Shown: piece by piece, positions 1-52,677 of the stretch
Position numbering within the stretch: the stretch's first letter is position 1
Layout of the letters: every line of letters starts with the position of its first letter
Source: Fidelibacterota bacterium
Lineage (GTDB): Bacteria; Fidelibacterota; Marinisomatia; SCGC-AAA003-L08; TS1B11
Assembly: GCA_020346745.1 (NCBI GenBank)
Contig: CP070787.1
Location: 2,104,174 to 2,156,850 of the forward strand
Direction: 5' to 3'
Length of the DNA stretch: 52,677 bases
Made by a program: the position numbers and the translations under genes
Notes under the pieces: generated by a model
What the model was told of the DNA's origin: nothing
Database searches by the model: none
The model's input: the letters and a program-made list of their open reading frames with translations, nothing else

Positions 1-1307
1 GATCGTGCCCGCAGCATCTCCAGCTCGAGAATAATCTGATCGCCCGGGGTGATGGTTCTACGGAAACGTACCTTGTCGATACCAGCGAAATATACCAGCT
101 TGCTGCCTGGATCTGATTCGGGACTGAGAACCAGAAAACCAGCCGCCTGGGCCAGAGCTTCAATGATCAACACTCCCGGCATTACCGGTTGACCAGGGAA
201 ATGCCCCTGGAAGAAGGCCTCGTTGAAAGTCACGTTCTTCACTGCCCGTACACGCTTGCCCGGCTCCGCGTCCAGAACCCGATCCACCAGAAGAAGGGGA
301 AATCGATGAGGCAGGGTTTTCGTGATAGCCCGGATGTCAAATTTGTACTTGGGACTGGCACTCTCAATGCGCTTCTGAGAAATCCGCTTTCCGTAGACCT
401 CCTTTAGGCGCTTTACCAGCTCTACATTGGATGCGTGTCCGCTGCGAGTCGTAACCACATGGCCCTGGATGGGCATGCCCAGTAGCGCCAGATCACCAAT
501 TAAGTCGAGGATCTTGTGACGGACAGCTTCATTTTCAAAACGGAGCTTCTGACCTTTAAGGATACCATCTTCACCCGGAGCCACTTCGCCTTTAATATTG
601 AAAATCTGCTTTAAATGTTCGATTTCACCAGGGGCAATGGCTCGATCAACGAAGACCACGGCATTGTCAAGACTGCCACCTTGAGCAAGTCCCTGCTTCT
701 TGAGCTGCTCGACCTCGCTGAACAGACAAAAAGTACGCGCGGGAGCTATGCGCTTTACGAAATCTTCTTCCATACTATAGACCGACATGAACTGCGTGCC
801 ATTCCGGGTCAGATGATGGTAATCCATCATAAAAGTAATACGGAAAGTCTCTGATGGGAGGACATGCATATCGATATTATTTTCGGGATCCGAATAGGAG
901 ACGGTCCTGTCAATGACCAGTACTTTCCGACTGGCGTTTTGCTCTTCAATGCCTGCCTCCAGCAGCACATCCACAAACGGCTTGGCGCTGCCATCCATAA
1001 CAGGAGGCTCTTTTGCGCTGAGATCGACCTGAAGATTATCGATCCCCAGGCCACTCACAGCCGCCAGAATATGTTCTACCGTGTGTACGCGGTTACCATC
1101 AAAAGCAATCGTGGTACCGCGAGAAATATCCACGACATGCTCGATATCGGCAACGATAGGGGGGAAGTCATCCAGATCGGTGCGAACGAAACGGACGCCG
1201 GTATTTACGTCCGCAGGCTTAAAAGTGGCGGTGCACTCCAGGCCAGTATGGAGCCCGATTCCGGAAATCGAAGCCTCTTTGGCAATGGTACGCTGATAAC
1301 CAGCCAT
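1..1307 (-). CDS. lpxC-fabZ: Bifunctional UDP-3-O-acyl-GlcNAc deacetylase / 3-hydroxyacyl-ACP dehydratase (LpxC-FabZ fusion). The 3' end runs off the left edge.
   Basis: Absent from the ORF track because no stop lies in the window. My translation from ATG 1307 reads [63 protein letters not shown] (LpxC), then [36 protein letters not shown] (FabZ hot-dog). A GGAG lies about 9 nt upstream. The gene sits directly after lpxD. Confidence 0.9.
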
Positions 1308-1321
1308 GTATGCCATTCTCC

Positions 1322-2350
1322 TTATCTATGTGTCTCAGTCTCATGCCGGGCTACACGCGCTTCCAGTTCACGCAGTCGTCGGACCAGCTCTGGGAGTTGC
1401 TTGATCGCGCCATGTTGCCGCAGCCATCTCGGATGTTCAACCGCCGGAATGCCAGCATAAAACTGACCACTCGGAATAGACTGCATTACGGCTGATTTGG
1501 CCGCCACTACTACCCGGTCACCAACGGTAAGGTGATCGGCGACACCCACCTGTCCTGCAAGGGTGACGAAATCACCAATGGTCACCGATCCGGCGATGCC
1601 CACCTCACCGGCGAAAAGGCAGCCACGACCGATCTTGACATTATGAGCAATATGTACCAGATTGTCGATCTTCGTCCCCTCACCAATGACCGTATCGCCG
1701 ATCGTCCCCCGGTCAATAGCGGTATTGGCTCCGATTTCCACCCGGTCACCAATAACAACCCGCCCAACCTGTGGAATTTTGTGATGGATATCCCCATCCG
1801 TCAGGTAACCGTAGCCATCCGACCCAATTATTGACCCGCTATGAATAATTATTTCCTCGCCCAAAGACATCCCTTCGTAGACTACCACGTTGGGATACAA
1901 CCGATTTCTGGAACCCAAACTGGTTCCCCGACCAATGTAGACGCCGACCCCGATGACGGTTCCGCCCCCAACAACGACTTCATCACCAATTACAGCGTAG
2001 GGTCCAATGCTCACTTCCCGACCCAGCCGAACATTCTCACCAACGAGAGCAGTAGGGTGTACACCGGGTTTGGCCGGGATTTCAGGATGCAGGAACGCCA
2101 GTGTATCGGCGAAGGCTCTGGCAGGATTTGCCACGCGAATCGCCGCTTTCCCGAAAGCTTCAAAGGTATCTTTGAGGATGACAGCACTGGCAGGTGATGA
2201 CTCGAGCTCACGGCTGTACTTCGGGTCAGCGAGAAACGTGATCCCCCCGGGGGTACCAGAGGTCACTTCACAGGCATGGGTGATCTCCATCGATCCATCA
2301 CCCTCCACCTCCCCGTGAATCACCTCAGCAATCTGGGCTAGAGTCGGCAA
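1322..2350 (-). CDS. lpxD: UDP-3-O-acylglucosamine N-acyltransferase
   Basis: 342 aa. Hexapeptide-repeat beta-helix ([41 protein letters not shown]). It occupies the conserved bamA-skp-lpxD-fabZ position. Confidence 0.93.
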
Positions 2351-2365
2351 TGCCCTTAAGCGTGT

Positions 2366-2899
2366 CTATTCTTGTCCGGTGGAACGGCGCAGCTCAGCGA
2401 TCACATCGGCTGTGAGATCGTGGGCCGGAAGAGCGTACACCAAGGCCCCACCCGCCGCATCAACTATGTAATCATAGGACCGTTCTGCTCCAAGCTTCTT
2501 GACCGCCGCGTCAACCTTGTCCAGGACAGGCGCCATCAATTGAGCCTGATAACGATAAAGTTCACCCTCGGGGCCAAACTTTGACTGCTGAAACGCCTGG
2601 GTAGTCTGGTACAGAGACTGGATCTCTGCCTCCTTCTCCCGGATCTTCTCATTGCTCAGCAGCAAGCGCTGACGCTCAAATTCCCGGTTGAGGCTATCCA
2701 ACCTTTCTACGAAGGTGTTGTATTCTACCTGTAATCGCCGGGTTTCCTTCTCCAACTTGGCCTGGGCGTCACGAACCTCCTCAAACTCCTGCATGATGCG
2801 GTTGGAATCGATATAACCGATTTTAAGTTGACCCAACACCCATACAGGCAGGATCACTATCGATACATATGCATATACCGCTAATCTACTGTGTTTCAC
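2366..2899 (-). CDS. skp: OmpH/Skp-family periplasmic chaperone
   Basis: The 253-aa track ORF overlaps bamA. I trimmed it to GTG 2899, which is preceded by AGGAGG (AAGAGGAGGAACGGTG). The N-terminal anchor KHSRLAVYAYVSIVILPVWVLG is followed by an E/Q/R/L-rich coiled coil. The gene lies between bamA and lpxD. Confidence 0.8.
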   Translation of the reverse strand: MKHSRLAVYAYVSIVILPVWVLGQLKIGYIDSNRIMQEFEEVRDAQAKLEKETRRLQVEYNTFVERLDSLNREFERQRLLLSNEKIREKEAEIQSLYQTTQAFQQSKFGPEGELYRYQAQLMAPVLDKVDAAVKKLGAERSYDYIVDAAGGALVYALPAHDLTADVIAELRRSTGQE

Positions 2900-2918
2900 C
2901 GTTCCTCCTCTTATGGAT

Positions 2919-5315
2919 TTAAAAAGGTACTCCGAAAATGAAGTGCAGCTCCCAGCCATGTGGACCAGTTTCTTGATTGACCTCGACTGGATCGAAGCCA
3001 TAGCCCAAGTCGAGGCCCAGCATCCCGAGCATGGGCATGAACATACGCACACCCACACCTGCCGATCGCTTGAGTTTAAATGGATCCACATAACTAAAAT
3101 TAAGCCAAGTGTTTCCCATCTCCGCAAAAGCCAGGGCGTACACCGTCGGATTTTCAGAAAGCGAAAGCCGCAGTTCGGCCGTGTATCTAAACATCACCGT
3201 CCCGCCCCGGGGACGTCCGCCTGATGAATAGGGGCCTACCGTGTTGTCAGGATAGCCGCGGAGCATCTCCCCATATGGAATGCCCGTACCACCCATGAAG
3301 AACTTCTCCTCCGGCGGCAGTATGGACCGTTCTCCCGAATCACTGATCGGTTTGATAATCCCCATCTTAAAAAGCTGATGGAACACAAGTTTCTCAACAA
3401 CAGGCACATACCACTTGAGGGAAAAGAGATGTTTGTGGAAGTCTTCATTGCCACCCAGGATGGAACCCGAGAGAGTGGAAAGCCAGCTCATCTCCGAACC
3501 CATGGTTGGAAATTCAGGCCGATTGCGGCTATCTCGGGTTATGGCCTGGGTAAAGGAAATCCCCACCGTTGAAACATAGGAAACCCCATCCTTATCTTGC
3601 TTAATGTCCTCATCCCCCACACCGATCAGATAAGCTTTTAGATTCTCCCGGTCGCCCAGATAGCGCTTATCCGAACCCTGGAGAATCCACATTCCCCGGA
3701 AAAAGGAATCGGGCCAGCGAAAACGCCTTCCCCACCGGGCAGAACCGCCCATCTGTCTGATATTAAAGGGCAGGTACAAGGATGACTGCCCCCGCTCGGA
3801 ATAGAAAGCCGAAGCACCCACCGTGTTAGGCGTGTTCAGGAGCCAAGGATTGAGTAGGCTGATGGAAAAGGACTGGTAGGCCGCCTGACGTGTTGCAGAG
3901 TAATAGCTGAAACCGGTCTGTGCCCCGCGGTTATAACTAAGGCGCAGCTGCTGGCCGGTACCGGCCAGATTCTCAAATTCTACACCACCCCCACCGATCA
4001 TCCCATAGTGCTCGGTATAGCCGATAGACAAATTTGCCTTCCCGGTAGATCTCTCTGTAACCTTGATACTCAGGTCCACCTCGTCCTCATCCACTGGGAG
4101 TACATCCGGTTCTACATTCTCAAAAAAGTTTAGAATCCAGACATCACGCTGGCTACGGCTGAGCCTTTCATAACTGAAAGTATCTCCCGGATTTATACGC
4201 AGTTCACGCCGGATGACGTAATCGCGGGTTTTCTCGTTCCCGGTGACATTAATGTAACGCACCGAAACCTTTTGATTCTCAATGATATTGAATATCACAT
4301 CCACCGAATCTGTTCCTACCGGATACTCCACCGGTTCCACCCTGGAGTAGAGGTAGCCCTCATCCATGTACACCGGATGGACTCTCTGGCTGACTGCCGT
4401 CGCGAAGGCCTCTTTATCGTATAAATCGCCCGTCACGAACCCGAGAGCGTCTTCCAATTCCTCATCGGTATGCAGGATGTTGCCTTCCCAGGAGAAGTTA
4501 CGGTAGTAGTAGGGATGACCCTCGTGAATCCTGATAATCAATTCCATCCTTTTGCCGTTGGACGTCACTTTAATGCTATCGCTCAGGATTCGCGCATCAC
4601 GATAACCACTGTTGTGATAGTGGGCAACGATCTTGTTCAGGTCGTCCTCATACTTGCCGCGGTCAAAGGGAGACCGCCAAAATAGGTACCAGCGCCACCG
4701 CTTCGTATCTTTCATCTTCAACCGCAGCATGAGCGATGAAACATGGTCATTGCCCTCGAAACGGATATGTCGCAGCCGCACCTTCTTGTTCTCGACAATA
4801 TAAATTTTCAGCACTTGGCCATGAGGGATAGTACCCGGTTCCTGCTCCGTAGCCACCTCCACATTCAGATATCCATCCTCATGGTAGAGCTTCTTGATCT
4901 TTCGGACCACTTCCGATACGGCATATTCGGATAGGATTTGAGGGGGTTTGAGTTCAAGGGCTTCCAGAATTTTATTCTTGCTGATCTTTTTGTTTCCCTC
5001 CAGGATAATTTCTTCCAGCGAAGGGTACTCATCTACCCCTACACGCAGCACCAGTCCGCTATCGGATTCCTCCTCCATATAGACCTGGACATTGGCAAAG
5101 AAGCCCAGATCCCACAGGCGGCGAATACCACGTTGGATATCCATGGCGGTGACAGTACGACCGGGATATAGTCGGGCCGCAGACTGTATGACTTGGGCGG
5201 AAGCACGATTGTTGCCCTCGACATTCACCTTATGGATATGGAACGTGGCTGCCGGCTGAGCCCAGCTCAAACTAGCGAACATCAGCATGCATATAACCGG
5301 CCCGATTCGCACCAT
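2919..5315 (-). CDS. bamA: Outer membrane protein assembly factor BamA
   Basis: 798 aa. Signal peptide MVRIGPVICMLMFASLSWAQ, a long N-terminal region of POTRA length, and a C-terminal Omp85 barrel ending HFIFGVPF. Flanked by uppS and skp. Confidence 0.93.
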   Translation of the reverse strand: MVRIGPVICMLMFASLSWAQPAATFHIHKVNVEGNNRASAQVIQSAARLYPGRTVTAMDIQRGIRRLWDLGFFANVQVYMEEESDSGLVLRVGVDEYPSLEEIILEGNKKISKNKILEALELKPPQILSEYAVSEVVRKIKKLYHEDGYLNVEVATEQEPGTIPHGQVLKIYIVENKKVRLRHIRFEGNDHVSSLMLRLKMKDTKRWRWYLFWRSPFDRGKYEDDLNKIVAHYHNSGYRDARILSDSIKVTSNGKRMELIIRIHEGHPYYYRNFSWEGNILHTDEELEDALGFVTGDLYDKEAFATAVSQRVHPVYMDEGYLYSRVEPVEYPVGTDSVDVIFNIIENQKVSVRYINVTGNEKTRDYVIRRELRINPGDTFSYERLSRSQRDVWILNFFENVEPDVLPVDEDEVDLSIKVTERSTGKANLSIGYTEHYGMIGGGGVEFENLAGTGQQLRLSYNRGAQTGFSYYSATRQAAYQSFSISLLNPWLLNTPNTVGASAFYSERGQSSLYLPFNIRQMGGSARWGRRFRWPDSFFRGMWILQGSDKRYLGDRENLKAYLIGVGDEDIKQDKDGVSYVSTVGISFTQAITRDSRNRPEFPTMGSEMSWLSTLSGSILGGNEDFHKHLFSLKWYVPVVEKLVFHQLFKMGIIKPISDSGERSILPPEEKFFMGGTGIPYGEMLRGYPDNTVGPYSSGGRPRGGTVMFRYTAELRLSLSENPTVYALAFAEMGNTWLNFSYVDPFKLKRSAGVGVRMFMPMLGMLGLDLGYGFDPVEVNQETGPHGWELHFIFGVPF

Positions 5316-5317
5316 GG

Positions 5318-6097
5318 CTATTCCACTACTGAGGATGTCTTTACCTGTTCACTCAGCCGGCCAAAACGCCGTTCACGCTGCTGGTACTCGCGAATCGCTT
5401 CATACAATTCTCTTCGCCGGAATGCGGGCCACATGGCTTCGGAAATAATCAACTCGCTATAGGCGGACTGCCAGAGAAGGAAATTGCTCAGACGGGCTTC
5501 ACCGCTGGTCCGAATAACGAGCTCCGGCTCTGGCATGCCACGTGTGTAGAGATGACCTTCGAATAAGGTCTCATCAATCTCGTCCAAAGATAGCTCGCTC
5601 TCCCGCGCTAATTGAGAAATGCGACGCACCGCATCCAGTATCTCCTGACGACCACCATAACTGAGGGCCAGGTTAAGGTTTAAACCGGTATTCCCCGCTG
5701 TCAAATCCATAGCACTGCGCATTTCCCGTTGGGCGACGGTGGGTAGATCATCCAGGCAACCGATGATGGTTAGACGTACATTATTCTCCATCAGCTCCTG
5801 CACCTCCTCCCTGATGGTGGTCACTAACAGGCGCATGAGTGCATCTACCTCGGCGCGCGGGCGTTTCCAATTCTCGGCACTGAACGTATAAAGTGTGAGC
5901 GTTTCGATGCCCAGCTCACCACTGGCGCGAGTGACTTCCCGCACAGAGTTTACGCCTTCCTTATGGCCTGCTACCCTGGGAAGACCACGTGATTTAGCCC
6001 ATCTGCCATTGCCATCCATGATGATGGCAACATGCCGGGGCAAATTACCCCGCTTAAGGATAAGAGCCTTCAGTTCGGCTTCAGTTCTCGGTTCCAT
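5318..6097 (-). CDS. uppS: Di-trans,poly-cis-undecaprenyl-diphosphate synthase
   Basis: HVAIIMDGNGRWAK and RTSGEARLSNFLLWQSAYSE motifs of cis-prenyltransferases. Confidence 0.95.
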   Translation of the reverse strand: MEPRTEAELKALILKRGNLPRHVAIIMDGNGRWAKSRGLPRVAGHKEGVNSVREVTRASGELGIETLTLYTFSAENWKRPRAEVDALMRLLVTTIREEVQELMENNVRLTIIGCLDDLPTVAQREMRSAMDLTAGNTGLNLNLALSYGGRQEILDAVRRISQLARESELSLDEIDETLFEGHLYTRGMPEPELVIRTSGEARLSNFLLWQSAYSELIISEAMWPAFRRRELYEAIREYQQRERRFGRLSEQVKTSSVVE

Positions 6098-6614
6098 TGG
6101 TTATATTCAGGTTAAGTTACCTTTCCCTCTTGCTGGAGGCAACCGCCGGGTACTCACCGGCGTTTCTGTAATACATGCCCATACATCTTCGCTGAGCGGT
6201 GATCAAACGGGTCGATTGGCCAAATCTCATCAACCTCTAATGACTTTGCGCAGCACCGATAGCCGACCTTCGGATCAGGGTCCAAGTGGAAAAATCATGT
6301 CAACTAATCAGATGCCTGGAGAAACAGGCGATATGCTGAGATCTCCAGCCACGTGTCCGAACCACTGAGTATCGGTTCTACTACTTGGATAAGGTTCTCT
6401 CGCCAGCAAAGATGCTGGCAGCCGCACAGTGAACGGCCCTTCTCCAACGTCCAATCAGGGCTAACGGTTCCCGATAATAATCCCCACCCACTTGATCATC
6501 CCAACTGCAAATAAGGATATTTCCCGGGGTGCATTACAGGAATAACAACCCTACAAGCCCTGCTTGGCCTGACACCAAATATCCCCAGGGAATAGAGCAA
6601 GCTTTCCTTAATTC
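6098..6614. other. Long hairpin-rich intergenic region with no credible ORF. Unassigned; could be a leader or an ncRNA.
   Basis: No minus-strand ORF of 60 aa or more. Perfect hairpins: GCCAGCA-aaga-TGCTGGC (6402-6419); CGCCGG-gtactca-CCGGCG (6144-6162); and a 7-bp arm pair CTGGAGA/TCTCCAG at about 6318-6350. Confidence 0.3.
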
Positions 6615-7787
6615 TTAAGCTTGACTATCCAAACGGGTTGTGAGTGCCTCCGCAATGCGTCGGAACTCCACACCAGCAGGAGCATCAGGATGGTTGACAA
6701 CATAAGGCTCGCCTGAATCGGAAGCAATAACCAGATCTGGGACCAGTGGTATCTGGCCTAATAAGGGAACCCCCAGCCTTTGGCTTTCTTCATCACCTCC
6801 TCCGCTGCGGAAGATGGGCACACGTGACTGAAATCGACCTTCTGTATCCCCCGTAGTCGCCGAAGTATCACCCAAGTTCTCGAACTCCAGCGTAGCTCCG
6901 GGTACAGCCTGGCCTCGCGCATCCTTGATGACACCTTCCAGAAGTAGCATAGACATGTTTTCCACCACTCCCAAAAGGGGCGTGTTCACCTTTTCGAACA
7001 TGTCCGCGCCCTTGCGCACATCCAGCAGAGCCAGCTTCTGAGGAGTGGTAACGATAATCGCCCCGGTAAGCGCCAATTGCTGGACCAGCGTTAGCTGTAT
7101 ATCGCCCGTTCCGGGTGGCAGATCAATAATGAGAAAATCGAGCTCCCCCCAATCCACATCCTCAAAAAACTGCTGCGTCATCTTGGCAACCAGAGGGCCC
7201 CGCCAAATGGTTGGGGTTTGATTGCCGCTGATGAATCCGAAGGACATCACATGCATCCCGTGGCACTCCAGGGGAACAATTTTTTGTCGCTCGTTCAGCA
7301 CGGGCTGCTCATGGATTCCCAGAATCATAGGTAGGCTGGGACCATATATATCCAGATCGAGGATACCTACTTTGGCGCCACTCATTGTCAGAGCCGCGGC
7401 CAGATTCACTGCCACGGTGGATTTGCCCACACCACCCTTTCCACTCGCTATAGCGATAGTGTACTTGACGCCGGGAATGTGAGTCTGGCCCAAACTTTGG
7501 CCTGCAGTTGCCGGGGCTTGAATGTTCCCCTGGGGCTTGGGTGGGACAAGCTCCACAAGCACCTTATCGATTCCCAGTTCCTCGGTCAAGGCTGATTCGA
7601 CGCTTGTGGCCAGCAAGCCTTTCTGCTCTTCATTGCTAGTCGCCACAGTCAGGATCACCCGGGCCTCATTGCCCGAGATTGTCACCTCACTGACCATGCC
7701 AAAGGACACAATGTCACGGCTGAATCCGGGGTAGTTAACGGTTTTAAGAACGCGCATTACCTCATCGCGGGGGATTTCTTGCTTCAT
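6615..7787 (-). CDS. mrp: Mrp/ApbC/NBP35-family P-loop ATPase with N-terminal DUF59-like domain. Atypical: it has no CxxC motif.
   Basis: VLKTVNYPGFSRDIVSFGMV (DUF59-like), the deviant Walker A IASGKGGVGKST, and DLPPGTGD. After VENMS the usual CxxC is replaced by a Cys-free insertion. Confidence 0.85.
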   Translation of the reverse strand: MKQEIPRDEVMRVLKTVNYPGFSRDIVSFGMVSEVTISGNEARVILTVATSNEEQKGLLATSVESALTEELGIDKVLVELVPPKPQGNIQAPATAGQSLGQTHIPGVKYTIAIASGKGGVGKSTVAVNLAAALTMSGAKVGILDLDIYGPSLPMILGIHEQPVLNERQKIVPLECHGMHVMSFGFISGNQTPTIWRGPLVAKMTQQFFEDVDWGELDFLIIDLPPGTGDIQLTLVQQLALTGAIIVTTPQKLALLDVRKGADMFEKVNTPLLGVVENMSMLLLEGVIKDARGQAVPGATLEFENLGDTSATTGDTEGRFQSRVPIFRSGGGDEESQRLGVPLLGQIPLVPDLVIASDSGEPYVVNHPDAPAGVEFRRIAEALTTRLDSQA

Positions 7788-7830
7788 GGTATTAAGAGAC
7801 CTTGTTCATATACGACTGGAAATGAGTGGT

Positions 7831-7868
7831 GAGAGAAGAAAGCGGCTGCCTGTATGCCGGGCAGCCGC
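7831..7868 (-). terminator. Rho-independent terminator after the ferredoxin gene
   Basis: On the minus strand: GCGGCUGCC-CGGCAUACA-GGCAGCCGC (9-bp perfect stem), followed directly by UUUCUUCUCU. Confidence 0.75.
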
Positions 7869-7894
7869 AATGAAAGTGATAATATGCTGCAGAA

Positions 7895-8173
7895 TTATCC
7901 GGAATACTCGCGGCCGAAGAAGTCGTAATTGATCTTGATATATTTGTTCCACTCTTCGGGAACGGCATCTTCTTCAAAAATGGCCTCTACCGGGCACTCC
8001 GGTTCACAAGCCCCGCAATCAATGCATTCTTCAGGATCAATATAGAGCATATGGCCGGTAGGATCGTCGCCTTTTTGCCAGCCTTCGTCTGGGTGGATAC
8101 AATCTACCGGACAAACCTCCACACAGGCGGTATCGCAGGTGTCCACGCAGGGCTCACAGATTATATACGCCAT
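7895..8173 (-). CDS. fdxA: Ferredoxin with two Fe-S cluster motifs (7Fe/8Fe FdxA type)
   Basis: 92 aa. CEPCVDTCDTACVEVCPVDCI and CIDCGACEPECPVEAI cluster motifs. Confidence 0.85.
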   Translation of the reverse strand: MAYIICEPCVDTCDTACVEVCPVDCIHPDEGWQKGDDPTGHMLYIDPEECIDCGACEPECPVEAIFEEDAVPEEWNKYIKINYDFFGREYSG

Positions 8174-8331
8174 TAGAATCTTCCTCCATCAATTTTTTAT
8201 GTCATTATAAAGGGACTCTTTGCACTTTCTCCCGCGAGTAAAATTACCTTTTCTCGCCTTGGATTCACAATCAAAATCAAATTTTATTCCCATGGCAGCC
8301 AACCGATCTTTTAAAGAAATTCAGCCTCGTT

Positions 8332-9561
8332 ATGTCGAGAAATATCTTTCAGCAGCGAAACCTGTTATTACTATGGCTGGGGCATGTGATTTCCCACGCC
8401 GGAGACGCCATCTACCAACTGGCTCTACCCTGGTTGGTACTGGAACTCACCGGGTCTAAAACAACCACTTCTCTGGTAGCACTCAGCGCTTATTTACCTG
8501 CGGTTCTGCTTAGTCTGTTTGCGGGCGTTATCGTAGACCGGTTTGACCGGCGCGGGATCATGATTTTCTCCGATGGGGCCCGCATGTTGGTGATGCTGGC
8601 CCTGGTCGGATTTCTGACTGCAGGCGCCAGCTCACCGGTCATTGTGGGGATCATTGCTTTTACCGTTGCCAGCTTCGCAACCCTCTTTTACCCCGCTCGA
8701 GATGCACTGATTCCCGATCTGGTGCCCACCACTGCACTAACATCTGCGAACGCATTTATCTCTACTTCCGGGCAGTTCGCTCATCTGGCAGGGCCGCTCA
8801 TGGCCGGGCTGTTGGTCACTTGGGTGGGATTAACACACCTCTTTACGATTGATGCCCTCTCCTTCGCCGCTAGTTTGATCTGCCTCGTATTTATCGGCAG
8901 TCGGAGATTTGCCGCCACCCCAAAAAGAAGTCGGCAGACGGATCATTTTTCCGACCTGATTGCAGGTCTGCGCTATGTATGGCGGGAACGAGCACTCGGC
9001 CTGCTGATCCTGCTTACGGCCTTGAATAATCTCTTCATCATGGGTCCTGCCATTATCGGCATGCCCATCTTCGTCCGTGAGGTGTTGGCACTGGACTTTC
9101 GAGCCTTCGCCATTATTGAAGCCTGCATGGCAGCGGGTATGCTGATCGGATCCTTCCTGGTCTGGCGGTTCGGTCCCCCTTTAAATCCATCCCTGGTACT
9201 CTTCGTCGGAATGATTGTGGATGGTCTTACCTATAGTCTTCTGTTCTTCACTGAAACCTATGCCCAGACCAAAGCACTGCTCCTGGTCCATGGAATTGGT
9301 ATACCCATGATCACGATTTCCAGGACCACTCTAATCCAGACGGTGGTCTCGTTCCAATACCGTGGTCGGGTATTCTCAATGGTCAACATGTCGGTGATCG
9401 GACTCACAGCCCTGTCAGCCGCACTGGTGGGACCGCTGGCGGAGGTTATCCCTATAGAAATGATCTTCCTGGGAATCGGATTTAGTGCTGCGGCGTGCGG
9501 CATCATCGGGCTGAGTCATCAAGGTATGATGGGGTTGGTGTCCCCTAACGGCCGGGGCTAA
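8332..9561 (+). CDS. MFS transporter (MFS_3 / EntS-like)
   Basis: 409 aa, about 12 hydrophobic spans. The N-terminus RNLLLLWLGHVISHAGDAIYQLALPWLV is typical of this MFS subfamily. Confidence 0.8.
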   Translation: MSRNIFQQRNLLLLWLGHVISHAGDAIYQLALPWLVLELTGSKTTTSLVALSAYLPAVLLSLFAGVIVDRFDRRGIMIFSDGARMLVMLALVGFLTAGASSPVIVGIIAFTVASFATLFYPARDALIPDLVPTTALTSANAFISTSGQFAHLAGPLMAGLLVTWVGLTHLFTIDALSFAASLICLVFIGSRRFAATPKRSRQTDHFSDLIAGLRYVWRERALGLLILLTALNNLFIMGPAIIGMPIFVREVLALDFRAFAIIEACMAAGMLIGSFLVWRFGPPLNPSLVLFVGMIVDGLTYSLLFFTETYAQTKALLLVHGIGIPMITISRTTLIQTVVSFQYRGRVFSMVNMSVIGLTALSAALVGPLAEVIPIEMIFLGIGFSAAACGIIGLSHQGMMGLVSPNGRG

Positions 9562-9569
9562 ACTCAGAC

Positions 9570-10376
9570 GTGCAATTGACACTGATTCAAAATCAGCCGC
9601 GGTTGGGCGCTGTAGAGTCCAACCTTGAAGCTGCTAGGAGTATTATCGAGCACATCGACTTCGATCTCTTGCTCCTCCCTGAACTCTTTGCCACCGGCTA
9701 TTTCTTCAGCGATGAGACCCAGGCCCGACAACTCAGTGAGCCTGTACCCAGTGGTCCCACAACCCAATTTCTCATAGACCAGGCCAAGGCGAAAGGCGCT
9801 TATATTTGTGGTGGCCTCGCCGAACGGGACGGCGCTCAACTCTACAACACGGCCATATTAGTGGGGCCGGAAGGGCTAATGGGCAGATACCGGAAATTGC
9901 ACCTGTTTTATGAAGAAAAGCACTGGTTTGCACCTGGTGATAGACCGCCCAAGGTTTACCAACTGGGAAATGCTCGGGTAGGCATGATGATCTGTTTCGA
10001 CTGGCGGTATCCTGAGGTTGCCCGTATCCTCACTCTCCAGGGAGCGCAAATCATTTTGCACCCGGCCAATCTAGTGCAACCGTATTGCCAGGATGCGATG
10101 GTAACCCGCTGCTTGGAAAACGGTGTGTTCGCCGCGACCGCCAATCGTATTGGCACAGATATGAGAGCCGACAGCACCAGCCTGGCCTTCACAGGTCGAA
10201 GCCAGGTCGTAAATCCATGGGGAGAGATTCTGGATCGGGCACCCGACGCCGAGCCAGCCATTGTGACAGTGGATATCGATCCCGCCAGGGCAGATGAAAA
10301 GTATGTTACTGAGCATAACCACCTTATGCATGATCGGCGCCCGGAACATTACGGCCTGATTTGCGGTACAAAGTAA
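9570..10376 (+). CDS. Carbon-nitrogen hydrolase (nitrilase superfamily)
   Basis: GTG start. The E-K-C triad occurs in its usual contexts: LLLPELFATGY, YRKLHLF, MMICFDWRYPE. Confidence 0.85.
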   Translation: MQLTLIQNQPRLGAVESNLEAARSIIEHIDFDLLLLPELFATGYFFSDETQARQLSEPVPSGPTTQFLIDQAKAKGAYICGGLAERDGAQLYNTAILVGPEGLMGRYRKLHLFYEEKHWFAPGDRPPKVYQLGNARVGMMICFDWRYPEVARILTLQGAQIILHPANLVQPYCQDAMVTRCLENGVFAATANRIGTDMRADSTSLAFTGRSQVVNPWGEILDRAPDAEPAIVTVDIDPARADEKYVTEHNHLMHDRRPEHYGLICGTK

Positions 10377-10405
10377 AACGGATTAGCACATAGGAATTAT
10401 GAGCC

Positions 10406-11353
10406 ATGAGTGGATCCAGTGAGACCAAGAAGCCTGCTGCTTTAGAATACATTTTTGCCAATTGGAAGCAGCGGCTGGTCAGCGTTGGCAGAGTGGCATT
10501 AGGGAGCATCTTCATTGTGTCAGGCGTAATGAAGGCACTGGATGCTCAGAGCTTCATGGCTACCCTCCCGTTCTATCAGCTCCCCGACTGGCTCCTCCCG
10601 CCGGGAGCCCTGGTTCCCACTATTGAAGTATCCCTCGGTATAGCTCTATTGATGGGATTAGCAACTCGCTTCATAGCCTTGGCTTCCCTTGGCATGTTGG
10701 CCTTCTTCACCGTCCTCCTGATTCTTGGTATAGCTGGAGGTGAATTGGACACCTGCGGCTGCTTCGGGCGTTTATTGGAACAGAGCCCCGGTTCAGCGCT
10801 GGTGCGAAACATCGTACTCATGCTCATCGCCGGAGTCGTGTGGTACTTCAACCGCAGATCGCGGGTCATATGGCATCCATGGAAGGTAGCAACCGTAGGA
10901 GCCACCCTGCTCATTGTGGGCACCGTGACAGGCTATACCATCCATGCGCCGCAACTCGACACTTCTCTGGCGCGAGTAGGCCATTTCTTTCCTGATGAGG
11001 GAATCACTGATGAAACTGGACCGGAATTGGAAGGCCGGCAGCTGGTATTCGTGTTTGCGGTGAGCTGCGAACACTGCTGGAACACCGTCGCTAACGTGAA
11101 TGTTCTTGCCCAGGATACCAGCTATACACTATTTGCCGTCACCAACAGCGATCCTTACGAGGTTGATTGGTTCCGGGAGGAGTTCGGCGCAACTTTTCCC
11201 ATCTATTACTACGACCCGAGCACTTTTAGCAGAGCCTTCCGGGTATGGCCGGCCTTGTACTACCTGGAGGATGGCTTAATCATGGGCAAGACAGAATACG
11301 AAGTTCCCGCACTTCGAACCCTGGAAGAAGTCTACCTGCCGAAATGGCAATAG
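10406..11353 (+). CDS. MauE/DoxX-type membrane domain fused to a thioredoxin-like CxxC domain
   Basis: N-terminal half has 4-5 TM spans with CGCFG. C-terminal half has LVFVFAVSCEHCWNTV (a TlpA/ResA-like CxxC). AGGAA lies 10 nt before the ATG. Confidence 0.7.
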   Translation: MSGSSETKKPAALEYIFANWKQRLVSVGRVALGSIFIVSGVMKALDAQSFMATLPFYQLPDWLLPPGALVPTIEVSLGIALLMGLATRFIALASLGMLAFFTVLLILGIAGGELDTCGCFGRLLEQSPGSALVRNIVLMLIAGVVWYFNRRSRVIWHPWKVATVGATLLIVGTVTGYTIHAPQLDTSLARVGHFFPDEGITDETGPELEGRQLVFVFAVSCEHCWNTVANVNVLAQDTSYTLFAVTNSDPYEVDWFREEFGATFPIYYYDPSTFSRAFRVWPALYYLEDGLIMGKTEYEVPALRTLEEVYLPKWQ

Positions 11354-12153
11354 GAACGTTCGCTATACCCACGATTCTATACCAGGTTGATTCATTCACA
11401 GACACACCCTTCGCCGGTAATCCCGCTGGAGTCTGCATCCTCCCCGTTCATGGTGATGAGGAATGGATGCAGCAGGTTGCCCGGGAGATGAACCTCTCGG
11501 AGACGGCCTTTCTCAATCCCGAGATCGGCGGCTATCATCTGCGATGGTTCACTCCCATCGTGGAGGTGGACCTGTGTGGCCACGCCACCCTGGCTAGCGC
11601 GCATATTCTATGGGAAACCGGCGATCTGAAAGCCGACCGGGCTGCCCATTTCCACACCGCCAGCGGACCGTTAACGGCCCGGAAAGACGGCAAGTGGATT
11701 TACATGGAGTTCCCCGCCATACCCCCCGAAGACATGGCACCACCAAAGGGACTGGGAAGAGCATTGGACATCAAACCTGTCTATATGGGACAGAACCGGC
11801 TGGATCTGCTGGTGGTCGTAGAGACGGCTGGTGAAGTAAGAGGATTACACCCGGACTTCACGCAACTGCGTGATATGGATAGTAGGGGCGTCATCGTCAC
11901 CGCACCTTCGGACCAACCGGAGTACGACTTTATCTCCCGGGCTTTCTTCCCCGCGCTTGGGATTGATGAGGACCCAGTCACCGGATCAGCCCATTGCTGC
12001 CTGGGCCCCTACTGGAGTGAGAGGTTAGGCAGGAAGGAGCTAGTGGGCTACCAGAGCTCCCCGAGGGGAGGAGTGGTAAAAGTCGAGGTACGAGGAGACC
12101 GTGTTCTCCTGGGAGGTCAGGCGGTGACCGTGATGAAGATTGAAATGCTCTGA
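11344..12153 (+). CDS. PhzF-family isomerase/epimerase
   Basis: Trimmed from the track start (11245) to ATG 11344, which overlaps the previous stop by 10 nt. YQVDSFTDTPFAGNPAGV, CGHATLASAH and PVTGSAHCCLGPYW motifs. Confidence 0.85.
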   Translation: MAIGTFAIPTILYQVDSFTDTPFAGNPAGVCILPVHGDEEWMQQVAREMNLSETAFLNPEIGGYHLRWFTPIVEVDLCGHATLASAHILWETGDLKADRAAHFHTASGPLTARKDGKWIYMEFPAIPPEDMAPPKGLGRALDIKPVYMGQNRLDLLVVVETAGEVRGLHPDFTQLRDMDSRGVIVTAPSDQPEYDFISRAFFPALGIDEDPVTGSAHCCLGPYWSERLGRKELVGYQSSPRGGVVKVEVRGDRVLLGGQAVTVMKIEML

Positions 12154-12182
12154 ACTGACCACTTCTCGATACCCACTGTTCG

Positions 12183-12860
12183 TTATCCCTTCTCTACCAA
12201 CACTACTTCACCAGTCAGGCCCCACATAGTGAAACCTGTAACATCCCGTAGGTTAAAGCCTGCATCTTCACATACGCGCCTGACATAGATGGGACGGCAG
12301 TCAGCATATCGGGGCCACCTCTGGTGAGCCCACTCGTAGAGTCGTTCCATTAATCCTGGATGCTCGCTCTTGGACATGGCCACCACACCCAGCCGTCCTC
12401 CACTGCGCAGAACACGATGGCATTCGCCCAGCACCGCCGGTATCTCCGGTGTATCAAACAGCTCCAGGGTGAAACTCATGAAGACCGCGTCGCAAGATCC
12501 ATCCCGATAAGGTAGTTGGGCGGCATCACCGCACGTCAATTCCACCCTGGCCATCACTCCCGCTTTCTCGAGTCGGGCTCTCGAGACATTATACATCCCT
12601 TGTGAAATATCGATGCCGTAGACCTTGCCTGCTTCACCGACAGCTTGTGCCAGAGCGAGCAGGGCATGGCCGGTACCAAAGCCGATCTCGACAATCGTTT
12701 CGCCTTTCTTGGCAGCCAGCTTCTCCAGTCCAGCTTCCCTGTGATTCCTTTCGGACCGGTCAGACAGTAGATCGTACCACCTGCTCAAGCGATCATAGCT
12801 GGCTTTAGCCTCACCCTTCGAGCGGGTGACCCGGCTGATTTGCCAAGAGTCCTCAGACAT
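12183..12860 (-). CDS. Class I SAM-dependent methyltransferase (UbiE/COQ5-like)
   Basis: Motif I VEIGFGTGHALLALA, post-I YGIDIS, and DAVFMSFTLELF. Confidence 0.8.
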   Translation of the reverse strand: MSEDSWQISRVTRSKGEAKASYDRLSRWYDLLSDRSERNHREAGLEKLAAKKGETIVEIGFGTGHALLALAQAVGEAGKVYGIDISQGMYNVSRARLEKAGVMARVELTCGDAAQLPYRDGSCDAVFMSFTLELFDTPEIPAVLGECHRVLRSGGRLGVVAMSKSEHPGLMERLYEWAHQRWPRYADCRPIYVRRVCEDAGFNLRDVTGFTMWGLTGEVVLVEKG

Positions 12861-13998
12861 TCATCACCTCAAGTGTTGCCAGCCGGCGCCTGATCGATGG
12901 GTGGCTGTGAAACAGAAACTCCACCACCGGGTGTGGATCCCGGTCCGCCAGGTTGAGTTCGGCCAGTCGTTCCAAGCCTTCGGCTAGAGCTGAACTTTTA
13001 CCCAGCAGCTTGACCGAATACTGATCCGCAGCGAATTCGTGACGCCGGGAATAGGTATTGGTCAGCGGTCCAGTTACAAATCCGTATACGCCAAGGAATA
13101 AAGCCAGCCAGGGAAGTGTCGCCAAGGCTGCAACCTCACCATCCGATAAACTGACATGCAGACGTGCTACGACAAACAGCCCCAGGAAAGTCAGCACCAT
13201 CCCCAGAGCCATACCCTTCCAGATGTGCTTCAGTTTGAAGTGTCCCAGCTCATGGGCTAGCACTGCAAGGATCTCTTCATCGGAGAATTGATCGAGTAAA
13301 GTATCAGCGAGGAGTACCCGCTTCGCCCGGCCTAATCCCGTGAAGGCGGCGTTGGCCTTCTTGGTGGACTTGCTCAGGTTAAAACGATAGACTCCAGATA
13401 TGGCCATTCCCACTGTTGCACAAAGCTCCTCAATCCGTCTTTTCAGCGGCAGATCTTCTTCCAGGGGTTCGAACCTATAAAACAGGGGAAAGATCAAGAT
13501 CGGAGCTAGGCGTCCGAGTACAATGGAAAACAGGAACAGTAGCGATCCCACCGGCAGCCACCACCAGGCACCGAGAGTCCTGAGACACCAATAAAAGATC
13601 AAGGCGAGTGGCAGGCCAATGACGGCACCCACCAACAGGCTCTTTGTCCGCTCCCATATCCAGGCAGCTACCGTCTGGTTCGACAGGCTATAGCGATGTT
13701 CCACGATGTAGCTGCTGAAAAAGGACAAGGGCAATGAAAAGACGTGGGCAGCCACACCGGCGACCACTCCGAACAGCAAGAAATGAATATAGGGATTGGC
13801 ACTGAGCTCCGTGAATCGCGCCAGCCAGCCAGCCAAAGGCGTCATCACCAATACGAACAGGTAAGCCCAGTTCAGACCGGTGGATGCCAGTGAGAGGAAT
13901 AGCTTGGTTCGATGGTAGCGTTTTGGGACGTCAGGTGCGGTCAAGCCGTGGCGTCCTCCTCGGAGGCCAGCTTGAAGGTGTCCCGGGCAATGATCCAT
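12853..13998 (-). CDS. M48-family (Ste24/HtpX-like) zinc metalloprotease, integral membrane
   Basis: HELGHFKLKH zinc motif and multiple TM spans. ATG 13998 overlaps ackA by 58 nt. An alternative TTG at 13944 would give a TTGA overlap with the ackA stop. The stop overlaps the methyltransferase start by 8 nt. Confidence 0.85.
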   Translation of the reverse strand: MDHCPGHLQAGLRGGRHGLTAPDVPKRYHRTKLFLSLASTGLNWAYLFVLVMTPLAGWLARFTELSANPYIHFLLFGVVAGVAAHVFSLPLSFFSSYIVEHRYSLSNQTVAAWIWERTKSLLVGAVIGLPLALIFYWCLRTLGAWWWLPVGSLLFLFSIVLGRLAPILIFPLFYRFEPLEEDLPLKRRIEELCATVGMAISGVYRFNLSKSTKKANAAFTGLGRAKRVLLADTLLDQFSDEEILAVLAHELGHFKLKHIWKGMALGMVLTFLGLFVVARLHVSLSDGEVAALATLPWLALFLGVYGFVTGPLTNTYSRRHEFAADQYSVKLLGKSSALAEGLERLAELNLADRDPHPVVEFLFHSHPSIRRRLATLEVMNV

Positions 13999-15155
13999 TC
14001 CTCGTTGGTAGGAATAACCCAGATCTCACAGGGGGAATCATCGGTTGAGATCCGTTGCTCCGTTCCATCCTGTTCGTTCTTCTTCTCATCTAAAGCCAGC
14101 CCAAGGAATTCCAGCTCATTCACGGCCATTTTACGGATCAGGGAAGCATTCTCACCGATACCGCCAGTAAAGGCAACGCCATCCAGACCGCCCAGCACGG
14201 AAGCAAACGCTCCAATGTACTTCTTGATCCGATAGGCAAAGACCTGGATGGCCAGTTCCGCCCTGGTGTTTCCCTCTGCCATCTCGGCTAACACCTCCCG
14301 CATATCGCTACTCACGCCGGAGATGCCCAATAGTCCGCTGTGCTTGTTCAACAAGGCGATGGCCTCCCGCCGGCTTATCTCCTCCCTGCCCATAATGTGG
14401 AGGATAACTGCCGGGTCTACATCGCCACTGCGGCTGCCCATTAACAGCCCTTCCACTGGCGTGAATCCCATGGTAGTATCAACGCTTTGGCCATCATGAA
14501 TCGCCGCCATGGAACAGCCATTACCAAGGTGGATAGTCACTAGGCGCAGCGGACGATGATCAACCTGCGTCAGCTCCTGAAACCTTTCACTGACAAACCG
14601 GTGGCTCAGCCCATGGAAACCGTACCGCCGTATACCGTAGCGCCGGTACAGCATGTAGGGCAAGCCATAAAGGTACGCGTGTTTCGGCAAGGTGTGGTGA
14701 AAGGCGGTATCGAACACCGCTACGTTGATCGCATGGGGTATCAGTTGCCGGCCGGCTTCTATCCCCTTCAGATTATGGGGATTATGTAAGGGTGCCAGGT
14801 CTGCGAATCGATGCAGCTGATGGAGCACTTCGGGATCGATACGCACCGAAGCAGTGAACTTCTCTCCCCCATGTACAACCCGATGGCCTACCGCCTCAAT
14901 TTCTTCCTTGCTGTCAAGCACCCCTCGCTCCTTATCCGTGAGCACGGCGAGGATGTACTCTATAGCCTGCTGATGATCCAGAATTTCACCAGACAGGGAA
15001 ACCTCCTGCCCGTCCTCTTGCCGCGTCTGCTTGAGATACGCCCCCCTCAGTCCAATGCGGTCCACTACTCCGCGGACGAGAGTAAGCTGCTTATCCATTT
15101 TGAACAGCTGGTATTTGATAGTGCTGCTACCGGAGTTGAGCACGAGTATTTTCAT
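13941..15155 (-). CDS. ackA: Acetate kinase
   Basis: MKILVLNSGSSTIKYQLF N-terminus, GHRVVHGG, FDTAFH, RRYGFHGLSH. Confidence 0.95.
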   Translation of the reverse strand: MKILVLNSGSSTIKYQLFKMDKQLTLVRGVVDRIGLRGAYLKQTRQEDGQEVSLSGEILDHQQAIEYILAVLTDKERGVLDSKEEIEAVGHRVVHGGEKFTASVRIDPEVLHQLHRFADLAPLHNPHNLKGIEAGRQLIPHAINVAVFDTAFHHTLPKHAYLYGLPYMLYRRYGIRRYGFHGLSHRFVSERFQELTQVDHRPLRLVTIHLGNGCSMAAIHDGQSVDTTMGFTPVEGLLMGSRSGDVDPAVILHIMGREEISRREAIALLNKHSGLLGISGVSSDMREVLAEMAEGNTRAELAIQVFAYRIKKYIGAFASVLGGLDGVAFTGGIGENASLIRKMAVNELEFLGLALDEKKNEQDGTEQRISTDDSPCEIWVIPTNEEWIIARDTFKLASEEDATA

Positions 15156-15316
15156 GACTTTACGTCCCGTCTCTCTTATAGAATGTTGTTCTTAACCGAT
15201 AGATAGAAAAGATGATAAGGTGGGAGCTGGCGAATCCCGCCACTGGTGGCTCACTTCAAGGATAACATCGATCTGGACCACTCAACAACAGCTATGATCC
15301 CGACCTGCGCATATCG

Positions 15317-16261
15317 TCAGAGTGCCCAATGAGTAGAATCGGTTTCTTCGGTCTCGTACTCGAAAAAACCTTTCCCGGTTTTGACCCCCAGGTTGCCCGC
15401 CCGCACCATTTTCTTCAGAATGGGACAGGGCCGATACTTCAAATCGCCCAGCTCGTGGAACAAAACCTGCAGGGAGTTAAGTACCTCATCCAGTCCAATC
15501 TGATCCGCCAGTGCCAACGGTCCCATCGGCAGATCAAAGCCCAGCTTCATGGCAGTATCGATATCCTCCGCCGTCGCCACACCCTCCATGACCACGTGCA
15601 TCGCCTCGTTGAGCATCGGCAGGATAATGCGCGTCGTCACATAACCAGGGTATTCGAAGACCTCCACTGCAGTCTTCCCCAGGCTCTCAGCAAAATCTTT
15701 CACTTCCCCGAAAGTGGCATCGCTGGTTTTCATGCCCCTTACAATCTCCACTAGAGGAATGCGGGGAGCGGGATTGAGAAAATGCAGACCGATGACCCTC
15801 TCTTGACGGTGCTCAGGTAAAACGCTGGCGATCTCCGTCAAGGACAGAATTGAGGTGTTGGACAGGAAAATTGTCTCCCAGGGGCAGTTACGGTCCAGCT
15901 GAAGAAATAAATTCTGCTTCGCTTCCAATGACTCTGGAATGGCTTCCATAACAAAATGAGACTTGCGGGCATCCTCCAACGAGGGACTGATGGCGATACG
16001 TCCCAGTATGGACTTCTTCTCCGATTGGGTCATGCCCCAGCGCCGGATCTCGCGATCCATATTCGCTTCCAGGTCTTTTGGCACCTGCCCAATCAGCTGT
16101 GGATTCACCTCCACCAGTAGCGTGTCATGCCCGTGCGCAGCAATAGTTTGCGCCATTAAGGTACCGTTGGTTCCTGCACCTATGATAGCGACAGGTGTAC
16201 CAAGTCGCTCACGGTCCTCAGGCGGCTTTTCCTTGACTAGCTTGGCGAGTTCATCTTTCAT
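15317..16261 (-). CDS. hbd: 3-hydroxyacyl-CoA (3-hydroxybutyryl-CoA) dehydrogenase with a 23-aa N-terminal extension
   Basis: VAIIGAGTNGTLMA Rossmann loop, HFLNPAP, and a C-terminal 3HCDH domain. The ATG abuts the nudix stop (TAG-ATG). Confidence 0.88.
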   Translation of the reverse strand: MKDELAKLVKEKPPEDRERLGTPVAIIGAGTNGTLMAQTIAAHGHDTLLVEVNPQLIGQVPKDLEANMDREIRRWGMTQSEKKSILGRIAISPSLEDARKSHFVMEAIPESLEAKQNLFLQLDRNCPWETIFLSNTSILSLTEIASVLPEHRQERVIGLHFLNPAPRIPLVEIVRGMKTSDATFGEVKDFAESLGKTAVEVFEYPGYVTTRIILPMLNEAMHVVMEGVATAEDIDTAMKLGFDLPMGPLALADQIGLDEVLNSLQVLFHELGDLKYRPCPILKKMVRAGNLGVKTGKGFFEYETEETDSTHWAL

Positions 16262-16732
16262 CTATTCACCTCCGAAAGTTACCGCCATCCACCGGAGTTT
16301 CCCCGTGGATTTGGTCAACATATCATGGAAGGCCCTCAAACCCTTGCGCTGCTGATCCCACAAGAGGAGCTCCGCAGCGTCTTCCACCGAACACCACCGA
16401 GAATCAGTATGCTCCCTGGACAAAACCACCTCACTTCTATTCACCTCCACACCGAATACCGGGATACAGTTCACCCGATCCGTTTCCGATTCGTAGAACA
16501 AGTTCACATGATCTACAGTCCACATACGTAGTGGCTTCAGGCCCGTCTCCTCACCTAATTCTCTCAGGGCGGCTTGCCAGGCAGTCTCACCGGGAATGAT
16601 CTTACCGGTCACACCCTGCCAGACATGCTCGTAGATCTCTCCAGGTGACCGCTGCAAAACCAGGTAAAGGGGCACGCCATTCTCCCAGCGCATGACATGC
16701 AGGTCCACCAAGCGAACGATCGCCTCAGTCAA
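16262..16732 (-). CDS. NUDIX hydrolase
   Basis: Nudix box GKIIPGETAWQAALRELGEETGL. Confidence 0.85.
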   Translation of the reverse strand: MTEAIVRLVDLHVMRWENGVPLYLVLQRSPGEIYEHVWQGVTGKIIPGETAWQAALRELGEETGLKPLRMWTVDHVNLFYESETDRVNCIPVFGVEVNRSEVVLSREHTDSRWCSVEDAAELLLWDQQRKGLRAFHDMLTKSTGKLRWMAVTFGGE

Positions 16733-17871
16733 ACCTCTACTTCCTCATATGTTTGGAGAAACTCCTTGGACCATCTCTTGAAGTGTCCGCCATCGATAGC
16801 AGCACGTATGGAGCTCATCAACCGCAGGTAAAAACGCAGGTTATGTGCCGTGGCGAGGCGCAGGCCCAGAATTTCTCCGGTGTGGAACAGGTGACTCAAA
16901 TAAGCGCGTTCAAAATGGGTACATAATGGACAATCACACCCCTCCTGGACCGGATCAAGGGCGGATCGATGCCGACTGTTACGGATGTTAAGAGTACCGG
17001 TGGGAGTGAACAACTGGCCGTTGCGTGCGTTGCGGGTAGGCAGTACGCAGTCGAATATATCCATCCCCGCCATCACTGCGCGAACCAGATCGGCTGGGGT
17101 CCCGACACCCATGAGGTAACGGAATCTATCTCTGGGAAGTAACTCGTTCATCAACTCCAGGGTGGCGAAAAGCTCCTCTTTCGGCTCACCCACTGCCAAG
17201 CCGCCGATAGCATAGGCAGGTCCATCCAATGACAGCAGCTCTTCTGCGCTTTGACGGCGCAAGGCGGGTTCGGTGCCACCCTGCACGATGAAGATAAGCA
17301 GCTGGGTGGGACTTGGTGAGGACTGCTTGGCTTGGAAATGATCCTGACAACGACGCGCCCATAGGGTTGTACGCCTGACGGCCTCCTTGATTATCCCCAC
17401 TGGCGCATCGCCAGGTGGGCATTCATCCAAGGCCATTACCAGATCCGAGCCCAGTGTCCGCTGAATATCGATCACAGTTTCCGGTGTGAAACGGTGAGTG
17501 GACCCATCAAGGTGGCTTTGAAAGGTAATGCCTTCGTCATCTACCTCACGTAGCGCAGCCAGACTGTAGACTTGATAGCCGCCCGAATCCGTGAGAATGG
17601 GTTTGTTCCACCCCATGAAGCGATGCAGCCCTCCGTAGCGTCCGATCAGATCCATCCCGGGACGCAAGAATAGGTGATAAGTATTACTCAGGACAATTTG
17701 CGCCCCCAGCTCCTCCACTTCCCAAGGTGCCGATGTTTTCACGGCACCGTATGTTCCGATAGGCATGAAACAAGGAGTCTCGATTCGGCCGCGGGTGAGG
17801 TCAATCCGGCCGCGGCGAGCCGCCGTTGACCGGTCCTCCACAATCACGGTGAAAGGCAAATGGCTATCCAT
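16729..17871 (-). CDS. tgt: Queuine tRNA-ribosyltransferase
   Basis: RRGRIDLTRGRIETPCFMPIGTYGAVK, LTDSGGYQV, and the zinc site CDCPLC..H. Confidence 0.95.
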   Translation of the reverse strand: MDSHLPFTVIVEDRSTAARRGRIDLTRGRIETPCFMPIGTYGAVKTSAPWEVEELGAQIVLSNTYHLFLRPGMDLIGRYGGLHRFMGWNKPILTDSGGYQVYSLAALREVDDEGITFQSHLDGSTHRFTPETVIDIQRTLGSDLVMALDECPPGDAPVGIIKEAVRRTTLWARRCQDHFQAKQSSPSPTQLLIFIVQGGTEPALRRQSAEELLSLDGPAYAIGGLAVGEPKEELFATLELMNELLPRDRFRYLMGVGTPADLVRAVMAGMDIFDCVLPTRNARNGQLFTPTGTLNIRNSRHRSALDPVQEGCDCPLCTHFERAYLSHLFHTGEILGLRLATAHNLRFYLRLMSSIRAAIDGGHFKRWSKEFLQTYEEVEV

Positions 17872-17947
17872 GGGGTGTGTTGATCACGAGCTTCATAGGG
17901 TCGGAAGCTCTCAACACCGGGGAGCGTTTTGCAAGCGTCTCAGGAGT

Positions 17948-20900
17948 TTAAAAATCAAGGCCGATGGTTAGGTACCAGTTACGGCTGCGATCACCATCGG
18001 GGGACTTATACGGCCGGGCAAAATCCAGCTGGAATGGCAGGCCGAAAAGCAGGAAGCGGGGTCCCCATCCATATGTGATGACACCGGACTGATCACCGGT
18101 ACTACTGTCCCAGACGGTGGCTGCATCGATAAACAGCACCCCGCCCAGTTGCCCGAGGATGCGCAGAGCTGGAAAATAATAAACGAGGAAAGGAAAGCGA
18201 TATTCAAGGTTCATCAGGAGTGCCCGGTCGCCGACCAGCTCCATCATCTGAGTACCGCGAAGGGGAGTGACATACTCCGAAAAATAGATGGTCTTGAGCT
18301 GCTGTTCCTCCAAACCCAGGGGATCCTGCTTATAACGCCCACCGTAGTAGCCTCTATTTTCCGAACTAAAGAGCCAGGGCAATCCCCCGACGAGGAAGTT
18401 TTGTGCATCTTCCCCTACATTTACCAGACGGCGATCCCGGAGACGGAGGTCGTAGCTAGCCCCGCCAGATAGTCGGATGGCTCCACTTGTGCCGGCAAAG
18501 AGCCGGAAATAACGCCGGAAATCCAGGGTAATGGTTTGGAAGGAAATGCCATTTCTCCCCCACTTGGGGCTCATACCAAAGCTGACGTTTGTCCGCCAAC
18601 CATTCACTGGATGGAGATAATCCCACTCCGCATTGTCCCAGACTAGACCCATCCGGGGCATGAAAGTCGCCAGAGTTTCGGTAGACAGCGGACGCAGAAC
18701 ATAGTCCGAATGAAGAAGATATTCAGTATGTTCCACCGTATTTGCGGTTAATCCCAGATCCAGCCGTTGGAACCGATTAAATGGTAGGGATGCCGTGACA
18801 TCTACGCCGTAGTGTCTCAGTCGGCCCCCGCCGTAAGAGGTAGGATAGAAATATGCGGTGTGGAATAATGTGAAGTAATAGTTCGTCCTGTATGGCAGCA
18901 GGTGATAAGTGAGAAAATAATCCGAATTTTCCAGGGAGATCTGCATTTCCGTGGCAATGGAAATCCGATGATTCCCCAGCATATCACTGAACATGAATTG
19001 GGTCATCCCCTGGAAGCTGTAGAGGGTACTGTACCCAGCATAGCTCTGAACCAGATCCAGCGTGAACCGGGTCTTATAGGGATGTATACGATAACGTCCA
19101 CCCTCATCCTTAAAGTCTTGTTCTTCCAGCTGCACCCCTAGCAAGGAGTCTTCAGGCTCGCTGGCAAAGGCAGCCGGGTCGTCAATTCCAAAAATGTAAT
19201 TATCGTAGCCGCCCTCCATAGTCGGATAACTGCGGTCCCGATCGACATTCACCAATATCTCCTCAACCGTGGCGGTGTCCGTCAGCATGTAATTGGAAAG
19301 GGACACCTCCTTGGGTTGAGTCCATAATTCAAGGGGACTATGAATCCGATAGATATCATAGCCTGCTTTCTCAAATCCTGTGAAATAGAGTCGGCTGTCA
19401 TCCGAGGCCATATTGAGGTCGCTGATGCCCGTCAGGATATTGGTAACAGCCTGTTCCTGCCCCGTCTCAAGATGCAACATGTAAATATTGTTGATGCCGG
19501 ATCGGTCGCTGGTATAATACATATACGGCGCCGTATGGGCGTATACTGGGAAGTCATCACGAGCTGCATCCTGGGTCATGCGACGGAGATTGGACCCATC
19601 CCTATCGATCGTAAAAATGTCCAGCTGGCCGGTATCGTGTTCATGCATTTGGAAATCAGGTTCAACAGATGATAGTGCGCTATCGCCCTGGGGAGTATTC
19701 CTCAGTTGGAAGGCATAGCGATTACCATCCTGGTCAAAACGGTAGGGTGGATAGTCACCCCGATCAGAGCTGAATGCCAGCGTCATTCCATCAGGTGACC
19801 AGACAGGATTGAACTCACTGAACACATCGTCGGTCAGGTTGGATACGTCTTCCGTCTCCAAGTCCAGCAGGTAGATGTCACTGCTCATGCCGCTGTTCCC
19901 GATGATAGCGATGGTACCACCATCAGGACTCCAGGCAGCCATGAACAAGCCTTCCAATCCCGTGGGATATTTCTTCATCTTCTTGGTCTTAATATCAACG
20001 ACGTATAGAATCTCCTGACTGGCTGCTTTAGCGGTAAATGCCACCTTCTTACCATCGGGAGACCATGTTATTCCAGGTTTGAGCAGGTGCAGCTCCTCAA
20101 ACTCAGAGGTGGTGCCTCCCCGGATCAGGCTTTTCAGAAAACGACCGTCGGTGGCGGAGATCAGGACAATCTCCATGATGCCATGGGTGTTGCGCATAAT
20201 GGCTAACTTGCTGCCATCAGGCGAAATAGAGGGCGCGATGTTGTAGACATTTTCCAGTTTTTCGTGGTCCGTAACCGGGTGAGCAATGTCTTTAAGCCGA
20301 TCACGACCCACAACATCAGGCCAATACTGTTTCTTCAGATACTCCTTCCACTGGTCGGTAAGGAGCTCATAATCGGCACCAATCGCAGATTCGATGCCCC
20401 GCTCTACGTTGCCCCTCATCTTGATTCGACTGAATATCTCTGCGATAGCTTCCTCACCATATTTACTAGTCATATACCGCCATAGGGATTGTCCACTGCG
20501 ATATGCATAATAGCCGGAAATCTGTTGGATAGGTGGGATATCTCCATGGTGAGCCAGATCCCGCATATACATGTCAGAGTGGGCATCCCAGCCGCCGGCA
20601 AGATAATCTGCCAGTCCTTCATTCATCCAACCTGGGATAGCATACCGTATCCTGCCGCTGATGATGGATTGAACATTGCCGCCGTAAACCATGTCATTGA
20701 TAAGGGCATGGACCAGCTCGTGGCGGATCACGTGCCGGAAATCTTTCCAGCTGCCTTCAAAGGGCACGACTACGCGATTCTTGAGTAGTTCCGTGACGCC
20801 ACCAATCCCCTCGTACATGTAGCTGAAGGTCACGTTGGTCTGCTGGAAGTCAGCGTGCGACTGGTAGACCATGATGGAGACACGCTTTTGAAGCTGCCAA

Positions 20901-21121
20901 TTTAACCGATCAGAAATCTGGCTGTAGGCCTGGTTCGCTACCTCAGAAGTGAATTCGGCCAGTCGCAGGTTGTCCCCGTAAAAATAGACATCGAAGTAGG
21001 GAGACTGAATATAGCGCCACTCGTACTGGTCGTACTGCACGATATTTTGGCCGAATTGCCCCAGAAGAGGGCTTATCAGCAGAGCTGACAAGACAAGAAT
21101 GAAAATACGAAATCGCCGCAT
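17948..21121 (-). CDS. Outer-membrane Omp85-type barrel fused to a periplasmic MA-clan HExxH peptidase domain and a TolB-like (PD40) beta-propeller
   Basis: Signal peptide MRRFRIFILVLSALLISPLLGQ. HELVH..WMNEGLADY (Peptidase_MA_2-like). Repeated SPDG propeller motifs: ISPDGSKLA, WSPDGKKVAF, WSPDGGTIA, WSPDGMTLAF. The C-terminus carries Omp85 hallmarks: TPLRGTQ, NLEYRFPF, FIDAATVW, GWGPRF, and a terminal F. Confidence 0.75.
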   Translation of the reverse strand: MRRFRIFILVLSALLISPLLGQFGQNIVQYDQYEWRYIQSPYFDVYFYGDNLRLAEFTSEVANQAYSQISDRLNWQLQKRVSIMVYQSHADFQQTNVTFSYMYEGIGGVTELLKNRVVVPFEGSWKDFRHVIRHELVHALINDMVYGGNVQSIISGRIRYAIPGWMNEGLADYLAGGWDAHSDMYMRDLAHHGDIPPIQQISGYYAYRSGQSLWRYMTSKYGEEAIAEIFSRIKMRGNVERGIESAIGADYELLTDQWKEYLKKQYWPDVVGRDRLKDIAHPVTDHEKLENVYNIAPSISPDGSKLAIMRNTHGIMEIVLISATDGRFLKSLIRGGTTSEFEELHLLKPGITWSPDGKKVAFTAKAASQEILYVVDIKTKKMKKYPTGLEGLFMAAWSPDGGTIAIIGNSGMSSDIYLLDLETEDVSNLTDDVFSEFNPVWSPDGMTLAFSSDRGDYPPYRFDQDGNRYAFQLRNTPQGDSALSSVEPDFQMHEHDTGQLDIFTIDRDGSNLRRMTQDAARDDFPVYAHTAPYMYYTSDRSGINNIYMLHLETGQEQAVTNILTGISDLNMASDDSRLYFTGFEKAGYDIYRIHSPLELWTQPKEVSLSNYMLTDTATVEEILVNVDRDRSYPTMEGGYDNYIFGIDDPAAFASEPEDSLLGVQLEEQDFKDEGGRYRIHPYKTRFTLDLVQSYAGYSTLYSFQGMTQFMFSDMLGNHRISIATEMQISLENSDYFLTYHLLPYRTNYYFTLFHTAYFYPTSYGGGRLRHYGVDVTASLPFNRFQRLDLGLTANTVEHTEYLLHSDYVLRPLSTETLATFMPRMGLVWDNAEWDYLHPVNGWRTNVSFGMSPKWGRNGISFQTITLDFRRYFRLFAGTSGAIRLSGGASYDLRLRDRRLVNVGEDAQNFLVGGLPWLFSSENRGYYGGRYKQDPLGLEEQQLKTIYFSEYVTPLRGTQMMELVGDRALLMNLEYRFPFLVYYFPALRILGQLGGVLFIDAATVWDSSTGDQSGVITYGWGPRFLLFGLPFQLDFARPYKSPDGDRSRNWYLTIGLDF

Positions 21122-21168
21122 GATAATGTTCTATACGCCTTGTTGGACTGAAAGTTCGACTCCTGGGA

Positions 21169-21184
21169 TGTCAACTATTTGACA
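21169..21184. promoter_or_regulatory. Palindromic candidate operator upstream of the Omp85-fusion gene
   Basis: TGTCAA-ctat-TTGACA, perfect 6-bp arms, about 50 nt upstream of ATG 21121. The TTGACA arm could instead simply be a -35 box. Confidence 0.25.
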
Positions 21185-21294
21185 ATTATAAGATAAAAAG
21201 GTTAAGATGACTATCAATTCGGTCACATGTCCCTGACAATCACGTCAATCGGTGAATCGTGATACTGATTTCGGGCACTTTAAAAAAAGGTAGT

Positions 21295-21321
21295 GGAAAA
21301 CCGAGCTATATGCAAGCCGGC
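21295..21321 (-). terminator. Possible terminator after the BMC gene pair
   Basis: On the minus strand: CCGGCU-ugcauau-AGC(U)CGG with one bulge, then UUUUCC and a further UUUUUUU tract. Confidence 0.4.
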
Positions 21322-21322
21322 G

Positions 21323-21775
21323 TCAGAGAACCCGCCGCAGCTCATCGAGGAGCTGTTGCTTGTTCGCTCGGGAGATTTCTCGGCCTTGGAGCTCGAGGCC
21401 GGGTGTACGGCGGGCAATCTCCCGCAATTCCCGCACTGGGAGGTTTGACAATTCCTCACGCAATGGATGACCCCCAGATGGCGCGCCCGGAGCTCCGGGA
21501 TGGATAAGCACCCTATCCGTTTCAGAATGGGGCCGGGGAATCACATGAGTGGAGACTAACTCACCAACCTTCTCCGCCGCGGCAGCTCCAGCCGCAACGC
21601 TGGCACGCACCGCACCCGTCTCCCCCTCAACCTTTATGGTCACCAGGGCTGCTCTGGTCACTTCTTTGCCGAGGAGCCGGACCTTTGCGGCTTTGACCAT
21701 TGCATCGGCCGCTTCAATGGCAGCGACTAATCCCCGGGTCTCAACCAACCCGAGGGCCTTCTCAGCACTTGTCAT
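21323..21775 (-). CDS. BMC-H shell protein with a divergent pore loop and a C-terminal Pro/Gly linker plus SAP/Rho-N-like helix-extension-helix tail
   Basis: [56 protein letters not shown] is a BMC (Pfam00936-type) domain. The tail reads HPGAPGAPSGGHP...LSNLPVRELREIARRTPGLELQGREISRANKQQLLDELRRVL. Confidence 0.9.
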   Translation of the reverse strand: MTSAEKALGLVETRGLVAAIEAADAMVKAAKVRLLGKEVTRAALVTIKVEGETGAVRASVAAGAAAAEKVGELVSTHVIPRPHSETDRVLIHPGAPGAPSGGHPLREELSNLPVRELREIARRTPGLELQGREISRANKQQLLDELRRVL

Positions 21776-21786
21776 AAGTTGGGGAA

Positions 21787-22071
21787 CTATTCTGTTTTAG
21801 GTAAAATGGATTCCACATCGCTGTGGGGACGCGGAATCACGTGCACTGAAACCAGTTCGCCCACTTTCTCGGCAGCGGAGGCTCCAGCATCCGTTGCAGC
21901 CTTAACTGCTCCCACATCGCCTCGGACCATCACGGTGACAAATCCACCACCAATCTTTTCCTTGCCGATCAGACGCACATTGGCTGCCTTCACCATCGCA
22001 TCCGCTGCCTCAATAGAGCCAATAAGTCCGCGTGTTTCAACCATACCTAGCGCATCGAGGGAAATTGGCAA
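21787..22071 (-). CDS. Canonical BMC-H shell protein (PduA/EutM/CcmK-like)
   Basis: 94 aa. [80 protein letters not shown] start 6 nt after AGGAGG. Confidence 0.95.
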
Positions 22072-22240
22072 AATTGGCCTCCTGAATTGTGTATCATTTG
22101 AAAGTTAGTAAAATTGGGGTGTGCCTCTGGCAAGTCGTTGATTTATTAAGCAAATTTTACCCGCCCCCTCTGCAAATGTCAACTCATTTCTCCCAATATT
22201 GCGTTGCCTCTCCGACGGGCAGCGCCTAATTTCACCACCG

Positions 22241-22978
22241 ATGACCACCCCGGCTTACTTTATATCCGACGTACATCTCACACTCGACGACGGTGAACCC
22301 GAACAGGAAAGAAGACGCCACCTGTTTAAATTCTTCGACATGATCGGTCAATCAGGGGGCACACTTTTTATTGTCGGAGATTTCTTCGACTTCTGGTTCG
22401 AATATAACCACGTCATACCCAAACGCTATTTCGACGTCGTCAGCCAACTACGACAACTCCGTACCAGAGGGGTGGAGATTCACTTTATCCTGGGTAATCA
22501 CGACTACTGGACCAACGACTTCCTCAACAGCTCCATGGGAATACAGGTGTATCCGGATACAGCCGAGGTAGAGATTGATGGTCACCGGATTCATCTGACT
22601 CATGGTGACGGATTGCTGGCGGAAGACACGGGTTACCGATTGATGCGGAAAATCCTCCGGAGCCGAGTTACCGTCTTTCTCTATCGCTGTCTCCACCCGG
22701 ATCTGGGCATCAAACTGGCTCAATCGGCGTCGCGGCTCAGCCGTAAAAACAACCCTCCAAGAGGCAACCAAGATGCCACATTCGACGAGCTTTCCCAATA
22801 TGCCCATGACCGTTGGGCTGAGGGATATGACATTGTAATAATGGGACACTACCACCTGAACCGCCTCCACATCGGTCAGGACGGTAGAAGTTTTCTTTGC
22901 CTAGGAGACTGGATTTCCCACTATACTTATGGCAAATTATCGCAGGATCGCCTGACCCTGGAAACCTGGCTTATCTGA
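22241..22978 (+). CDS. lpxH: UDP-2,3-diacylglucosamine diphosphatase
   Basis: Trimmed to ATG 22241. Calcineurin-like motifs ISDVHL, GDFFDFW, GNHDYW, HGD, GHYH, and the LpxH-type C-terminal LGDW. Confidence 0.88.
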   Translation: MTTPAYFISDVHLTLDDGEPEQERRRHLFKFFDMIGQSGGTLFIVGDFFDFWFEYNHVIPKRYFDVVSQLRQLRTRGVEIHFILGNHDYWTNDFLNSSMGIQVYPDTAEVEIDGHRIHLTHGDGLLAEDTGYRLMRKILRSRVTVFLYRCLHPDLGIKLAQSASRLSRKNNPPRGNQDATFDELSQYAHDRWAEGYDIVIMGHYHLNRLHIGQDGRSFLCLGDWISHYTYGKLSQDRLTLETWLI

Positions 22979-22985
22979 GGTAGTT

Positions 22986-24137
22986 ATGCGAGCACTAAGC
23001 CGAGCCCCGAAACAATCCCTTGGAATCTCCCTTAGGCCAATGACATTACTGCGCCTCGCCGGGATAGCAGCGCTGATCTTCGGACTGACCGGCTGTGCCC
23101 TGTTTCGCCGGGCTAAAGATGAGGTTGACGTAGAAAAACTGCGTCTCCAATATCAGAAAGGCAAGATGGGGGCTCTACTCGACCTGATCGAAATCTATGA
23201 AGATCCCGAAATGGCGTTGAGTGTCCGGATAGCCGCCGCCAATGCTATCGGGGAAACCAGGCACCCCAAAGCTATTGATGCACTCGCCGCCAATATCAGT
23301 GACGCCGAAGCCCTCAATATCGACATTATGCTCACGTCCATTGACGTTCTGGCCCGCATTCCCAGCGATGCCAGCGCCAGAGCTCTGACCCAAGCCCTCT
23401 CCACCACTGATGCGAAACTGGCCCAACTGCGCAGCAAACTGATCGAGGGGCTGGAGTCCATCGGCTCAGAGGACTATATTCACACCCTCATCGACCTGTT
23501 TCAGGCCAGCCGCGAAAGCCACCTCCGCATGCAGCAGATGCTCACCCGGGCCCTTGGCAGCATCGGTGATGAGAAAGCTATACCGGTGTTGATGAACATA
23601 GCTGCGGACCCGGAAATCGAGCTGGCTACTCGCAGTGCCGCCATCGAAATCCTGGCCGAAAAACGGACACCCGAGATCATCAGTATGTTCGCCGATATGC
23701 TGGGAGACCCCACTACCAACATGCAGCTGCGGGACTTCGCTCTGCGGGCAATGGGTGACATCAAGGAAGAGCGTTTGATACTGGCCCTGCTCGAAACCTA
23801 CCAGCTGGGACGCCAGGAGTATTATGCCCTGTTGAACAGCTTGCTAACGGCCTTGAGTGACTTTGACGATCCGGTGATCAAGCCTACCTTGCTGGAAATT
23901 GCCCTCTCGGATGATTTTCCACTGAGCTTCCGCAAACGGGCTATAACCAACCTCGCCAACTTCAACGATCCAACGGTACTTGATCAGGTCATTCCCCTGC
24001 TGGCTGATCCGGAGAATTATCATATTCGGGCAGAGATATATACCTTAACCGAAACTCTGTTGCCCGGTCCAGAGGGGCATGAACGCCTGCGAAGGGCTGC
24101 CTTTAAAGCTGAGAAGAGCTGGGAGGGCGAGCAATGA
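22986..24137 (+). CDS. HEAT-repeat (PBS-lyase type) lipoprotein
   Basis: Lipobox LTGC after a hydrophobic stretch. Repeated units AIGETRHPKAIDAL, ALGSIGDEKAIPVL, AMGDIKEERLILAL. GAGG lies upstream of ATG 22986. An alternative ATG is at 23040. Confidence 0.7.
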   Translation: MRALSRAPKQSLGISLRPMTLLRLAGIAALIFGLTGCALFRRAKDEVDVEKLRLQYQKGKMGALLDLIEIYEDPEMALSVRIAAANAIGETRHPKAIDALAANISDAEALNIDIMLTSIDVLARIPSDASARALTQALSTTDAKLAQLRSKLIEGLESIGSEDYIHTLIDLFQASRESHLRMQQMLTRALGSIGDEKAIPVLMNIAADPEIELATRSAAIEILAEKRTPEIISMFADMLGDPTTNMQLRDFALRAMGDIKEERLILALLETYQLGRQEYYALLNSLLTALSDFDDPVIKPTLLEIALSDDFPLSFRKRAITNLANFNDPTVLDQVIPLLADPENYHIRAEIYTLTETLLPGPEGHERLRRAAFKAEKSWEGEQ

Positions 24138-24895
24138 GATACACACTGAGTAGATTCCTCCCTACAGTCTTCCTCCTGCTCGGACTGGTTGCTCCCTGGC
24201 AGTTATGGGGCCAGGCGGAGCAGGCCGGTGAGGAGGTGGAAACCCTGCCCAGAAGAACCACCCGCCGCATCTCTTACAAGGATTTTTACGACCTCCAGAC
24301 CAGCATGGAAGATCTACGGCGGCAAATGAACCAGCTTCGCGTGGATGTGGAAGCTTACAAAAGCCGTGAAATGACCCCCGAAGTCTACCGGACGATTCTA
24401 AAACGTGTACAACCACCAAAACTGACCCACGAAGTGATTATGACCAACGGTACGGTTGTGCGGGGTAACATCACCGCAGAAAACCTCGATGAACTCACCA
24501 TAGAAACCACGCTGGGCAACCTCACTCTGGACAAATCCAACATCCGCAGTATCCAGGATATTGCCGAGCTAAGGCCAAAACTGGAATTCATGGGAGACGC
24601 GAAAGAGGAGATTTATGACGCCTACCGCGTCTACACCGGTAGGGTGAAGAATACCGGTATCAGTCGAGGCGATTTCGCCCGGGTTATCTTCCGATTGTGG
24701 AATGCCAAGACCGAATTAGTGGCGGAGGATTCTGCGTTTATTGAAGGCACCACTATGGCCTACCTTTCCGGCGTCGTCACGGATACTGCCCTCGAACCGG
24801 AACAGACAGCCGAATATCATGTCCGGGTTAGCATTGCCAAGGACAATCCCGTAAGCTATATCACTCGTGAAATCCATTGGGAGCGGATCGACTAA
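24134..24895 (+). CDS. Secreted hypothetical protein (signal peptide, coiled coil, beta-rich C-terminal half)
   Basis: ATGA overlap with the previous gene. Signal MRYTLSRFLPTVFLLLGLVAPWQLWGQA. Coil DLRRQMNQLRVDVEAYK. I recognise no family. Confidence 0.7.
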   Translation: MRYTLSRFLPTVFLLLGLVAPWQLWGQAEQAGEEVETLPRRTTRRISYKDFYDLQTSMEDLRRQMNQLRVDVEAYKSREMTPEVYRTILKRVQPPKLTHEVIMTNGTVVRGNITAENLDELTIETTLGNLTLDKSNIRSIQDIAELRPKLEFMGDAKEEIYDAYRVYTGRVKNTGISRGDFARVIFRLWNAKTELVAEDSAFIEGTTMAYLSGVVTDTALEPEQTAEYHVRVSIAKDNPVSYITREIHWERID

Positions 24896-25007
24896 TCCCC
24901 ACCGGATCCAGCTCAAACTGCACTATACAAGCCCACCTGGATCGAGCCATACGGTGCAATTCATCACAGTACCGTACCTTCCCTGAGAGCGTCACACTGG
25001 AGAGTCA

Positions 25008-26471
25008 GTGAAAAAAATGATACGCTTTATGGTTCCGTCTCCGGTTCTCATATTAAGCATTGCAGGTGTACTACTGGGCCCAATTAGGGGCAATCCGATC
25101 GAATTCCCTGATGCCGATAAGCAGACAGCGCAATTCCCCCAAGGAGAGATCATAGAGCAGGTGATCTGCCCAGCCAATCCAGATCAAAGCTACGCCTTGT
25201 ACCTCCCTTCAACATACGATCCACAAGTCAGCTGGCCGATCATCTATGCTTTCGATCCTGCCGCCCGCGGCCGGGTTCCAGTCAAGCGCTTCAGCATCGC
25301 GGCTGAGAAGTACGGTTACATCCTTGTCGGGTCCAATAATTCACGAAATGGCCCCTGGGCAGCCAATTTTACGGCAGCACGAGCCATGTGGGCTGATACG
25401 CGCGAGCGCTTGCACATCGATACAACGCGCGTTTACGCCACCGGCTTCTCCGGTGGCGCACGCGTTGCCTGCGAAGTCGCTTATAAGCCCCAATACCATA
25501 TCGCAGGTGTTATCGCTCATGGCGCCGGTTTCCGTCAGGGACATGGTCCCACACACGAGACCCCGTTCATCTTCTATGGTCTCGTGGGCAATGAAGACTT
25601 CAATTTTCTGGAGCTGCGGGATCTAGCCCGCATACTCGACGACTTCAACATTCCCAATCGCTTGACCGTGTTCGATGGCCCGCATGACTGGGCAGACGAC
25701 ACCATTTGCATGGAAGCAGTGGAATGGCTGGAGCTTCAGGCCATGCAAACTGGCACCCGGGAAAAAAACGAGGATTTCCTAGATCTCCTATTCGAAAAGA
25801 CACTAAACCAAGCCGAGGAGCACGAAAAGAGTGGACGCTCACAGCTGGCCTACCGCGGCTATCTTGAAGTGAGCGAGGACTTTCGCGGCCTTCGGGATAT
25901 AGGCCAGGCGGAAACTAAGGCTACCCAATTAGCAGCATCGAAAGAGGTTAGCCGATACCAGCGCAGGGAACGAAAGCGGCGGGAGAAGGAAGAAAGGGAG
26001 CTCCAGTCTGTAGGTCAGAACTTTGCAGCCATCATTGATCCTGCTCAACGACGTGATGCAATCAATACAATCATCAGAACAGCATCGAGATTCCAAGAAT
26101 CAGGAAAGAAAAAGTACGACCCAGCTGAAGCACAAATGAGGGCGCGGATCAGAAACTACATCGTCAGCCTGGCCTGGAATGATGGGCTTGCCTATCTGGA
26201 AAGGAAATATTATCCGGAAGCGGTGGCGGTCTTGGAGATGTGGTGCATCATCCAACCGGACCAGCCAGCGCCCTTCTATCATCTGGCAGGGGCTTACGCA
26301 GTGACGAGGGAAAAGGAAAAGGCCCTCACCGCCTTAGAGACGGCCATCGACAATGGATTCGATGACCTGCGCCATATCGAGCGCAACCCATATTTATTCT
26401 CGCTGCAAAGGGAAGAAGCCTACCAGCAGATGATAATGAAACTGGAGGCGGCACAACCTCCGGGTAAGTAG
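25008..26471 (+). CDS. Secreted alpha/beta-hydrolase (esterase/depolymerase-like) with basic coiled coil and TPR-like C-terminus
   Basis: Signal peptide. YALYLPSTYD..WPIIYAFDP and nucleophile elbow GFSGGA. RYQRRERKRREKEERE. C-terminal YYPEAVAVLE..FYHLAGAYAV is TPR-like. GTG 25008 follows GGAGAG; an alternative ATG is at 25017. Confidence 0.65.
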   Translation: MKKMIRFMVPSPVLILSIAGVLLGPIRGNPIEFPDADKQTAQFPQGEIIEQVICPANPDQSYALYLPSTYDPQVSWPIIYAFDPAARGRVPVKRFSIAAEKYGYILVGSNNSRNGPWAANFTAARAMWADTRERLHIDTTRVYATGFSGGARVACEVAYKPQYHIAGVIAHGAGFRQGHGPTHETPFIFYGLVGNEDFNFLELRDLARILDDFNIPNRLTVFDGPHDWADDTICMEAVEWLELQAMQTGTREKNEDFLDLLFEKTLNQAEEHEKSGRSQLAYRGYLEVSEDFRGLRDIGQAETKATQLAASKEVSRYQRRERKRREKEERELQSVGQNFAAIIDPAQRRDAINTIIRTASRFQESGKKKYDPAEAQMRARIRNYIVSLAWNDGLAYLERKYYPEAVAVLEMWCIIQPDQPAPFYHLAGAYAVTREKEKALTALETAIDNGFDDLRHIERNPYLFSLQREEAYQQMIMKLEAAQPPGK

Positions 26472-26501
26472 CCTGCGGCTATCCGTAGCAGGCAGGCAGA
26501 T

Positions 26502-26532
26502 GGGGAGCTGGTACAGGAACCGCTCCCCTTTT
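26502..26532 (+). terminator. Rho-independent terminator after the esterase gene
   Basis: GGGGAGC(U)GGU-acagga-ACCGCUCCCC, followed by UUUU. Confidence 0.7.
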
Positions 26533-26575
26533 CACATCGCTTTTATGATCAGAAACTAATCAAGGTGATCCTGTA

Positions 26576-27283
26576 CTACTGTAGCAGAATCATTTTTCTC
26601 ATTCTCATCTCCGATCCTGCCTGCAAGCCGTAGAAGTAAATTCCCGTTCCAACCGGGTCCCCATGCCGGTCAATACCTGTCCAGCGCACCTGATATGTAC
26701 CTCCAGGCTGTACGCCATTCACCAGTGTTATGACCTCCGTCCCGAGCACATCATAGATCGTTAAGATCACATGCGCGGATCTCGGCAGATGGTAGCTGAT
26801 CGTCGTGGAAGGATTGAAGGGATTCGGAAAATTCTGCTCAAGCTCGAACTTTTCAGGAAGAGCCCGTTCCACTCCATTAGCCGCTAAGGGTGCCGGTTCC
26901 GACAAAGCTCCCTCCTCGATCCACACCCGAATGGTTTCAAGTTGGTCCTGGTGTGAATCGAAATAGTTCTGATTGTTCCGTGGCATCCGGTCACCACATG
27001 ACGGAGCACCGGATATTTTCTCATAAAGAAACGAACCGGAGGGATTTCCCGGCACAACATACGTCTTCTGACAAGTACCCAACGAGGAGGAATTCACTAG
27101 GTTGTCGTAAGCCACCGCGGCAGTACTCCCGATGGTGAATCCGCCATTGCTGCCATGGCATCCCATACACCCGGCGTCGTTGAAAATAGGGTAAACCTGA
27201 GTGGCAAAGTCCACACTAGAAACCTGCGCCGAGAGTACGCTACTGAATAGGGACAGGGCCAACAAAAGATTCCTGCCGAACAT
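26576..27283 (-). CDS. Small secreted CxxCH (PSCyt1-like cytochrome-c-type) domain protein with a T9SS C-terminal sorting domain
   Basis: Signal MFGRNLLLALSLFSSVLSAQ. FATQVYPIFNDAGCMGCHGSNGG..VVPGNPSGSFLYEKI..MP..IRVWIEEGA. CTD LEQNFPNPFNPSTTISYHLP...GIYFY. AGGAGG lies 6 nt before the ATG. Confidence 0.7.
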   Translation of the reverse strand: MFGRNLLLALSLFSSVLSAQVSSVDFATQVYPIFNDAGCMGCHGSNGGFTIGSTAAVAYDNLVNSSSLGTCQKTYVVPGNPSGSFLYEKISGAPSCGDRMPRNNQNYFDSHQDQLETIRVWIEEGALSEPAPLAANGVERALPEKFELEQNFPNPFNPSTTISYHLPRSAHVILTIYDVLGTEVITLVNGVQPGGTYQVRWTGIDRHGDPVGTGIYFYGLQAGSEMRMRKMILLQ

Positions 27284-27449
27284 AAAACGCCTCCTGAAAC
27301 TTCAGTGCTGTACACGCATAATTTGGGTACACCATACGTATCTTGATGCTGGGGAATTTGGCGAAAAGCCGGGTAGACGGCTGACGGCTAGGCGACATTG
27401 CTTTTGATATCCGACGCCGAACTACTGTTGCAATGATTTGAAGTGGGGC

Positions 27450-28436
<987 letters not shown>

Positions 28437-29801
28437 CTAGAGAATATACCTGCTCAGGTCTTGATCCTTGGAGATAGCTTCCACCTTGTCCTTCACCATC
28501 TGTTTGGTAATGGGGATCTGTTTCTCGTTGCCCTCTGGTTGTTCAAACAGAACATCTTCCAGTAGGGTGGTCAGGATGGTGTGGAGCCGTCGGGCGCCGA
28601 TGTTCTCCATACTCACGTTCACGTCATGGGCGACCCTGGCAATCTCGTTGATAGCAGCCCGCTCAAACTTGAGATCCACCCCCTCAGTGCTGAGGAGCGC
28701 CGTATACTGCTTGATCAGGGCATTCCGCGGGTGGGTAAGGATCTTGATGAAGTCCTTCTGTGTCAGATCATCCATTTCCACCCGGATCGGGAAGCGCCCC
28801 TGTAGCTCAGGGATCAGGTCAGATGGTTTGCTCACATGAAATGCCCCGGCGGCGAGGAAAAGAATGTGCTCGGTCCTTACCACACCATACTTGGTGACTA
28901 CGTTGCAGCCTTCCACGATCGGGAGGATATCGCGTTGTACCCCTTCCCGGGAAACGTCGGGTCCTGATGTGGCCGATTCGCCGGCGATCTTATCCAGCTC
29001 ATCAATGAAGACGATGCCCATCTCCTCCACCCGGCTTAAGGCGTCACGTATCACCTCGTCCATATCGATGAGCTTGCTGGCCTCCTCGGACGCCAGGATT
29101 TTCCTCCCCTCGGAAACAGTGGTCTTCTGGGTGCGGCGCTTCTTGGGTAGCACGTTCCCCAACATCTCCTGGATATTCAAACTGACGTCATCCATTCCGA
29201 ATGGCCCCATGACCTGAAGTATCGGGGCGTTATCGGTATGGGTCTTGACTTCGACCAGCCGGTCTTCAAACTCACCAGCCTCCAGCCGTTCGCGCAGCTT
29301 CTCCCTGGTGCGCTGATGCCGCGCCTGAAGCTCCTCGTCCAGATCCCTCTCAATGGTCTCAGCGGCTACAGGCCTGGACCGGTCATCCACAGGAAACAGA
29401 ATATCCAGCAGCCGTTCGTTGGCTAGGGTGTAGGCCTTCTCCTCAACCTCGGTTTCCTTCTCGTGGCGGACCATACCTACCGACACTTCCGTGAGATCAC
29501 GGACGATGCTCTCCACGTCGCGGCCTACATAGCCCACCTCGGTAAACTTGGAGGCTTCCACTTTTATGAACGGCGCATTGGCCAGCATGGCTAGCCGCCG
29601 TGCAATCTCCGTCTTACCCACACCAGTGGACCCGATGAGGATAATGTTATTCGGCATAATCTCTTCGCGGAGGTGATCCGGAACTTGCAGCCGGCGCCAC
29701 CGGTTACGCATGGCGATGGCAACCGACTTCTTGGCCGCCTCCTGACCCACAATGTAACGGTCCAGCTCCTTCACAATCTGTCGTGGCGTCAATTCCTTCA
29801 T
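28437..29801 (-). CDS. hslU: ATP-dependent protease ATPase subunit HslU
   Basis: LTPRQIVKELDRYIVGQEAAKK, Walker A GSTGVGKTEIARRLA, and an intermediate domain. Confidence 0.96.
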   Translation of the reverse strand: MKELTPRQIVKELDRYIVGQEAAKKSVAIAMRNRWRRLQVPDHLREEIMPNNIILIGSTGVGKTEIARRLAMLANAPFIKVEASKFTEVGYVGRDVESIVRDLTEVSVGMVRHEKETEVEEKAYTLANERLLDILFPVDDRSRPVAAETIERDLDEELQARHQRTREKLRERLEAGEFEDRLVEVKTHTDNAPILQVMGPFGMDDVSLNIQEMLGNVLPKKRRTQKTTVSEGRKILASEEASKLIDMDEVIRDALSRVEEMGIVFIDELDKIAGESATSGPDVSREGVQRDILPIVEGCNVVTKYGVVRTEHILFLAAGAFHVSKPSDLIPELQGRFPIRVEMDDLTQKDFIKILTHPRNALIKQYTALLSTEGVDLKFERAAINEIARVAHDVNVSMENIGARRLHTILTTLLEDVLFEQPEGNEKQIPITKQMVKDKVEAISKDQDLSRYIL

Positions 29802-30340
29802 TTCAACTCAAGAATCGTCAATTGATCGTTTGAATAAATGCAGATATCAGCAGTGATTTCCAGGGCGGATTTTACAACGACTTTGGGGTCCTTTTCACCG
29901 GCCTTGATGAATGCTCGGGCTGCCGCCATCGCGTAGCCACTGCCGGAGCCTATGCTGATAACATTGTCCTCCGGATCGATGACGTCACCCGAACCCGAAA
30001 GAATGTAGCTATTCCGAGCATCCATAAGAGCCAGGAAGGCATCCAGCTCCCGCAGGTATTTATCGGTGCGCCATTCCTTGGCTAGCTCCACCGCAGCTCT
30101 TTGAAGGTTCTGGCTGTATTCCTCCAACTTGGCCTCAAACTTCTCGAACAAGGTAAGGGCATCCGCTACCGCTCCGGCAAAACCTCCCAAGACTTTCTCT
30201 CCTGAAAAAGCCCTCACCTTCACCGCCTTGCTCTTCAGCTGCATCTCCCCCATGGTTACCTGGCCGTCGCCACCCATGGCAACCTTGCGTCCCAAGCGTA
30301 CCCCCAGGATCGTGGTGGAGTGAATCGGCGTCTGGTTCAT
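29798..30340 (-). CDS. hslV: ATP-dependent protease subunit HslV
   Basis: TTILGVRLGRKVAMGGDGQVT. The catalytic Thr is preceded by an 8-aa leader, MNQTPIHS. ATGA overlap with hslU. Confidence 0.95.
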   Translation of the reverse strand: MNQTPIHSTTILGVRLGRKVAMGGDGQVTMGEMQLKSKAVKVRAFSGEKVLGGFAGAVADALTLFEKFEAKLEEYSQNLQRAAVELAKEWRTDKYLRELDAFLALMDARNSYILSGSGDVIDPEDNVISIGSGSGYAMAAARAFIKAGEKDPKVVVKSALEITADICIYSNDQLTILELK

Positions 30341-30357
30341 TGTGATTTCTCGCTCTT

Positions 30358-30390
30358 CAAAAAGTTGGGATCGGCCATTCGCGGCCGATC
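30358..30390 (-). terminator. Hairpin/terminator between rpoN and hslV
   Basis: On the minus strand: GAUCGGCC-gcgaau-GGCCGAUC (8 bp), then CCAAC-UUUUU. Confidence 0.55.
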
Positions 30391-30403
30391 TCCATTCTCC
30401 ATA

Positions 30404-31774
30404 TTAAAGTTCCCGTCTTAACCTTGCTACTGGCACCTTGAGTTGCTCCCGGTACTTGGCTACGGTGCGTCTGGCCACCGGGTAGCCCATTTCATTCAGC
30501 TTTCCGGCCAATGCTTCATCGTTCAGGGGTTTCCGCTTGTCTTCACCTTCAATGAGTTTCTGGAGCTCCTCTTTAATGAGGCGGGTGGAGACCTCTTCAC
30601 CCTGATCCGTGGTCATCCCTTCGGTGAAAAAGTATTTGAGTTCGTAGATCTGATGGGGCGTCTGCACGTATTTACCATTGGTCACTCGGCTGATGGTGGA
30701 GATATCCATATTAACATCCTCAGCGATATCCTTGAGTACCATCGGCCTCAGATGCCCGGTGCCGGTCCGGAAAAAATCCTTCTGCCGGGCTATAATAGCC
30801 CCCATTACCCTGACCATGGTATCCCGGCGCTGCTGCACCGCCTGGATGAACCAGCGGGCGGATTCAACCTTGCGCCGTACGAACTGCCGGGCCTCAGAGT
30901 CAACTCCCTTCTGGCCGGAGAGCATACTGATGTAGGCAGGACTCACATTCAGTTCGGGGAGAGTAGTGTCGTTCAGGGTGATAACCCATTTCCCGTCCTG
31001 TTCCTCTACCAGAAGATCTGGCACAATATATTCTCCGATGACCGTCGTTCCGCCTATCCCCGGCTTGGGATTGAGTCGAGTTACAACGTCGATGGTCTCC
31101 TGAAGTTCCTCCTCAGTGCATCCCAAAGCCTGCATAACGCGATGATACCTCCGGTTGGCAAAATCCTCAAAATGATTCGCCACCAAGGCCAGCGCCAGAC
31201 CGTCCACTTCCCTGGCCTCTAACTGTGCAATGAGGCATTCCTGCAGATCAACGGCACCAACGCCGGGGGGATTCAGATGCATGATCTGTTGACGCACCTC
31301 CTCGACCGCCTCTTCCGAGACTTGCAGACGGTCAGCAACCAGAACTGGCTCTGCCGTGAGGTAGCCCTCATTATTTATATTTCCAAGAATCTCATCGGCG
31401 ATTCTGAGGTCCTCTTCGGATAGTCCCAGGTCAACCAGCTGCCGGGTAAGGTTCTCCACAAATTCCTCCGAGGCCGCCAGCTGGATATCCACCTCCTCCT
31501 TGGAATAATCCTCGAAACGGGAAACGTTATAATCCTCTGGGCTATTCAGTAGTTCCTCCCAGTCGATCTCTTCTTCATTCTCCGCAGTGTCAGTGGCTTC
31601 ATCCGTGTTGGCAGGAAGGTCCTGCTCCGTCATCTCCAGGGCCGGATTCTGCTCCAGTTCCGCGAGAATCCGTTCCTCGAGCATGAGACTATTCAGCTGC
31701 AAAATACTCGACTGCAGGATCTGCTGTGGTGACAGATGCTGAACCAGCTTCTGCGTCTGTTGGAGGGTCGGCAT
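30404..31774 (-). CDS. rpoN: RNA polymerase sigma-54 factor
   Basis: N-terminal Q/L-rich region I (LSPQQILQSSILQLNSLMLEE), an acidic linker, and the C-terminal RpoN box ARRTVAKYREQL. Confidence 0.95.
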   Translation of the reverse strand: MPTLQQTQKLVQHLSPQQILQSSILQLNSLMLEERILAELEQNPALEMTEQDLPANTDEATDTAENEEEIDWEELLNSPEDYNVSRFEDYSKEEVDIQLAASEEFVENLTRQLVDLGLSEEDLRIADEILGNINNEGYLTAEPVLVADRLQVSEEAVEEVRQQIMHLNPPGVGAVDLQECLIAQLEAREVDGLALALVANHFEDFANRRYHRVMQALGCTEEELQETIDVVTRLNPKPGIGGTTVIGEYIVPDLLVEEQDGKWVITLNDTTLPELNVSPAYISMLSGQKGVDSEARQFVRRKVESARWFIQAVQQRRDTMVRVMGAIIARQKDFFRTGTGHLRPMVLKDIAEDVNMDISTISRVTNGKYVQTPHQIYELKYFFTEGMTTDQGEEVSTRLIKEELQKLIEGEDKRKPLNDEALAGKLNEMGYPVARRTVAKYREQLKVPVARLRREL

Positions 31775-31778
31775 AACC

Positions 31779-32540
31779 CTAGGTCCTCTGTCGCTCCAGC
31801 TTAAAACTCCGGCCTAGGTACAGTCGGCGGGTCTCCTCGTCTGATGCCAGCTCTTCCGCAGAACCCGATTTCATCAGGGCGCCATCATACAGGAGATAGG
31901 CACGATCGGTGATGCTGAGCGTTTCCCGTACATTGTGATCAGTAATAAGTACCCCGATGCCCCGCTCGCGCAACTGCACGACAATATTCTGAATCTCTTC
32001 CACGGCGATAGGATCCACGCCCGCAAACGGCTCATCAAGCAGCATGAAACTGGGATCCAACACTAGGCTGCGGGCAATCTCGGTACGACGTCGCTCACCT
32101 CCGGATAGTGTAGTGGCTTTGCTCTTGCGAAGATGGGCAATGTGCAGCTCCTCTAGCAATTTTTCCAGACGCTCCTCTTGTTCCTCCTCGCTGAAATCGC
32201 TCATCTGGAGAACCAGCCGCAGGTTTTCCTCCACCGTCAGACGTGTAAAGACCGAGGGTTCCTGTGATAGATAGCCGATCCCTTTCCGCGCCCGCAAGTA
32301 CATGGGCATCTGAGTAATATCTTCTCCATTCAGCCCAATCTTGCCCGCTGTGGGCCGGATCATGCCGGTGAGCATATAAAACGTAGTGGTCTTACCAGCA
32401 CCGTTCGGCCCCAGTAGACCCACGACCTCCCCACGCTGAACTTCCAGGGATACGTCGCGTACCACCTCACGCTGACCATAGGTCCGGTATAGACCTCTAC
32501 CGGCAAGAATCCGCTGCTGCTCAAAGTCGACCTTATTCAT
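31779..32540 (-). CDS. lptB: LPS export ABC transporter ATP-binding protein LptB
   Basis: GLLGPNGAGKTTTFYML, LSGGERRR, LLDEPFAGVDP. I prefer ATG 32540 (8-nt overlap with lptC) over the track's GTG 32561. Confidence 0.93.
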   Translation of the reverse strand: MNKVDFEQQRILAGRGLYRTYGQREVVRDVSLEVQRGEVVGLLGPNGAGKTTTFYMLTGMIRPTAGKIGLNGEDITQMPMYLRARKGIGYLSQEPSVFTRLTVEENLRLVLQMSDFSEEEQEERLEKLLEELHIAHLRKSKATTLSGGERRRTEIARSLVLDPSFMLLDEPFAGVDPIAVEEIQNIVVQLRERGIGVLITDHNVRETLSITDRAYLLYDGALMKSGSAEELASDEETRRLYLGRSFKLERQRT

Positions 32541-33090
32541 CGATCCCAAATCCTCGCTCACTTACCCCCCAGGGCTGATATATCTTCCAATGGGTCAGGT
32601 CCACATCCGACTCAAAACCCACGCCATAAAGCGTGTCGTACTCGAGGGTCGTAAACCTGACCGTATCTTCGGTGGCAACCATGTCATACGTATCATCCCA
32701 CCGCAAGGTCTCAGTCTCTAAGACCAGGCCGCTATCCGAACGTATGATCACATGTCCAAACGCGCTCATGGTGTTGGCCCGTGTGTTTATATCAGCGCTA
32801 TCGGCAAACAGGTGGCTCATGTGCAGCCCCTGTTCATCATAGAAATCTACATTGACTTCACCGACGAGGTGAGCCATATCGCGATCATTATACTTGATCA
32901 TGCGCCGAGAATCGGCGGCCGCAACCAGCTGGCCACTACGGGAAATGACGACCTTGCTCCCCCAACTCTCATGATCGGGATACATATCTTTGCTACTACC
33001 GCGCTGCTTGATTACCGCAGATTCCTGGCATGCCGTGCAAAACAATGCCAGAATGGCTAGCTGGAACACAGGTGATAAATCGATTCTCAC
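32533..33090 (-). CDS. lptC: LptC-like LPS export periplasmic/anchor protein
   Basis: 185 aa. N-terminal anchor/lipobox LALFCTAC, then an OstA-like beta-jellyroll-sized domain. It sits in the canonical kdsD/kdsC-lptC-lptB position. Confidence 0.7.
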   Translation of the reverse strand: MRIDLSPVFQLAILALFCTACQESAVIKQRGSSKDMYPDHESWGSKVVISRSGQLVAAADSRRMIKYNDRDMAHLVGEVNVDFYDEQGLHMSHLFADSADINTRANTMSAFGHVIIRSDSGLVLETETLRWDDTYDMVATEDTVRFTTLEYDTLYGVGFESDVDLTHWKIYQPWGVSERGFGIDE

Positions 33091-34076
33091 CTGCGAATCC
33101 CTGACTTGAGTATATCATGGATATGAATTAAACCTTGTGGACGGGAATGGTTTTTTTCATCCATGACGAATAATGAGGTAATAGAATGATCCTCCATCGT
33201 AGCCAGGGCATGTACCGCCAGGTCGGTAGCCAGCACCCATTTCGGATTGGGAGTCATGACCTCACTGGCATTCAGATCCAACATATGATCATCCCGTGCT
33301 AAACCACGCCGCAGATCGCCGTCAGTAATCGCACCTACCAGAATCCCCTCATCATCCACGACGCCGGTGATGCCCAAGTTTTTTTTCGTGATTAGAGCGA
33401 TAACCTCGCGCATCACGGTATCCATGTGAACAAGGGGAAGTGCGTCGCCAGTATGCATCAGTGCAGTCACTGTCGTAAGTAATTTCTTGCCTAAGGCACC
33501 CCCGGGGTGATAGTGAGCGAAGTCTTCTGGCTTGAACTCCCGCAACTCTAATAAGGCCATCGCCAGAGCATCACCCAGAGCAAGGGCCGCGGTAGTACTC
33601 GTGGTAGGTGCCAGATCCATCGGGCAGGCTTCCCGTTCCACGCTGGCATCCAGGGCAACATCGGCAGCATGACCGATGGTGGATGCTACACGACCGAGAA
33701 TAGCCACCACGGGCACTTTCAACAACTCCACGGTCGGCAGCATTTTCAGAATATCTTCGGTCTCGCCACTGTTCGACACCACCAGCAGCAGATCATCCTT
33801 GCTGAGCATCCCAATATCTCCGTGTAGGCTCTCACTGGGATGGAGATATAGTGAAGGAGTACCGGTACTCGTCAAAGTGGCAGCGATTTTCCGCGAGATC
33901 TGGCCTGACTTGCCCATGCCCGTCACCACCACGCGACCACGACAGTCAAACATCAGCTGTACCGCTTGATCGAATTCCGGGCCGATGCGATCTATCAGGG
34001 CAGAGACTGCCTCCGCTTCATGCCGGAGGACATCCTTTGCGGCGGCCCGAACATCCTTTTTCTTCCGATTGCTCAT
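33087..34076 (-). CDS. kdsD: Arabinose-5-phosphate isomerase (SIS + tandem CBS)
   Basis: VVVTGMGKSGQISRKIAATL, SNSGETEDI, and a C-terminal CBS pair. Confidence 0.93.
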   Translation of the reverse strand: MSNRKKKDVRAAAKDVLRHEAEAVSALIDRIGPEFDQAVQLMFDCRGRVVVTGMGKSGQISRKIAATLTSTGTPSLYLHPSESLHGDIGMLSKDDLLLVVSNSGETEDILKMLPTVELLKVPVVAILGRVASTIGHAADVALDASVEREACPMDLAPTTSTTAALALGDALAMALLELREFKPEDFAHYHPGGALGKKLLTTVTALMHTGDALPLVHMDTVMREVIALITKKNLGITGVVDDEGILVGAITDGDLRRGLARDDHMLDLNASEVMTPNPKWVLATDLAVHALATMEDHSITSLFVMDEKNHSRPQGLIHIHDILKSGIRR

Positions 34077-34084
34077 TATTTAAC

Positions 34085-34621
34085 CTAGCCGGGCCACCGG
34101 GCCTCATGAATGTTCGCTCGCAGACCGGCGACGACCTCCTCAAACCGTCCTTGCTGCCTCAATATCCATTCCACAACCTCCCTGAGCACCCCTTGACCAC
34201 CAGAACACTCGGTAATATATACCGCCATCTTCTTGACCAGCGGATGAGCGTTGGGAACACTCACCGGCACCCCAACCCGTTCCATTACCGGAATATCAAT
34301 CAGACCATCACCAATGTAGACGACCTCAGGGGCATCGAGCGCTAATTTTTCCAGCAGAATTTCTAAGGCCTCCAGTTTGTTCATATATCCCTGATAAACG
34401 TGGTCGATCTTGAGCTGCCGAGCACGGACAGCGGTCGCTTCCGAATCGCGCCCCGAGATAAATGCCAAGAGTAGCTGAGCCTGTCTAGCCAACGCCGTCC
34501 CCACTCCATCCTCAACGGTAAACCGCTTGAGCTCATAATCGTTGGGGCCTACGTATATAGAGCCATCAGTGAGGACGCCATCCACGTCCATGAAGATAGC
34601 CTTTACTTGCTCAATCCGCAT
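34085..34621 (-). CDS. kdsC: 3-deoxy-D-manno-octulosonate 8-phosphate phosphatase
   Basis: HAD motif I FMDVDGVLTDG and YIGDGLIDIPVM. Confidence 0.9.
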   Translation of the reverse strand: MRIEQVKAIFMDVDGVLTDGSIYVGPNDYELKRFTVEDGVGTALARQAQLLLAFISGRDSEATAVRARQLKIDHVYQGYMNKLEALEILLEKLALDAPEVVYIGDGLIDIPVMERVGVPVSVPNAHPLVKKMAVYITECSGGQGVLREVVEWILRQQGRFEEVVAGLRANIHEARWPG

Positions 34622-34631
34622 TTGTAACTGA

Positions 34632-35453
34632 TTAGTCTTGATTGCGCACCTCCAGATAGGCTTTGCGTATTGCCAGTACCTCGTGCATCAAACTTTCGAA
34701 GCGCTCAAAGGGCCATTGCGTGGCGGCATCACTCAGGGCGTGCTCCGGTTGATCATGAACCTCAATGAACAGGCCATCACAGCCAGCGGCCACGGCGGCT
34801 CGGGCCACCGTCGGGATATACTGACGTAATCCTCCCGTTTGATCTCCCTGTTCACCGGGGAGCTGGGCTGAATGGGTGGCATCAAAAATCACCGGAACGC
34901 CCAACTCCTGAATGATGGGAATGGATCGCAGATCAGAAACCAGATTGTGGTATCCAAAACTGGAGCCGCGTTCAGTCACGGCCAGGTTCCTGCAGCCCGC
35001 CTCCTTGAGCTTATCGATGATGTGAACCACTTCCCAGGGAGATAGAAATTGACCTTTTTTAACATTGACTGCCACACCGGTCCGGGCAGCAGCAGTAAGT
35101 AAGTCCGTCTGGCGAGAAAGAAAGGCGGGAATCTGGATAACATCCACCACATCGGACAATTGATCCGGTTGATTAGGCGTATGAACGTCCGTTAGAATGG
35201 GTAAGCCAACCTCTGCCTTGATCCGCTTGAAGATTACCCGGGCTTCGTCCAGGGAAATTCCCCGGAAGGCTGTTGCCGACGTGCGGTTGGCTTTGTCGAA
35301 ACTGGTCTTGAAGATCAATTGCAGACCGAGTCGCTGGCTGGCTCCGGCCAGCAGCTTGGCCATCTTCATGACGTGCGCCTCAGATTCGATGACACACGGC
35401 CCGGCAATGATTGGGAGCGAATCATCGGCAAAGGCGTACGGGCCGAACTTCAC
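34632..35453 (-). CDS. kdsA: 2-dehydro-3-deoxyphosphooctonate aldolase (Kdo8P synthase)
   Basis: IAGPCVIES, FKTSFDKANRTS, IPAFLSRQTDL, VIFDATHS. Confidence 0.95.
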   Translation of the reverse strand: MKFGPYAFADDSLPIIAGPCVIESEAHVMKMAKLLAGASQRLGLQLIFKTSFDKANRTSATAFRGISLDEARVIFKRIKAEVGLPILTDVHTPNQPDQLSDVVDVIQIPAFLSRQTDLLTAAARTGVAVNVKKGQFLSPWEVVHIIDKLKEAGCRNLAVTERGSSFGYHNLVSDLRSIPIIQELGVPVIFDATHSAQLPGEQGDQTGGLRQYIPTVARAAVAAGCDGLFIEVHDQPEHALSDAATQWPFERFESLMHEVLAIRKAYLEVRNQD

Positions 35454-37090
35454 GGTTCGCTTTTCCTCTTGTACTGCACCGCCGCTCGAATAAACTCCCG
35501 GAATAACGGATGCGCCCTTACCACTCGACTCTTCAGCTCAGGGTGAAACTGGACACCCACAAACCAAGGGTGATTCGGTATCTCGATCATTTCCACCAGA
35601 TCCAAATCGGGATTTATTCCACTGAAGATCATACCATCAGCTTCTAACTGTTTCCGATAAGCATTGTTCAATTCGTAACGATGGCGGTGGCGCTCGCTTA
35701 TCCGACGAGAGCGGTATGCGGCATAAGTCCGTGTCCCTGTCTTCACTACACAGGGATAGGCGCCCAGACGCATCGTGCCACCCTTTTTTTTCACCCCCTG
35801 CTGACTATCCATAAGGTCCACCACTGGATGGGAGGTGGCCGGATTGAATTCCGTGCTGTCGGCATCTTCCAAGCCACCGATATGCCGCGCAAAATCGATG
35901 ACGGCGCACTGGAGCCCCAAGCAAATCCCCAGAAACGGCAGCCGATTCTCACGGGCGTGCTTCGAGGAGCTGATCTTCCCCTCAATACCCCGCTCACCGA
36001 AACCACCAGGGATGAGAATGCCGTGCACTCCCTTAAAGGCAGTGGTCGGGTCGGCTCTTTTTTCCAGCCATTCCGTATCCACCCACTTGACCTTTACCCG
36101 GGCATCATTTTCTACACCAGCATGAATGAATGCCTCAAGAATGCTTTTATAGGCATCGGGGAGGGCATTGTACTTGCCGCACATGGCAATGGTGACTTCA
36201 TAGCTGGGCTGTTTGAAGCGCGTAATGAATTCCTGGAGGAAGGATGAAGACTCATCCTCTACCTTCAATCCCAGCTGCCAGGCTACCTCGCGGTCCAGAC
36301 CCTGTTCCTGGAGTACCAGAGGAATCTGGTAGATGCTCTCTACATCGGGCGATTCGAATACGTGCTCGGGGAGCACACTGGAGAACAGGGCAATCTTAGC
36401 CCTGACATCATCGGTCAGGTGATAGTCTTCCATGGTGCGGCAGACTAAAATATCAGGTTGCAGGCCGATCTCCCGCAAGCGCTGGACACTATGTTGGGTA
36501 GGTTTGGTCTTTAATTCCTCACTTTTTGGGATAAAAGGCACCAGGGTCAGATGCATGATCAGGTAGTTCTGCCTGCCCACTTCCAGACAGAGCTGGCGGA
36601 TGGCTTCCAGGAAGGGCTGTCCCTCAATATCTCCCACCGTTCCACCAACTTCGCTGATGATCAAGTCATATTTGCGGCGGGGATTTACCAGCTTGATACG
36701 CCGTTTTATCTCATCCGTGATATGGGGGATCACCTGCACCGTCTGACCCAGGTAATCGCCCCGCCGCTCCCGATCTAAAACCTCCCAATAAACTTGGCCG
36801 GTGGTGGTATTGTTCAGTAGAGACATATCGATGTCGATGAAGCGCTCATAATGGCCCAGGTCCAGATCAGTCTCTGAACCATCATCAAGAACGAAGACCT
36901 CTCCATGCTGATAGGGATTCATGGTGCCGGGATCTACATTCAGGTAGGGGTCCAGTTTCTGGATAGTCACCTTCACGCCCCGTGTTTTAAGGAGATACCC
37001 CAAAGAGGCGGAAAGTATGCCTTTACCCAGGCCGGATATCACACCGCCCAAGATGAAGATATATTTTACAGGTGGACGTTCCCTACTCAT
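35450..37090 (-). CDS. pyrG: CTP synthase
   Basis: KYIFILGGVISGLGKG, and GATase GICLGLQ..HRHRYE. Confidence 0.97.
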   Translation of the reverse strand: MSRERPPVKYIFILGGVISGLGKGILSASLGYLLKTRGVKVTIQKLDPYLNVDPGTMNPYQHGEVFVLDDGSETDLDLGHYERFIDIDMSLLNNTTTGQVYWEVLDRERRGDYLGQTVQVIPHITDEIKRRIKLVNPRRKYDLIISEVGGTVGDIEGQPFLEAIRQLCLEVGRQNYLIMHLTLVPFIPKSEELKTKPTQHSVQRLREIGLQPDILVCRTMEDYHLTDDVRAKIALFSSVLPEHVFESPDVESIYQIPLVLQEQGLDREVAWQLGLKVEDESSSFLQEFITRFKQPSYEVTIAMCGKYNALPDAYKSILEAFIHAGVENDARVKVKWVDTEWLEKRADPTTAFKGVHGILIPGGFGERGIEGKISSSKHARENRLPFLGICLGLQCAVIDFARHIGGLEDADSTEFNPATSHPVVDLMDSQQGVKKKGGTMRLGAYPCVVKTGTRTYAAYRSRRISERHRHRYELNNAYRKQLEADGMIFSGINPDLDLVEMIEIPNHPWFVGVQFHPELKSRVVRAHPLFREFIRAAVQYKRKSEP

Positions 37091-37793
37091 CCCAGCTTTC
37101 TACTACACGCTCAAGGTCCTTTGGCGTATCCACTCCTATACATACACAGTCTGTGGTGATCAATCCGATAGAAGCCCCCATTTCCAGGGCGCGCAACTGT
37201 TCAAGGCGGTGCTCTGTCTCCTGGGAACTGGGGGTCTGGGCGGTGAACTGAAACAGGAAATCCCGCCGGTAGGCATACAAGCCGATGTGACGCAACAGTT
37301 CCCCCTTCGGCGGCGGAGCGGGCAATGTCCGGTAAAAACCGGTCGCTAAACCATCCCGGCCAATAACTTTGACTACATTTGGATCCACTACTTCATCAGA
37401 TGTGATAGTTGTTGAGCCAACCGTGCCCATGGGCAGATGTCCATGGCGCTGCATGTAAGTGACCAGCTCATCGACCACGCTGGTGTCAAGCTTGGGCTCA
37501 TCACCTTGAATATTGATAACCAGATCAGCTGTCAGGTTTTGGGCTGCTTCAGCTACGCGGTCCGTACCACTCGAATGCTCAGAACTGGTTAGCATCACTC
37601 TATCACCTAATTGGATGCAGGTCTCGGCCACCAGTTGAGAATCGGTAGCGATGATCACTTCTTCAAGGGTGCTGCATTCAGCAGCTCGTCTATAAACGTG
37701 GTGGACCATGGGGTAGTCATGGATGGGAGCAAGGACTTTACCTGGGAATCTGGTGGAGGCATACCGGGCAGGGATAATGCCGACTGCGGTCAT
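37083..37793 (-). CDS. kdsB: 3-deoxy-manno-octulosonate cytidylyltransferase (CMP-Kdo synthetase)
   Basis: GIIPARYASTRFPGKVL, NIQGDEP, LEQLRALE. Confidence 0.93.
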   Translation of the reverse strand: MTAVGIIPARYASTRFPGKVLAPIHDYPMVHHVYRRAAECSTLEEVIIATDSQLVAETCIQLGDRVMLTSSEHSSGTDRVAEAAQNLTADLVINIQGDEPKLDTSVVDELVTYMQRHGHLPMGTVGSTTITSDEVVDPNVVKVIGRDGLATGFYRTLPAPPPKGELLRHIGLYAYRRDFLFQFTAQTPSSQETEHRLEQLRALEMGASIGLITTDCVCIGVDTPKDLERVVESWDE

Positions 37794-38128
37794 CGGTCGG
37801 TCTTGATGACCTGGGGAACCATGAAAAACTCACCGTCGGTAGCCCGTTTCTTATCAGGCTCTTCTTCCGTCACCGGCGCATTGGCCAGAACCTTTTCACG
37901 GGGCAAAGATTCGGCGTGTTCATCCTTGCGAGCGACATTCACCAGATCGAGAACATGGGACAGGGGTTCCACATCGGCGACATCCAGCTTCTCCAGTGCC
38001 TGAACATGCTCCAGAATAGCGTTGATCTGCTCCGTATAAACGTCGCATTTCTCATCGTCCAGATGCAGCTTGGCCAAATTGGCGATTTTAAGGATTTCTT
38101 CTCGTGAAACGGTCTGCTTATCAGTCAT
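37790..38128 (-). CDS. gatC: Glu/Asp-tRNA amidotransferase subunit C
   Basis: Trimmed to ATG 38128. EEILKIANLAKLHLDDEK..ILEHVQALEKLDVADVEP. Confidence 0.85.
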   Translation of the reverse strand: MTDKQTVSREEILKIANLAKLHLDDEKCDVYTEQINAILEHVQALEKLDVADVEPLSHVLDLVNVARKDEHAESLPREKVLANAPVTEEEPDKKRATDGEFFMVPQVIKTDR

Positions 38129-38231
38129 GGCTCGGGCGTTTACAATAATCGTGCCATGGCAAGTTACGAGGGGCAAAATAGGAATACAAGGAGATTGGAA
38201 ACGTGGCACCTGCACCTACGGAAGGAGCAGG

Positions 38232-39461
38232 TTATTCGTATCGCAGGGCTTCGATGGGATCGAGCTTCGAGGCTTTATTGGCCGGATAAAGGCCAAAGAA
38301 GATACCGATGGCTGAACAGTAAGCTAGAGCCGCTACCACGGCCCAGGCGGGTATGCGTGCCTCCATATTCAGTACGGGAGAGAGGGCCAACGCCGTAAGG
38401 GCGCCCACCAGGATACCCATTACTGCACCGATTTCAGAAAGAATGACGGCCTCGATGAGAAACTGGAGCAGGATGTCCCGGCGCCGGGCACCTACTGCCT
38501 TACGAGTGCCGATCTCTCTTGTGCGCTCCATGACTGACACCAGCATGATATTCATGATCCCTATACCTGCAACCAGTAGTGAGATTCCCGCGATACCGAT
38601 CGCGGCGATGCGAATATACTTGGTGAAGTCCAACATAGTGCTCATGATGGATTCAGCGGTGACTACCTCGAAGTCGTTCTCTTCCCCCAACGGTACCTTC
38701 CGGCGGACACGGAGCAGGGCCACCACCTCATCAATGGCCTGATCTACACTATATGTATCCCGCGCCCGGATAAATAAGCCTGTCCCGGACATGTGCCGAC
38801 GACCAGTGGAAAAAACCTTCTCGTAGGCCGTGATGGGCATTATAACGACGTTGTCTGGTGATTCCCCGAAAGTGCTCGCCGCCTGATTCATAACCCCGAT
38901 GATCAGAAAAGCCTGACCTCTGATCAGAATCCGACGATCCAACGGGTCTTCGTATGGGAACAGCTCGGAGGCTACATCCCGCCCAATAATGGCCACCTGC
39001 CGGGTATGACGGACATCTTCATCTATTAAAAATCGGCCCGATGCCAAATCCTGAGACTGTGTTAGTATATACTCAGCCATCGTTCCCACAACTCGTACAT
39101 TGGGCGCCGTCTTCTTATCTCTGTATTTGACAGTGCGACCATGCCGCTCGATCACCGCGGTGACCGCCTGCACATTGGCAGCCGCCGCTTGCAGATAAAC
39201 CGCATCTTCGTATGTCAAGTTCTTGCGACGGGCATATTTATGCCAATTGTGTCCCACAACGATGGGCGGAAACTTCTGGACGACAAAGGTCTCCGAACCC
39301 AGGAAACTCAGTTCTTCCTCCATCGCCCGATCAAATCCCGCCACGATGCTCTGCATACTGGTAATAGCCCACACACCGATGACCACGCCCAGCAGGGTCA
39401 AGGCCGAGCGGAGCTTGTGGTCCAGAATAGCGCGCAGGGAGATGCGGAAGAATTCCAGCAT
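38232..39461 (-). CDS. MacB-type ABC permease (MacB_PCD + FtsX domain), paralogue 2
   Basis: N-terminal TM LRSALTLLGVVIGVWAI, a large periplasmic domain, and 3 C-terminal TMs ending [15 protein letters not shown] overlap with paralogue 1. Confidence 0.85.
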   Translation of the reverse strand: MLEFFRISLRAILDHKLRSALTLLGVVIGVWAITSMQSIVAGFDRAMEEELSFLGSETFVVQKFPPIVVGHNWHKYARRKNLTYEDAVYLQAAAANVQAVTAVIERHGRTVKYRDKKTAPNVRVVGTMAEYILTQSQDLASGRFLIDEDVRHTRQVAIIGRDVASELFPYEDPLDRRILIRGQAFLIIGVMNQAASTFGESPDNVVIMPITAYEKVFSTGRRHMSGTGLFIRARDTYSVDQAIDEVVALLRVRRKVPLGEENDFEVVTAESIMSTMLDFTKYIRIAAIGIAGISLLVAGIGIMNIMLVSVMERTREIGTRKAVGARRRDILLQFLIEAVILSEIGAVMGILVGALTALALSPVLNMEARIPAWAVVAALAYCSAIGIFFGLYPANKASKLDPIEALRYE

Positions 39462-40675
39462 TATTCGTACCGGAGGGCCTCAATAGGATCCAACCGGGCT
39501 GCCTTGGTGGCGGGCCATAGACCAAAAACCAATCCCACCACGACGACCACGCCAACTCCTAGACCGCCCCAGGCAGGTGGAATCCGCGCTGCCAAGGGTG
39601 TTGCTCGCTCTACGATAATGGCTGCCCCCGAAGCCAGAAGAAAGCCTACCACGACTCCCAAAGCCGAGACGGTCATGCTCTCTACCAGAAATTGCCAGCG
39701 AATAGTGCTCCGGCGCGCCCCCAGACTCTTCCGAATGCCAATCTCAGCCGTGCGTTCCGTGACCGTCACCAGCATGATATTCATAACCCCAACCCCACCC
39801 ACGATCAGGGCAATACTGCCAATGCCGATAGCGACCATCCAGAGCATCCGGGTGGCATTGTCATAGAGATCTTGGAGAGTGCTCTGTTGGTTGATGGCAA
39901 AATCGTCAGGTTGACCCGGACGCAATTGACGGTAACGGCGCATGATACCGATTACCTCATCTCGAGCCTCACCCACCATGTCAGGCTGAGCCGCTTTCAG
40001 GGCAATCGAAATATTCCGCCAGCGCCGACCGAACATCTTTAACAGCGTCTCCGCTGGGACATATGCCATATTATCCAGATCACGTCCCATCATCTGCCCC
40101 TGCTCCTCCAGCACGCCAATCACCAGGAACCGGCGGCCATTTATGAAAATACGCTGGCCCAGGGGATCTACGCTCGCAAACAACTCCTCCTTGATGGAAT
40201 TGCCGATAACCGCCACCGCCTTCTTGTGTCGGGTATCCGTACGGGACAGAAAGCGACCGGCCACAATCTCGGTACCGGAGATAACCGCCATATCCTCATG
40301 GACCCCCTGGATGGTCACACTCTCCAGGCTTTTGTCCCCATATTTCAGGGTTCCGCGCTGGAATACACGGGGACTGACGTGACTGACATACTCCGATCGT
40401 TGGGCGATATAATCTACGGCGTCCAGCCCGATGTTCCGCCGCTGCCGGGAACGTACCCATTCCTCATGCCCCTGGAACCAAGCCCGTTTGTCCACATACA
40501 GTACATCGGAGCCAAGACTTGAAATCTGTTCAGAAAACGTGGCGTTCAGCCCCTCGATAATCGCCATCACCACCCCCACCGTAAATATGCCAATCGCAAT
40601 ACCAAGGGTGGTGAGCAGGGCGCGGAACTTATGGGCCCACAAGGCCGAGCCCGCAATCCGGAGAATCTCTATCAC
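39461..40675 (-). CDS. MacB-type ABC permease (MacB_PCD + FtsX domain), paralogue 1
   Basis: Same architecture as paralogue 2. Ends [10 protein letters not shown]. 4-nt overlap with the ATPase gene. Confidence 0.85.
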
Positions 40676-41445
40676 GCCGCGGCCTTGCCGTTGGCAGTCA
40701 ATTCCTCCCGATCGATCTGACCATCCAGAATATGAATGACCCGGTGGGCATGTTCAGCGATATAGGTCTCGTGCGTCACTAGGATAATGGTATTACCTTG
40801 CTCATGCAGCGCATCCAGCAGAACCATGATCTCCTGGCCGGTCACTGAATCGAGATTACCGGTAGGCTCATCAGCCAGTATGATGGCCGGTTTCGTCACC
40901 AGCGCTCGCGCGATGGCCACCCGCTGGCGTTGACCACCACTCAACTCACTTGGCCGATGGCTGGCACGATCATCAAGACCTACCTGTTTCAAAGCTTCCT
41001 TGGCCTGTTCAATACGGTTCCGCCGATGTATCCCCGCATAGATCAGAGGCAGCTCCACATTCCGAAGAGCGGTAGTGCGGGATAGTAGGTTGAAGGTCTG
41101 AAAGACAAATCCGATCTTCCGGTTACGAATGTCAGCCAGCTCGTTATCACTCATTTTGGTGACATCTTCACCAGCCACGTCACAGACCACCTCCCCCTCA
41201 AATTCGTACCGGCCACTGGTGGGTGTGTCCAGACAGCCTATGATGTTCATCAATGTGGATTTGCCCGAACCTGAGGGGCCCATGATGGATATATAATCAT
41301 TAGGCCGAATGCGCAGGTCGACCCCTCGGAGGGCATGGACCTGCTCCTTGCCCATGTCGTAGACCTTGGTGACCGACTTGAGTGTAATCAAGTGGTTATT
41401 CCCACCGCTGGCTCGCATGGAACTCCCTTTGGAGGATTGCATCAT
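40672..41445 (-). CDS. ABC transporter ATP-binding protein (MacB/LolD-type, stand-alone)
   Basis: [38 protein letters not shown]. Confidence 0.92.
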
Positions 41446-42890
41446 CTCGGGCTTCTTCCGGGGCCTCGGCGTTCCCTGCGGATTATTCGCTTCCCATCAC
41501 CCAAGTCCTTACTGACCGCCCGGTAGTTGCCAATAACAATCTCCTCGCCATCTTCCAAGCCAGCGGTGATCTCATAGTGTGTATCGGAGGATATACCTAT
41601 CTTCACCTCGCGCTGCTCAACTGTCTCTCTAGGTTTGCCTCCAAACAGGCGGGATAGAAAACCACCTGATGAGCCGGTGGTATCATCGTTGACCACAAAA
41701 AGCACCTCCACTGGCTCTGGCCTCGAAGATTCATCTTGGCCCACGTCAGATCGGGACGAGCTACGTGCCATCATCCGGGCGCCACCCGGACGTCCCCGAC
41801 CGGGACGGCCAGGCCCTGCACGTCGCTCCCGACGGGCTTCGGTACTATTCGCTGTGACCTGCTCATCCAGTGAATCCCCCTCCGCCAGCTGCTCCGGCTT
41901 CATGATCGGTGCCCGGGCTGTAAGTGCCTGAATGGGTACTGCCAACACTGACTTGTGAAGCGCCGTCGTGATGGTAGCTGTAGCCGACATGCCCGGCCTG
42001 ATGCGGGGATCAACACGCTCAGCATCGGGATTTACATCAAGAGTCACCACCACCTCAAAATTGGTCACCTGCTCCTGGGTCCCCTGGCCCAGAACCAGAG
42101 CTGAATGGGCTATCTGTGAAACACGGCCTTGGAATGCAGTGTCCTGGATAGCATCAACCTCAATTTTCACCGGATCCATCAACTCGATGTCCACCACATC
42201 AGTCTCATCTACTTCCACAACCACTTCCATCATACTAAGGTCCGAGATCACCAGCAGCACGTCTGCCTGGAAAGTCGAGCCCAGGGCCATCTCGCCCACT
42301 TCCTTATTAATCTTGGTCACTACACCACCTTCCGGTGCTACCAGGCTGGTCTTGCTGAGGTCATCTTTGGCCTGCTCGAGTGTTGCCTCTGCCTGTTCCT
42401 TCCGGCTTAAGGCCTCTTCGTAGGACGCTTCCAGGGTTTCCATATCCTGTAGGCTGATGAGGTTCTTTTCAAAGAGCTGCCGGCTCCGGTCCCGCTCTGC
42501 GGTGACCTTCTTGAGTGTGGCCTGGGCGGATCGGAGAGCGGACTTGGCCCTTTCATGCGCCGCTGCGTACCGCAAACGGTCCAGTATCACCAGGGTATCG
42601 CCGGGATGGACAGTCTGGCCTTCCTCTACCAGAATAGCCATAATCTGGGCACTGACTGTGGAGGATATTTCCGTTTCGAACACGGGCTGGATCTTCCCGG
42701 CGGCCGTGACGGTCTGCTCCACCGTACGCAAGCGGACCTGCTCGACCTGAACCGCTATCGGTGGGCCTTGCTGTGAGCCTCCACTTCCTCCCGAGGACAG
42801 ATTCACCACAACTATGATAATTACAAGAATAAGGGCACTGCCGCCGATCAGCAGGCGCTTGCGACCGAACTTCTTCAGACTGATCTTCAT
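41442..42890 (-). CDS. HlyD/MacA-family periplasmic adaptor with an Arg/Gly/Pro-rich insertion
   Basis: N-terminal TM, lipoyl/hairpin coiled coil ([32 protein letters not shown]), and a beta-barrel. Insertion: [30 protein letters not shown]. Confidence 0.85.
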
Positions 42891-44173
42891 TGGCTTATAG
42901 TCCCCATCAAGGCGTCAAGCCGTGCTTCGGCAATTTTAATGTCATAGGTGGTCCTCACCAACGTACTACGAGCTGTAATCAGAGACACCTGGGCATCCAG
43001 CAGATCTAGTATGGATATAGCCCCCAGGTTGTACTGCTCATTGGCCAACCGCGCATCCGCCTCCGCCGAGGCTAGCACTTCCTGGTTAATAGGATAAATC
43101 TTGTGCAGCGAGTTAAGATTGGAGAGTGTATTTTCCAACTGCTGCTTATACTCCCGTTCCAAGCCAGACAATCGTTCTTCCTCCGCAAGTGCGGCGTACC
43201 TCAACCGACTGTAAAGGGAAGTATTGCGCAGCCCGGTGAAAACCGGTACCGATAATGAGAGGAAGGTTGAACTCTCACTGTCTTGATAGAGATCTCCAAT
43301 TACCGATCCACTCGTGTTGACGGAATAGCTGAGATTTATGGAGGGCAGCATGGCTCCGCGTTGTTTCTTGGCGTTCAACCGGGCTCGATCCACGGCCAGT
43401 TTCTGAGCCCGCAGCCCCGGACTATTCGTCATCATGGCCTCAAGGGCAATAGCTCGATCCGGAACCAGTTGGAGACTGACACTATCCCGCGCTACGTTTA
43501 AAGTCGACGACGGTTCCTGCCCAATGGCCATTTGCAGACTGGTTACGGCCATCCGTACATTCTGTTGAGCCTGGTGTACCTCTGCCTCCCGCTGACCCGT
43601 ACTCACCCTGGCCTTCATCAAGTCCGTTTCCTTGACCGCTTGCAGTCGGAAGCGTTCCTCAACAAGCTCCAACTGTCGGCGGCTCAATTCCAGAGCTTCC
43701 TGTGCCACCTCCATCAGCTCTACAGCGGATAGCAAGTTATAATAGGCTTCTTTTATATTCAAGACCACCTGCAGATGGGTGCCTTCCAGAGCGGCTTCTG
43801 CACTCTCATAAGCGATGGCACCGCTGCGAGCGTCATACCAGGAAGCAACTCCGTCAAATATCGTCTGATTCACACTGAACGCTGAGCCATACACTGGTGG
43901 TTCTACCAGACTACCGGTAAGCGGGTTGATATAGGATTTCCCTGGGTCCATATCTTGTCGCAGAGAGGTGCTGAGATAGGGCACCAATCCAGAATAAGCA
44001 CCCCGCTTCTCTGCTCGGGCAGCACCGAGATTGCGCTCAGCAATTAGGACATCACTGTTGTTGTCCAGCCCGATATCGATGAGCTGGTCCAGGGTGAGAG
44101 CGGGCGTACTCTGGGCGTAGACCAGACCAGCCCCAAGTACAGCGGTTGAAAAAAGACAATAAAGTATCTTCAT
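42887..44173 (-). CDS. TolC-family outer membrane efflux protein
   Basis: 428 aa. Signal peptide and two OEP repeats with long coiled helices. First gene of the pump operon. Confidence 0.85.
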   Translation of the reverse strand: MKILYCLFSTAVLGAGLVYAQSTPALTLDQLIDIGLDNNSDVLIAERNLGAARAEKRGAYSGLVPYLSTSLRQDMDPGKSYINPLTGSLVEPPVYGSAFSVNQTIFDGVASWYDARSGAIAYESAEAALEGTHLQVVLNIKEAYYNLLSAVELMEVAQEALELSRRQLELVEERFRLQAVKETDLMKARVSTGQREAEVHQAQQNVRMAVTSLQMAIGQEPSSTLNVARDSVSLQLVPDRAIALEAMMTNSPGLRAQKLAVDRARLNAKKQRGAMLPSINLSYSVNTSGSVIGDLYQDSESSTFLSLSVPVFTGLRNTSLYSRLRYAALAEEERLSGLEREYKQQLENTLSNLNSLHKIYPINQEVLASAEADARLANEQYNLGAISILDLLDAQVSLITARSTLVRTTYDIKIAEARLDALMGTISQ

Positions 44174-44279
44174 ATTTTTCCTAGCTCGTTAGATTCTTCA
44201 AATTCATAAAAGGTTAATATGTTCCTCCCGTGAGAACCGATCCCCACTCGGACTTGGGTAGCCTCATCTACAGGCCGGA

Positions 44280-44999
44280 TCAAGCTATGCCCCGCCCGTC
44301 CAATAGCCATGCCAAAAGGAACATGACCAGTAACCAGGCACCGAAGAGGACGGTGCGTGCCCTTTTTTCCTCCACTGTATAGATGAGCGCGGTTCCCATC
44401 GCTACCAGAAAGATTTTCCACATAGCAAAGAAATCCAGGCGTTGGAAGAACCGGTAGAGCAGGGCGCCTTCCAGGCTGCCAGGCAGCAGTAGCACTAGCC
44501 CGGTTTTCACCTTGGTTGTGCCCAACTGTAGGATGAGTGGTATCTTTAATGCCATCTCTACAATAGCCACCAGATTGGCATACAGAACCACCACTAGCGT
44601 GTCCCTGTAGCTGGCCTGACCACCAAGAATGAAGGCACCGAAAAACATGACGATACCCCCGATCATGGCGTACCAGATAATTACGGTGCCCCCACCAATC
44701 AGATATCTTGAGGGCCTGGCGAGAGCTCCATCCAACCGCTCGAGGTAAATCTCCTTCTGGTCTTCGGGAATATCCTCACGCTGGAGAACAATCTGTCTTT
44801 GTTCCTCAATTCTTATTGGCCCCACCAGCGCCTGACTTGCCATCGAAAGAGCCAACAGAATCAAAAGTGGTGCCACCAGGTCCCACGTTCCAATAGACTG
44901 GGCCAATGATTGAAATGTGGCCTTCGGAGTAATGATCACGCCCCAAAGGCGTTCAACCGGAAGTGATGTTTTGATATGCATGCTATCCTCGTCGTTCAT
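44280..44999 (-). CDS. Yip1-domain multi-pass membrane protein
   Basis: 239 aa. A soluble N-terminus, then 5 TM spans with a charged loop (EEQRQIVLQREDIPEDQKEIYLERL). The Yip1/DUF1282-like call rests on topology and general resemblance only. Confidence 0.6.
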   Translation of the reverse strand: MNDEDSMHIKTSLPVERLWGVIITPKATFQSLAQSIGTWDLVAPLLILLALSMASQALVGPIRIEEQRQIVLQREDIPEDQKEIYLERLDGALARPSRYLIGGGTVIIWYAMIGGIVMFFGAFILGGQASYRDTLVVVLYANLVAIVEMALKIPLILQLGTTKVKTGLVLLLPGSLEGALLYRFFQRLDFFAMWKIFLVAMGTALIYTVEEKRARTVLFGAWLLVMFLLAWLLDGRGIA

Positions 45000-45313
45000 C
45001 CTGTTCCCCTAAGCTGGTGATGGATGACTGCCTCCGGAGTGACCGGTTGATCACTCTCGCGTTTCATATAGACTTGACTCGCGGTAAAAATGTTGCCCGT
45101 TGATCGTTGAATTCTGAGGTGGTCACTTTCCTCTGTGACCACTTAAAATACGTTTCGAATGATATTTAACCGCTTGGGCTGAAGTTACAGCCCATTCGCA
45201 TGATATATCAGGATCAGGGATAATCGATGTCTCACTTGTGAGCACCCGGTGCTGTCGTATACCCGGTTGCACCACCTGAACTCATCGCCGCTCTACCAAT
45301 TGTTATACCCCGA

Positions 45314-46303
45314 CTAGGGAAGAGTATCTGTTTTCTTGAGCTGGCCCCACGGAGTGTTACCCCTGGAACCAGTGTAATAGAACATTACAGCCACACCCAG
45401 TAATACCACCGGGAGCACTACGATCCCCGCTTCCGGACCGAATCGGCCACCGGTTAACCAGGCAGGTCCGGAGAGTGAATGCCTTACGAGACTCATGGTG
45501 CTGTAACCGCTCACCGAAAAGCCGAAAACCGGCCCCTGAAAGAAATTCCAGCCGGCATGCATCCCCATCGATAGCCACAGCTGCCCGGTGCGAAGCCAAC
45601 CAAAAATGCGCACAAAGCCGATCGCCGCAATCAATGAACCGGACAGCAGTGATGCATTGGGACTCATCATATGCATGATACCATAGAGGATGCAGGAAAC
45701 GCCTACCGCCCATTTCAGCCCAATACCTTCACCCAGGTTTTGCAGGATATAGCCGCGAAATCCCAACTCCTCCGACCAGCCTACCGCGGCACCGATGCCG
45801 AGGAACCACAGGAACATTCCCACCCATGGGGTGAGTTCGCTCCCTTCCCAGCCGACACCTTGAATTTCCAACAGGCCAAACGCCCGCAGAGCAACCACAA
45901 TCACGCCCACCATCAGACCGCTGAGCACAAAGCCAACGCCCAGATCCCTTACCGCCAGCCAATCGAAGCGCAGGCCTAGTGAGATTATCGTCTTCTTGTC
46001 TAGGAAGCGCCGACTGATACCCACCACCAGAGTCGCGGCGATGACCACAACGACACCTCGGGAAAGCCACGACATCACCTCGTCTTCAACTGTACCCGTG
46101 AATAACGGCTTGATCCCCAAGGAAACGATCCGCGCCACTACCGGTATGGCCAAGAGGAATACCGTAAGCCGCCACCCCGCACGCAGGCGATGCTCTTCTG
46201 GATTAATGAACATGTGTCGAATCTTGGTACCCATGCCTGACTCCATCTCTACATTGCTTAATTCATCCTCTGATTTCACCTGCCAGGTCTGAATCTGCTC
46301 CAT
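45314..46303 (-). CDS. CPBP-family intramembrane glutamic endopeptidase (CAAX/Abi type)
   Basis: Motif 1 WSEELGFRGY, motif 2 ILYGIMH, motif 3 HAGWNF. About 8 TM spans. The true start is uncertain because there are several in-frame Met codons. Confidence 0.8.
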   Translation of the reverse strand: MEQIQTWQVKSEDELSNVEMESGMGTKIRHMFINPEEHRLRAGWRLTVFLLAIPVVARIVSLGIKPLFTGTVEDEVMSWLSRGVVVVIAATLVVGISRRFLDKKTIISLGLRFDWLAVRDLGVGFVLSGLMVGVIVVALRAFGLLEIQGVGWEGSELTPWVGMFLWFLGIGAAVGWSEELGFRGYILQNLGEGIGLKWAVGVSCILYGIMHMMSPNASLLSGSLIAAIGFVRIFGWLRTGQLWLSMGMHAGWNFFQGPVFGFSVSGYSTMSLVRHSLSGPAWLTGGRFGPEAGIVVLPVVLLGVAVMFYYTGSRGNTPWGQLKKTDTLP

Positions 46304-46339
46304 TCCCTCAAAATAGCCGGGGACTTTCCCACCTCCCTT

Positions 46340-47305
46340 CTAGGAAACAGGCAGGTTTCTCCGATAGGCATACACAGTTATGCCAAACAATCCACCCGCT
46401 ACCAGCAGCGAGATCACTGTGCGCAGACTCAATAGGTAGCCGACAAAGGAACCGAACAACTGGATGGGTTCACCGGCAATAACACCTTCCGGCCCATGGG
46501 CCCCCAACCACTCCGCTTGGATGGCCGAACCGATGGCTCCAAAATTGGTAGTTAGGAGTTCCCATACGGCGTCGTCACCGATCAGAAACCTCCAGAAAAG
46601 TCCCAGCAGGATGGGAACACCCATGCCTACCAGTAGTGGCCGACTGCGTGTCACGGTGGATACAAATAGAAAATAGACCCCAAAGGGTACTAGCCAAACC
46701 AGCTGTAGACAGTGAAATACCAGCCAATCCTTGATCAGGTCCAGAGAGGCCACCTGATATGGGGACAGGTCGGCTCCGGCCAGCAGATCTCTGATGCTAC
46801 CGGGGAAAGTAATCTGGGCAAAGTATATCCAGAGCACCCCCAGTATAAACGAAATGCCCAGAAATCCAACCATACCCGCGACCAGCTTGGATGAGATAAT
46901 AGACATATCACTCACCGGCAGCCCTCGGTAGAAAAATGTACTCCCGTCAGACCGCTCCTTGTACACTGCATCCACGAGATAAAAAAGGATCAGGACCAGC
47001 AGCACGACATTTATGAATGCAGCCCCGACACGCAACATGTGCGACCAACCGAAAAGAAGCACATGAGCTCTCCCGGCCGCGGCCATTTGCCTCGGTGTGA
47101 GCCATTCCGGCCCATCGTCGTCATCATCAAAACCCCTGAAATCTTCCCATTCTGTATGAATCTCACCACGGATCAGAGCATTCGATCCCTTATGCAGAAC
47201 CACTGACCAGCCGACCATGCCCACTAAATAAAGGCTGCCTACTATGATCATGACGGTCCGCCATTCACGCCACTCACGAACCAGAAGGGTTAAATAGGTT
47301 TTCAT
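46340..47305 (-). CDS. ABC-2-type transporter permease (divergent)
   Basis: 321 aa, 6-7 TM spans. 4-nt overlap with the upstream ATPase gene. Acidic loop DDDDDG. Confidence 0.6.
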   Translation of the reverse strand: MKTYLTLLVREWREWRTVMIIVGSLYLVGMVGWSVVLHKGSNALIRGEIHTEWEDFRGFDDDDDGPEWLTPRQMAAAGRAHVLLFGWSHMLRVGAAFINVVLLVLILFYLVDAVYKERSDGSTFFYRGLPVSDMSIISSKLVAGMVGFLGISFILGVLWIYFAQITFPGSIRDLLAGADLSPYQVASLDLIKDWLVFHCLQLVWLVPFGVYFLFVSTVTRSRPLLVGMGVPILLGLFWRFLIGDDAVWELLTTNFGAIGSAIQAEWLGAHGPEGVIAGEPIQLFGSFVGYLLSLRTVISLLVAGGLFGITVYAYRRNLPVS

Positions 47306-48156
47306 CCTTCACCTCCCATCAACGCAACAAAAACATCCGCCACCGAGGGTACCTGCACCTTACCCAATCGTTCAACGGCTTGGCGGTCCACATCCTTCAG
47401 TAAAAAGACTTTACGGCCGAATAATTCGTGTTCAGTGAGTGGCCCCAACTGGCGGACCTCCTCGGCCTTCTCCGCCGGTGAAATGAGCTGCACAAATTTC
47501 TCCCGCAGATCATCCATAGTCGTGTAGAGCAGTACAGAACCGTCCCGGATAAAGATCACGTCACTCAGGATGTGCTCCACTTCTTCCACCTGATGGGTAG
47601 AAATGAGAATGGACTTGTCTCCATCGAAATAATCATCCAGAACAGTGGTATATAATCGCTTCCGGAACAGGATATCCAGACCATGGGTAGGCTCATCCAG
47701 GATCAGCAGACGGGTTTCGGTGGCCATCACCAGAGCCAGATGCAGCTGCGTTTTCATGCCCTTGGAAAGGTGCTTGATCTTCTTCCCTTGCTCAATAGCG
47801 GTGGTGGCTAGGAAGCCTTCACAGCTCGGACGATCAAATTGTGGATGCACACCTTCCATATAATCCAGCACTTGTTTCACCTTCATCCATGGCGGCAGAA
47901 CAGCCACATCGTGGATAACACCCGTAGAGGCCATCAGCTTCCGGCGCTGAGTGCGAGGTTCTAGTCCTAGAATCCGGATATTTCCTTGATAATTGATCCC
48001 GCCGGTCAGAGCCCGCAACAGGGTAGTCTTGCCGGCACCATTGGGACCCACCAGGCCAACGATCCGGCCAGCCTCGATATCCAGGCTCACCGACTTTAAG
48101 GCCTTGGTAGCACCAAAGGATTTGCTCACATTCTGTATGTCGATCAACGGTTCCAT
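47302..48156 (-). CDS. ABC transporter ATP-binding protein (ABC-2 subfamily)
   Basis: GLVGPNGAGKTTLL, LSKGMKTQL, LILDEPTHGLD. Confidence 0.9.
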   Translation of the reverse strand: MEPLIDIQNVSKSFGATKALKSVSLDIEAGRIVGLVGPNGAGKTTLLRALTGGINYQGNIRILGLEPRTQRRKLMASTGVIHDVAVLPPWMKVKQVLDYMEGVHPQFDRPSCEGFLATTAIEQGKKIKHLSKGMKTQLHLALVMATETRLLILDEPTHGLDILFRKRLYTTVLDDYFDGDKSILISTHQVEEVEHILSDVIFIRDGSVLLYTTMDDLREKFVQLISPAEKAEEVRQLGPLTEHELFGRKVFLLKDVDRQAVERLGKVQVPSVADVFVALMGGEG

Positions 48157-48160
48157 CCCT

Positions 48161-48529
48161 TCACTCCTTGAAGTTTGCTCGCACCAGGTCCAGGGTTGAC
48201 CTCTGTGATAACCCCAGAAGCCTGGCCCGATTTGCCAGCTCCGGTATATCCTCGGACTTGAACCGCTCCAGCTCAGTCCCTATGAGAGCCTCACGAGCCC
48301 CCTCTTTAACAAAGAAACCTAAACCCCGCCGCTTCTCCAGGATACCCTCTTCCATTAAGATACGGTGGGCGTTCAACACCGTCTGTGGATTGAGCCCGTG
48401 CTCCACCGATACCTGCCGCACCGAAGGAATCGGTTCGCCTTCCGGCAAATCACCCGTCAACACGGCATCACGGATCATCTGGGCTACCTGGAGATAAATG
48501 GGGGTCTTATGGTCGAAGTCGAGTGTCAT
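48161..48529 (-). CDS. GntR-family (YtrA-like, short) transcriptional regulator
   Basis: 122 aa. PIYLQVAQMIRDAVLTGDLPEGEPIPSVRQVSVEHGLNPQTVLNAHRILMEEGIL is a winged-HTH; the effector part is short. Confidence 0.85.
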   Translation of the reverse strand: MTLDFDHKTPIYLQVAQMIRDAVLTGDLPEGEPIPSVRQVSVEHGLNPQTVLNAHRILMEEGILEKRRGLGFFVKEGAREALIGTELERFKSEDIPELANRARLLGLSQRSTLDLVRANFKE

Positions 48530-48594
48530 GACTCTGCCTGTACGTTGGCGGTAAATCCAGTTACCTTATCGCAACTCAAAACCGCTTTGCTTTC

Positions 48595-48657
48595 TAGTGT
48601 TATGTCTAATGTGTGCACTGTTACACTGAACTACTGTTCTACCTGAGTATAACACTA
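48595..48657. promoter_or_regulatory. Candidate YtrA/GntR operator region
   Basis: A perfect 9-bp inverted repeat, TAGTGTTAT (48595-48603) and ATAACACTA (48649-48657), with a related half-site GTTACACT (48620-48627) between the arms. It lies 66-128 nt upstream of the gntR start. Confidence 0.45.
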
Positions 48658-48720
48658 AAACAGGTTGGCGTACAAGCTTTTTTTTACTTTATTTTCTATA
48701 ATCGGAGAATTCTGCGTCGG

Positions 48721-50148
48721 TCATTGGTGAGAAGACGCCAGGATCTCGTCCTTGATCGCATACAAGTGGGCTAAGGCTGCCTCGTGAGTATTCTCGATTT
48801 GGCCTTCCAGGATAGCCTCCTCAATGGCCGTTTTCAGCCTTCCTACCAGCGGGCCCGGTTCAAGGCTGCACACCGCCATAATCTCTTCACCCCGCACAGG
48901 CGATTGAAACGCGCGCATCTCGTCCCTTATTACTACGTCGGCCATGAGCGCTTCCACCCGCTCGAAATTGGCCATGTAGCGGGTCTGCCGGATGACTTGC
49001 TTGGTGGTGATATCGGCCCGGCAGAGGATCATCAGATCATCCACATCCTCTCCAGCCTCCCGCATGACACGCCTCACCGCGCTGTCGGTGACACCTTCCT
49101 TGGCCAGAGCGATGGGACGCAGATGCAGCCGGGTGAGCTTCATTAAATAATCACGCAGCTCATTCGAGAAGCGCATACGTCGTGCTATTTCCCGCAGCAT
49201 TTTACGGCCCACCTCCTCATGGTGGTGAAAGGTCCAGCCCCGTTCCTCATCGTATCTCTTGGTGCGCGGTTTGCCGATATCGTGCACTAAGGCGGCGAAC
49301 CGCAAAGCTGTATTAGGACTGGCTGCCGCGGCGTTATCCACCACCTGCATCGTGTGGCTGAAAACATCCTTGTGGCCACGACCATCCCGTACCTCTGCAC
49401 CTGAAAGGGCATCCAACTCGGGAAACACAGCACCCAATAATCCAGTCTCCTTTAAGATGATAAATGCCACACTTGGCCGCTCTGCCGTCAGCATCTTCAT
49501 GATCTCTTCCGTGATCCGCTCACGGCTTACAATGGCGATGCGTTCCTTCTGCCGCGTGATACTATCCACACACTCCGGTACGATCATATACCCTAACTGG
49601 GCTGCGAACCGGGCGGCACGCAGCATCCGCAGCGGGTCGTCACTGAAAGTGGTATCAGGATTCAGCGGCGTGCGCAGTATACCCCGTCTCAAATCCTGCA
49701 TACCACTGAAGGGATCAATCAACACACCATAGGTATCGGGATGGATCGAAGCAGCCAGGGTATTGATGGTAAAATCCCGGCGGGCAAGATCAGATTCGAT
49801 AGTACCCGCTTGGACATGGGGCTTGCGTGAGTCCGGATCGTAACTCTCGGTCCTGGCGGTGGCCACCTCCACCTGAATCCCCTCTAGAGGCACCAAAGCG
49901 GTGCCAAACTCCGGAAAAGGCACCACACGGTTCACTCCGAGGCTGGAACCCAGGGCCTCGGCAAAGGCAATGCCGTCGCCTTCGACAACCAGATCGATGT
50001 CCTGATTCTCCCGCCCCAGAAACAGGTCCCGCACGTACCCCCCCACTAGGTACAGGCCAAGCTCCTTCTCCCGGCCTAGCTCACTGGCCTTCGCCAGGAT
50101 AGACTGGTGCTCCGAACGCGATTGTATTAGGTCGGTGATCTTACTCAC
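48721..50148 (-). CDS. cca: CCA-adding enzyme / poly(A) polymerase-family tRNA nucleotidyltransferase with HD domain
   Basis: GGYVRDLFLGRENQDIDLVV, RDFTINTLA, and HD region LVHDIGKP. Confidence 0.85.
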   Translation of the reverse strand: MSKITDLIQSRSEHQSILAKASELGREKELGLYLVGGYVRDLFLGRENQDIDLVVEGDGIAFAEALGSSLGVNRVVPFPEFGTALVPLEGIQVEVATARTESYDPDSRKPHVQAGTIESDLARRDFTINTLAASIHPDTYGVLIDPFSGMQDLRRGILRTPLNPDTTFSDDPLRMLRAARFAAQLGYMIVPECVDSITRQKERIAIVSRERITEEIMKMLTAERPSVAFIILKETGLLGAVFPELDALSGAEVRDGRGHKDVFSHTMQVVDNAAAASPNTALRFAALVHDIGKPRTKRYDEERGWTFHHHEEVGRKMLREIARRMRFSNELRDYLMKLTRLHLRPIALAKEGVTDSAVRRVMREAGEDVDDLMILCRADITTKQVIRQTRYMANFERVEALMADVVIRDEMRAFQSPVRGEEIMAVCSLEPGPLVGRLKTAIEEAILEGQIENTHEAALAHLYAIKDEILASSHQ

Positions 50149-50251
50149 AACGCAGCAAAGCTAACAGAAATGGTAGGCACAATCCAAGGTATGCACTTCA
50201 ACACGTCCCGGTTGCTACGCACCCATTCCCACGACTAACCCAGGACTATAC

Positions 50252-50296
50252 TTGCGCTGTTATGCAATTAATAGTTAAACTTGCACGGTTATGCAA
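50252..50296 (+). promoter_or_regulatory. Tandem candidate ArsR operators
   Basis: TTGCGCTGTTATGCAA (50252-50267) and TTGCACGGTTATGCAA (50281-50296). Each has TTGCA/TGCAA-type inverted ends, and with flanks they match 15 of 18 positions. The second overlaps the arsR ATG (50291). Confidence 0.5.
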
Positions 50297-50683
50297 ATAT
50301 CTTCCAGACCTACGCCGACTGCCCAGCTTGACGAAACCGAGCTGGACATCGACACGCTGGCCGATATATTCAAAGCCCTGAGCGACCCGAATCGGCTGCG
50401 AATCGTATTTGCACTCCTGGGTGCAGAGCAGGGACAAAACGTCGGCCAGACCGCCGGTTGCTGTGAGATAGACCTATCCGTGGTATCCCGCCACTTGAGC
50501 ATTCTCCGGCGATCTGGCATTCTCACCAGGGAAAAGCAAGGCAAACAGGTGATCTACCGCGTCGATCAGACAAATCTACCTATCGCTCTACGCACCATGG
50601 CTGATACAGTGGAGTCCTGCTGCCAGCCATCCGCCGGTAAACCTGATACAAATGGAGAATCTACAAGTGAAGCCAGAGAATGA
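50291..50683 (+). CDS. arsR: ArsR/SmtB-family metalloregulator
   Basis: LADIFKALSDPNRLRIVFALL, a Cys pair in the sensing helix (GCCEIDLSVVSRHLSIL), and a second C-terminal CC. Confidence 0.85.
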   Translation: MQISSRPTPTAQLDETELDIDTLADIFKALSDPNRLRIVFALLGAEQGQNVGQTAGCCEIDLSVVSRHLSILRRSGILTREKQGKQVIYRVDQTNLPIALRTMADTVESCCQPSAGKPDTNGESTSEARE

Positions 50684-51518
50684 AATACGCTCACAAGTAC
50701 AGAAAGCATACGGCGAAGCCATTACTCAGACCGCCTGCTGCGGTGGTGCATCCCCCGGCAGCTATGCCCAAGCCATTGGCTATTCGCCGGCGGAGACAAC
50801 CTCGGCAGGTGCAGAGGTGGCCGGCGCTTCCATGGGTTGCGGGAATCCCCTGTCTTTCAGCGAAGTGCAGGCCGGTGAGACTGTCCTTGATCTCGGCTCC
50901 GGTGCCGGCTTCGACCTGCTGATCGCCGCCGAAAAAGTCGGTCCAGAGGGTCAGGTCATCGGGGTAGACATGACACCCGAGATGCTCGCCACCGCTCAGG
51001 CCAACGTCGCGGCCTCCGGCTATCAGAATATTGACCTGCGCCAGGGCATCATCGAGAATCTCCCCGTGGATGATGCATCGGTGGACTGGGTGATCTCCAA
51101 CTGCGTCATCAACCTCTCGCCGGAGAAAGAGCGGGTATTCGGCGAGATTTCCAGGGTACTCAAACCGGGTGGCCGGTTCAGTATCAGTGACATTGTCGTC
51201 GCCGATTTTCCGGATACTCTCCGCGACAATCCCATCCTGTACAACTCGTGTATTGCCGGGGCGATCAGTGAGGAGGAGTACCTGGCGGGATTGGAAACAG
51301 CAGGCCTGGCGAAGGTGAAGGTCAACATGCGCGCCGAGTTCACAGCTGAGCTTTTATTTAGCGATAGCCCAAGCGACTTCTTCAACACAACTAGCCCGGA
51401 TTGCTGTGGGGCTTCAACCGCTGACACTCAGCAGAACCTGGAACTATTCATCAAGGAACTGCAGGGTAAGGTGCAGAGTTTGAACTTCGTGGGACAAAAA
51501 CCACAGCAGGGCGGCTGA
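50652..51518 (+). CDS. arsM: Arsenite S-adenosylmethionine methyltransferase
   Basis: Conserved cysteines in their usual contexts: TACCGG, GCGNP, SNCVINL, NSCIAGA. SAM motif VLDLGSGAGFD. Confidence 0.88.
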   Translation: MENLQVKPENEIRSQVQKAYGEAITQTACCGGASPGSYAQAIGYSPAETTSAGAEVAGASMGCGNPLSFSEVQAGETVLDLGSGAGFDLLIAAEKVGPEGQVIGVDMTPEMLATAQANVAASGYQNIDLRQGIIENLPVDDASVDWVISNCVINLSPEKERVFGEISRVLKPGGRFSISDIVVADFPDTLRDNPILYNSCIAGAISEEEYLAGLETAGLAKVKVNMRAEFTAELLFSDSPSDFFNTTSPDCCGASTADTQQNLELFIKELQGKVQSLNFVGQKPQQGG

Positions 51519-51593
51519 TACGGGACCAAGACCCGGGGCGCTTAAACCGACTCTTTCCTTGGCAATGGCGCCGGAAGGCTCTATCTTAGGCCT

Positions 51594-52445
51594 ATGATGA
51601 AGAATCTATCGATTATACTGATAATCCTAACAGGCTTTCTACACGCACAATTTGCTGAGGTGACGGTCCAGACGGAAGTCCAGCGGCTGAATGACAGGGA
51701 GCGCCAGGAACTCCAGGGACTGGAAGACGCCATCAGCCAATTCTTTACGAGCTCGCCTTGGGAAGATGAGGTCGCTGATTTGGAGATGTTTCTGGACATC
51801 CAATTCGTATTCCAATCCACCATTTCCATCGGCAATGAGACCTACTACCAGGCCCAGGTGGTTCTCAGCAATCGTCAGGACCAGCGGTTCTTTATCAAGG
51901 ACGCTAATTTTCCCTATTCACCGGGGAGATCAGTAAACCTGACACCGGCGTTCGATCCCTTGGCCTCGCTCCTGGAGTTCTATGCCTACCTGCTCATCGC
52001 CGGAGAGCTGGATACGTACGAGCTGCTGGCCGGCTCACCCTACTACACCAAGGCAAAATCGCTGGCGACTCTGGGGGAGAACGATCCGCACGTGAACCGC
52101 GGGTGGACCGACCGGATCCGCCTGGCTGAACGCCTGGCCGCCAACCAGGACCTGCGCCGGGCTAAAACCCACTTCTACCAGGCCCTGGACATGCTCGCGG
52201 AAGAAGAGCCGGCCCTTGATGAACTGCGCGCCGCTCTCAGCCAGTTCTACAAGTCCATAAATGCCGTGGTTACCCGGGAAGGCCAGGACCGCCATATGTC
52301 GGTCTTCTTATCGGGACACGCCGAGGAGGTAGCCGAGATGATGGCGCTGGCCGGGATGTGGAACGAACTGGCCGAAATGATGATCCTAAATCCGGACAGC
52401 GAGCGGATCTACCGGAGCTACCTGGAGGGCGGCAGCTCCAAGTAG
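51594..52445 (+). CDS. DUF4835/PorD-like secreted protein (T9SS-associated family)
   Basis: Signal MMKNLSIILIILTGFLHAQ. The family call rests on my recollection of conserved segments (FPYSPGRSV, LLEFYAYLLIAGELD). Confidence 0.55.
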   Translation: MMKNLSIILIILTGFLHAQFAEVTVQTEVQRLNDRERQELQGLEDAISQFFTSSPWEDEVADLEMFLDIQFVFQSTISIGNETYYQAQVVLSNRQDQRFFIKDANFPYSPGRSVNLTPAFDPLASLLEFYAYLLIAGELDTYELLAGSPYYTKAKSLATLGENDPHVNRGWTDRIRLAERLAANQDLRRAKTHFYQALDMLAEEEPALDELRAALSQFYKSINAVVTREGQDRHMSVFLSGHAEEVAEMMALAGMWNELAEMMILNPDSERIYRSYLEGGSSK

Positions 52446-52602
52446 AAGCAGTTCCCGGTGGTGTTCCACACCACTGCTATTACTTCAGGCAGCTGAATGA
52501 TACCCATGCCACGGGCGTATTTATTTCCGGATCCCCAGACGGGCTAATCACCTCTGCTTTACCAGTTATAACCAAGCAGCCGCGCAGCTCCCCTGCCAAT
52601 CT

Positions 52603-52677
52603 TTAGAGCGGCGGCAGCGTCTGGAGCGCTTTCTTCACCTCCCGGGCCGGCAGGAAGACCTCATCGGCATCGGCCCA
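52603..52677 (-). CDS. Last 24 codons of an unidentified CDS entering from the right edge
   Basis: An open minus-strand frame, WADADEVFLPAREVKKALQTLPPL, then TAA at 52603-52605. Too short to identify. Confidence 0.3.
   Translation of the reverse strand, partial: WADADEVFLPAREVKKALQTLPPL

Follow-up and report, generated by a model that had tools for sequence, protein, structure and literature searches.

Identification of the BMC-H gene pair

The window analysed in this study, i.e., the whole stretch of 52,677 nucleotides from a Fidelibacterota genome, contains two adjacent genes coding for BMC-H shell proteins, both on the minus strand and separated by 11 nt. The first, H1 (21787..22071), was characterized with PF00936, the EutM model and a comparison with PduA and encodes a basal BMC-H of 94 aa. 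The second, H2 (21323..21775), was taken from the ORF listing and the raw sequence and encodes an extended BMC-H of 150 aa. The Pfam BMC family PF00936 was matched by H1 with E=1.3e-29 (102.4 bits) and by residues 7-82 of H2 (21530..21757, minus strand) with E=3.8e-25 (88.1 bits), the gathering cutoff being 24.5. H1 also passed the NCBIfam EutM model (135 bits, cutoff 133), was 73% identical to PduA, and was 88-98% identical to its orthologues in related loci. The BMC domain of H2 was modelled by AF2 with a pLDDT of 95-98, and Foldseek searches with the H2 monomer model retrieved EutM, PduA and CutN (E ~1e-11, TMt ~0.9).

The edge motifs of H1 are KAAN and PRPH, and those of H2 are KAAK (KAAN in most of its orthologues) and PRPH. 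By the PF00936 scores and these edge motifs, the definition of which was adopted from Sutter (2021; PMC8217296), both proteins are 'basal' BMC-H. Since H2 retains the edge motifs, it should be able to tile into the same facets as H1. The pore loops are different, i.e., VTRAAL in H2, KIGGGF in H1 and KIGSGL in PduA. A first-pass annotation, prepared from the letters of the window, had described a pair of BMC-H genes of which one was close to PduA/EutM and the other carried an altered pore loop; its coordinates and sequences proved correct and all of these statements hold.

The start codon of H1 is TTG, with a Shine-Dalgarno sequence AGGAGG read from the sequence 6 nt upstream (22078..22083, minus strand). 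A strong Shine-Dalgarno sequence on H1 and none on H2 was seen in all of the seven loci examined, and this asymmetry between the two genes is one of the incremental findings of this study. A consensus scan further gave a sigma-70-like promoter match 5' of H1 (22154..22182, minus strand), a pattern match consisting of TTGACA, 17 nt and TAAAAT that agrees with the consensus at 11 of 12 positions and is located in the 127-bp divergent intergenic region common to H1 and the neighbouring lpxH-like gene. H1 is probably the major facet hexamer, and expression of the two genes seems to be unequal, in that H1 would be the bulk facet protein and H2 the minor hexamer with a different pore.

Conservation and predicted fold of the H2 tail

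About 68 residues of H2 lie beyond the PRPH motif. More than 100 homologues of H2, about 150-156 aa long, were found with 55-82% identity over 93-100% of the length. The mean pairwise identities of the separate regions, calculated from a 27-sequence alignment, were 74% for the BMC domain, 12% for the linker, the length of which varied from 14 to 33 residues, and 57% for the tail of 42 residues. The Pro/Gly-rich flexible linker comprises residues 88-108 (21452..21514, minus strand), as judged from the alignment and a pLDDT of about 61-65 in the AF2 model of H2. The tail comprises residues 109-150 (21326..21451, minus strand) and was recognized as a basic helical bundle from the alignment, AF2, Pfam and Foldseek; when modelled alone, it was predicted as four short helices with a pLDDT of 92.6. 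Eight of its positions are invariant (V114, R118, A121, R122, G131, R132, A137, and L142). A conserved and ordered domain on a flexible linker, as had been proposed in the first-pass annotation, is therefore present, and the disordered and non-conserved tail that was named there as speaking against its reading was not what we found. The net charge of the tail among the 27 sequences is only 0 to +8, which counts against nucleic-acid binding.

In Pfam searches of the tail of the window, the only match was Rho_N (PF07498), with 18.9 bits and E=0.0014, which is under the gathering cutoff of 24.9. Among 36 orthologous tails, nine matched Rho_N at E<=0.01, and the best of them, with 26.2 bits, was above that cutoff. 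SAP (PF02037) had no Pfam match in the tail of the window and was matched by one of the 36 orthologous tails (E=0.003). In Foldseek comparisons of the tail with the PDB, transcription termination factor Rho accounted for 12 of the top 16 matches, with TMq 0.55-0.67, rmsd 1.6-3.1 A, 37-43 residues and 22-34% identity; the E-values of 1-7 of these matches are due to the query being only 47 residues long. No significant match to the tail profile was obtained among PDB sequences (best E=0.019, mL116), and an hhalign comparison of this profile with a single E. coli Rho sequence, with a probability of 2% over 18 columns (tail positions 3-20), was uninformative. The tail may thus be described as a divergent Rho_N/HeH-type helical module, based on the Pfam matches and the predicted structure; the resemblance is supported and strict membership of the family is borderline. 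From the earlier suggestion of a SAP/Rho-N-like tail, the Rho_N part can be kept and the SAP part has to be dropped.

Rho_N is placed among the SAP/LEM-like HeH motifs. In its predicted structure, the tail is similar to the N-terminal bundle of Rho in helix arrangement and length, and the sequences are about 30% identical, including the ELxNxPVxEL start. It differs from Rho, however, in its C-terminal position after a BMC domain, with no Rho OB-fold behind it, and in its invariant arginines, which are specific to the family when compared by eye with E. coli Rho. The inter-helix loop also seems to be about four residues longer than that of Rho, which we presume from an alignment made by eye.

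Another protein of comparable architecture is EutK, which, like H2, consists of a single BMC domain and a folded C-terminal domain with positive charge. In its shell, EutK is a minor protein, and H2 is likely to be one as well. However, the gene for EutK belongs to a complete eut operon, and the tail of EutK has a different fold of the helix-turn-helix type. The NCBIfam EutK model gave 79 bits on H2 (cutoff 218), the alignment being confined to model positions 3-86, i.e., the BMC domain.

Distribution of the tail

An exhaustive search of 1.84 billion cluster representatives with the tail profile retrieved 701 proteins at E<=1e-3, of which 379 were at E<=1e-10, and the tail was always C-terminal. 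Among the best 149 of these matches, 113 contained an N-terminal BMC domain and nearly all of the others were short fragments. As the tail was found almost only on BMC-H among these best 149 of the 701 matches, it is essentially a module dedicated to BMC shells. The total lengths of the tail proteins reached 467 aa and the linkers ranged from about 20 to >250 residues; it is proposed here that the forms with long linkers correspond to the 'large extension' forms of FRAG1. In a literature search, Rho_N was not found to be connected with any BMC protein, and the assignment of a fold to the tail together with its BMC-specificity among the best 149 of 701 matches are incremental findings of this study. 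The domain is defined, confidently folded and Rho_N/HeH-like in its predicted structure and, in the best 149 matches, nearly exclusive to BMC shells, so that a role in positioning or tethering can be tested directly. The restriction of the tail to BMC-H is equally compatible with a BMC-specific protein as its partner.

Gene content and conservation of the neighbourhood

When sequences of BMC-P, DeoC, mutase and nucleoside phosphorylase were searched against the 52.7 kb by tblastn, the best E-value was 0.057. Pfam scans of the 46 ORFs of the window identified housekeeping and envelope genes only, including lpxD, skp, bamA, uppS, kdsA/B/C/D-like, lptB-like, pyrG, MacB-type ABC, ackA, tgt and others, with no PF03319, DeoC, AldDh or PduL among them; the previous statement that neither a vertex protein nor a cargo enzyme occurs in the window is therefore correct. 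No RNA family was detected by Rfam over the whole window.

The divergent neighbour of H1 is a gene for an LpxH-like metallophosphoesterase (22199..22978, plus strand), recognized by Pfam Metallophos. Its product scored 111 bits with the NCBIfam LpxH model, which is below the cutoff of 134. The LpxH-like gene is adjacent and divergent in loci L001-L003, L005-L010, L014, and L017, and this phylum-spanning adjacency is a further incremental finding. In the Marinimicrobia-like loci L001, L002, and L008 the gene order is kept as LpxH-like (divergent), H1, H2, a Peptidase_MA-propeller-Omp85 fusion and tgt. In KSB1-like genomes the unit of LpxH-like gene, H1 and H2 is kept, with a different surrounding neighbourhood. 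The position of the LpxH-like gene next to the pair is thus conserved across phyla, and the gene is to be regarded as context and not as a proven component.

Two other possibilities were rejected. Horizontal acquisition of the pair was dismissed, as throughout the phylum it is found in synteny with housekeeping genes, and as its GC content (57.8%) is close to that of the window (53.6%). A BMC-linked function of ackA, 6 kb off, was discarded as well; ackA is a housekeeping gene, syntenic in L001 and L008 and not in L002.

Vertex protein and DeoC operon

With the BMC-P of L074 (a Neomarinimicrobiota genome) as query, a 92-aa EutN/CcmL protein of a Fidelibacterota bacterium, P0270, was found, which is the one BMC-P recovered for the genome studied here. 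Fidelibacterota is the current name of the former Marinimicrobia, which fits the names of the closest relatives of H2. With a BMC-P of KSB1 as query, KSB1- and Calditrichota-like proteins only were retrieved. P0270 is found on a contig of 3,111,976 bp, a length identical to that of the contig with the pair, and, as the taxon agrees too, it is most likely encoded outside the window on this same contig. A protein 85% identical to it, P0274, is encoded within an operon of a PGM/PMM-family mutase, EutN (BMC-P) and DeoC, and one of the samples with this operon, a JGI sample, also contains the closest relative of the pair. By orthology, P0270 would be placed between a mutase and DeoC. One relative contains both the mutase/BMC-P/DeoC operon and the pair on a single 216-kb contig, with 45 kb between them; if this spacing applied here, the BMC-P would be located about 15 kb past the end of the window. 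In KSB1-like L003, L009, L014, and L017, an operon of mutase, BMC-P, DeoC and pyrimidine-nucleoside phosphorylase lies ~5 kb from the pair.

A profile scan of genome contigs with the BMC-P alignment, covering the best 80 of 426 relatives, showed the mutase/BMC-P/DeoC module to be widespread, with occurrences in KSB1, Calditrichota, LCP-89, Gemmatimonadota, Planctomycetota and one Neomarinimicrobiota genome (L074). The module of Planctomycetota contains three adjacent BMC-P genes. DeoC adjoins BMC-P in the Marinimicrobia relatives (L074 and L090-L093) as well as in KSB1, Calditrichota and other loci. This DeoC carries an N-terminal extension of 60-75 residues that is conserved in >40 loci, and the canonical deoC model aligns to it only from residue 72. 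The extension contains an amphipathic helix resembling an encapsulation peptide (EP), after which a CNWCWVCPxC motif is found in many loci. The putative EP-like nature of the extension, as read from these sequences, is another incremental finding, and the mutase/BMC-P/DeoC module together with the EP-like and Cys-rich extension of DeoC points to the cleavage of deoxyribose phosphate as the enclosed reaction.

Classification of the locus

A satellite locus was defined as one with only PF00936 or only PF03319, in which the shell genes are contiguous (Axen et al. 2014; PMC4207490). The window contains two adjacent PF00936 genes and no PF03319 in 52.7 kb, which agrees with this definition. However, since the mutase/BMC-P/DeoC operon, assigned to this genome by orthology, is without PF00936 itself, the genome looks fragmented and does not resemble a main locus plus satellite. 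In fragmented loci, the shell genes are found in up to six genomic places (PMC8217296, Supplementary Data 2). According to the same source, FRAG1, FRAG3, and FRAG8 combine one standard BMC-H with one carrying a C-terminal extension, and in FRAG3 a DeoC (pfam01791) is encoded beside BMC-P. The catalogued types with this pairing of H and H-extension include BMC-P triplets of the green, grey and orange clades (PMC8217296). In the genome studied here, the shell genes are dispersed, with the pair in the window and P0270 outside it as far as its contig assignment can be inferred, and the 94-aa H1 and the 150-aa H2 represent the standard and the extended BMC-H. The window fits the FRAG description on all points compared, one BMC-P having been recovered where the description names a triplet.

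The system is a Marinimicrobia example of the already catalogued FRAG kind and is closest to FRAG3. It shares with FRAG3 the scattered shell genes, the pairing of H and H-extension, hosts from the FCB group and candidate phyla and, judging from its relatives, a DeoC next to BMC-P. On the other hand, FRAG3 was described from Calditrichaeota, KSB1, and LCP-89, whereas the present pair is from Marinimicrobia. The type published for Marinimicrobia is FRAG4, which consists of standard BMC-H only with an ACT-domain protein (PMC8217296) and, unlike the present pair, is without an extended BMC-H. The FRAG catalogue gives no fold for the extension, whereas the tail of H2 is predicted here to be Rho_N/HeH-like. 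The system is also comparable with SPU, in which DeoC, the presumed cargo here, is the aldehyde-generating signature enzyme and the proposed substrate is deoxyribose phosphate derived from DNA or nucleosides. It differs from SPU in that no RpiB or AldDh was found next to the BMC-P/DeoC genes in the relatives examined, in the presence of a PGM/PMM-family mutase and, in KSB1-like genomes, also of a pyrimidine-nucleoside phosphorylase, and in the dispersal of the shell genes.

Based on these comparisons, the pair very probably belongs to a dispersed BMC. With less certainty, it is probably the hexamer-encoding fragment of a dispersed, SPU-like BMC of the FRAG type in a Fidelibacterota genome, in which the tail is carried by H2. 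Points against this reading are that a single BMC-P was recovered, with no triplet, aldehyde dehydrogenase or phosphotransacylase beside it, and that FRAG4, the type known from Marinimicrobia, is described without an extended BMC-H. The term 'orphan', used for the pair in the first-pass annotation, has to be abandoned; a BMC-P, P0270, was assigned to the same contig, and its orthologues adjoin a DeoC with an EP-like extension. The annotation had left the choice between a satellite locus and a compartment-free scaffold, of which the satellite is favoured and the scaffold has no positive evidence. It had also stated that a complete BMC locus elsewhere in the genome would make the two genes ordinary satellite genes. 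They do appear to be satellite genes, but the main locus itself looks fragmentary and unlike a complete classical operon.

An ordinary satellite of a complete classical BMC operon (e.g., of the SPU3 type) elsewhere in the genome is improbable. SPU3 loci have been reported in some Marinimicrobia, which would agree with such an origin, but in every relative examined the DeoC-adjacent BMC-P was accompanied by neither a further shell gene nor AldDh or RpiB over a distance of 10 kb, and the pairing of H and H-extension is a hallmark of FRAG1, FRAG3, and FRAG8 instead (PMC8217296). Still less probable is a compartment-independent use, in which sheets, tubes or a scaffold would be built from H1 and H2 in the absence of pentamers and attached to nucleic acid or the envelope. 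In favour of it are a promoter-like site belonging to the pair itself, the lack of BMC partners in the 52 kb, and a constant LpxH-like neighbour across phyla, joined in Marinimicrobia by the Omp85-peptidase fusion. Against it stand the BMC-P assigned by inference to the same contig, the finding that in relatives single contigs contain both the pair and the BMC-P/DeoC operon, at distances of 5 kb or 45 kb, the retention by H1 and H2 of the edge motifs with which facets of closed shells are built, and the fact that the pairing of H and H-extension belongs to catalogued BMC types with BMC-P triplets (PMC8217296).

Proposed compartment and possible function of the tail

Following the reading as a dispersed FRAG-type BMC, H1, with its strong Shine-Dalgarno sequence and KAAN/PRPH edges, would be the abundant basal facet hexamer. 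H2 would be a minor hexamer in the same facets, differing in its pore loop and carrying the flexible linker and the basic, Rho_N/HeH-like end domain. The vertices would be formed by at least one BMC-P (P0270), supplied from elsewhere on the same 3.11-Mb contig. The PGM/PMM-family mutase is presumed to be a phosphopentomutase, which together with a nucleoside phosphorylase could supply deoxyribose-5-phosphate. An enclosed DeoC, the presence of which as cargo in this genome is deduced from the relatives, would then cleave deoxyribose-5-phosphate to acetaldehyde. The logic would be that proposed for the SPU and FRAG3 BMCs feeding on DNA-derived nucleosides.

In canonical BMC-H of the PduA/CcmK structural type, the termini are located on the concave face. 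The concave side of the shell hexamers faces outward (PMC6787980), and therefore six tails per H2 hexamer would be expected to project into the cytosol. There, the tail could bind the nucleoid, some other nucleic acid or a partner involved in positioning and in this way tether the compartment or determine its place. Similar roles have been described for related systems: EutK and PduK determine the positioning of BMCs, deletion of eutK leaves the Eut BMCs static at the poles, and the basic C-terminal domain of EutK, with PduK behaving similarly, was proposed to bind nucleotides (PMC12487888). Since EutK is the best functional analogue of H2, an outward tethering or positioning role is favoured for the tail, and on the strength of this analogy such a role is put forward tentatively.

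As for the ligand, nucleic acid is the most likely one and a BMC-specific protein partner is the main rival. The full form of the idea, that the tail is a BMC-dedicated nucleic-acid tether anchoring a deoxyribose-catabolising compartment to the nucleoid, DNA or RNA, is conceivable and should be regarded as doubtful. That the tail is a protein-protein adaptor for a BMC-specific partner, which could be cargo (e.g., the N-terminal extension of DeoC), a shell protein or a ParA/McdA-like ATPase, is unlikely. The N-terminal bundle of Rho itself contacts proteins in termination complexes, and an adaptor would agree with the occurrence of this tail subfamily almost only on BMC-H (best 149 of 701 matches), with the invariant R118, R122, and R132, which, in a comparison by eye, are not shared by E. 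coli Rho, and with linkers that can surpass 250 residues and are tether-like. However, no partner was identified, and a tail that recruits cargo would have to be luminal, contrary to the outward-facing concave side and the position of the termini on it. Moreover, Sutter et al. (PMC8217296) reported negative results for HMM searches of FRAG genomes for encapsulation peptides.

If the nucleic-acid tether is true, it would provide segregation and positioning without a ParA/McdAB-type system and would be the second mechanism, of independent evolutionary origin, for the task that EutK seems to perform. Such a tether would also be widespread, with 701 clusters at 50% identity and linkers of 20 to >250 residues. 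Marinimicrobia are abundant in the dark ocean, and a DNA-scavenging organelle would therefore be ecologically relevant there.

Gene neighborhood of the BMC-H pair

One neighbor of the two adjacent BMC-H genes, H1 (94 aa) and H2 (150 aa, with a linker and a Rho_N-like tail), is a divergent LpxH-like metallophosphoesterase gene (22199-22978, + strand), whose score of 111 bits with the NCBIfam LpxH model is under the cutoff of 134. It adjoins the pair in the window and in L001-L003, L005-L010, L014, and L017, and is common to the Marinimicrobia-like and KSB1-like genomes; all other neighbors differ between these groups. The adjacency of the LpxH-like gene and the BMC-H pair is phylum-spanning.

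Directly downstream of the pair, the Marinimicrobia-like loci L001, L002, and L008 keep a gene that in the window (17948-21121, - strand) encodes a 1057-aa fusion protein. It has an MA-clan peptidase domain at the N-terminus, then PD40/tricorn-like beta-propellers, and an Omp85 barrel at the C-terminus, an unusual architecture for an outer-membrane protease. Acetate kinase (13941-15155, - strand) lies 6 kb from the pair, adjoined by 3-hydroxyacyl-CoA dehydrogenase and NUDIX genes; synteny of this arrangement extends to L001 and L008 but not to L002. In the MIC4 and SPU-like (sugar-phosphate utilization) types, acetate kinase is associated with BMCs, but the copy in the window is probably a housekeeping gene. 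In one relative, L002, a HicA/HicB toxin-antitoxin pair was inserted (2373-3123), adjoining a 73-aa fragment of an ornithine/aspartate carbamoyltransferase gene with an intact copy alongside.

Expression signals and linker motif

In all seven loci compared, i.e., the window (22078-22083 for H1 and 21776-21786 for H2), L001, L002, L003, L005, L008, and L009, H1 has a strong Shine-Dalgarno sequence upstream (AGGAGG, AAGGAG, or GGAGG) and H2 has none. This pattern suggests that a major/minor expression ratio of the two hexamers is built in. Near the end of the H1 coding sequence, some 35 nt upstream of the H2 start, an 11-bp hairpin precedes a T-rich stretch (21809-21838, - strand); this element, a weak pattern match only, could act as an attenuator of read-through into H2.

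Among proteins matching the H2 tail profile, the long-linker tailed BMC-H proteins P0303, P0332, P0351, P0370, P0393, P0395, P0419, and P0435 share a second short conserved linker motif, D[TS][IL]xxLRxEA (e.g., DTLAKLRAEAKSE), upstream of the terminal domain; it is absent from the short-linker H2 of the window.

DeoC adjoining BMC-P

The DeoC adjoining the vertex protein BMC-P carries a conserved N-terminal extension of 60-75 residues (L003:4163-4984, L009:7198-8073, L074:10297-11169, L090:10296-11165, and about 40 more loci), and the canonical deoC model aligned only from residue 72 onward. The extension starts with an amphipathic helix (e.g., MSLDALIDRIVDEM), followed in many loci by a cysteine motif, CNWCWVCPxC. 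It resembles an encapsulation peptide combined with what may be a metal or redox site. However, encapsulation-peptide HMM searches were negative in genomes with fragmented microcompartment types (Sutter et al. 2021, PMC8217296).

In Marinimicrobia, the genes directly after those for the PGM/PMM-family mutase, BMC-P, and DeoC encode CitF and a CitE/ACP fusion of citrate-lyase-like type (L074:10917-15917, L090:11236-14125, and L091:11333-14196), with aconitase, isocitrate dehydrogenase, and PrpD after CitF in L090 and L091. In the KSB1-like genomes, pyrimidine-nucleoside phosphorylase follows DeoC in place of CitE/ACP-CitF.
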